Of a stretch of 64,000 nt of DNA, positions 1 through 64,000 are shown piece after piece; positions within the stretch are counted from its first letter, which is position 1, and every line of letters starts with the position of its first letter. The DNA lies in the NCBI RefSeq assembly GCF_009914755.1, contig NC_060947.1, one strand, 5' to 3'. The position numbers and the translations under genes were made by a program. The notes beneath the pieces are model-generated. The model searched no databases. It was not told where the DNA came from and was given only the letters and a program-made list of their open reading frames with translations. This DNA is from the human T2T-CHM13v2.0 reference genome, Homo sapiens.

Positions 1-115
1 GACCCATGGTGATGCAACCAAGGTAATAAAGGAATATATTAAGCCCCAGAATATTGCTTAATTAACACTACTGCATCAAGTATTGGAGCTTATTATTTTT
101 AAGACTTAATGTACT

Positions 116-394
116 CATTTGTTTAGTTTTTTGCCTGAAGTCTTAAAACCCAGTTGATGTAGATATCTTTAAAAACATTTTATAAAATGTTGTTTATATT
201 TGTCAAAAAATTCAGTAGAAATACATGAATTTTGTCATTATAAAATGGTCATGACCATTTGTTTAGTTTTTTGCCTGAAGTCTTAAACCCAGTTGATGTA
301 GATATCTTTAAAAATTATTTATAAAATGTTGTTTATATTTGTCAAAAAATTCAGTAGAAATATGTGAATTTTGTCATTATAAAATGGTCATGAC
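116..394. repeat. Tandem duplication, 2 x ~140 bp
   Basis: 116-255 and 256-394 are nearly identical (a few substitutions and an indel). Confidence 0.95.
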
Positions 395-1082
395 CTTGCA
401 GACTATGTTATTCAAATTAAAAATCAGTCTTGATAGGATACTATAAACTAAGTAATCATTAACAACAATGCTATATAGAATAACTCAGAAATCTAAGAGC
501 AGTTCAACTATACAGAATTGTTTGCAAAGTTCTAGAACAATCCCTAATAATACATAAGAACCAGAGTAAAAAAGTGGTGAGATAACCCAATTTATAATGA
601 AGTACTGTATCACTTAGATAGCAGATATCTATCTTATAAAAGTTATTCTGAAATTATGATACACTTCAAGAAGCATCCAGTCCATTCTAAAATTATTTTT
701 CATAATACCACCATTTTTCCTGATAACCAAGAATAAAATGATCACCAGTCCCTACATACACCAGTGACTCTTCATTTTAGATCTCTTTTCTTTAGTCTTT
801 CAAAGATGCTATTAGAAACATAAAGTCAGCAAATATCACCAAGAAAAAGTCAGAGACTCCTCTTTGGAGTTGTGTATTCAAAATGGTCCTCTAATATTTG
901 TATAACAAATAAACAGAAATATGGCATGACAAATGCTTACAAAATCTATTTCATAAAGAAACCAGCTTTTGCTTCCTATAGATTTCTTCTTTCTCAGCTT
1001 TCATGAAATTAAATACACAACTGTGATTTAGCTTTAAAATTTTTCAAATGAGAAATTTGAACTAAATTATTTTTACGGTCCT

Positions 1083-1405
1083 TGTCAGGAACTTTGAAGG
1101 GTCTGAGATTTTATACTATGTACAAGTTAATAAGTTAGTCAGCCATATAGATGCTGGCAGAATACACAAGACTCTAGGGTCAGAGACAAAGAATAGTTTA
1201 CTAATACGAGCAACGGCAGTAGCCAGAATGTCAGCATTTGTACCAGTTCCCTGAGCTCCTCTTCCCATAGTGTGACGCAAAGAAGGGCAGAAGATACCTG
1301 CATATGTAGTAGGGTACATTATAATAGAGGAATCCTGAATTTATCATTTATAATAGGCAGTAAGCTCTGGAAGGAAACTATCTCTGTTTCTCATGCCTGC
1401 TCACA
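1083..1405 (-). mobile_element. Ancient ERVL-type LTR fragment (subfamily uncertain)
   Basis: Begins TG; GAAGGGTCTGAGATTTTA...GATGCTGGCAGAA...GCAGTAGCCAGAATGTCAGCAT. A homologous copy lies at ~28122-28560. Confidence 0.55.
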
Positions 1406-1411
1406 ATATAT

Positions 1412-1730
1412 TCTTTAAAAATTGAGATATAATTCACATAACACTTTCCAAGTGTACAATTCAGTAGTTTTGAGTGTATTCACAAAGTTGTGCAACCATC
1501 ACCACTCCTTAATGCTATAATTCCAAGCATTTTCTATTACCTGAGAAAAAAACCTCATACCCATGGTAGTTATTTCCAATTACCCCTTCTCTAACTCCCT
1601 AGGAATCACTAATCTATTTTTGTCTCTGTGGATGTGCCTGTTCTGGACATTTCATGTAAATGAAATCATACAATATGTGGCTTTTTGTGACTGGATTCTT
1701 TTGCTTAGCATAATATTTTCAAGGTTCATC
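1412..1730 (-). mobile_element. L1MB-type 3' end fragment
   Basis: TTGAGATATAATTCACATA...AAGTGTACAATTCAGT...CTGGACATTTCATGTAAATG...TTTTCAAGGTTCATC. Confidence 0.8.
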
Positions 1731-1894
1731 AGATATTTATTGCCTGGATCCCTCTGTGCCTTGACCCACCTGCCTGACTGGATACTTTGGCACCAGCTAC
1801 AGCCTACACAACAGCAGAGCCTGCTAAGCCTTTCTAAGTGAATGACCACCTTCTTGCTCTTCCACCACCACCTCAAGCCAAACTATATAGATGA

Positions 1895-2272
<378 letters not shown>

Positions 2273-3053
2273 TAGATAGTTTCCTCTCACAGACTTTGTG
2301 CTGCTGATAACCGTAAATTCTACTGGCAAGTATATTCAAATTATGACAAAGGCTAGTTTACAACCATTAAAACCATCTTAGTCAGATTTAAATGTATCTA
2401 CTTTCTTATAGATCCATTGATTTATGTTAGTATTAGAAATTCCATGCCCATTTGAGGGCTATGAATGTGAAATAAGGTGGTTTCATAGACCACGCCCCAC
2501 TGCTAAATATCAAAGGCCTGGCTTATTCTGAATGTCTTGTTTTTTTCAAGCACCCCCTCAGATAATTTTGGAATATAAATACCAATATATATATCCCTTC
2601 CCCTTGACCTCATTCCTACCCTTGGAGCGGCTTGTTCTTCTCTCTGGTAGTGTCAGGAGTGTCAGAGCTTCCCTAAACTATCAGAAGCAACTGATTCACC
2701 TCCTTTTACTTATCTACCACTGTTGTGCTTTGTTCTACTCTTGATGGCTCCTGCTGGTTTGAATTAGATTCATCTCTTAACACCATCCACCCCGACTCTG
2801 TTTCTACCTTTGACTCAACATTTGGTCTCCCATTCCACTCCATTTATTGCTGCATTTTAAATGTGTAGTTTAGCCATTTTAAAACATCCACATGGAAGAA
2901 TTGTTCTTGAGAAAGCAGTCAGAAGGATACTATTTGGTAAACTACTCCTTCAGTATTCCCCTCCTTAATTCAATTCTATCTCCACTTCTGGTATCATGTT
3001 TTTCTCTTCTCTGTCCTATAACCCTCCTGCTCATGACATGTTTTCTTCTATTT

Positions 3054-3241
3054 CAGTCATTTTCAAGTTTTAGTGGGCATCAGAATCAGCTGGTGGGCTT
3101 GTTAAGACACAGATTGCTGGATTTCACCACAGAGCTTTTGGTCTAGTAGACCTGGGTTGGTGCTCAAGAATTTTTATTTCTATCAGGTTTTCAGGTAATG
3201 CTGATGTTGTTGGTCTGGGGACCATAGTTAGAGAACCACTG
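3054..3241. mobile_element. MER5A (hAT-Charlie MITE)
   Basis: GCATCAGAATCA...ACACAGATTGCTGG...GGTAATGCTGATG...GAGAACCACTG. Confidence 0.8.
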
Positions 3242-3473
3242 TTCTAGTTCAACACTGTTCATATTGACAACCTGTATATTTCCATGGCTTGTCCTCTAGA
3301 CCCTTTCCTGTGAATTGCCTTGATGTATAGAACTAGCTAATGTAGCTAAGAATTCTCACCTCTGATGGCCACATGGTGAACCCTCTGGATATGCCATAAT
3401 CACCCAGAGGCAAGTCTCTAAATTAGAATCAATTATCATGGGTCACTCTAAAGTTATACATTTAATGTGCTGC

Positions 3474-3817
3474 TGTATTAGTTTATGTTCATGCTGCTGA
3501 TAAAGACATACCCAAGACTGGGTAACATACAAAAGAAAGAGGTTTAATGGACTTACAGTTCCAAGTGGCTAGGGAGGCCTCACAATCATGGAGGAAGGTG
3601 AAAGGCATGTTTCATATGGCGGCAGACAAGAGAAGAGAGCTTATGCAGGGAAACTCCCCTTTTTAAAACCATCAGATCTCATGAGTCTTATTCGCTATCA
3701 CGAGAACAGCACAGGAAAGACCTGCCACCATGATTCAATTACCTCCCACCAGGTCCCTCCCATAACACGTGGGAATTCAAGATGAGATTTGAGTGGGGAC
3801 ACGGCCAAACAATATCA
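3474..3817 (-). mobile_element. THE1-type (MaLR) solo LTR
   Basis: TGTATTAG...GCTGCTGATAAAGACATACCC...GGGGACACGGCCAAACAATATCA, with perfect 5-bp TSD GCTGC. Confidence 0.92.
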
Positions 3818-5088
3818 GCTGCCTAGAGGAAAGAAGCTCAGAATCAAGATGTAGGATTTGTATGCTAAAGCTCTTGAAACGTATTTCCAAAGTGCAGCTC
3901 ACTGCCCAAGTAAAGCTAGTTCTGCTTTCTAGAAGTAACAGAGAGGAAAAATAAATTTAGAAAGTGAAATGCAATCTACTCTCAAATAACCAAAATAAAT
4001 GTAGTCTCTCATATTCATATTCTCTCTCTAGGTCATTATTAAAATAGGCATGTTTGTATGTGTACATATTAATGTGATAAATTAAGGGTTATCTTCATGT
4101 GTAGCTATCTGTGTGCTTTGTATATGACCTTTCATATATAAGCATATATCTAGGAAATTCTTAACTTACTGTAATTTGTATATTATAAGCCTCCAGCCCT
4201 TAAAGCAGACTTTCAGCACACAAATACAATTATGGCAGCCAGTCTACTTTCTGATACACTGCAATTACTGCTTTCCTTGGATCCTGGCTTCAATTTGGCT
4301 CCTTGGACTAGCCTCTACCCTATATAGTTCCTCTACCCTGTGTGTGGTCAGAGGTCAACACAGCAGAAACTTTCATGGAAACAGAGGGGTAGGGTTAGAA
4401 CTACTATATCTGGCAGAAAGGGGAGAATAATGAACTAAGCTGAGTAAATGTGAGAGAGAGTAGGGAAGAGCGAAGTGGGAGGAGTATAAGAGAGAAAGAA
4501 ACCACCAGACACACATGAAAGTCAACAGTGGGGACCCTCTGACGTTTTATTAAGCTGGTGAACTGTCTCTGAAAGGAATTTCAAAAGTGGAGTTCTGAGG
4601 AACGTTAGCTTGATTTTAATGTGGGTATGGTCTTCTAGGGGTACATTGTTTCCAAGAAGAAATCTGCTCTTCAGTTTCCTGATTTCCATCTTTAACGTCA
4701 CCAAAGATCTCATTCTTTCTGACTTTTCTGGCTACCATGTCTTTAAAGTTAATCCATGGCTTTTGTGTTCTTGCACATGAATCCCATCTGAGATGTGTGA
4801 ATTTTTCTCTCAGCATCCATCCATCCAATACCAAAAATGTTTCTCCTTCTAGATTATTTATCTGCCTTACATATCATGGTATCACCACTCTCCCTGTCAC
4901 TCAGTACTGAAATCTCAGAATCTACCATGAGTAATAAACTCCAGTAGGCTCTTTCCTTGGATGGTTTATTTTCCTTGTCCACACTTCACATGAGTTCCCA
5001 CAGACTTCTTTCTTTGATTCCCATAAACTCTACACTCTCCTTTGATGATCTCACCTACTCTCACATCTTCAACTAATACTGTTATGTA

Positions 5089-5440
5089 TTAGGTTGCTGC
5101 AAAAGTAATGGCAGTTTTTGCCATAATGGTGGTGATGGTGTGAAGCAACAACATGGTGAGGGATTAAGCATTATTCTATGGATTTGGAATCAAACTCACC
5201 CCTGTGTGCCTTTGAATGGAGCCACTATTTTAATCAAAGTTTGGAGACATTTTGATGGTGTGAAATAATAACATGGTGAGGGATTAAAGGAGGAAAATTT
5301 TGATGCAGGCCGGGCCCAGGTGGGAGGATCAATTGAGCCCAGGGGTTTGAGACCAATCTAGGCAACAAAGCAAGACCCCATCTCTACAAAAAAAATTTGC
5401 CATAATGGCAAAAACTGCAATTGCTTTTGCACCAAGCTAA
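5089..5440. mobile_element. MADE1 (Hsmar1-derived mariner MITE) split by an internal ~266-bp insertion
   Basis: TA + TTAGGTTGCTGCAAAAGTAATGGCAGTTTTTGCCAT on the left; ATGGCAAAAACTGCAATTGCTTTTGCACCAAGCTAA + TA on the right. Confidence 0.9.
5130..5395 (+). repeat. Local duplication of 7032-7066 and 6945-7175 (includes a copy of the Alu left arm)
   Basis: Direct alignment by eye; about 19 differences over about 230 bp in the long piece. Confidence 0.92.
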
Positions 5441-5539
5441 TAATTCTTCATCTCCATCTCCAAACTTTCTCAGTAATGCCAGACCTAATTTCTAAAAACA
5501 TCTACATTTGTGTATCTTGCAGGCACCTGAAGTGTTGCT

Positions 5540-5543
<4 letters not shown>

Positions 5544-5580
<37 letters not shown>
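5544..5580. repeat. (CT)n microsatellite
   Basis: Direct reading. Confidence 0.95.
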
Positions 5581-6229
5581 ATCACATTTTTAAAAATGTA
5601 TTTCTCTTCCTAGATTTCCAATCTGAATGTAATATAATCACTCCTCCTACTCAGTGTTTAAATCTCAGAATCCTCTTCCACTCTTCCCATTCTCCCATTG
5701 CCTATATTAGGTCACCAAATCCTGACAACTTTACCTATAAAATCTCTTCCCATCTTTCCATTCTCTTTCCTACTGCCCCAGATCCTAGTCTCATTATTGT
5801 ATGTCTGTCATTGAAATATCTAACTACCCCTGGTCCCTTAAACCAGACCAACGTACATATGCATCTCATATCCACCAACATAAGGTCTGGATGCCTCTAG
5901 GCTGTTTACCATTCATTCTCTTTCCTTCCTTAAAACACCTTCTCACTTTGATCCTGGCTCCAATTTGTCAACTCTTGGGTCCACAAGCCAAGTCTAATGG
6001 AGACTTTAACCTTTTGCACTCTGTTTATTTTTGTTTTCGTTTTTTGACTCTTGGTTATTCTTAGCAGATTTTGTCTCAGCTCACCCTTCCAGGTCCTCCC
6101 TCTCTGGACTTCCCTGGATATCTACCCTAGGTCAGGTTCCTGTAACTGGCACCCAGGCTGAACTAACACATATTCCCCAATAGGAGAACGGCTTTTGAAA
6201 GGGCTTTCCTAATTCATCTCCCCACCTCC

Positions 6230-6775
6230 AGTTTCTCAATTTACAAACCATTCTACATACCAATGCCAGAGCATTTTTCCTAAAACATAGGTCTGATCAT
6301 GTGTTTATCCTTTTCATTTTTTTCTGGTGACTCTCCACAGTCTATAGAATAAATTTGGAATTCATTATGGCATTCAAAATATTTCTGATGTGATGCCACT
6401 CTGCTTTTTCAGCTTTATCTCCCACTATACAATCACAACCCCTACTCTTTGGCTCCATTTAGACCACTAATCAAATTCAGCCCACATTTTCCTTTCTCTA
6501 TGCTGCTGGGTTATACTGTCCCATCTGCCTGAATGCCCTTTTCTCTCACTTCCAACATTTGGGATCCTACTTACAATTAAAGGCTCAGATTTTCTATGAA
6601 ACCTTCCCTGTTTTCTTTCTCCTGTATGTTTCTGTAATTCTTTTGCAGTTAGTTGCATACTTGTCAGTTGCCTTGACTAGATACTAAGCCTGTTGAGACC
6701 ATGAATAGTATATCTTTCACTTATCTTTACTTAGCATAATGCCCTGGACATAGTTACTGCTAAATATTTGTTAAT
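6230..6775 (+). mobile_element. L2 3' fragment
   Basis: TCTGATCATGTG...CTTAGCATAATGCCCTGGACATAG...AAATATTTGTT, a degenerate L2 end. Confidence 0.6.
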
Positions 6776-7086
6776 ATTATTTAATTAAAATTAGATACAT
6801 AAGTTCTAACATGCTAGATAAAATCTAATCTGCTTTATAATCCTACATCATAGTCATCAAAAATAGCTTAGAATAGAAAAAAACAATCTTCTAATAGTTC
6901 TATATTATTGTAGGGCCACATACAGGGCTATGGCTATGATAGAAAAGTATTATTCTATGGATTTGGAATCAAGCTCACCCTTGTGTGCCTTTGGATTTGG
7001 CCACCATTTTAATCAAAGTTTGGAGACATTTTGATGGTGTGAAGCAACAACATGGTGAGGGATTAAAGGAGTGAAATTTTGATGCA

Positions 7087-7351
7087 GGCCGGGGCCCAGG
7101 TGGGAGGATCAATTGAGCCCAAGAGTTTGAGACCAACCTGGGCAACAAAGCAAGACCCCATCTCTACCAAAAAAACTAAAAATTAGCTGCGTGTGGTGGT
7201 GGATGTCTGTAGTCCCAGCCACTCAGAAGGATGAGGCAGGAGGATGGTTGAGCCTGAGAGTCTGAGGATACAATGAGCTATGATCACACTACTGCACTCC
7301 AGCCTAGGTGACAGAGCGAGACCCTCTCTCAAAAAAAAAAAAAAAAAAAAG
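7087..7351 (+). mobile_element. AluJ with an internal deletion near the 5' end
   Basis: GGCCGGG joined directly to GCCCAGGTGGGAGGATC; J-type diagnostics; poly(A); degenerate TSD AAAT(T/G)TTGATGCA. Confidence 0.9.
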
Positions 7352-8139
7352 AATTAAAATGTTGATGCAAATCAGGGTTGGTTCATAGGGTTTAGAGGCA
7401 GGTCTGCCCTTATATCAGGTGGGAGGTGAAGCTGCTAATGTTGATGAGATGGCTGCTCAAGTTAGCCTGTTTTGAAGGCAGCAGAAGGCCAATGTTACAG
7501 GGGTATTTGAAAAAATAATAAGTACAATGAAAGCAGCAGCAAAATATATATTCTGGCATCTGTTTTTCAGGAAATCATCCAGTGACTGAAGTCTTTCTCA
7601 AAAATTTTCTTAAAAACTCATGTGCAAATTTCTTGAAAGAAGGCCTTCCAAATGAATCTAATGTCAATGTAGGTGTACCTTTTAGCTTATAATATGTTAG
7701 AATAGGAGACTTAAGAAACAAGTAAGTTAAGGCCTATGTATTCCCTGGTACTATACCAGGTAAAATATAATTTAATATAATTGGTTTCTGAATTGTTCTG
7801 TTTAATCAACTCCTAGGAGCTGTTCTGGTACATAATGTATACCTGACTAAATATGGTATTTGTGGTCATTTCTATAAAATGTCAGACATCAGGCCATGGA
7901 TCAGGAGGAACTTCCTCTATTATATAATTGTATGGGAAATCAAACTCCCAAATCTCTGGCCTTTACCAGGAGACAGGGGGCAAGATTACATGTGTTCACA
8001 TGAGAATATCAAAACTCTTTGGAATTGTACATAGGCACATTTTGGTCACTGTGTGCATGGCAGGGGAGGGGCTTAAACAACTGATTTGTATCTGTGTCCA
8101 AGAAACAGATAATAATGAGCAAACCAAAATTGATGTGGG

Positions 8140-8448
8140 CTGGATGAATCTTAAAAACATTATTCTCAGTGAAAGAAGCCAATTCCAAAAGACTACCATT
8201 GTATGATTCCATTTACATGAGACATCCAGAACAGGCAAATCTACAGACATAGATTAGTGGTTGCCTTGGGCAGTGCATGTGTTGGAGGGGGTGGTTTGGG
8301 ATGACTGAGGGAGGAGTGACAGCTAAGGGGTAAATGGGGTGGTGATGGTCATACAGCTCTGTGAATATACTAAAAACCATTGAATTGAATTGTACACTTT
8401 AAAATAGTAGATTTTATGATATATGAATTATATCTGAATAAAGCTGTT
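8140..8448 (+). mobile_element. 5'-truncated L1M (L1MB-like) 3' end
   Basis: GGATGAATCTTAAAAACATT...GTGAAAGAAGCC...AATAAAGCTGTT; TSD AAAATTGATGTGGG. Confidence 0.85.
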
Positions 8449-10107
8449 AAAATTGATGTGGGAGAATATATAAAACATAAATAAGGCTGTTTTTAGGCTT
8501 ATCTGACTAGCGATGCCCAGATATGAAAACATGTTATTTACAGATGTCAAACATGTGTTTCTCAATTTTCATGTAATTAATAATATTTTGAAAAGGTCGT
8601 AATAAACACAAACCACAAAATAAGAGACACTAGATTTTAATAGCATAATTTTAGTCTTGCTTTTGAACTCTATGAAAACTCTATTCTCTGAGTACTCATT
8701 ACTATACCTATGTCTTAGTAACTTACAGGTTGGATAATTACCACTCATGATCTGTTAAGCCATTCTTGAAAATCACTTTGGGGCCTTGGTGAATGTAAGA
8801 AAGAAAAGTCTGTTGTTCTTTGTTAGAAGCAGATTTTCCAGATAACATTCAAAGAGTTGGTTTTCAGCATACTATATAAAACTATAGGAGGCGTAATATG
8901 TTTGAGGATTCTCAAAGTCTCTATTAGGCTTGACATTTTCCCCAAAAGGAGAAACTGGCACTGGTGTCTCTTAGACAGATTTTCTGGGGCTGTGCTTTAG
9001 CTGCCTGGCTTCTTGCCCCCAGCCCTATAATCATCATACCTGAGCCCAGTAACCTTTACCTCCAGGTAAGTGACCATTACTGGTTATTATCGTTTACAGG
9101 TTTTTTCTTGTTGTCTTCTTTTCCTCCATTGGAACCAATCCTGCTCCTATTCAGAGAGGATTTAAGGAGCAGTATTTCAGTAGTTTGGTGGCTTGGCATC
9201 AAGCGGACCTATCCCTGATGGTCCTATTTCGCTCTCACAGACCATTTGAAGAAACTGAGTATCTTGGGTACCAGTTTTATTTGTCTGTGTCTGCCTCCTT
9301 TCACAGACTTCATCTGATGTGCTGGTTCCTTTAGGACCAGTGCTCTGCCTTATTTGACACTCTCTTGACAGACCTCTTAAGGGATTAATCATTTGTTTTT
9401 GAATCCCAATCCCCATGACTGGATTGCTGCTCCATACTCTTTGAATCAACCTCTGACTATTGGCTGCCACCAGATTTTCTGGATTCTGTTTTGTCAGCCT
9501 GAAAGGACATCCATTGCTGGACTTTCAGAGTCCAGCAGTTTGCCTGCTTATGCCTACTGTTACGTCCCCACCCCCCTACTCCATGCTTTACCAGCTTGAC
9601 CAGACTCTTCTTGCTGGTGACTAGAGGAACGTTCTTAGCTTTCCTGTCCTGCCCTAATTAGGTTTTTTTAGTTTCTAGGTACCAGGCTCCTTGATCTGGC
9701 TTTGCCTGTCAATAACAGGCACCTGCTGACATAGTATCTCCTTGTTTACCACTAGTTTTTTATTTCCTTGGAACAACATTTTGGTAATTCTTGTTTACTC
9801 TCTCTTTTCCTTTGTTTCCTGTATATAATCCGTGAGGAGGAACAGTTTATTCCTTTTAAACAGCTCTTGGATTCAACTGTTGCTATTCATTTCCTTTGGG
9901 GCCACTCCAGTTCCAATCCTCACAACTTTATCTAGTTTAAGCTGGGATTCAGTAGTGGTGCCTTAAAGGGTTGCCTCAGAGGATGAGAGGGGAAGCCAAG
10001 TGGACATGAGCAGTTCTCCACTCTCTCACTGATTTCAAACAGGTCATCTACATTTGTATCTGTTGGGGTTCTATGAAGAGTTTTATTTAGAAAAAAATCC
10101 TGTACTC

Positions 10108-10414
10108 GGCCGGGCGCGGTGGCTCACGCCTGTAACTCCAGCATTTTGGAAGGCTGAGGTGGGCAGGTCATCTGAGGTCAGGAGTTCAAGACCAGCCTGG
10201 CCAACATGGTGAAACCCTGTCCCTACTAAAGATACAAAAATTAGCCGAGCGTGGTGGCACATGCCTGTAATCCCAGCTACTCAGGAGACTGAGGCAGGAG
10301 AATCACTTGAACCCAGGAGGCAGAGGTTGCAGTGAACCGAGATTGCAACACTGGACTCCAGCCTGGGCGACAGAGCAAGACTCCATCTCAAAAAAAAAAA
10401 AAAAAAAAAAAAAA
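10108..10414 (+). mobile_element. AluS
   Basis: Full dimer, poly(A), TSD AATCCTGTACT. Confidence 0.95.
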
Positions 10415-11075
10415 GAATCCTGTACTAAAGGCAAAATAAGTTTGAAAATCAGTGTTCAAAGTTATTCTGCATACCATTGCCAAAGCAGCTCCCTGAAACA
10501 TCTTTTGTTTTATAACTTCCCTGCTAAAGATCTGTATCAGTCACTATGTCTTGCATTCAAATGTGTTTACAAACTGGGAACACACTATGGGGATACGCAT
10601 GTTTCCTACAATTATTCAACATCTATGTTCTCACCATTCTACTCAAGTGCCACTGGCCTCTCAACATTATTGGTCAGTATTGTTTCCACACCATTCCATA
10701 TGTTGTCTTTTCCTTACTTCCTTTCTTTGCTTTGTCTATTCAAGTCTGATTTCTGCTTCATAGCTTAGCAGCTCAAGTCCTACCTCCTCCTTGAAAACTT
10801 TATCTATTCTAGGTCCCACCGATTTCACTCCTTCACCATATTATATTGAATTTAGAGTCAGTATCTCCAAGCTAGGCAGCTAATTTTCTCTTACTGTTTC
10901 ACACCTTAGTTCTCCTGCTTATTTTCTCAAGATTTTAGGCCTAATGATGGCAGGGATTTTACATTTTACAGTCTGTTTCATTACAAGTGTTTGTGTACCA
11001 CAAACAGCATATTAGCAATTGGCAAATAGAATAATGTCAAAATAATGTGGCAGTCCAGTTGATACATGTGTGTGA

Positions 11076-11385
<310 letters not shown>

Positions 11386-12952
11386 AGCACTTTGTTTTGA
11401 AGTGATCAGAAACAAACTTTCTCACAAATAAGAAGTCTTAGCAATATATGAAGACTTTTAAGAAAAAGTGAAGAATCCTGCACAAAGCTCTGCCTTCAGT
11501 ATAAGTAGTGACTGGTTTAGTGGCTACAACCTCTAAGTTTTCAACAACATTAAACTATCTGGTGAAGCTGTGAGTCCCGTGCTAATGAAGCTGTGACGAC
11601 CTTTCACCATGTGTTTTTAAAAAGCTGACTACTCCTCAATTAGATTTTTAATTCTGATGAAAATGGCATCTATTAAAAGTGAATGCCCTTGAGGATCCAC
11701 ATCAGGAAGGAGGAAGCATAAAGGCTACCAAGCATTGATGACTGTGATGCTGGGGGCAAAGGCCAGTGGAGATTTATCTGTGGTTTTTATTAGGATGGTT
11801 GTTTTCATTAGTGCTCTGACTATAAAGTTGCATTGGATTTAAGTGGTCTTTCCTAACCATATTTTCCCAGTAAGCCCTGCTATTTTAGGTGTGCAATTCT
11901 GCAAAACAGGAGATTCTTCAGTAAAGACAATATGACATTATAGTAGAATATCTGGCATTTTTTAGAAACATCTGCAGGACATCTAGTTTGGTGTTAACCA
12001 TGTAGTATACCTGCTTAATACCTGGTAAATACCTGCTTATTCTTAGGAATCCTTTAATGCATAAACATTTTGCTGTGACCTTGGAGGTGGTTCTCATTTT
12101 TTTCAAATCCATGTTTCATCTATGAACGACACAGACTGTTCAGATGAGAATACACTGTAGAAGGGAGACATAGAAACTCAGAGGGGTACTATCAGGATGG
12201 TCAGAAATCCTCAGGGGTAATAGATGGCTCTAAGGTCAGTTTGAAGACAGAACCCAGTAGCCTTTTATTGGTCTCCCCCAGGACTGGCTTTTAAATGCTG
12301 ATTGGGTGCTACATTCATGAGAGTCCAGAGGGAGAGACCACAAGGTCAGTGGTTCTAACATACATTTAAGTTTTGATATCCCAATTGATGGTGGTAGCCT
12401 CCTTCTTTCTTCAGCATCAGAGAAGAGATGTTCCATCCACCAACCTATTTGTGTGACCCAGGAGGGTAAAAATAAAGGATTACAGATGCAGAGAGATCTG
12501 CTGTAGGACCACAATTGGTGAGGTGCTTGGTTCATAATCAGTGGACAAAGAGTCCTTACCGAGAGCAGTGGCTCCTTTCCTGTGTTAGTTTCTGCCAGGC
12601 CAATGACCCTGAAGCCTGAAGGAAAGGTTTTTGCTTGTTTTTAAACCACTGTTTACATTAACTAGAGCAAAATGCTGAAAAAAACATCAAGAATTAAGAC
12701 GGGCCAAAATAACCACAATAAAGTCAAATGTAAGACATATCAGGGACAAACTTTCATTTTTTGCAGAAAAGATTATCAATCTTTTACATGTACTTCTAAC
12801 TGGATATGACATGCAGATTAACCTGGCCTGAGGATGATGAAACCCAACCTTACATTCAAAATAATATCAATACATTTTCAAGTCTATTTATACGTTCTAA
12901 ACAGAAGTAATTCATATTACAATGGCCTCCTTATTCTGCTTTTCCACTTTTT

Positions 12953-13251
12953 AGTTTTTATTTTTATGGAGACAGAGCCTCGCTCTGTCACCCAGGCTGG
13001 AGTGCAGTGGCATGATCTCGGCTCACTGCAACCTCTGCCTCCCGGGTTCAAGCCATTCTCCTGCCTCAAGCCTCCTGAGTAGCTGGGATTACAGGCACCT
13101 GCCACCATGCCCTGCTAATTTTTGTATTTTCAGTAGGGACTGGGTTTTTCCATGTTGGCCAGGCTGGTCTCGAACTCCTGACCTCAGGTGATCCACCCAC
13201 CTCAGCCTCCCAAAGTGCTGGGATTACAGGCGTGAGCCACCGTGCCTGACC
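12953..13251 (-). mobile_element. AluS
   Basis: Full dimer; TSD TTCCACTTTTT. Confidence 0.95.
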
Positions 13252-13449
13252 CCCTTCCACTTTTTAAACAACAGTAATGAAACTTATTAAGTAGGGGGCT
13301 TCAATCTGGAAACTCCTTATCTGTTCTGCTGCTTCTCCTGCCAACAGTCTCCCCAGCTCCCCACCAATTTCTTAACCACAGGGCTTCTGCACATGCTATT
13401 GTCATTTCCTTTGCCTGAATGCCCTTCACTGTCCTTATTTGCCTTGTAA

Positions 13450-13787
<338 letters not shown>

Positions 13788-14513
13788 CTAAGACCAAACC
13801 ATGTCTGTCTTGTTCACCACTGTACTCATGATGCCTTGCACAGTACCTCACACTTAGTAGGCTGCCAACAAATGTTAACTTGAATCAGACCCTTAAGACT
13901 CAGCTCAAACATCATCTTCTTTGGGAAGGTGTCCCTGAGCCTCTGACACTCCGATAGTTACCTCTTTCATGTGCTTCAAAGGCTTCCTGTTCATATCTGT
14001 TATAGTGCAGTGCAGTTCTTTAATGGTCTGTCTCTCCCAGTAGGCTCTGAAGTTCTAAAAGGCGGAAACTGTGTCATCTTCATCCTTCTTACTCATGACA
14101 CTCTGTATCACCTAGTGTACTCTAAGGAGCTGAAGAAATGTCTACTGGGCAGATTACTGAACCATGTTTGCGCTTGGAGGGCCCTCAGCTATGGACCACA
14201 CCTATGGCACAAACAGGAATTACGCATTGGCTAAACAGGTCATGTCTTTCTGAAGCACCCATTTTGACTCAATTTTTCAGGAGAGGAGACATTTATATAA
14301 ATTGTGTTTGTGTGTGTGTGTATGTAGTGAGTTGAATTCAAAATATACACTAAACTTTAAGTAAGTAAAACGGGAACTTCAACAAAGCAAAGTTACCATG
14401 GGGCTCCTTGAGCACCCTGTTTGGGAGCATGTATTCCCTCTTCTCTGCTGTCCTTTGGTAGCTTGCCACCTTAGGAGTAGAGAAGTCACACCTCCATGAT
14501 TAAAAAGAAAGTC

Positions 14514-14811
<298 letters not shown>

Positions 14812-16046
14812 GAAAGTTAATGACAATGACAAAGCTAGAATTAAAGCTGTTTTCAGATATCTGGTGTTCTTTTCATTCTACTGCCCAAGTTAGCTGTCTC
14901 CTTGCACCTATAGCATGGTCAAATGCATCCTAATGCACTCTCAATAAATATGTTCAGATACAAATTCCATTCAGCATATTAAATTTAGGCCGAAGGGGAG
15001 AAGGTCAAAAGGAGTCATAGTCTGGAGATATCTTCAGTAATAGGTGTATGGCATGTTTATAGATTTCATATTTAAATTTACTTTATAGGTAGCTTTCCTA
15101 GCATATGTGCTCCTATTCTATGATGGTGGTTCATTCAAATCCTACCCACCCCGTCTAATGTTCTCAGTGTGTACCTTTACTTTTAAAGGGCATCATTTAA
15201 AGAGGATGGAAGAAATACAGTGTGGGTACTATATTTTGTCCTGAGGACAAAATGCTAGGTATGACGCAAGGACTTAAGACTATCGTCCCAACAGTGCCCT
15301 GCTGCTGCACAAAAACACCTAGCATTTGTCTAGGGATTTTCATTTACAACAAAGCTTTGACACACATGATCTTATTCACTCCCCACAACAACTCTAAACT
15401 AGTTCGGGAACCTGAAAATAGCACTCAATTCAATTGCTAGCTGTATGTAAGTGTTTTGGTTATAGAACCTAACAATCCCCTAGGGATTAAGCGGTGGGCG
15501 CCTGCTGCTTCAACAACCCTGCAGCAAGGGAATAAAGGAACAACTGTATTTCTTCGGTCACAACGTAATCACGACAACAGAAAGCACTCACTCTTTCCAC
15601 TCTGACCCACACACAGTCTGTCGAGGCAATTAATCAGCACTCCCGGTGGTTTTCCTATAGGATGCCAGTTCCCTTGCCAATCAAGTCTTTCCACAGACTG
15701 TAGCAGGACCACACCCCCGGAGAGGCCTCAGGGAGGGAAGGTGCTGTGGCCCACAGAAGTGAAAGCTGATACTCAGGTTGACCCGCCAGTGAAACTTACA
15801 GGCGGATCTTCCCGGGCCTCAGTTTCCCCATCTCTAAAATGGGCTACCCTTCCTTTCTCTTGACTAGTTCCCTCCCTGTTCTCGCTGGGCCACTAGGAAG
15901 TGAAATCAGTGCCTAACCGCAGCTGAAAGTGCTCTGTTAGGCTCCAGTCACCGCGCCGGGCATGCTCAGTAGCTGGGGCCGGCTCGGCTGCGGGAGTAGG
16001 AAGCAGCTTTGCGCGCCCGGGCGGCCGATGCGGGCACTTTGAAGAA

Positions 16047-16053
16047 TCACGTG
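16047..16053. promoter_or_regulatory. E-box TCACGTG (USF/MYC/TFE class) candidate
   Basis: CACGTG at 16048-16053 in the promoter. Binding is inference. Confidence 0.45.
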
Positions 16054-16106
16054 TGTTGAGGCCCTCTTAAAGAGATAGGCACCTACTTTTCCCTCCACCC
16101 TAAACA

Positions 16107-16121
16107 CCGCCCTGAGGGCGG
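16107..16121. promoter_or_regulatory. Palindrome CCGCCCTGAGGGCGG, TFAP2-type site candidate
   Basis: Perfect 7+1+7 palindrome containing GCCCTGAGGGC. Confidence 0.4.
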
Positions 16122-16378
16122 CGGCGACCGTGGTAATTGCAACTGCTCAGGGGCAGGGCTTGCCCCAGCGCCGAGTAGTGGCAACGGCGTGGTTGCGTCG
16201 GGGGTGCCTGGGAGCCTGGAGTCCCGGGGGCCTGAAATCGGCAGCTTCCCGGGCAGACACTCTCTCCCTCAGGAAGAGGTGCCGCCGAGTCAGCGCGGGG
16301 CAGTGTGAGCGCCCCGAGGTGCTTTCTCAGTTGAGGAGAGGTGGGGTTACAGGGCACAGGTGACAGGGCCGGAGAAAG

Positions 16379-16510
16379 ATGGAGCAGCCCGGGGCGGCGG
16401 CGTCGGGAGCGGGAGGCGGCAGCGAGGAACCCGGTGGGGGCCGGAGCAACAAGCGGAGCGCGGGGAACCGGGCCGCCAATGAAGAGGAAACGAAAAACAA
16501 ACCCAAATTG
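16379..16510 (+). CDS. DIAPH2: First coding exon of diaphanous-related formin 2 (44 codons; the rest of the gene lies beyond the window)
   Basis: ATG in strong Kozak context (aaagATGg) inside a CpG island. Peptide MEQPGAAASGAGGGSEEPGGGRSNKRSAGNRAANEEETKNKPKL recognised as the DIAPH2 N-terminus. Ends at a consensus donor TTG|GTGAGT after exactly 132 nt. Confidence 0.95.
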
Positions 16511-17855
16511 GTGAGTGCTCCCGCAGCCCCCGCCGGCCTTAGGGACAGGGAGAGCCCCGGGATCCTCCTGCCATTGAACACGGGGGCACCCGGGGCCCCC
16601 TCCCAAGGATGACCGCGACCTCGCTGTGCAACTCGGGGAGCCGCTAAAGGAGTGGCCACGCCGAGGCGCGGAGACGGCGTGGGGGCGGAAGAGCACCCCC
16701 TTCTCTACTTAACCCCTTTCTCACTCTTGTCAGCCCGGGAGGCGGTGCGGGAAGGAGAAAGGCCCAGCCCCAACTTGGGGACACCCCGAGTACTGGGTAG
16801 GGCTGTTGTTTGTCTAACTTGTGGGCGCAAACCTTTGCGCGATTCCATTCTCCTCCCACTTCTTGTTAGTTGCTGTTTTGCCTCCTAACGCGTAGGGTCC
16901 GGGGCAGGGGAACCTCCCTCCTTTTTATTCCAAGTCCTTGGGAGCCCACCTACAGCTTCGCAAATCAAGAAGAACACTATTTATGCTCCCAGTCTTTCTA
17001 CTTTACCAGAAATCTCAGGAAGAGGCGCCTACGTGCCTTTTTCCTCCTCCTTGCCTCTCTCCATGTGCTCTCCCAAGAAATGTTTCTTTGGAAGGGTGGG
17101 GGCGCGTGGGAGTTTGAGGCTGGGTGAGGTACCACCAACTGTCGAGTGTGTGTAATAGGCATAGTCATACAGTACTTCCACTTAGTTGATTAAGAACGCT
17201 CAAAAGCAGTAGGCACAAACTGTGCAAATCTCACCGTGCTGATAGTGTGAACCGATGGTAGCAGTCCATTTCCTGCCACTGAATGTGCAGAGGAATGAAA
17301 TCGATGAGGCCTGGTATTGCATTGGGAAATACTGGAGTTTCCTCAGCTCATCAGAAGGGTTCCGCTTTTTGTAAACTTTCTAATTTGGGTGGTGTGAGGC
17401 GAAAGGGTTTTCCTGTACAAATTCAGCAGATACTCCTTAGAGCTGTATTCTTAGTCCAGATCCGAAGCACAAGCCACATGTTGAATGTATAGATTTCAGC
17501 TTTAACTACCAACTTGATTATAATAGACAAGGAGAGGGTGACATATAAATAAAGCCGTTTCTTATGGCATCTGGCCATTTGGTTTGGATCCAGTACAAAA
17601 CTGTGGTTTAATCAGTGATTAAAAATTTAAGTAAAAAGTTAACTGATAGTTTCCACAAATGGTTTGGTACGTCTAGCAAGAATCTGCCACTTTTAAGAAG
17701 TATGCTTTCGAGAAAAAAAAAAACACTTATCTCTGTTAGTAGTAACACCTTGATTATATTCTTCTCTTCCCTTTAGCCATTTGTCCTGATTCATCTTTTA
17801 TGTTTTACTTGCTTTGACAAGGTAACTAGATAGTTATGAGATCGTATCATTTTCA

Positions 17856-17905
17856 GTTCCTAGCTAACTTCACTGTTCCGGTTCCTAGCTAACTTCACTG
17901 TTCCG
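17856..17905. repeat. Perfect 25-bp tandem duplication
   Basis: GTTCCTAGCTAACTTCACTGTTCCG x2. Confidence 0.97.
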
Positions 17906-18327
17906 TGTTGAACATAGCTTGATACGGTAGAACAAGATTTGAATCCAAGAGTTTGTTAATATTAACATGAATTTTCTTTTTTTGCTCAAACATAACTTTT
18001 GAGCCTTACGTGATTTTACAAGCAGATGTGTCAGAGTTAACAAAAACAAATTTAGGAAGACATTGTGGCACATTTTAAGGCAAGCAAGTTGACCAAACAG
18101 TAAGATTTAGTAAGCTTTTCAGGAAAGAATTCATCTGGGATTCTTAGAAGTTTGCTAGTAAGATACAACTTTACTTAGATGAAATTTTTTTATTTTGAGT
18201 ATTATGTTAATAATCTCTGAACTAGTCCTTAATTTGTGTGTGTATATGAGTGTAAAGGAGTTGTGGTATGGGATTATAAAAGAGAGCCATATGGTGATAG
18301 AAATTATTTGTGTAGGTGATCTTGGGG

Positions 18328-18461
18328 CATAGGGGTTCTTAAACTCCTGAAATTGTATGAAAATATTTGAGTGTATATGGGTACATTTATTTTTCTGGGC
18401 CCCATGGCTTTCATCAGTTTTTCAAAGGCATCCATTACCTATAGAAGAGTAAGAACTATGG
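18328..18461. mobile_element. hAT-Charlie-type MITE relic (subfamily uncertain)
   Basis: GGGGTTCTTAA...CCTGAAATTGTATG...GCTTTCATCAG...TAAGAACTATG. Confidence 0.5.
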
Positions 18462-18716
18462 CATTACAAAAGATAGAAAGTAAAGGAAAGAATAGTTGAT
18501 TCCACTCTAAGTTACTGAGTAGGGAAGAAGGGGAAATGGCATTGACCACACAGGTGATTGATATTGAAACGAATTCTTCTAGTGGTAAAAAAGAAGTTAA
18601 CTACTCAATGTCTACATAGATTAAAATTTCCGCTACAGAGGAAAATTAATTCAGTCGCTCCAGTATAATGGATTCATAAGGTATAAGGCTTGTGTAGTTT
18701 GGTTGTTTTCATTTAG

Positions 18717-18974
<258 letters not shown>

Positions 18975-19489
18975 GAAAGCAGATTTTCTATAGAGAGGAA
19001 CTGCTTTCATTTATATCCTCAACTTTTTAATGAGTATTAGTGAGAAATTTTTCAGAGTGGCATTTCAACACTATAATGATTTCTATTTAAGATTACTTAA
19101 ATAAAAATTTAATGGAATTCACTTCAGTTTTTTTCATATAAGCATCCTCATAATGACCCTTTTGTTTTGATTCTTTTAAAATAAGGCATTCCTGTCTTGG
19201 ACTCATCACATTTTGAATAATGCATTAGTAGTAGAGTTTTGGATTTTATGTAACTATTTTGGTTAGGCCCAGATTGCAACATGTCATCAAACAGCATGAA
19301 TCTTAGATTAATTTGTAATTTGATGTCAACCATGGAATGCATTTTGTTAAATTGAGTAGAAGAGAAAGCTCTATAAATGTTGTGAAGGAACTACATCTTG
19401 AATCCTACTTATTTAAGGCAGTGACTTAACCATTAAGAGAGGCCAATGTTGATGCAGAACACCGCACCCCACACCACACGGTAGTGTAG

Positions 19490-19957
<468 letters not shown>

Positions 19958-19992
19958 TGATTTTTAATGATAAGGTATGAGCAACAATGATT

Positions 19993-20760
19993 TCATTTAT
20001 GCAATACAGGTTTACTGAGTACCTACTGTGTGCTAGGCATAATTCTAAGGGTTGGTGATACAAAGATACTTGTAGTCTACTGAGACAGACAGGGAAGTTA
20101 ATTAATGCTTAAAATGCAATGTGAGCCAGACGTGGTAGCTTGTGCCTATAATCCCAGCTACACAGGCTGCTAAGGCAGGAGGATTTCTTGAGCTCAGGAG
20201 TTTGAAGCTGCAGTGAGCTGTGACTATACCACTGTATTACAGCCTTGGCGACAGAGAACCCATCTCTTTAAGGAAAAAAAAAAAAGCAGTGTGATAAGTT
20301 GCTATAGGAATATGCATGGTTGGGGGTGGTCATGGAGAGGCATCTACGTAGAATTGCATGCTTGAGTAAGAAAAGGCTTATCGCAGTAGGTGACATTTGC
20401 AGCTGAAGGCTGAAGAAAATAGGTGAGGGAAAGGCATTCTAGGTTGAAAAAACAACATATACAAAGGTAAACAGATAAGGGAGCATATCCAATAAAGAAA
20501 GTTCACTTAGATGAATATGGCTGAAACAAAGGGTACACATGGTAGACTTGCTAGAAAAGAGACGGGGTCCGGATCATGATGGATCTTGTATGCCATGTTA
20601 GAGTTTCAACTTCTTTCTGAAAGTAGGGGTAACCCATTAAAGAGATTAAGGCGGAGAATGACCTGATCAGATTTGGGTTTCAGAAAAAAAAGTACTTTGG
20701 AGAATTTCTTGGAAAAGCATGCTAGAATGGAGGCAGGAAGACCATTTAGAAGGAGCAGAG
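19993..20760 (-). mobile_element. L2 fragment (host of the monomer at 20124)
   Basis: TTTACTGAGTACCTACTGTGTGCTAGGCA...GAATGACCTGATCAGATTTG. Confidence 0.7.
20124..20285 (+). mobile_element. FRAM / free right Alu monomer
   Basis: Single right-type monomer with poly(A); degenerate TSD GCA(A/G)TGTGA. Confidence 0.85.
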
Positions 20761-21549
20761 TAGCATAAAAGAGTTTTTGATATTTGGAGACCTGGATTCC
20801 AGTTGCAGCTTATCCATTCATTCATTTACCAGCTCATCCATTTACTAGGTGTTTTTCTCTGCACCTCAGTTTCCTTCTGCCACCTCCCTTGCCTCTCCTT
20901 AGTACCACACACCCTGAACATCCCCACCAAATCTGAAATGGCCACCCCTTTCTCTTTTATAACTTTCACCCCCTTTCACAGCCCAGCTCATGTCTCAATA
21001 TTCTCTCACTCTTCCATTAAACACCGATTACTTCAGTTTAGTGAGGGCTTTCCTTCTTCTGGACTCAATAACTGTCATGAGTCTGAATGTTACATGCTGA
21101 TCTTGTCTCTGCAAATATTTTAAACTGCCTCTGGGAATGGGTCCCATTTTATGTCTATTCTTGAAAACCTGGCAGGCCGGTGCTTGGGTGCAAAACTATT
21201 CAGTAAATAATTATTAGCTGGGGATTTTTTTCCCCTATATACCAGGTATTTTGAGAGTGTAAATTGGTGAAAAGAGGCTTTTTAAAAAAATGTTTATTTG
21301 TATGTGCCTTTTTTTTTTTTAAAGTATATGTACTCCATCAATTGAACCTATCCATACATTCCTCTTTGTCTTTTCTCCAATTTTGAAACTCAGTAAACTT
21401 CTTCAGGGCTGTGAGAACTCTTCTACCCCCAGCTTGTTTGAATTCTTGTGATGTCAGAGCCTAAACTTCCAAGCATGGAAACAGTACCAACAACGATGAG
21501 CCAAGTAACATTTTACTCTTATTAGCAGGAGACTTCATATTATTGGCAA

Positions 21550-21785
21550 AAGAATATGGAACGGAGAGCCAAAAGACCTGGGTTCCAGTGTCCCATCTGT
21601 CTTTTATTTGCTTGTGATTTCTGATGAGCCATTTAGCACCAGAAGTTTGAGCTCTTTGATTAATGTTTGCCAGTTGGGGATAATGCTGCCTGCCTGATTT
21701 GCTTCACAAGGTGTTTTAGATAAAATACAGTAAGGAATGAGAAAGCATTAGGAAATTCTATATTGTTATACAAATATAGAGCATT
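21550..21785. mobile_element. MIR
   Basis: AGACCTGGGTTCCAGT...GGGGATAATGCTGCCTGCC...GAAAGCATT. Confidence 0.65.
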
Positions 21786-23429
21786 TTTATTAACCCCTTA
21801 TATTACTTGAATCAAATATGATTATGGTTGGATGGTTTAATGTCTTTCTTGCATTTTGACAGCACTAATGTTATTATTGTATAAAGTACCATAATATGGT
21901 TATATGTTGAAAGATTCCTTATTGTCTCCCCAATACCATTTGTCCCTTTGGAGGAATATGCATTCTATCCTTTTACTAAGATTTCATTCTGTTGAATGAA
22001 TATAAGATGTGAGTCTAATTTTTTTCCATGATAATTTTTTGGAGGACTAGTCTACCCTTTTCTTTCATTGTGTCAATTTGAGGCATTAAAATTTTTTTAA
22101 ACAAAACTTCCATTTGATATCTGTGACATTATGCCTTGTCAGGCAGCTTACTGCCTTTGTACAAATAAAGAAACTGAGTCACTGAAATGTTAAGAGGACT
22201 GCTTTAGAGATAAGTTTAAAAGCTACCTCCTCTATTGTAGAAATTATCCGTAGCACTGAGTCATTGTGCTTCAGGGACTCTGAAGGTGAAAAAGTTATTC
22301 AATTTTTCTTCTTTTGTTCCTTTTTGGAACAATTCTAATTGTAATCCACCTAGATATTATTAAGCTCTGGCAGTAGCAACATGTTACTGAAGTGAAATCA
22401 TGTTCTTTTCCAACCTGCTTTCAAAGAACACTGTAAATAACAGCATACATAATATATGCTAATTTATATAAATCAGCACATCTGGTTAAATGTTACTGGG
22501 TACCACTAGCACTACAGGGGTTATTGTTGAAGACCCAACTCCAGTCTACCATGCAGAAGAAACCGGTTCCTTCTGCTGGATTTGGGGTGTTTGATACATT
22601 TTTTTCCCCTCAAGACAGGAGAAACTATGATGATGTCCAGGTAACTTAAAATATAGTTATTAGCTTGATATCCAAGTGGGCATGTTGTGGAAGACACCCA
22701 TTGTGGGATACAGCTCAAAACTGATGCATTTAAAGAAAGATTAAGATATATTTTCACATAGCTATTTATTGTGAATGTCAGTAATGGAGAGAAATTAACT
22801 CATACTGATTTAAAACTTATTTTCCTCATCAGGTTGAGTCTGTTTCCAAATAATATACTCTGGCTGTAGCTTAAACAGACAACTGAATTCTGGTATTTAA
22901 CTGACTTTGTGTGAGGTTACCTGGCAGGGAAAGGTATTGGTCCCTTTCTCATGAAAGAATGTAGAAAACAAAATTCTTACTTATCACCATTTGCACAGTC
23001 TTTGGTTTACTGAAGATTTTACTGTATTGCTTTAAGGAGAGTAAGCTACATTGCTACAAATACATACCAGCATATTGGCCACCAGCTGTATACAGTGTGG
23101 CCTATGAATGAGTGAGAAGCTTCTAGGTAGCTATTAAGGCAGGCCTAGGTAGGAATCCAACACTTTATTAGGAAGGAATTATTCCGAAATGGCTGTTGAC
23201 TCAATCACCTGGCAGTTCTGGCACTCACCCAAGGGAGAAGAGATTTTGGGTACAATCCTTTTTAAAAAATCTATTTGTTGTTCTGTGATATCATAGACAT
23301 CCAGGCTTTAAAAAGAAAGATCTGCTCAAAATTAAGAGGAATTTTAACCTACCCTTAATTCGTTGGTCTGTTATTAAGCTAAAAGTAAAAGAAATAAACT
23401 TTTAAACTTCATAATATGAGCCAGTTAAT

Positions 23430-23720
23430 GAGACTTTTTTACAAAACTTAAACAAATTTTCAAACGTGCTAAAAAGTAGAATAGTACAATGAACCACCAC
23501 CATCTATCCATTGCCCAGATATAAGTTATCTACATTTTGCAACATTTGCTTGATCCATCCTTTATTTTTCCCTTGCTAAAGTATTTTAGTGCAAATCTCA
23601 GATATCTTGTCATTTTACTCCTACATACTGTCACGTCTTTAAAAATTAAAATTAACATATTCCTTGGTATCATCCAGCATTCATTCCATAATCAAATATT
23701 ACCAATTGCCTAAAAAAATT
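23430..23720 (-). mobile_element. Old L1ME-type fragment
   Basis: AAATTTTCAAAC...AAAAGTAGAATAGTACAATGAAC...GCAAATCTCAGATATC. Confidence 0.55.
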
Positions 23721-25065
23721 AGATTTTTGATCTAAGGTGTACCTAATTGATATACATGTCACTGAACTCCTTAAACAAATACAGCTTTAAATTACTGGTA
23801 AAATCTTATTCAGAGTTACTCCACATAAAGTGCTATCATAAAGCCTCAGCCCAAATTAAGTTCACTTCTGTCTTTAATTCTGTAGAAGTATCTGGAAAGG
23901 TTGACTATACAAGGGTGGATAGACTCCTTGGAACAGCTGTTATGTACCATCAAAAATAGAACAAATTAGTTTTGGCTTTACTCACTGGTTGGGCAATCAC
24001 TAATTCTTCATTTTGCAATTTGTGAAGTGGGGTGGGGCTTATGTGTAAGAATTTTCCTTTCAGGGAAATGCTGTAGATAGTTAGGCAAAGGAAAATTATT
24101 CTTCATTTCTCTAGATAAAGCGTTCATATGACTCTTTGACATTCACACCCCACCACAACAACTAAGTTTATGTTACTGGCTCTAGTTTTATTTCAAAACA
24201 AATGCCGGTTTGGTCTATCTTTGTTTTTCAGCCCCTTTGATATAGTCTAGGTTGCTGAATCTGGATAATTGGGTGAGTAAACCTTTACATAGAAGTTATT
24301 CTTATTGAGATGTTTGTGGGCTTACAATTGAAAATCAGACTACACTAATGAGGTGATGGAGCTGGGGATGGGTGGAGTAGGTAAATATGAGAAATCAACT
24401 TGGGCAAATGGCCTAGACTCCACACAGATTTGCTAAAGAAATTGTGTAACTATTACTTTCCAGACAGCAGTTTAGTGCTGTTATTGTGCTGAGAGGCAAT
24501 AGGCAAATAATTTCACTAGCTGTAGACTCAAGTAGATTTAGGCTAGTAATCTGTCTCCACTCTGCAACTTCTAGACTGACCATTTACTAACCCAGTCAGT
24601 TGGGTAGTTTTCCTCAAAACAGATAGATGAGTGATAATTGTTGGAGCCAGAGAGCTGGCATTTTCTTCTTTTGTTTGGCCCGGGAGGGAAAACTATGGAG
24701 GTGGTGTTTTATGTGCTCTGAAATCAATCACTGATAAAGTCTTAAATGCTTAGTAGTCTATTGTGCTGGCTGAAACTGTTTACAAAGATTCTATATGTAG
24801 ATAGGAAGACCTTGTATAGGCTGTACACTTGCATTGTGAGCTTTAATAATGTATACGTATAACAGAGACCAGGTCGGTATGTATGGGTGGGCCCTGACCA
24901 AGGGTGTGAGACCACAGAGGTCACACCACTTACCAAATCATGTGCCAGTTACAAGACTATGTCTTCCTGGGGCTGCGTTTTCTGATTCACACAGAGGCAC
25001 CATATGGGCTAGCTAATACATTTAAAGCCAGATGGATTTTAGTCTCATACCTGATAAGAAATTCA

Positions 25066-25368
<303 letters not shown>

Positions 25369-25616
25369 TTATTTGTCATTGGTTCTGAGAAAAGAATGTA
25401 AGATGTATATTTATGTAATATCCTACACCTGATTACTTTTGCTTTTGAATTATTGAAATCTTCAAATGTAGATGGCTGTGCCCTTGAGGGCCTAGGTTAT
25501 AGTTCAGTATGTTCATTATCTTCCCCAACTTAAGGGTTGAGTTCTGTTATAGCTAATTGTAGATCAATTAGCTTAAGGCTCCTCCCTTTCTGCACTCCTT
25601 TCAGCAATTTTCTTGA

Positions 25617-26096
<480 letters not shown>

Positions 26097-26267
26097 TAGT
26101 ACCTCACATTACAAAATCAACGTTTTTCAGAAGAGTCAGTGTGTACATAAAATATTTGTGAGTGAAAATAAACTTCTTAGGGTGCCCTCAGCTTGTTTTT
26201 CATTGACATTGCATTAGTTTACATTATCTACCTCCCCACCCCCACTTTGGTTGACTAGCTAATGGTC

Positions 26268-26570
26268 TTTTTTTTTTTTTTTTTTGAGACAGAGTCTCGC
26301 TCTGTCGCCCGGGCTGAAGCACAGTGGCATGATTTCGGCTCACTGCAACCTCCACTTCTTGGGTTCAAAAGATTCTCCTGCCTCAGCCTCCTGAGTAGCT
26401 GGTATCACAGGTGTACATCACCCCACCCGGCTAATTTTTTGTGTGTTTTTAGTAGAGACAGGGTTTTGCCATTTTGGCCAGGCTGGTCCTGAACTCCTGG
26501 CCTCAAGTGATATGCCTGCCTCGGCCTCCCAAAGTGCTGGAGTTACAGGTATGAGCCACAACGCCTGGCG
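26268..26570 (-). mobile_element. AluS
   Basis: Full dimer; TSD GCTAATGGTCTTT. Confidence 0.95.
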
Positions 26571-27419
26571 CTAATGGTCTTTAAACAAGCTGTTACAGGG
26601 AAGAATAAGTTTATGATTCAAAAATGGCCTGGATTTTATCCATGCTGGCAGTTTAGATTTTCACGTGTTTGTTTTACGAAAGTAGGGCTTCCCTGTATTC
26701 TCTTATCTCAAATTCTTAGGCTTCTTCATTACAGCCTATACTTGCTTCATCAAACTGCATTCAGATGGTCTTGTAAGTTCCCATGAGAGCAAAATCCTAC
26801 ATTTTAATATAAGCTGAGTTGGTCTGGGACAAAATACTAGATTTTAAATGGCCATTATCTCTGTATAAAATGGAGCTGAGGTATTAGTTGCACTTTACAG
26901 TAGGAACTGTGTAGGGCTCTGGGCCCAATTTTTCACATTCTTCCTATGGGTTCTGTTATAGCTAATTGTAGATCAAGATATGTTACAAATCCCTACTTTC
27001 AACCTCCTCTCTCCTCCTTAAATAATGTTACTACTTGCATGTTTATAACTCTGAAGGGCATCTTATTTCTTGTTGTTTTTACTGATTTCTGTGACTATTA
27101 TCAATGGTGTATCCTATTGTCTGACCACGGAGATAACAGGCAGAAGGATGGCCATTGGATGTTAAATCGATTACTGAACATGACAGAGATTTATTTTAAA
27201 GCATTTCCTATCCTCACTCATCACCACGTAGTTATGAACTAGTCAAAACTTCATTTTGATCTTAGCACCACCACTTCATGTTTTTCAAGATGCCTACATT
27301 GTATTTTATGGAATCTAAATGTATTTAATATGCTATACAGAGTTGAAATAAGCTAAATAGGATATTTGATCCTATTAAGTGTTTTTTAGGAGTTTGTTTC
27401 TGGTTATTTAAAAAGGTTG

Positions 27420-27592
<173 letters not shown>

Positions 27593-28121
27593 AGATCCTG
27601 TAGAGATAAGCCGACTACTTTTTAAAAATGTGACTCTGGACAAGTCTTTTATTTTTCTTCTCTCTGGGTGTCAGTGTATTCTGTAAAATAAGGGAATCGA
27701 AATAGATGATCTACAAAGTTCCATTTAGCTCTGGCATACTGGGAGTCAAAGTTTATTGAAAGCTGTAATACATCTACCCTAACATAAATACAAGACCTCT
27801 GGATTCCAGTTAGACAAAAAGTTGGAATTAGGCTGAATGCTAAAGAGTGAATATCCCAGTTAACTTTATTGTCCTGTTTCTGGAGTCTAGGTTAGCCTAG
27901 TCTAGTGAAGGCCACATCAACGTTTCTTTTTAACTATGAATTGTACGGAAGGTAATGGTCTGAGCCCTAGGGAATGCTGGCTTCCTCTGCGTCATCCTGA
28001 TTCTTGGGAGGATGCTTTGGTTCAGTGACCAAGTACAGTATGCAAGCCTTCCCAGAGATGATTCTCAATAGTACACAATATCATAGGTACCAGTTTTTGT
28101 TCTAAGTGCTTTGCGTGTATT

Positions 28122-28562
28122 TGTTAAGAACTGTGCAAGGTCTGGGATTTTCCCTTACTTACCTACCTGTTAACTGTTTAATGGATGATTGCAGAAGACC
28201 CAAAGGACAAAAGACAGTTTATTATTCATTGCAAAAGCAGTAGCCAGAATGTCAGCATGACATGCTGGTTCACTATGACCATAAGTCCCATCGTGGGTAG
28301 ACCAGCATGATGGCCACAAACGGAGTCAGTGACATTGCAGGAGAGGAACTCTGAGCTTGGGGGTTTGCTACTTTTATAGCATTAAGAAGTCAGCTTGATC
28401 TTTGGGGTGGGGAGATATCACCTCATCCTCAAGGTTGTTTGCTACAAACACAGCCATGGGAAATGGCCCCAGTAAAATGCTGTCAGTGCCTTTTAGTCTT
28501 GGCATAGCCAGCAAGAATGGGCAGGGGATGCTCAGGGATTCATGGCAGATTGCCTCCTTCAT
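28122..28562 (-). mobile_element. Ancient ERVL-type LTR, same family as 1083-1405, within a MIR
   Basis: Shares AGGTCTG.GATTTT and GCAGTAGCCAGAATGTCAGCAT with the first copy. Confidence 0.55.
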
Positions 28563-28664
28563 CAGTTTTAACTAATTTCATCCTCACAGCAATCATTTTG
28601 TAGGTGAAGAAAACGTCTCCAAGCAGATGAGTAACTGGCCCGAGGACATGCAAAGGTGAATTTA

Positions 28665-29030
<366 letters not shown>

Positions 29031-30044
29031 TTACACCACGATTTTCTATACTGCCTGAGAACCTCAAGGTAGCTCTAAATTGAAGACCTAGTGGTTCTCT
29101 AGACTGGTGATGGTGGGACCTAGCCTAGATTTGCACTCTGCTTATGTATAATTTAGAAGACAGAGTTCAGGGGCCATTCGTTTTAGTGCCATTGTCAAAA
29201 AAAAAAAAATTCTTTGAATCACTGCCATGAAGTAATGGGTCAGAAATGTGACCACTAAGAAAAAGCCAAGAGGACAAAAGTGATATGGCTGTGGATTTTA
29301 AGGCTACTTGAACACAGTTCTTAAAAATACCAGCCTGTGATAGCCCACCACTGGGGAAAAAAAAAATACCTGTCTAGCAGTCTGGCCTTTATTAACTAAT
29401 TGCATGGCCAGCAGAAGGCCTGTGTACTTTACTACTGTTGCATATTGCATATGATTTTCTTGTTGTTTGTACGTCAGCCTTGCAGAGACTAGCTTCTGAA
29501 GAGGTTACATTGCAAGTTATACTGCCTACTTCATGTTTTAGCTTCTCTCTCTCCTCTATTGCCCACTTCCTTTCTGTTTGTGATCTTTTGCATGAAGTAA
29601 AAGTGCTTTGGAAAAATTAATGCTATCTCCTGTTAAACAAGTACACGATATGCATTGTTTCTTGTTTAGGGGAGTGCCAAGAACCACCTACCCTCTCCTG
29701 CTGCTTCCTGCGTGTGCTTTGCCTAAAGATTGGCTGCTATAAAAGTGTGGTATATTCAGCCAAGTGCTATCTTTTTAATTAGTTTGCAGAAAGTGTTGTG
29801 ACAAACTATTTTTGTGTTGACTTGTGACGAGTAATAGACCCCTAAACTACGGGCGTTAAGTGCCAGACAATATGGAAGTGCATAATGTAGTTTGAGTTCT
29901 AGTCCCCTTAGTTTGATCCATCATCCTTCCCCAAAGAAAAAGCCCCTAATTTTTAAAAATGTGACAGGTAAAATAGATTACGAATATACCAGTATGTGTC
30001 TGGAGCCTGAAATTGGCCTATTTCTTATAATTACTAATCTTAAA

Positions 30045-30349
<305 letters not shown>

Positions 30350-30701
30350 TGATTACCAATGTTAATGAGCTAATATTTCCATATTGGTTCTGTTCATACA
30401 ACTGTGTACAACACAGCATGAAACTAGAAAGTGAAGGATATCTTAAGCTCTCATAATGATAGAGACATAACTGGGAAAGCTGATAATTAAGCAGACTAAG
30501 AATCTTAGTAAATTTTTGTTTTTCAAATACTTCTTATCAATTTTTACAAATTCATATTTTCTCTAAATATAGTCCTGGTTGTTGATGTTCTTTTGTTTTT
30601 CACTCCATCTAACCCAAAGGGCTTCGTGTTACGGATAAATATGTAAGGAAGGATATAGCATTCCCATGTCCCAAAAACTGTGTTGTTCTTTTTATTTAGA
30701 C

Positions 30702-30910
30702 CAGTGATTTTCAGTGGGGGCTAATTTTACCTCCCAGGGAACATTTGGTAATGTCTGGAGACATTTTTGGTTCTCACAACTGGGGGAGGGTGCTACACTG
30801 GCATCTAGTGAATAGAGGCCTGGGTTGCTGTTCTCTATCCTACAATCATAGGACATTCTCTCCAGCACAAAGAATTATTCAGTCTAAAATGTCAAGGTTA
30901 AGAAACTCTG
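30702..30910. mobile_element. MER20 (hAT-Charlie)
   Basis: CAGTG...ACATTTGGTAATGTCTGGAGACATTTTTGGTT...AGAAACTCTG; 8-bp TSD (A/C)TTTAGAC. Confidence 0.88.
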
Positions 30911-30927
30911 CTTTAGACCCTATAACA

Positions 30928-30975
30928 TTTTGTATATTTAGTGTGAAAAACTTTTTGTATATTTAGTGTGAAAAA
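30928..30975. repeat. Tandem duplication, 25-bp period
   Basis: TTTTGTATATTTAGTGTGAAAAA x2. Confidence 0.95.
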
Positions 30976-31321
30976 TTTCTGTGGCTCCTCAGCTGTTCTT
31001 TACTTTCCATTCTCTCCTTTCCTCTCTATTCAGACAGGGTCAGCTAATCCCTGTCTTCATGGAAGCATGGTTTGTTTCATTGATTCCCGCCAATTTTATT
31101 TGCATTTTCTTCTTTTCTGCTACTGGAAATCTGGTGGACTGCACTGTTGTGAACTTTTTAGTTGTCAACTATACCTTTTATCACTTACCTCATTTCTGAC
31201 ATCTAAGGAAAATATTCATTTTCATCGTAGTGAGTTTAAAAGGCTCTTTTTCCATCTGTGGATTCTTTGATACTTCAACAACTTTTGATGCTGGTGACTT
31301 TTAACTCATCATCTATATGAA

Positions 31322-31621
31322 TTTTATTTATTTATATATCATTTTGAGACAGGGTCTCCCTCTACTGCCCAGGCTAGAGTGCAGTGGCGCAATCATGGCT
31401 CACTGCAGCCTCGACCTCCCTGGCTCAAGCCATCCTCCCACCTCAGCCTCCTGAGTAGCTGGGACTACAGGCACATGCCATCATGCTCAGCTAATTTTTG
31501 TATTTTTCATAGAGATGTGGTTTCGCCATGTTGCCCAGGCTGGTCTTGAACCCCTGGGTTCAAGCGATCCACCCGTCTCAGCCTCCCAAAGTGATTACAG
31601 GCCTGAGCCATGCATCTGGCC
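31322..31621 (-). mobile_element. AluJ
   Basis: Full dimer; TSD TGAATTTTA. Confidence 0.92.
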
Positions 31622-31995
31622 TGAATTTTAGATTCTATGGTACAGTCTTCTCTGACAACTTCTGCCTCTTGATTTGCTGACTGCTAAAGTGCCAGCTTTG
31701 TTTGCCTTCCATCTCAAAACTTCTCACTGTTATCTGTTCTTCTCCACATACAATTGCAGGCAATCATATGCCTCTTCAAATACCACCTGGATGCAGATGC
31801 AGATGCAGATGATGCCAAACTTTTCTATCTACTTTGACATCTAAGTTTGATACTTTGTCATCATTTGCTGAGAGGCATCTCCTGACTGTGTTGCAGTTCT
31901 ACTAAAAACTGCATAACACCTCAAATACTTCATAGTGGTGTTTTTAATATTTTTCCTTTTTACAGGAAAAATAAAAATTAACTTGATGCTCTCAA

Positions 31996-32040
31996 CACAC
32001 ATACATACACATACACAGACACACATGGACACACACACAC
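31996..32040. repeat. Imperfect (CA)n microsatellite
   Basis: Direct reading. Confidence 0.85.
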
Positions 32041-32816
32041 TGTTTATCAGGTTTACCTTTTCAAGCTAAGGTTTACTTGCTTCACTTATCACCAGACTGT
32101 ATTATTCTGTTGTTAGTCACTGACTGACCTTTATGATTTCTGGTCCAGTTGAATGAAGGTTAACTTCCCTATTTGACCAGTGAAAGTCAGTGACTCCTTC
32201 TCATTCAACTCATCAGGTCCCACTGTATTTTTACATTTAGGGCTACTATTAGGCACCTAATTGTATCTTCTTCCTTTTTTAATTTGCTCCCCTTTTAAAA
32301 GTTGAAGCCGTTAGGTGTATTGTCTCATATGCCTGAAATAACCTCTTCTTTTTTCTGTTCTCAGTGAATCCTAAGTACTTTCTTTCTAGTTCTTTATATA
32401 ACTCTTAAACCCTTTATTGCCTACTTGAAGGTGACATGATCATTTCATTCCCCTTCAATTTCCCATAGAGAGCCAGTTCATTTCTGCAGCATGCATGGCC
32501 ATATTAACAATTGTCCTTATTATAAATGTATGTTATAGTGTTCATTCCAGACACATCAAATCTTTGTTATGTATGGGGCATCATGCTGAGGGTATAAACA
32601 TAAGTATATACAGGTCTTACTCTTGAGGAGCTCATGGCCTAATGAGAAAAGGACAGATACATATAAAGTAGTAAATTCTATAATAAATAGGTATGAGGAG
32701 AACGCTCTTGGGAATGCCGCATACTGTGCTTGGTAGGGAGAGGAAAGACTTCACAGAGGTAACATTTGATTTGGGTCTTAGGGATGAAGAACAGCTTTGT
32801 AAGATTAAAAGGCAAG

Positions 32817-32938
32817 TTTTTTTTTTTAAGACTAGTCGAGTGCAGTAGTGAGAAGTGGGGAAAGAGTAGAACAAGGAGTTAGATCTGTAACTGACTGTGA
32901 ACAATCATTCGAGATAACTTACTACCTTCAGACCAGCC
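32817..32938 (-). pseudogene. Y1 RNA (RNY1) retropseudogene, full length
   Basis: Reverse complement reads GGCTGGTCTGAAGGTAGTAAGTTATCTC...GTTCACAGTCAGTTACAGATC...CACTACTGCACTCGACTAGTCTT followed by A11. Target-site duplication AAGGCAAG at 32809-32816 and 32939-32946. Confidence 0.95.
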
Positions 32939-33970
32939 AAGGCAAGCCATTCTTAATAGTGGGATTATCATGTATGCAAGTTTAGAGTTATGTAAAGGCA
33001 CATATTTGTTTTAAGTGTCATTGATTTTAAAATATTAAGATCTTAGAGAGAAGGTTGTGACTGAACTTGTTTTATGACTGAACGTAGGTGATCATAGGAA
33101 ATATTTTTCACCAACTCAGAAGTGGGATAGAGAGAGGGAACTAACGTTTAGTGAGCACCTACAGTATTTCAGGTGTTGTTCTAGGAGCTTTACATCACCA
33201 TCTTAATTTTTTATTATAAACACGTAGGCATAGTTATTTCCCACATTTAACAAATATGGGAAACGAGTCTCAGAGAGGTTAATTGATTCTGATTCCAAAA
33301 TACATGATATTTTATGATAGCATTCTGTCTTCTTCTTACAAGTAACAGGCTATATTTAAAATCTAGAAATGAGCTGTAATTTTCTATTTTTTACATAAAT
33401 ATGTTTTATTTTTCTCCTATCGCAGATCCTATTAGGAGTCTAATAAATGTATTTTAACACATTTCCTTTTTGTTGGATTACATTAGTTGAGAAATAATAG
33501 AGCTTGAGAAATTGGCTGGGAATTGTCCACAAACATCTAATTTGTAGCTGTATCTGGTTAGTTTTATTACTGATGATTTGGGCAAGCTCCTCAGTTGGTA
33601 ATATTCTACCTCTGAAATTCTTCATGTTCAATAGTTAATCTAATTTAATAAATGTTTTGGAGAAGCTCACCTCAGTGCTGCGGTAAGCATTATCAGGGTT
33701 AAAGTAAAGAACTCCTACCCACTAGAAACATAGAGTTGGAGAATCTGATGTATACAAACCTGTGGTGCTGGGTGGAATGTGATAAGTGCTACTGTAGAAG
33801 GAAAAAGTGCTATGGGAGCACAAATCGTGTTAATTCCAAATGAAGTATTAGGGATGACTTCATGGAAAGATAGGCAATAGAAGAGAGTCTTAAAGTGCAG
33901 AGATTTTTTTTAAAACAGTTATTGTGATAGAATGGAGAAAGGGCATTGTCTGTAGTGAGAAAAATATGCA

Positions 33971-34354
33971 TATCTCAGTCAGCACAGGCTGCTATAGCAA
34001 ATTCCCATAGACTAGGTGGCATATGAACAACAGAAATTTATTACACACAGTTGTGGAGACTGGAAGTCCAAGATCAGGGTACCAGCTTGATAGAGTTCTG
34101 GTAAGGGCCCTCTTCCGAGTTGCAAACTGCTGACTTCTTGTGGTATCCTCACATGGTGGAGAATGGAGAGCGAAAGCAAACTCTCTTGTGAGTTTTACAG
34201 AGTCACTAATCCCATTCATGAAGGTTCTACCTTCATGACCTCATCTAATCCTTATTACCTCCCAGAGACCTCACCTCCTACTACCATCACATGGGGTGGG
34301 GGTTCAGTTTCACGGTATACATTTTAGGGGGAAACGGACATTCAGTCCATGACA
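33971..34354 (-). mobile_element. MLT1A-type (MaLR) solo LTR
   Basis: GGCTGCTATAGCAAA...AACAACAGAAATTTATT...GGAAGTCCAAGATCAGGGT...CATTCAGTCCATGACA; TSD A(T/C)GCA. Confidence 0.88.
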
Positions 34355-35244
34355 ACGCATAACTGCAAGAGAGCTAGGAAGTTAGGGCATGTTTGAGGAA
34401 AAATATGAGTTAGTCTAGTAAAGCCCAGATGTATGTATGAGAGTGGTGGAGGTCAGTCTGGATGGAGAGACTGCAGCTTGATTACATAAGCATTCAGTGC
34501 TCACCATAAACAATTTGGAATTCATTCTATAACCCATGTAGAGTATTTGAGCAGGAGATTGATGTGATCAGAGCTTACAATCATATCTTACTTTAGACAT
34601 TTTACAGTTGGAAATATGAAGTCTAAAATCTTATGTCCAAACTTTCTGGTAATTGGCCTGTTTGTAGTATAAATATAAAGATATTTATTAATTCTGATAC
34701 CTTTTGGCATGCTTTAATTTGACAGCTTTGAACTTGCAAAATTAAACATGTACTGTAAATAGTGTGTACTTTGATAACTTACTGTTTTACAGCAACTTAA
34801 TTGGCCCTTGCTCCCAGCCTACTATTCTGTAGATCTGTGCCTCTAAGTCTAAAGATCTTGTTGTTGTTTTTTTCCTCCACAAATAGATCCTACTCTAAAG
34901 GTCAGGTAGCTTAGATTACAAGGCTGCTGCTGTCAAACTGAATGTGTTGTGTCTAGGCTGAATTACAGTCTTATAGTCCCTGGAATATTCCAAGAGAAGC
35001 TGCAAGATTTATGACATACAAAACTAGGTAAAGTTATCCTCACTAGATAAAGTTGTCCTCAATCAAGTGTTATCATGAATTTTTTTTCCGTTTGCATATA
35101 TCAATCCCCTATGACAAAATGAGAAGAGATACATTGCTTACAACTGTGGCAAAGTAGTCTTAGGGCTATGATTTGAACTCAAGTCCCCTACTTAAGATAA
35201 TTCACTTAAATAAGTGGAATTTTTATTAAGAGACTCCCTCCCTC

Positions 35245-35412
35245 CTTTTCTTTTCTTTTCTGTTTTGAGACAGGGTCTTGCTCTGTCATCAGGCTGGAAT
35301 GCAATGTTGTGATCATGGCTTACTGCTGCCTCGGACTGTTGGGCTCAAGGGATCCCCCCACCTTAGCCTCCTGAGCAGCTAGGACTACAGGCATGTGTCA
35401 CCATGCCTGGCT
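35245..35412 (-). mobile_element. Alu right monomer (J/FRAM type)
   Basis: TTTGAGACAGGGTCTTGCTCTG...CCATGCCTGGCT. Confidence 0.85.
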
Positions 35413-36197
35413 TTTTTTATGCAGTGGGTTGTAGCTATAGAAAGAGGACATTATTTCACAAGGTATAGGCTGGGAAAATGTTCAGGTTCCTTGTGGGGTT
35501 ACAAAATTATTTTAAAAAGATATAGGTCTTTAGGACATGAATCATCTTTTGGTAGACTACTTTCTCATGAGGGATTTGTGATCCTGGCAAAATCCCTTTT
35601 GAGCCTTTGAAACATGAAGAGCATTAACTACAAATGAAGAAGACAGGAACTTCCTGAGTTATAAATACCTGGCCATATGAAAGGCCCTTGGGCAGGGGCT
35701 CCCCTGGTATGTTGAGTCAAAATATTGCCTGGCCTTTTTCTCCCCCTTGCTACTGATGTTGCCTTGGGAATTTGAGACCCAGTCACATCAGAGTACTCTT
35801 TGTTTATTTCTTTCTCAGTGACCTTCATAAATGTGATAGTGCTGGGAACAATCTTCTGAAGCATCTCTCTTACTTGCCCTACCATATGATTTTTTTGCCA
35901 AAAAGGTTGGGGCTGATAGGAGCTTTTACTCTGCTACTGGTCTCTCCTCCATTTTTGCTTAGTAGTGTGGAGCACATTTTCCCATGAACATTATTCCTGT
36001 ATTTGATATGTATTGTAGTATAGTTCAGTTTCCTAATATGTTTAGTGCTTAAAGATATAGGTCATGAGATACAGGTACTTGTTATCAAGGAATTTACAAT
36101 ATTATAAGGAAAACAGCTGTATATAACCTCAGTATTCGGTAAGTTCCATATGAATGATTCAGATTTAGGAACAGGAAAGATTAATAATTTGGATTAA

Positions 36198-36587
<390 letters not shown>

Positions 36588-36594
36588 AAAACCG

Positions 36595-36693
36595 AGTTTT
36601 GAGGCTGCAGTGAGCTATGATCGTGCCACTGCATTCCAGCCTGGGCTACATAGTGAGACCTCAACTCTAAAAAATAAAAATTAAAAGAAAAAA
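36595..36693 (+). mobile_element. 3' fragment of an AluJ abutting the previous Alu head-to-head
   Basis: TGAGGCTGCAGTGAGCTATGATCGTGCCACTGCA...A-rich tail. Confidence 0.85.
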
Positions 36694-37064
36694 GAAGTTT
36701 GTGGCATAGGTATTTCTTGTTTTAAGAAAATATATCAGCAGGAAATTTGAATTAAGGAAGCAGACAATTAATGGGCAATGATTGCTTTTACAAGAGTTAA
36801 TACAGGGTTACCGCAGCCAACTCCTTTCTTCTTTTAAAATGTTTTATATGCCAAAAATAAATACTACTTTTAAAATAATTTTTTAAATAAACAAAATGTT
36901 TATGATTTTTTTAGAAGACCACCTTATATTTTAATGCTAATTATAACCATCTCCACACTATTGATCTGAAATGTGCAGTACATTGAAAAACGTAAAAGTA
37001 TTTTCAATGCATTAGAAACATAGTTTCCATTTTCCCAAGCTTCTCATTCCCCTTAATCCTGTAG

Positions 37065-37253
37065 ATTCCCTTTCTCACAGATTAAAGTAGCATTAGAATC
37101 ACTTGCCTCAAGGCCACTGGGAAAGCTTGCAAAAAATATAGATACAGGAGTCCCAATGGACCTATTGAAACAGAATCCTTTGAGTGCAGGCCCTGGGAAT
37201 CTGCATTAATAAGCTGCCTGCATGATTTTGTACTCTAAAGTTGGAGAACCACT
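37065..37253. mobile_element. MER5-type hAT MITE
   Basis: CATTAGAATCAC...GGGAATCTGCATT...AAGTTGGAGAACCACT. Confidence 0.7.
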
Positions 37254-37261
37254 AAACTTGT

Positions 37262-37669
37262 GCACAGTTTGCAAAATGGCAGCCCTGCAAGTCATACCTG
37301 GCCCATAGATTTGTTTGGTTTGGCTTTCAGTATTAGCAATGTGGTTTTTAAAATTTGATTTGTTTGCTAACTCTTAAGAATTGGGAGTTTGTACACATAA
37401 ATCTAAATTCCTGGCTTCTCTTGAAACATCAGAGTAATTTTTACAGTACTAGGCTCATGTTCTCACATGGCTGGCAGCAATCCACTGTGTCTGAATAAGA
37501 TCTGTCTTATTTGAATAGGCCATGTGCTCTTGAATTGGCCACAGACCACCCTCCTGCATTTCACCTGGGGTCCAGTGTTAATTGACATTTATTTTTCTAT
37601 AGCTGGCCTGCATCACTCAATTATATCCCCTGCTTAGAATCCATATACATTTGAGTTTTTGACTCTGGA
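37262..37669. mobile_element. MER102-like hAT-Charlie element
   Basis: CTGGCCCATAGA...CACATAAATCTAAATTCCTGGCTTCTCTTGAAA...CATTTGAGTTT. Confidence 0.6.
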
Positions 37670-38131
37670 TCTAGAGGTTAAGAACTACACAGAAACTATG
37701 GGAAAGAAGTGAGACTGGAAGCTGGGAGACCAGAGAGATTATAATAGTGGAGATAAGAAATGAACCATGGAACTACGGCAGTGGTACTAGGGATGGAGAA
37801 GAGGAGGAAGATTAGGATTTAGAAGCTACTAATTGAGTTGGGTTGGGGATCTGGATGGGAGAAGGAAGAATGAGTGTGGTGGAGTTGGGAGAGATGAAAG
37901 TAGGTGGGAAGATGAATTTGTTTCTGGATACAGTCACTTGAGGTGATCGTGGGACATCATTGCGAGGTACTGAAGTATAGCTTGCTATGGAGCAGAGACT
38001 CTACAGTGTTGGAGAGGATGACTCCTGGATGGAGCATATGACAGACTCCTGGGTGTATGTGTAGACTGAGAAAGCATATTCAGAAGCCTACCATCTTTTC
38101 CTAATGCAAGCTGAAAAAAAGTAGAGATCTA

Positions 38132-38174
38132 TATGTACCCTATAAACATGTATGAATATTACATATCAGTGAAT
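38132..38174 (+). mobile_element. Ultra-short L1MA-type 3' terminus
   Basis: ATGTACCCTATAAACATGTATGAATATTACATATCA between perfect GTAGAGATCTA repeats. Confidence 0.65.
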
Positions 38175-38336
38175 GTAGAGATCTACAAAATTGTGGCTAG
38201 CATAAATAGCATATCCTCAACTTTAACTAAAGTAGAAACACACACAGAATCTTTGGGTGGAGGTATATCCAAATCTCTGGAGGATAGGAGATTCTTATCC
38301 AAATTGTCAAAGATTATTAAAGGTTGACACATTGCA

Positions 38337-39157
<821 letters not shown>

Positions 39158-39565
39158 TTAGTTCTGCGGATGCTAGGAGCATGCTGTATTCTAAAAAGTG
39201 TTTGCAAGGCATTTTTCTTTTTTTATATCTCCAAGAAAATGTTTCTTTGGGAACATGTTATGAATGGAGGTTAGGTTCCCAGGGTAGCTCATCTTTTTCA
39301 AATCCCACTTAATCTACATTGCAGATGAGCTGTTCTATTAATAGCATGTGTCTGAGCTCTGGGAGCAGACATGTGCCATGTGGTATAGAAACATTGAAGA
39401 AAGTCTCTTCCTCTTTTCTGACCATAGGCTAAATTTGGAAACTGGTAAATTTTATCTTTGGGATGCTCCAAATCCCTTTCTGTACCTCTTTTCCATATAA
39501 TTGTACCCCTCCCCTCAGGTGACACCCATCCTCCTGTGACTCTTCCCCACCCCCCACCCAGATCA

Positions 39566-39857
<292 letters not shown>

Positions 39858-40559
39858 CCCCACCCCCTGCGACATCTTTCCCATTCCTCAGTGTACCTAC
39901 CTCTTCCCAAACTTGATTTCTGTCACATCTCTGCTGAGTGTTAGAATGAACTAAGTTATGCAATTATTTTTGAATGTACTTTATTGTGATTTAAAAAATG
40001 ATTATTAACATCCATTAATTGCTTGGTGAAATATCTGTCAAGTAGCACAATAAAGTGAATAAAGCCTGGCAGTGCAGTAGAATGTTCTGGGGAGGTAGGT
40101 AATCATATAAGCAGTCTTGCTTTGAGGTTCTCCCCTAGGGATAATTGTTTCTACTTTTCAAGTCTTGCCTTCATTCACATATAAGCCTATTTTTCAGAAG
40201 TTCTCTTTTTTCATGACTGCCTCTATGAGAGCAGCAGAGAGGCTTCCGGGGTTGAGGGTAGGCAAATAGGGCAAGAAGAGTGGCTGTATGGGATGGGACT
40301 TCCGTAAGTCTAGGACTGCCCATATGGCCTTTTGAATGAAGGGAATATTCCATAATGGCTTATTTTAAGCAGTAATTAACAAATGAAAAAAATTTCATAT
40401 TTCTTCCCATAAATGGTAACATGTAATTTGTAAGCTTAGACAATTTGATCACTGAGGTAAATGATGAATATCATTAAAAGCATTGGTTCCTAATAATTTG
40501 TAAAGTACTTCGTTTCTGTTTGTTAATTTGCTTACCAAATCTGTCTATCAGTCACTTGC

Positions 40560-41044
40560 ATTTGTTCCCAAACCTATATATGCCAGTGGTAATTGCTATT
40601 GTAACTATATTATTTAATTAAACATGCAATTTGATGAAATGTGTGAGGCAAAAGAAATCTTTCTATGAAAATTGAGAAGTCTTTTGCATAAATTGATAAA
40701 GGCGCTAAAAGGATTGCTACTGAATTAAGCATAGGTGAGGTAACTGAAAGCCTAGGAAAAAAATAACAAGTCCAAAAGGATTCATATGGCTTTGCAGGTG
40801 TCTCCAGTTTCTATCTTCTAAAGAAAATGAAACTACATATAGTAGAGAATGCATTAAGGGATGGTTTATGAAAGGAAGATGCTCTGATGTAGCTCTACAT
40901 CAAAATATTGATAAATGTGTATTTTGATGTCATAAATTAAAATGTTGAAGGTAATGTTTGCTTTTAATGATTCCTCCATTACCAACTTTAAAAAAATTAA
41001 CCACACACTGGACCTTATCATGTCTGTATAATACTTTACAGTAA
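40560..41044 (+). mobile_element. Decayed Tigger/pogo-type DNA transposon fragment
   Basis: Broken frame resembling a CENP-B-type HTH (KLDKG..KRIATELSIGEVT; KKMKLHIVENAL..WF). Boundaries approximate. Confidence 0.4.
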
Positions 41045-42013
41045 AAGCTCGTTTTCCATGCTATGAAATGACGTTCTAGTTAACATTTCCCTTCTTTGCC
41101 ATTTCTAGGTGTAGTGAAGGACCAGCATACCTTCGAATCAAAGTTTGTTGAATGATCATCGTAGTCAAACAGATTTTATTCTAATTATTTAGAATTTACT
41201 AATCACAAATTGTTGCTTTGTTATAACATTCTTTCCATGACAGATAAAGGCATTTATTGAATATGGTAATTTTATTTTGTGAACATGATAAAGTAGGGAA
41301 TGATTTCAGTATATAGTGACTGAGTCCTTGCCATTAAAGATTTTTTCAAGTACGGTACTTATCCAGGGACATACTTTCTGGAACATTTGTGGTTCCTCTT
41401 AGGTAATCTTGAGGAATTCTATATATTTGTACCTTGACATTATCTTAGTACTCCTGCTGTTTTTAGTAGGATTTTTGTTTGGGAGGTTGCTAAGTATTAT
41501 TTAGAAGTGAAATCTGATAAGGGGATTCTAAAACCTTTCTCCTACCACAATAGTTCTTTTCAAATGCAGATAAACTGTCATTCAGTGAGACTACCTAGGC
41601 TCAGCCTTCAGGGTAGGATGAATAAAGCAATATATTTGCTGGATTGACTTTTTGTCCAGGCTGTATCGAAAAAATAATGTACTTAGCCACTGACCATTTA
41701 TGTCTTTTTAATGATTGTATGTATAGTAGTCAAATGGTTAGAATTTATATGCAGAAGGATATACCATATCACATTTTCATTGTAAATTGCTGCTTTACTC
41801 TCCTGTCTGCCACATTCTTTCTGGTGATTCTATATTTGTGTTGATTGCTTTTCATGGATAATAAAGAAATTTACATTTTTCTCTTTTTACTTTGTGTGGA
41901 TTAATGCTCTAGATTTGAATGCCTAATGCTAGTCAATCTTTGGATCACATATGTAATACTCCTCCATAATAGCACCCCCCTCCACTCCCACCATATGATG
42001 AGGAGGGAAAATT

Positions 42014-42906
42014 TTTTCTAAATATTTTATTTTTATTTCAGTAGTTTTGGGGGAACGGGGGGTTTTTGGTTACATGGATAAGTTCTTTAGTGGTGATTTC
42101 TGAGATTTTGGTGCACTTGTCACCTGAGCAGTTTACACTGTACCCAATGTGTAGTCTTTTATCCCTCACCCTCCCTCCTGAAAATTCATTGCATCATTCT
42201 CATACCTTTGCATCCTCATAGCTTAGCACCCACTTATGAGTGAGAATAAATGATGTTTGGTTTTACATTGCTGAGTTACTTCACTTAGAATAATTGTCTC
42301 CAACACTCCACTCAGGTTGCTGCAAATGCCATTATTTCATTCCTTTTTATGGCTGAGTAGTATTCCATGTTGTATACATAACACATTTGCTTTATCCACT
42401 TGCTGGCTGATGGGCATTTAGGCTGGTTTCATATTTTTGCAGTTGCTAATTGTTCTGCTATAAACATGCATGTGCAAGTGTCCTTTTCATATAATGACTT
42501 CTTTTCCTTTGGGTAGTGGGATTGCTGGATTAAATGGTAGATCTACTTTTAGTTCTTTAAGGAATCTCCATACTGTTTTCCATAGTGGTTGTACTAGTTT
42601 ACATTCCCACCAGCAGTATGTGAAAGTGTTCCCTTTTCACCACATCCATGCCAACATCTATTATTTTTTGATTTTTAGATTATGGCCATTCTTGCAGGAG
42701 TAAGGTGGTATCGCATTGTGGGTTTAATTTGCACTTCCTTGATAATTAGTGATGTTGAGCATTTTTTCATGTTTGTTGGCCATTTGCATATCTTCTTTTG
42801 AGAATTGTCTATTTATGTCCTTTGCCCACTTTTTGATGGGATTATTTGTTTTTTTCTTGCTGATTTGAGTTCCTTGTAGATGCTGGATGTCCTTTGTCAG
42901 ATGCAT
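42014..42906 (-). mobile_element. L1PB-type 3' UTR and ORF2 end, 5'-truncated
   Basis: TTTGGTTACATGGATAAGTTCTTTAGTGGTGATTTCTGAG; ORF 42724-42906 gives [19 protein letters not shown] (L1 ORF2 C-terminus). Confidence 0.92.
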
Positions 42907-44634
42907 GGGAGGAAAATTAACAACTGGTTAGAGTAATAGTTTTAGAATTTGTGTATATAGATTGCTGGTACAAAATGATTGAATGCCTATGTGTTATCCT
43001 GGCTGTATAGTGAATCAAATGGGTAAACTATTAGAGATAGTATATGAGGTAAAGACAACTTTTTTTTTTACTTTTTTTCATTTTCAGAAATAACTTGCTT
43101 TTTCTTTTAGCTCTGCTGTTGCTGTGTTTATCTATATTAGTTTTTAGATGTAACAGTCTATTCAAATGTCATAATATTTGTTAGAATTTTCTGTTCTTGC
43201 ACAGGGTGGACTTTCTGTAGACAGTAGGTCTGTGGTAAAAAATAAATTTAAAAACCCCTGAACTTCTAAATGGGTGATATCCTTGGCAAACTAAAGTAAT
43301 CACATGGCTAGATATTGAATTTTTAGAATATTGAACTGTACTAAATAAGCAGATTTATTACAAAGAGGTTGTAAAGGTAGAGTTAGGTTCTAATCTTAAC
43401 TCCTCTGTGGCTTTAGCTACATCACTATGCTGGCTCTTCTTCATGTTTGTATCTGTCATCTTCTCTGTCATCATCATATATTGTTCTCCCCAGTTGTGTT
43501 TCATTTGACTTCATCACGCCTGCCAACCAGGTCCCTAATGTTATTTTTCAGATGTTTTATTCTCTGAAAAACGTTGTTGCTCCTTCTTTTGTGGATTTTT
43601 TATATAATTTTTTCATCCTTTTTTTTCTAGAGCTCTACCAGCTTGGCTTTTACTTCCCCTTTTATAATTTTTCTTAAAAAGATCTTTATTTTTATCAAAG
43701 TACCATATGTACATAATTAAAGTTAGGCATACAGAGGGCTTGCCATAAAAAGTAACAACTGATGCCCCACCCTTTCCTATTCCTAATGTTGCTCACCCTG
43801 TGGCAACCCTGTTAACTCTTTTGTTTTGTCTGGTAGTTTTCTCCTTATTTCTAAATAATATGCTTATAATGTTATGTATTACCTTATCTATTTTAGATAT
43901 TATCTATTGCCTGCCTGCTATGATAGAAGAAGATTAATCTCACATCAATCTTCATCACCCTGTCCTTATCATCAACAATACAGTTATGATTTTTAGTTTC
44001 TCTCGTCTAAAGTAAACCTTCTTTGATCTTTTTTACATAATCTATGAAGAATAATACCTGTAGTCCATCTAGATTTGTTTGTTGCAAATTTTATGCATAG
44101 ATCCTCTGGTCACTTTCTGATCATTGATTTGAAAAATTAAGTTCTATTTATTTTTTTCCACACTGGCGAAAGTTCTCAGGGAACTCAAAGATAGTTAAAC
44201 ATTTTAACTATCCCTCTTGATACTCTCTGCTTTTGAATTTACCAAGCAGAGGAGAGAGCAGGAGTCTCAATTTTTAGTGGTTCCCTATTTTCTTATGCTA
44301 TTCGATCCCACTCATGATTTGTCTTGGAATTGGTCTGGCTATCTACTATGAAGAGTGGTATGGTGTATGTGCACAGATGTGCACATACACACTTATGTGC
44401 ACAAGGCACGTACTAGTACATATTTCCAAACTCATGCATGTAAAAGAGATGATAAAGGGGACCTGGATTAACTCACAGCCTGAACTTGAGCTTGTTTTCT
44501 TGTGTACCTTTGTTCCTAATTTTTAAAAAATTTCCTTTATCTTGAGAATGTCTTCCCGAGGTTTTGCAATCAGTGATCTTTGTAGCAGTGTCAACCTAAC
44601 CTCCTGCCTCAAGGATTGTGTGTGTGTGTTAGTG

Positions 44635-45395
44635 TGTTTTATTTTTTTTAAGATGAACTCTATTTTTTACAGCAGTTTTAGGTGCACAGCAAAATCAAGC
44701 AGAAAGCAGAGTTCTCATATTCCCTCTATTCCCACACACCCACAGGTTACCTGCTATTGACATCCTACACCACAGTGATACATTTGTTGCAGTCAAGGAA
44801 CTTATGTTGACACATCATTCACCCAGAGTCCATAGTTCAGGTTCACTCTTGGTGTGCCTTGTGTGATTTTAGGCAAATACATAATGGCATGGATTTACCA
44901 TTATAGTAGAACATACAGAGTAATTCCACTGCCATAAAAATCCTCTATTCACCACCTGTTTATTCTTCCCTCCCTTTAACTCCTGGCAACCACTGATCTT
45001 TTCCTGTCTCTATAGTTTTGCCTTTTCCAGAATGACATATAGTTGGAATGATAGAGTATGTAGCCTTTTCAGACTGGCTTCTTTCACTTAGTAATATGCA
45101 TCTAAGGTTCCACCATGTTTTTTTCATGGCTGGATAGCTCATTTCTTTGTAGCACTGTATGATATTCCATTGTCTGAATGTACCACTGTTTATCCGTTCA
45201 CCTACTGAAGGACATTTTGGTTGTTTCTAAATTACAGCAATTATGAATAAAGCTGCTATAAACATCCAAGTGCAGGTTTTTATGTGGACATAAGTTTTAA
45301 CTCATTTGGGTAAATGAGTGCTATTGCTGGATCCTTTGGTAAGAGTATGTTTAGTTTTCTAAGACACTGCCAAACTGTGTTCCAAAGTAGATATA
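44635..45395 (-). mobile_element. L1MC-type 3' fragment
   Basis: AGCAGTTTTAGGTGCACAGCAAAAT...CTGGCAACCACTGATCTT...GCCAAACTGTGTTCCAAAGT; possible TSD TCAAGGATT. Confidence 0.85.
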
Positions 45396-45503
45396 TCAAG
45401 GATTTTTGCATAGGTTGTTCCTACAGCCTCCACTTTTTTTTCTAATTAGACTATACTCTTCCTTAGGACTTCTCAGCTCAGCAATCTCTCATTACCTCAT
45501 TGA

Positions 45504-46065
<562 letters not shown>

Positions 46066-47784
46066 AAATTGTATCAATGTTCTTTTTTTCCATAGTGATT
46101 GATAACTATGTTTTGATTTGGCAAGTTTATTTTGCTTGGAGAATTTTACCTATAAGATAGCAGAAAAGCTGGGCAAAATCACTTGAAACTTCATATCAGA
46201 AGAGACTAGACACAAAAGTTTTTCAAACCCCATTTTTTGTATATATGTGTCTGTGTGTGTACATATGATTGTGTATGTTTAAGTATTAAAAATGGTGTGT
46301 TTTCAAGTGAATTAATTTGTGATAGCTATTGACCTGGCAAGGAAAACATTAGGTAACTTTTTAAAAATTGTTATTATTAAGCAAGGGACATTTCTTGACT
46401 TCTCTTAAATGCCATGAATGATTAAATAGTGAATTAGAGAGTTCTGTATCTTTTAAAAAATTACTACACTAAAACTTTGCTTGCATTCTTATAGGATAAA
46501 TGTATATTGCACACAAAATCACATGTATGATTTAAATCTTAGTGAAGACTTGCATGCAGCTTATTTCTGATAATCATTTGATTACTCCTCAGTCCAAATA
46601 AAAAAAAATCTAGGTAGCAAGGCATTTATTCACATCATTCATTTTTGTGCAACAAAATAGTCTTGCAGTTGACAGTGAACTTCAGAATGCAGGTTTTCAA
46701 CTCAGGGCAATAATTATTAACATGAATATTCACCTTATGAATATTGACTATATGAATATGCAAGCTATTAATGGAGTCAAATGTCTTTGAAAGTCACACT
46801 CTAGGGACACTTGTTGCAATTCTTCACTCTTTATGGCTGGATTATATATGCTTTCCCGTGGCAGTATTGATTACACAGTGAAGATTTATTCTCTTTCACC
46901 ATTGGAGTTACATAGTCCTAGTGAAGAGGAAGTGGGGCACATGCAAGATGTAATGTGCTGCTTTGCCTCATCTTTATTTCTATTTTAAGCTTCAATGACC
47001 TAGACTAGAGTATTTTACAAGAAATTTTATGTGTGATTAAGAGTGAGTCTTTTCATGTTTGTTTAATGATGAGAAACGATTAGGGTTTGAGGGAGTGACT
47101 GCTACCCAGTATGTATTTAAACATAGCCAAAAGTAGCAGTCTTATCATAGAAATATTTTCATAGACGTAATAGCATGAGAATAAGATGCATTTGTTGTCT
47201 TCTTTGCTTTTGGTTTAATCTTTTTTTTTTTTTTTCTTCTTGTCTTGCAGTATCCTTCCAAAACAAAAGGCATAACCTAACACTTTTATTGTGCTTTGAG
47301 TACCTCTCCTCTGGACCAGGTCAACCATACAACTCTTTCAGTCATCTGGTTAGGATAGAAAACTTATTTTGCCTTAGTGTTAACACATCTCAGATGACAA
47401 CGGATAAACTGAGCCTTTAATATAATAAGTGCACAACATTTTGCAGATATGTTTAATCATTGTCCCTTCAATAGGGGTTTGGTTTTGATTTTGTTCTGAT
47501 GCTGCTACCATTTTAAAAAATGCCTTTAGGATTGTTTGGGAACTGTATTCAGAATTAATTTTGTAAGAAACATGAGAAAGCTATTCTTATGGTCACATTA
47601 GTTTTGAGTCTAGGATATACTTGAGAGCCTGCAATAGTAATCAGAGTTTATTGTTTTTGAAAAGGAGCAAGTGATTTGAGTATGTACATTCTAGTGTATT
47701 AAAGAATGAATTCAATCCTTATATTATTTTCATACCTTATAATGGAGATAAGTTAGTTACTGATGTATAGTCTCTTATGTATTG

Positions 47785-49110
47785 TTTATTTCAGCAGCTT
47801 TATTATTTAAATATAATTGACATACAGTAAGCTGCACATACTTAATGTGTACAGTTTACTAAACTTTGCGTATGTGAAAACCACCCTCACAATCAAGACA
47901 GTGAACATATTCATCACCCTCAAAGGGGTTATACCTCTTGGTTACCTCCCGTCCCTCTCTTCCATCCCCAAACTGAGAATTAGTTTGCATTTTTGTCAGT
48001 TTTCTGGAAGAGTTGCCGTAGAATTGATGTTTACTAGAACACCCCAGTAAAGCCATAGTGTTGGGTCTTCTCTCATTGTTTATCAGTTTTATGGATCTTC
48101 AAAGAAGCAACTTTTGGTTTTATTTTTCTATATTTTGATATTTCATGATTTAAATTTTGACCCATTATTTCTTTTAGCTTGCTTACTTTGAGTTTCATTT
48201 GCTTTTCTTTTTCTATTTGCCTAAGGTGACAGCGAAGGTCATTGATTTGAGTACTTAAGAGCTTATTTTATAATATAGGCATTCATTGTTAGAAATTTCT
48301 CCCCAATTACTGCTTTTTGGTGTCCCACAAATCCTTATATTTTGTGATTTTAATTTTACTTAGTTTAAATATTTTCTAATTTCTCTTCTGATTTCTTCTT
48401 CTACCGATCGTTTACTTAGAAGTGCATTGTTTATTTTCCAATTATTTGGGGATTTTGTAGAAATCTTTTGGTTTTGATTTCTAAAGACTGCTGTGGTCAG
48501 AAAATATACTTTGTATGACTTGAATACTTTTACATTTATTGAGACTTTGTTTTATGGTAAATGTTCCATGTGCACTTGACAAAAAATATGTAGTCTTCTG
48601 TTGTTGGGTCGAGTCTTGTTCGGGGCCTCCATATCCCTGCTGATTTTCTGTCTGCTTGTTCTATCAATTATTGAGAGAAGAGCACTGAAGTCTGACTGTT
48701 ACTGTGGATTTGTCTGTTTCTCCTTGTAGTTTTCTGTTTCTGCTTCGTGTATTTTGAAGCTCTGTTATTACAGGCATAACTGTTTAGGACTGTATATCCT
48801 CCCGATAATTGACCCCTTTGTCATTATGAAATGACCCTTTTTATACCAGGTGATTTTTTTTTTTTTTTGCTGTGAAATCCACTTTGCCTGATATTAATAC
48901 AGCCACTCTAACCTTCTTTTGACTAGTGTTAGCATGGTTTATCTTTTATCCTTTTATATAACATGTCTTTCCCCCACCCGCTCTGGCTGCTTTTAATATT
49001 TGCTCTTTATCACACTGGCTTTCAGTAACTTAAGATGTGCCTTGGTGTACTTTTCTTCATATTTCTTGTGCTGGGGTTCTTTGGGCTTTTGGGAATCACT
49101 GGTTTATATG
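47785..49110 (-). mobile_element. Old L1M fragments (3' end plus ORF2 pieces)
   Basis: CAGCTTTATT...ATATAATTGACATACAG; TTCAAAGAAGCAACTTTTGGTTT; TGTTCCATGTGCACTTGA; TTTTGAAGCTCTGTTATTA. Confidence 0.75.
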
Positions 49111-51158
<2,048 letters not shown>

Positions 51159-53355
51159 CAAAAACAAAAACAAAAGTAAAAAATGAAAACACAAAAACCA
51201 GTTTGTGACATGGTTAATTAAAGTGATCGGGATTTTTACAATTCTCTTTCACTTTTCTACCCTTCTACCTGAGCATCTGGTTAATCATGGCTGAACGTTA
51301 ACCAACCCCTTCCAACTTTCTTGCTTAGACTCCAGGTATAACCTCTTGGATTCGGGTCAAAATTGCTTACTCAATAATTATCTTAACCTCAATCTGACAG
51401 TCTCCTTTTATTTTGCTTAATAGTTATTTGGCAATTCCTTTACTGAACTTCATTAGTCCTTAAAAACTGTGTACATATAGCTTCTTTCAGTTTCCAAACA
51501 TTTTTCCTTCTAATTATTGTTTCTCTGGTCATGTGATGTATCTTTTCCTTGCCTGTTGTTTATTACAAAAATCTCTCCAGCCTTGGTCAAAATTCTATCC
51601 TTCTGGGCTCACATACCACAGGCTCCAGCTCAGGCACATATTGTATTTTTATTAAAAATATAGCATAGATACAGAATTTTGGTACTAACAAGAACAATAC
51701 AGTTTATTACTTACACTCGAAGAGATTGAGAGCATACTTCTCAGTCTCTCTTCTAGGTTTTGCCTTGTCACATGATGCTTAAGGTATTTTCACCCTTGAT
51801 TATTGGAAAAATTCAGCAAAACCTTATTAGAATACTTTAAATATATATAATACAGTTTGGGGATTATTTTATTAGCATAACTTTGTATGTTCTTTAAGCT
51901 AGAACATTCTCATTGGTCATGCTGGCAGGGAAAAGAGAAGCCAGAAGAAAATTCAAGTCACTGTTCCGTAAGAACAAATGTTAACATTTGGGCTGGATGG
52001 TCACATCAACATGGATTTTGACAGAAAATGTCCTGTCAATTTGATGGATTTTACTTGTGATAAATATACTTCCAGAGAGCTTGCAACAAACCACTCGGTT
52101 ATAAATGGGTATTTCTGAAGTAATCCTTTCTGATTTGTTTTCAGTTCTAGTCCCTCCCCAATAAAACTGTACCCTAGAATGATGTAATTAAAACATATGA
52201 GATGTAGAGACTAGGAAACTTTTTAGTAACATGTTATACATGTGACCTCATTGTATACTGGTTTTCCTTGTCCTGATTCCATTCAGTAGGACTCTTAGGC
52301 CTGTGGTTCTACCTTCTTACTGGAACTGGAGGGAAGCTTCTGTTTGACCAAGCTAGGTCAAAGAAAATGAATTTTTTTGCTGTTGGCTGTCTCCAGAGTT
52401 TATCTTGAAATCATCAAGTACCTGAGGGATTAAGTTAATATACTCATTTTGCATGTTGCTGGAACTAAAATTAGGTAGAAGAAAGCAGAAACTGGGAAGT
52501 TTTTATGTTTGTTTAAAGATTTATTATGTATTATGGGTGTATCTAATCTTCTTGTCATGTAATTTAAATAAATAGGATAAATATTTTTAATGCAAATCCA
52601 AACTGAAAATTCACTTTGCAGAGATCATTAACATTTATTTCATGTCATTGTCCTTCTATAGTTTTAAAATGCAAATACCATGGGAAAATCTTCTGGTATA
52701 TGCTCATGAGAGTGCATTTGTTGCTTACTGACTGTTTTATATTTTACAGTTGGCTAGTCAAGTGCTGACTAATGAACACAAAGCCTGTGTTTGAAAATAA
52801 ATTTAACAGCTTTATACACAAGCTAAGTTTATGTAAAGTGATCTAGGAGACACATGACCTTTGTGCTCCATAGCCCTTGCTCAAATTCTGAAAGTAAACT
52901 ATGTAAATGATCTAACATGTCAGGTCAAACAGTTTCAGTGGTTTTCAGCCAAGGGAACTATTGAATATGTTGAGGTGCTTCCCTCTACTATGATGGGTCA
53001 TGCATCATACCATAGTACTCTGTTTGCTGTTTACCTTGTGAAGGTGTATTTGCTGCTGGAACCATGATGCTGCATACAGGACAGAGAACATTATATGGTT
53101 CTGTTTTTACCTCAGTATGCCTTGGTTTCCTAATCAGAAAAACGGGAATAATAATAATAGCTACATTACAGGTTTGTTTTAGGAATTAATTAAATCAGAG
53201 AACTAAAAACAATGCCTGGCACATAGAAGGTGCTCAGTGAATCATAAATAGTAGTACTAATAGTAGTGATGCTCTCTCTTTAGGTCTAGCTTTTCTTTTT
53301 TCTTTTTAATATACAAATTATAAATTAACAATTTCCTTTTAGGTATTCATGTCTA

Positions 53356-53689
<334 letters not shown>

Positions 53690-55215
53690 TCATTCATTCG
53701 TTCCCTCCTTCTCTCCTCTTTCTCTCTTCCCTTGTCCCTGTTTCCTTCCCTTCCTCTACTGTATTTCCTTGACTTGTTGCTGTCTAGCTGCAGCAGTGTA
53801 GGCAAACCAGGCAGGCTCTAATGGCTAAAAATTGGTTTGTTTGGGCTACATTTAAAATAATTGGATATGTAGCAATTTGAGGTGGGCTTTGAGCTAATGG
53901 GTCTTATGCTGCTGTGAAGAAGTAAACAACATAAGGCCAATATACAGAGGCCATCTTTAACCCATTTATGTAATATATACAAAACTATATAAGACCCACC
54001 TCCTGCCTTAGGAAATTCATACATTCTAGTGAGAAATTATCGCACTATGATAAATGCTAAAATCAAAGTTTGAACTAAGACCTTGGGAGTAATAAAAAAT
54101 TCCACTTTTGTGGTGTTTCCAGGTTTTTTCAAGCATATTGTAGCTCAGGAAGCACTCTACATTGTTGGCTACTGGCGACTGACATTGCATCATAACTTTT
54201 AAGTTTTAAAACTGTGTCACCCTTTCAATATCTGTGGGTTACGTGTTCATATTCAGTTATGTTTGTAGCTTTGAGTCTACATACAGTCTCATTTCTGCAT
54301 TTCATGTGAAAGAAAATGCCAGTCTTAGCACATTCTCTTATGCTATTAATGGAGAGGGGAAGAAGCCATTCTAGTTCCTTCCTAAAAAAAGTGATCACTG
54401 TTTAAAGCTCAAGTAGGTGGGTGCTTGTGTATAGTTCATGAAATTTGGGATACTCAGAGCTCAGTGAATACCTGAAAATGAAGAGACCTTTTAACCTGGT
54501 GGGTCAAGTTTGACTTAAGTTCTTGAACAAATTCACTGTAAGTACTCTAGAGGCAGTGTTTATGAGGGAATTTAGATGCCAGGATAATTTTTTTAAATAG
54601 AAGGAATAAATTGCCCCTTGTTTCCCAATTAAGACACCTAAGAAGCTTGATCTGTAATCATGTCTTCTGTGGTTACTCTCTGAAGTCTTATGTTGAAATA
54701 AGTGGCTGTCTCTCTTCTGTCCCTTTATGTACCATCACTGGTATAGCCAGTCCTGCCTATAGAAAGGAAAAATCAAGTTTTTTACACCTCGTGTTAGAAT
54801 GGGTATTTTCTACAGAAACTGTTTCAAAGGAGAATGGAGTTGGAATACTACTTACTACCAGTGTGACTCTGAAGGTGTATTATAGATTTTTATAGGATTT
54901 TAATAAGGTTTTTTAAAGCTGATTTGCGAATTCAACCATCATTGAGAACTTTGTTTCTGTAAGAAAATGTAGTCGCAGAACTAACTCCATATGTTTCATC
55001 AGGGCTACGAAGGGCCCATGTATGTAGAAAACTTCAGTAGTATTGATTATGGCTACTAAATAGGTAATTTTGTTGAAAATAAGTTTAACATTATTAGCAA
55101 ATAGAATGGTAATTGAAGAGAAGTTAATTTAGGAATTTTGTAAAAAACTTGGCTATGATTATGGTACTGACACAGTAATGTGGGGCCAGAACTTATGGTA
55201 ACCCCATAAGAGTGA

Positions 55216-55532
<317 letters not shown>

Positions 55533-57969
55533 TAAATTTTTAAGCGTATCTTTATTTGTTTTTCAGTGATCTACTGACTGTAAATCATTCTGTCAGCTTC
55601 ATAGTAACATTTAATTTCAACCTACCCAGTCCCTAATTGGCCAAACTGTTATAAAACCAAATTACGCAGCAGTGAGGAAAATAGAAACTTGAATGAATGC
55701 TATTAAAATAAGTTTAGACCATCTCAAATTTATCCTCATAATTCAGACTTTCTCTGTTTTCAAAGAAGACGTCTCATACACACTGAGTGTTATTGGCAGA
55801 TTTGACATGGCTGGAGTCTTATGTGCAGAAATATAATATGTATCTGTCAGTGGTTTTCAGGAGCCCCTATGAAAGGGCTTGATTTTGCTGGTTTGAAGCC
55901 TTTGTTGGCATCAGCAAAGTCAAAGAGTTGTAGGCAAGGTTAACAGCCACTTCATATTTAATGGGTTTATGCAAACCGTGATCTATATATTGATTATATA
56001 AAATACATCACTGTTGTCTTAACATCCAGATGAAAAGGAAAAAAATGTTTTCTACATCAAAATCTTTAGACTTAAAAATCTCTGTGATTCATAATATTAA
56101 TTAAAAGAGAAAATAAAAATCTGAATAATTTGCTTTGACCTGTGTATGTATAAGGGTCATTATAAGGGTTAGTGCTTGGGTTGCTTGTGAGTTTTCAGGC
56201 AAAGGGACATACAGCTCATCTTTTTTATATTGCAACTGATCAGTGATTAATACTTAAGAGGCTTCAGGGGCTAAGTATAGTTGCTGATTTATTTGCAGCT
56301 CTTACTCCACTTCAATTATTTAAATACAGCGAAGAGTCCGTCGTGAGAAACACAACAGAGTAGGAGAAATTTGAGATCTATCAGCATAAACAGATACAAG
56401 TGTTGCTTTGCCCCAAATCATAAAAAGTAAAAAAATTAAAACTACCTGTTAATTCATTGTGATATTATTTGTAAAACACAGTGACATAAATGATATTTTC
56501 CTACAATGTGTTATTTATTATTTTGACAATTTCTGTCACTATGTTGAGAAAGAATCTCTTATCCAAATTAAAACTAAGTAAAAAACTATTTAAGGAACAT
56601 TATGAGACAAAAGGTTTTTTCAGTTATCACTACTCAGCATAGAATCTGAAGCCCATTGGGGGAAAAATGAAGTTTATAAAATTGAGTAATTTATAATATT
56701 AAATTTTTCCAAAAACACTTTTTAAATTTTCTGAAAATTATTTTTTGTTCACCATATAATCACATTCTGTTTAAGCTTCTACGTTTTAAATATTTGATAT
56801 AATATTTAGTGATTTTTAAAGTTCTTCCTGTGTGAGTAAATGAGCTGTTTTTGTTTTCCATGTAGAGAAGTTTGTCTGCTTTCACTCTGGAAATGATTTC
56901 TTATGGGTTAACGCCTTTGGATACATGTGTTCCAAGAGCTAAACAACTGCTATACAAGTGAATTTTGAGACATGGCCCATTCCTGAATTGGGGATTGTTT
57001 GCAAATTCAAGACCATCAGTTAAAAGTACTAATAGTGAAGTTAACTTAAATCACTGTATGACTTTTATGTATTTTTTCCTACAAAAAATATAATAATACC
57101 TTATTCACAACTCAGGTATAATTTTCAGTTTTTGGCAATTTATACTCTTGAATTTTTAAAGCAGTGAATCATTTTGTTTTGTCAGATTAATTTTGCAACT
57201 ACATCAGAAAACTAAATGATGTGGTTATTTGTAAAAGCTGCTTGAAGTAGACAGATAGCAAGTCATTGTGAGGTGAAGTATCTCCAGAGTGATAATCATA
57301 GCCATTTAGAGGTTATTTTTGCATTATAAAGATAGTAATCATAACAACAGATATTTAAATTACTCTATTTAATACAAACAGCAATCATATGTCTGGGTAC
57401 ATTGCTTCAATAACAAGCGTTATTTTAAACAAAATTATATATACTAACTGCCTTATCTATTTATATTGCTCCCATCCTAGGCTAAGCTTTTATCATCTTG
57501 CAACTGGATCACATTCTCTCTCTGTCGCTCTCTTCCTCTGTCTCTCTCCTCCCCCAGCCCCAATTCTGTCAATCATCACAGGTTTGAGTACTTACTATGT
57601 GCTAGAAATAGTGCAAAAACCTGAGGACACAGTGGGAATCGAGAAAAACCTGGTCCTTACTACATTGAGTTTACAGTATTGCACAGAAGACTGATATTGA
57701 TAGGTAATTAGGATTTGATACGTGGAATGTGTTGCAGAAGGAACCATGGGAGACTATAACAGGATCAACTGTATCCTTAGCTGAGAGCAGAACAGTTGAG
57801 TAGAAGATGGCTAGATGATTAAGAAAGAGGTGAGGTGGGATGGAGCGGGTGCTGTAAGCAGAGCAAAGAGCACCTGGAAAGGCCGAGACTGAAAAAGAGC
57901 TGGAGCTCTAACCAGTATTGTTATACTGATGAAGACTGTTGCACACAGATTTCAGAATATAGATAGATG

Positions 57970-58196
57970 TTCTAGAGTGTGTGTTCTAGTCAGACCTGAA
58001 TGCTAATCTGGACTGTGTAATTTATTATCTTTGTGATTTAGGCAAATGACTTAATGACTGTAAACCTTGATTTCCTGATGAGTAAAACAAGACAGTACCT
58101 TCTTGTACATAGGATTATTGTGAGGATTTAAACAAGGCAATGCCTGTAAAGCTCTTAGCATAGTGCCTATAAATGCTCAGTAAATGGTAGCTATTA
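57970..58196. mobile_element. MIR
   Basis: AGTCAGACCTG...GGCAAATGACTTAA...ATAGGATTATTGTGAGGATTTAA...GCTCAGTAAATGGTAGCTATTA. Confidence 0.8.
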
Positions 58197-58281
58197 GTTA
58201 GGTAGAATAGACCAAACTTGCTGATCTCTGCAAGCCGCCTTTTTAGCCTTTGATTCCTTCTTTAGTTTATTCTCAATATTA

Positions 58282-58584
58282 CAGGTCCATAACCCTTTTC
58301 TGAAATTCTGAAATATGAATGCTCTGAAAACACTCTTATCATTTGGCCACAAGCCCCAACCTTCTTAAGGCCGTATAGGTACTCTTTATTTATCCTGTTT
58401 TGTGAAATATCCATGTTTTCCTTTTAAACTTGAATACATTTGAGTTAATGTGTTACCCCAGATCCTGCTTAGTGTGTTTTGTAAGATATGATACACCTAG
58501 CATATTCCTTTCTAAAACATGAAACATGCTGAGTTCCAAGACGTGTTTGGCTTGAAAGGTTTCAAATAAAAGATTGTACACGTG
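58282..58584. mobile_element. MER46C-like Tigger-derived MITE
   Basis: TA+CAGGTCCATAACCCTT... with a degenerate inverted end AAGATTGTACACGTG. Confidence 0.6.
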
Positions 58585-59086
58585 TGCCAACCCAAAGTCA
58601 GCTTTCTAAAATACCATTTTCTCCATGTCTGTCTTCAAATCAGAAAATCATAAGAACGCCTAGTGGTTTTCCAGTTTAGTTTTGACTATTCCTTGTGGTT
58701 TTCAAGACTGCCTCTAATCCACCCTACATATTCAAAATTTAATACCCTTGTACTTGAACCATTTGTTTCATAAGTCTGTTCTCTTCAACTTCCCTGAAGT
58801 AAAATGTTAATGCTGCTCCTTTTGTCTGACTTCCCTCTCTTTCTCTCTTTGTGGCTCTTCAGATCCCTACCCAACAATTAGGCCACAATTCTTTGTAGTT
58901 TCTCAATGAAGCTATATTTATCTATTTCTTCTCTGAATTCTTATTGTGCTTAAATGAATTTATTTAACAGTATTTGAGCAGATATTATGTGCCAGCTACT
59001 GTTCTAAGTGTCAGAGATCTGAAAGTGAATAAGACAGTTAAGGTCTCTACTGTTAGGGAACTTGTTTTCTAGAAAGTAGAAGACAA

Positions 59087-59409
<323 letters not shown>

Positions 59410-59512
59410 TTAATGCTGTCAAGATAAGACAGGAGGATAGTGCCTTGGGAGAAGCGACATACCTGAGAAACTCATAGTTTCGCATTTAGTTATTTTTGTT
59501 TTTATATGGTTA

Positions 59513-59811
<299 letters not shown>

Positions 59812-60168
59812 TATATGGTTAGTTTTTACTCCCTGGTTAGACTGTAAATGCCTTAAGGGAAGAATCCTTAAACTTCTATGTGCCATAAAGTGTTGGGTAT
59901 AAAATGGGTGCTTGATTAAGGTTTGGTTGAGAAATTTGTCCTTTTTTGACAGAGAAGGTAAAAATCTATTTATTAAATATAAAGCACTACTTGGCTAAAT
60001 CATTGATCTAAGAGTATCTGTTATGTACAAAGTACTGTGTTGGTTTTGAAATTTTTGTATTTGTCTAAATCTAGCTTTTTCATTTCTATTGCTTTTTATT
60101 CATAGTCTAAGAAAGAAGAACTTTCATGTCTACACAACTTTTTTTTCCCATTTGAAATGCTTTAATAT

Positions 60169-60580
60169 TGTGAACCCCATAAATTTGAGACAGGTCTCAG
60201 TTTAGAAAGTTTATTTTGCCAAGGTTGACAATGCGCTTGTGACACAGCCTCAGGAAGTCCTGATGACATGTGCCCAAGGTGGTCAGTGCACAGCTTGCTT
60301 TTATACATGTTAGGGAGACATGAGACATCAATCAATATGTAAGAAGTACATTAGTTCCATCCAGAAATGTGGAGACAACTCAAAGTAAGGCCTCCCTACT
60401 GGGGGCTTCCAGGTCACAGGTAGGTGAGAGTCAGATGGTTACATTCTTTTGAGTTTCTGGTAAGTCTTTTCAAAAGAGGCAATCAGAATATGCATTTGTC
60501 TCTGTGAGCAGAGGGATGACTTTGAATAGAATAAGAGGCGGTTCCCAGCTTGAAGAGGCCCAAGATATTTTCCTTTCACA
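60169..60580 (-). mobile_element. MER4A-type (ERV1) solo LTR
   Basis: TG...AAAGTTTATTTTGCCAAGGTTGA...GACATGTGCCCAAGGTGGTC...TTTTCCTTTCACA; 4-bp TSD (A/G)TAT. Confidence 0.85.
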
Positions 60581-62078
60581 GTATAAAGCAAACAAACATT
60601 CTTTCTATACCTGTAGAGGATGCTACTACTCTAAAAGCTGGATTATTCCTGCAATTGTTTCTGCTTAATTCAGGCACTAAGTGACTTCCTCCAATTCATT
60701 AGTGTGAACATTCTTAAAGACCTAAGTGGCAGACATATTTCCTGAACCATTTACCCTTAGTCCTGAAGCTGATCAGGTTTGTCACACACAGACTGCTATA
60801 GTCACCCCTCCTGGCAGTTCAAGATTGAGCTTTATGGCAAGACAATTCATTTAAGATTGAGCATAACTTGTTATGACAGATTTATCAAAATTATCCAGTG
60901 AAGTAACATAGACTTCTGCTTTGTGAAGAAAACTGAAACCCTATACTGTGATGTCATATTTGTTCTCTTATAGATAAATATTTTGTTCTTTATAAATTGA
61001 AAGAGCATCTTGAGAAGAGAATCTCAAAAGGATTTTTTTCTTGTCATAAAAATGGTGGAATGAATTTTGATTTGTAATAGCAAAGAACTCTGGTGGGTTA
61101 AAATTTGAGGCTTTTGAATTGACTGTACTTCTGAGATGGTGTGCTTATGGTCACAAAAATACAAAAGTATTGCTCTACTAAAATGATGAAATGGACAGTT
61201 CAAGATGTTAACAATGGCAAAGTAAGGTGGAGAACTGGAACTTCATATCTGTAACTTCATCTTCTCAACTACTAGGCTTTTGAGCTTTGAGGGCAGGGCC
61301 ATATCTCTCTAAATCCCCAGTGCCTCACACACCACCACTTGATCTAGCATCTATTCTTAAGTGCTAATGGTGATAGAGGACTACAGTGCCTAAGATGAAG
61401 TGTAGGTGGCTGAAAATGACTCTTACTTTTAGAAAGGAGATGAAAGAATGATTGGGAGTAATTTTAAGTACACGCAGTAAATAGTTCAGTGATTGCAAAA
61501 GGAAAAATTTGTTTTCTAAAAGGTCATCTTAGACTCAAGCCTGTACTTTGAGCTTAGTTCTAAAAATAAAATTAGACATTGCTTTCTTGGTGAAATTAAA
61601 CACAACTGAGAGGTACTCAACTAACAGAAAATCTTTATAATAAAGCATTTGAATGCCTGAACAGAATGTTCAGCTTGGTTACCAGGTGATTGGCCTTGAG
61701 TTGTTTGGATTGGCCTTACTGGTTTTTAAAGTTCAGGAGTGAGTATAGGATCTGAAAAGTTGGAAGGCAGGCCTCTGAATAGTAACTACTTCCCTCTGTG
61801 ACTGCTGCTTATCTGAATAGGGATTGGGCAGGGATGTCGTCCAGAGAAATCAAACCCTGAATCATTGGTTGATGTTGATTACCTTTCTCAAGGTCCATTC
61901 TGACTTGGAAAATATATGGAGATTATAATAGAGTATTACCATATCAGAACTCTCAGAAGCTTTATATTGTGATTGTTCTTTCATTCTTCTGATCTTCAAC
62001 TAGAGTGTAACCTCCTTAAAGGAAGACAGCATGCTTACCTTGTTTACCACTGTATTCCCAGTGCCCAGTACTGAACAG

Positions 62079-62537
62079 TTTCACTTATGTCACTCGTGTC
62101 CATGTGAAGAGACCACCAAACAGGCTTTGTGTGAGCAACAAGGCTGTTTATTTCACCTGGGCGCAGGCGGGCTGAGTCCGAAAAGAGAGTCAGTGAAGGG
62201 AGGTAGGGGTGGGGCCGTTTTATAGGATTTGGGTAGGTAAAGGAAAACTACAGTCAAAGGGGGTTCTCTGGCGGGCAGGAGTGGGAGTCACAAGGTGCTC
62301 AGTGGGGGAACTTTTTGAGCCAGGATGAGCCAGGAGAAGGAATTTCACAAGGTAATGTCATCAGTTAAGGCAAGGACCAGCCATTTTCACTTCTTTTGTG
62401 GTGGAATGTCATCAGTTAAGGCAGGAACAGGCCATTTTCACTTCTTTTGTGATTCTTCAGTTACTTCGGGCCATCGGGGTGTATAGGTGCAGGTCACAGG
62501 GGATGCTATGGCTTAGCTTGGGTCCAGAGGCCTGACA
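62079..62537 (-). mobile_element. LTR7 (HERV-H) solo LTR inserted in L2
   Basis: GTGAAGAGACCACCAAACAGGCTTTGTGTGAGCAA...GGCTTAGCTTGGG...AGAGGCCTGACA; perfect 5-bp TSD AACAG; TATA box and AATAAA intact on the minus strand. Confidence 0.95.
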
Positions 62538-64000
62538 AACAGATGCATAGTAGATGCTTAAATATTTGTTCAGCTGAAGTGAAGGTTGTTTTTTGTGTCC
62601 TATTGTACCTGCCATTCTTGGAACGCAAGAAACTTAAGGAAGGTAAAGAGTTGACCCTTCATCTCTATTGTAATGGCCAACTTAATTCATTTTCTTTAAG
62701 AGAGAAGAAAATAGTCAAATAGTGCGAATACGTTTTTGAGTTGGTGGTGAGACTTTTGAATTATATGCAACTTAGTTGTCCAATTTCTGTGGTAGTAGAG
62801 TAATTGCACGATGTTTATAAAACATTGTATTACCATGTAACATTAGCTATAAGAGAGTTGAATCTTTACATCTTGCTCTTTTTGTTAATTTCTGCCTGAT
62901 TGAGAAAATTAAAACTTAATTTTCTTACAATAATGACTCTTGCATTGCAATCACAACTTCAGCATTAGAGTTTATAAGTAAGTCAGTCATTTCTCTTAGT
63001 CTTAAGGGGTTGAGACTCTGGAGTGATACTTTTATAGTTACACAATATTCATATAATACTGTGCTAAGTTATATTTAATATAGCTGATCATAAATGAAGT
63101 TTAATAAACTCTGATTGCTTGACTAATGCACAGTCTTATTGCTTTTCCAGAGTTGATTTTAATGAAAATATATGGTCACTATATTTATTGGTACAATATG
63201 CCCTCATTGTAATGAGCATGATCATTAGATTTGCATAATAAAAACTTACAAAAATGACTTTAATCAGTGCTTTTAATTCAGGGGTATGACTCTAATAAAG
63301 ATTTTTGGGGGGGTCATTTTTGTTTCTGACTTTTTTTAACTCCATAGTAGCTCTGTAGTTTGTACACAGGAATGAAATCCATGTTTACTTGCATGTGGTG
63401 TGAGACAGATGCACCCATCCACATAAATGAATTTTGAGAGCTTGTCCCAGAAGACCATCATTATAAATGAAAAAAATTTTTTTGGTGTTTCTGTTGTTAT
63501 TCTCAAGTCCTTTTATACCTTTCTTTTTTGACTAATATAGAAAGATAATTGTGTAGCAGAAATGATTTCGTTTTGTTTGCAGATCATTTAATTGTAACTT
63601 ATACAATGATTTCAATGCATGTTTAATGTACAGTGGCTAAAAATTACCCCTTCTGAAATTCAGCCCTTCATATCTGCTTAAAGATTTTCCTTTTCGATAG
63701 ACCATATTTGTTCTTTTTTCTGAACAGTTATAACGAAGAGCTTTAAATAGTATTATATTTATGAAAGCAGATTTTTACATGAGGGAAATCTGAGAAAATA
63801 TTCGTATTAAATGTATGTGGTTATACAGGATATCCACTCTAGTTGAATGAAATTTACAAATCAAGAAATCAGGAGTGGGGTGTTTTTCTTTATGTTTCTC
63901 TATCACACGTAATTAGGATAATTTTTTACATAAGTATAATTTCCTATGTGCCTTCGGGTACTCTATCATTCTTGTAGATGCCTGTCAGGAAAAAAGAAAA

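What the first reader, a model, noticed from the sequence alone, without database searches (positions are those of the whole stretch)
5087..5442. MADE1 mariner MITE carrying captured, rearranged neighbouring DNA between its TIRs
Seen: both MADE1 arms with TA flanks are present but separated by 266 bp (5130-5395). The centre TTTGCCATAATGG is duplicated on both sides (5117-5129, 5396-5408). The cargo is a two-piece copy of DNA about 1.8 kb downstream. 5133-5167 equals 7032-7066 exactly; it then switches through AA microhomology to a copy of 6945-7175, which re-includes the first piece and the left arm of the neighbouring AluJ. Known: MADE1 is a ~80-bp near-palindrome of Hsmar1 TIRs, and the domesticated Hsmar1 fusion SETMAR binds such TIRs. 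Inference: a break at the hairpin apex was repaired by iterative template switching. The product is a Pack-element-like unit (TIR-cargo-TIR) about 11 kb upstream of DIAPH2. The duplication does not fit an L1 endonuclease TT/AAAA site.
Basis: partly seen in the sequence, partly recalled or inferred. Interest (0 to 1): 0.8.

Follow-up and report, generated by a model that had tools for sequence, protein, structure and literature searches.

The report
Palindromic MADE1 transposon split by locally copied DNA
A tiny hairpin-forming transposon relic upstream of DIAPH2 was broken at its centre long ago and patched with a two-piece copy of DNA from 1.8 kb away, and other copies of the same relic elsewhere in the genome carry the same kind of local patch.

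Summary
A MADE1 element with TA flanks (5087-5442) is split by a 266-bp insert at 5130-5395. The insert is bracketed by an exact 13-bp duplication of the element's centre. Positions 5133-5167 match 7032-7066 at 35/35. Positions 5166-5395 match 6945-7175 at 92%.

The copy went from the 7-kb site to the 5-kb site. The Alu at 7087-7350 is complete and has its own target-site duplication, while the insert carries only its first 88 bp.

The cargo exists nowhere else in this T2T genome, so nothing shows it was ever mobilised. It is not a Pack-type transposon in any functional sense.

Retrotransposition is unlikely. The A8 end is templated, the nick site is not an L1 site, and the source is local.

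A partial genome survey found the pattern elsewhere. Of 30 other split MADE1 loci examined, 8 carry single-copy DNA whose only other copy lies 60 bp to 5.1 kb away.

Best reading: polymerase template switching at the palindrome centre, a small ancient analogue of the Xq27.1 palindrome insertions. The locus alone is an ordinary neutral scar. The recurrence is the interesting part, and it is only partly established.

The parts
5087..5088 (.). TA target-site duplication of the MADE1 insertion, left copy
   Evidence: Read. The comparator MADE1 copies show the same TA flanks.
5089..5129 (+). MADE1 left arm, running through the centre to ...CCATAATGG
   Evidence: Over 5089-5125 it differs from the majority of 91 MADE1 arm matches at 2 of 34 non-CpG sites and 1 CpG site.
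5117..5129 (.). Left copy of the 13-bp duplicated centre, TTTGCCATAATGG
   Evidence: It is identical to 5396-5408 and the repeat cannot be extended on either side.
5130..5132 (+). TGG that cannot be assigned to a template. It repeats the preceding TGG and sits in a short repeated TGG/GTG motif at the left junction.
5133..5167 (+). Cargo piece 1, an exact copy of 7032-7066
   Evidence: 35/35
5166..5395 (+). Cargo piece 2, a copy of 6945-7175. 5166-5307 is unique DNA, 5308-5395 is the first 88 bp of the source Alu, and 5388-5395 is an A8 run that ends the piece.
   Evidence: 92.2%, K2P 0.084. One search places the end at the A-run of the Alu linker.
5396..5408 (.). Right copy of the 13-bp duplicated centre
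5409..5440 (+). MADE1 right arm
   Evidence: many genomic MADE1 matches at 88-98%. In one search the stretch 5404-5440 differs from the majority at 2 of 35 non-CpG sites and 1 CpG site.
5441..5442 (.). TA target-site duplication, right copy
6945..7175 (+). Source of the cargo. 7032-7066 was used twice.
   Evidence: It is the only other copy in the genome.
7087..7350 (+). Complete old Alu at the source, with an internal deletion in its left arm and a 20-nt A tail. It is flanked by its own target-site duplication (7074-7086 and 7356-7369; TTGATGCA is exact).
   Evidence: Read. It differs from the majority of 73 Alu matches at 33 of 205 non-CpG sites.

Best explanation
A 73-bp MADE1 element, a near-perfect palindrome, suffered a break or a stalled, disengaged nascent strand at its centre. 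The damage was repaired by DNA polymerase template switching onto nearby DNA of the same chromosome.

Inferred order of events:
1. A 3' end at ...CCATAATGG (5129) primed in a short TGG/ATGG microhomology at 7032 and copied 35 nt.
2. It jumped back 121 nt through AA to 6945.
3. It copied 231 nt, across the start of an old Alu, and fell off at the end of an A-run (7175).
4. It was joined without homology to the other end, which still carried 13 nt of the centre. That overlap produced the 13-bp duplication.

The product is a neutral, fixed, one-off scar. It was not captured by a transposase and it has not moved since. The same process has left similar scars in other MADE1 copies.

What is shown: the anatomy, the direction of copying, the local single-copy source, the lack of other copies, and the recurrence at other MADE1 loci. 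What is inferred: the polarity and order of the switches, and the initiating lesion (hairpin or cruciform nicking versus fork stalling).
For: - **Anatomy and junction microhomologies:**
- **Direction of copying:** the source Alu is complete with its own target-site duplication, whereas the copy stops in the Alu linker.
- **Polarisation by chr13 relative:** a 72% chr13 relative of 6958-7094 agrees with the source at most differing sites.
- **Polarisation by other Alus:** 37 other Alus show 3 copy-derived changes against 1-2 source-derived changes in the Alu part.
- **DNA template rather than RNA:** the A8 end corresponds to the source's own A-run.
- **No L1 site:** the implied nick site has no T-rich side.
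- **Local source:** it lies 1.8 kb away on the same strand.
- **Hairpin potential:** the element with one copy of the 13-mer folds as single-stranded DNA into a 35-bp stem with a 3-nt loop. Its energy is -29.3 kcal/mol against -4.5 +/- 1.9 for shuffles.
- **Recurrence:** 8 of 30 other split MADE1 loci have interiors whose only other genomic copy lies 60 bp to 5.1 kb away on the same chromosome. Five are direct and three inverted, at 85.7-94.8% identity.
- **Duplicated centre elsewhere:** by my reading, most of these also carry the MADE1 centre on both sides of the insert (6 to about 27 bp).
- **Flank control:** 16 of 206 non-repeat flank segments have a local match, against 8 of 13 interiors. 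Fisher p = 6e-6.
- **Known analogue:** insertions into the centre of the 180-bp Xq27.1 palindrome are explained by hairpin formation, nuclease cutting and MMBIR with 1-2 bp microhomology (PMC6489244, passages read).
Against: - The right junction has no microhomology.
- A 13-bp flanking duplication plus an A-run end are also what target-primed reverse transcription leaves.
- No outgroup sequence was available, so the uninterrupted MADE1 is inferred and not seen.
- Piece 1 is 35/35 identical to the source, while the same 35 bp inside piece 2 has 3 changes. The chance of 0 changes in 35 bp at the piece-2 rate is 0.058. This is unexplained and could mean two events.
- A causal role for the palindrome is not proven. 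The survey pattern can only detect insertions in the central ~32 bp of an element. It covered only 4 gap windows. Part of the examined set was picked by eye as non-retroelement. The flank control measures local duplication, not insertion rate.
- Duplications as long as 26-27 bp at other loci fit hairpin-tip nicking poorly.
Confidence: 0.62

Rival explanations
1. Abortive gap repair after transposase excision. Hsmar1 transposase excised the MADE1. The gap was refilled from the sister chromatid by synthesis-dependent strand annealing. The two nascent tails passed the centre, folded back instead of annealing, and one switched to nearby DNA before end joining. The 13-bp duplication would then be the overlap of the two tails.
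For: - It explains overlaps of any length, including the 20-27 bp centre duplications read at other loci.
- Abortive gap repair is the model invoked for the origin of MITEs and deleted copies of mariner-type elements. Only the search listing was seen.
- Per-lineage divergence of copy and source is about 0.042. That is not clearly lower than the 4/69 non-CpG divergence of the arms from the family majority.
Against: - Copy-source distances at the nine loci range from 0.054 to 0.159. That suggests events spread over time, not one burst when the transposase was active.
- The whole element is retained, whereas abortive repair usually deletes internal sequence.
- No excision footprint can be tested.
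Confidence: 0.17
2. L1 reverse-transcriptase event. A local transcript ending in the A-rich Alu linker was reverse transcribed at a staggered nick in the MADE1 centre. The enzyme jumped templates at the 5' end, as in chimeric retrocopies, which produced the 13-bp duplication.
For: The 13-bp flanking duplication, the insert ending in A8 next to it, microhomology at the 5' junction, and a template jump. Many MADE1 centres are true L1 targets: 23 of 27 split elements with a 300-330 bp gap hold Alu insertions, judged from the printed ends.
Against: - The primer strand would end ...GGCAAA-3', which cannot pair with an A-run, and the site has no T-rich side.
- All eight A's are accounted for by the source.
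- The source lies 1.8 kb away. At all 8 other loci with a single-copy source it lies within 5.1 kb. Retrotransposition does not predict that.
Confidence: 0.07
3. Chance target. This is a generic local dispersed duplication that happened to land in a MADE1. The palindrome played no part and merely makes the insertion recognisable without an outgroup.
For: No per-base rate for non-palindromic DNA was measured. Non-transposon insertions in general are often local duplications (recalled, not tested here).
Against: - At least 10 locally templated events were found in four narrow size windows, set against 1721 intact elements under the same pattern (about 55 kb of central sequence).
- About 31 kb of non-repeat flank held one dispersed duplication of >=84% identity, and that one brackets a MADE1.
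- The centre duplications flanking the inserts recur from locus to locus.
Confidence: 0.1
4. Functional Pack-type element. The TIR-cargo-TIR unit was made or used as a mobile, cargo-carrying transposon.
For: The shape only: intact TA flanks and both arms.
Against: - There is no second copy of the cargo or its junctions in the 3.1-Gb genome.
- The cargo is non-genic.
- Each arm already differs from the family majority at 3 positions.
Confidence: 0.03

Closest known systems
Xq27.1 180-bp palindrome insertions (hypertrichosis, XX sex reversal and other phenotypes)
   Same: Duplicated DNA is inserted at or near the centre of a hairpin-forming palindrome. Junctions have 0-2 bp homology. [quoted passage not shown]
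   Different: Those inserts are tens to hundreds of kb, mostly from other chromosomes or distant regions, recent and pathogenic. They occur at one unique palindrome. Here the insert is 266 bp from 1.8 kb away, ancient and fixed. The substrate is one member of a dispersed repeat family, and several members show the same scar.
FoSTeS / MMBIR templated insertions and short-range template switches
   Same: Serial switches primed by 2-4 nt microhomology, a backward jump that duplicates template, and nearby templates. Only the abstracts of PMC8421209 and PMC7954356 were seen, in the listing.
   Different: Those are usually described at breakpoints of large rearrangements or as events of tens of bases. 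Tying them to the centre of a MITE with a flanking duplication of the centre was not found in the searches made.
L1-mediated retrocopies and chimeric retrogenes
   Same: A flanking duplication of typical length (13 bp), an A-rich 3' end, a template jump, and 5' microhomology.
   Different: No L1 nick site, no untemplated poly(A), and a local unspliced source. Other MADE1 cases have inverted or immediately adjacent sources.
Pack-MULE / Pack-type cargo-carrying DNA transposons and filler DNA from abortive gap repair
   Same: TIR-cargo-TIR architecture. The cargo was acquired by repair synthesis with template switching.
   Different: There is no amplification, no gene fragment and no internal deletion of the element. 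The centre is duplicated, not lost.

Membership tests
MADE1 (Hsmar1-derived MITE) | Two ~37-bp terminal inverted repeats of the Hsmar1 type | tested here: met
   Each arm differs from the majority of 91-92 genomic MADE1 arm matches at 3 positions, one of them a CpG site. The arms are 88% complementary to each other. The definition comes from PMC1784062 (passages read).
MADE1 (Hsmar1-derived MITE) | TA target-site duplication | tested here: met
   TA at 5087-5088 and 5441-5442. The comparators show the same.
MADE1 (Hsmar1-derived MITE) | About 80 bp, with only ~6 bp between the repeats | tested here: inconclusive
   The present element is 352 bp. With the insert and one 13-mer removed it is 73 bp with a shortened centre. 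Short-centre copies exist elsewhere (L026 and L034). The uninterrupted state is inferred, not observed.
Pack-type cargo-carrying transposon | Cargo between intact transposon ends | tested here: met
Pack-type cargo-carrying transposon | Mobilised: more than one copy of ends plus cargo at different sites | tested here: not met
   Whole-genome searches with 5087-5442 and with 5100-5305 found only the locus itself and its source, apart from Alu matches.
Pack-type cargo-carrying transposon | Cargo is host gene fragments | tested here: not met
   The cargo is intergenic DNA related to an old repeat (72% chr13 relative) plus 88 bp of an Alu.
L1-mediated retrocopy | Flanking target-site duplication of 7-20 bp | tested here: met
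   13 bp exact
L1-mediated retrocopy | Untemplated poly(A) tail | tested here: not met
   A8 aligns to C+A7 of the source. A is one of the common states at that position among 37 other Alus: 8 have A and 22 have T.
L1-mediated retrocopy | Nick at a TTTT/AA-like site | tested here: not met
   The implied site is GGCAAA/AACTGC. The consensus site itself is recalled.
Palindrome-centre insertion by MMBIR-type repair | Breakpoint at the centre of a hairpin-forming palindrome | tested here: met
   The duplicated 13-mer spans the 3-nt loop of the predicted hairpin. The two implied nicks lie 3 and 7 nt 3' of the loop on the two strands.
Palindrome-centre insertion by MMBIR-type repair | Insert is a duplicated copy of other genomic DNA, joined with little or no homology, sometimes in several pieces | tested here: met
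   Two pieces. The junctions are a TGG/ATGG repeat, AA, and none.
Palindrome-centre insertion by MMBIR-type repair | Dependence on replication or break-repair factors | not testable with these tools
   Needs experiments.

The most novel reading that the evidence does not exclude
MADE1 elements, of which thousands of near-perfect 80-bp palindromes are scattered through primate genomes, would be recurrent germline fragile points. Breaks or stalled forks at the hairpin centre would be patched by copying DNA from within a few kb, leaving a characteristic scar: a duplicated centre plus a locally templated insert, direct or inverted. The family would then be a natural, datable archive of palindrome-induced template-switch repair over about 50 million years. 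It would also be a predictable class of sites for new structural variants, possibly modulated by SETMAR bound to the arms.
Probability: 0.45. Interest if true: 0.72.

Novelty: new variant of a known kind. Interest (0 to 1): 0.55.

Why it matters
By itself the locus is a neutral scar 10.7 kb upstream of DIAPH2, with no sign of function.

Its value is as a clean worked example. A recognisable palindrome marks the exact insertion point and the duplicated overlap without any outgroup. Every template switch can therefore be read base by base.

If the recurrence holds up, it matters in two ways. Nine loci including this one came from a partial scan. A whole repeat family would then act as a set of small fragile palindromes repaired by local template switching. 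That would link MITE biology to the palindrome-instability and MMBIR literature. It would also give a testable prediction for where small dispersed duplications arise in human genomes.

Tried and rejected
- **Rfam:** the region gave only sub-threshold chance-level hits. One was an Alu-derived mir-1285 match at 29.7 bits against a gathering score of 56. There was no MADE1-derived microRNA family hit.
- **One wide-gap pattern scan:** Gap ranges are limited to 30, so only four 30-bp windows plus the normal-gap denominator were scanned.
- **Exact 14-mer pattern, gap 150-180:** found nothing.
- **Fetching flanks for all candidates:** Thirteen candidate places were never examined. Eleven places were judged only from the 80 nt printed at each end.
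- **L063:** it first looked locally templated. I withdrew it because its interior is an L1 fragment with hundreds of genomic matches.
- **L044 and L065:** dropped as split MADE1 candidates because their interiors are repeat families.
- **Excess of copy-side substitutions as a sign of error-prone synthesis:** about 10 copy-derived against 3-4 source-derived changes. Six of the ten sit in two clusters, so this is not significant.
- **Dating the event against Hsmar1 activity:** inconclusive. The arms give only 4/69 informative differences.
- **Literature:** four searches for MADE1 with template switching, microhomology or palindrome terms returned no paper describing templated insertions in MADE1. 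The one structural-variant paper that mentions MADE1 was opened, but the passage shown did not bear on this.

Full report
**1. The observation**

The layout is TA (5087-5088), a MADE1 left arm (5089-5129), a 266-bp insert (5130-5395), a right arm (5409-5440) and TA (5441-5442). The 13-mer TTTGCCATAATGG is present at 5117-5129 and again at 5396-5408. The bases outside the two copies differ on both sides, so the duplication is exactly 13 bp.

Alignment gives the following.
- 5133-5167 = 7032-7066, 35 of 35.
- 5166-5395 = 6945-7175, with 18 mismatches and one 1-base gap in 230 positions.
- The pieces overlap by AA.
- 5130-5132 (TGG) has no unique template. It sits in a short TGG/GTG repeat shared by the MADE1 end and the start of piece 1.

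**2. Is it a MADE1, and what was it before?**

A whole-genome search with the right arm returned dozens of matches at 88-98%. Thirteen complete comparators show the expected TA-flanked palindromes, mostly about 80 bp. Each arm here differs from the majority of 91-92 arm matches at three positions, one of them a CpG. The published definition is two 37-bp repeats around 6 bp (PMC1784062, passages read).

With the insert and one 13-mer removed, the element is 73 bp with a shortened centre. Copies L026 and L034 share this variant. As single-stranded DNA it folds into a 35-bp stem with a 3-nt loop. Its energy is -29.3 kcal/mol, against -4.5 +/- 1.9 for shuffles.

**3. Direction, uniqueness and age**

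The Alu at the source (7087-7350) is complete. It has a 20-nt A tail and its own target-site duplication (7074-7086 and 7356-7369). The insert contains only the left duplication and the first 88 bp of the Alu, ending at the A-run of the linker. The copy therefore ran from the 7-kb site to the 5-kb site.

Whole-genome searches with the element, with the non-Alu cargo, and with the source found only these two copies. A 72% relative of 6958-7094 on chr13 marks an old repeat.
- That relative, and piece 1, agree with the source at most differing sites.
- 37 other Alus polarise the Alu part as 3 copy-derived against 1-2 source-derived changes.
- Overall there are about 10 copy-side and 3-4 source-side changes. 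Six of the ten lie in two clusters, so this is not a significant excess.

K2P between copy and source is 0.084. The source Alu differs from the Alu majority at 33 of 205 non-CpG sites, so the copy was made long after the Alu arrived. Whether it post-dates Hsmar1 activity cannot be settled from 4/69 arm differences.

**4. RNA or DNA?**

A 13-bp duplication and an A-rich end look like L1 work, but three things argue against it.
- All eight A's match the source run. The source has C+A7, and A is one of the common states at that C among other Alus.
- The primer strand would end ...GGCAAA-3', with no T's.
- The source is 1.8 kb away on the same strand.

The survey below makes locality the rule, which retrotransposition does not predict.

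**5. Survey of split MADE1 copies**

I scanned the window's own genome for two conserved 17-mers of the arms with up to 3 mismatches, at four gap windows.

| Gap between motifs | Places found |
|---|---|
| 180-210 | 7 |
| 300-330 | 27 |
| 120-150 | 12 |
| 150-180 | 10 |
| 20-50 (normal) | 1721 |

Notes on the table:
- The 300-330 window recovered this locus, which serves as a positive control.
- One place occurs in both.
- Two places are the X and Y pseudoautosomal copies.

In the 300-330 window, 23 of 27 places are Alu insertions by their printed ends. The usual MADE1 centre contains a TTAAAA-like L1 site, which this short-centre copy lacks.

I could examine 30 loci besides this one.
- All 7.
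- The first 15.
- 6 of the 12.
- 2 new ones.

The last eight include seven that I picked by eye as not looking like retroelements.

Classification of the 30 loci:

| Interior | Loci |
|---|---|
| Alu | 14 |
| L1 3' end | 2 |
| L1 fragment, ambiguous (L063) | 1 |
| Other repeat family (L044, L065) | 2 |
| Unique, no other copy anywhere (L041, L062) | 2 |
| Not checked beyond +/-2 kb, doubtful arm (L068) | 1 |
| Only other genomic copy is nearby | 8 |

The eight local cases are listed below.

| Locus | Source position | Orientation | Identity |
|---|---|---|---|
| L035 (chr6) | 0.84 kb upstream | direct | 91% |
| L039 (chr3) | 1.2 kb downstream | direct | 93% |
| L040 (chr4) | 2.1 kb upstream | direct | 86% |
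| L043 (chr6) | within 60 bp | inverted, includes the adjacent arm | 95% |
| L059 (chr2) | 0.75 kb upstream | inverted | 87% |
| L064 (chrX) | 1.25 kb upstream | direct | 93% |
| L066 (chr5) | about 1 kb downstream | inverted, plus a second small direct piece | 94% |
| L067 (chr12) | 5.1 kb downstream | direct | 90% |

Identities are over aligned bases. Every interior that has exactly one other copy in 3.1 Gb has it within 5.1 kb.

By my reading of the sequences, most of these also carry the MADE1 centre on both sides of the insert.
- 8 bp in L035.
- 10 bp plus an inverted centre in L039.
- 14 bp in L040.
- About 20 bp in L064.
- About 27 bp in L067.
- 26 bp in the source-less L062.

As a control, 150-bp flank segments of the same 14 loci were compared with their surroundings in the same way. 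Of 291 segments, 214 were not common repeats. Of those, 24 had a local match, and 8 of the 24 were simply the sources of the MADE1 interiors. That leaves 16 of 206. Against the 8 of 13 interiors counted at that stage, Fisher p = 6e-6. After the non-repeat denominator is 11.

This control shows that local copies are unusual for a random segment. It does not measure an insertion rate per base, so a true hot spot is suggested and not shown.

**6. Mechanism**

The anatomy fits polymerase template switching on DNA.
- A 3' end just past the palindrome centre primed in a 3-4 nt repeat.
- A backward jump went through AA.
- Synthesis ended at a homopolymer run.
- The end was joined without homology to the other end, which overlapped the first by 13 nt.

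If the lesion was nicking of the two extruded hairpins, both nicks lie 3' of the loop, 3 and 7 nt away. If it was a stalled fork or a displaced repair strand, 13 nt is the distance between the points of departure and return. The longer centre duplications at other loci fit this second picture better.

The closest published case is the 180-bp Xq27.1 palindrome. Duplicated DNA is inserted near its centre with 1-2 bp homology. The proposed mechanism is hairpin formation, nuclease cutting and MMBIR (PMC6489244; PMC7999016).

A transposase-era variant, abortive gap repair after excision, remains a live rival. The spread of copy-source distances (0.054-0.159) argues mildly against a single early burst.

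**7. What it is not**

It is not a functional Pack-type element. It exists as one copy only and its cargo is non-genic. No role for SETMAR was tested.

**8. Unexplained**

Piece 1 is identical to the source, while the same 35 bp inside piece 2 carries three clustered transitions. The chance of this under equal age is 0.058. Two successive events, or error-prone synthesis of piece 2, remain possible.

**9. Verdict**

It goes too far in calling the product Pack-like.

The single locus is a new member of a known kind of scar. The recurrence across MADE1 copies is a new variant of palindrome-centre repair. I did not find it described in four literature searches of the held library. It needs a complete, controlled survey.

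Noticed in passing
window 32826-32938 (-): Full-length match to the Y RNA family (RF00019): 67.3 bits against a gathering score of 38, E = 8.6e-12. It lies in DIAPH2 intron 1 and is probably a Y RNA retropseudogene.
   Followed up: no
27 genomic places listed; loci L045-L058: Split MADE1 elements with a 300-330 bp gap are nearly all Alu insertions into the element's centre (23 of 27 by their printed ends). The usual centre carries a TTAAAA-like L1 nick site. The short-centre copy in this window lacks it.
   Followed up: partly
L041 1051-1350 and 1865-2148: A complete MADE1 plus a solo arm on chr1 sits between the arms of a ~285-bp inverted duplication at 96-99% identity. This may be a fold-back product centred on the element.
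   Followed up: no
L043 1501-1719: A chr6 MADE1 with several partial tandem copies of its own inner arm and centre, plus a 47-77 nt inverted copy of its own right arm and adjacent flank. It looks like repeated snap-back switching.
   Followed up: partly
L044 1520-1715: MADE1-like arms enclose a ~185-bp interior that is itself a repeat family. It gave 375 first-look candidates at 85-88% identity, so it is a separate non-autonomous mariner-type family and not a split MADE1.
   Followed up: no
window 6958-7094 and L013 1501-1636: The non-Alu part of the source has a 72% relative on chr13. The captured DNA is therefore itself part of an old, unnamed interspersed repeat.
   Followed up: partly
window 5252-5270 and 5213-5219: The copy-side substitutions cluster: three transitions within 5 bp and three changes within 4 bp. 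This could be a trace of error-prone repair synthesis or just chance.
   Followed up: partly
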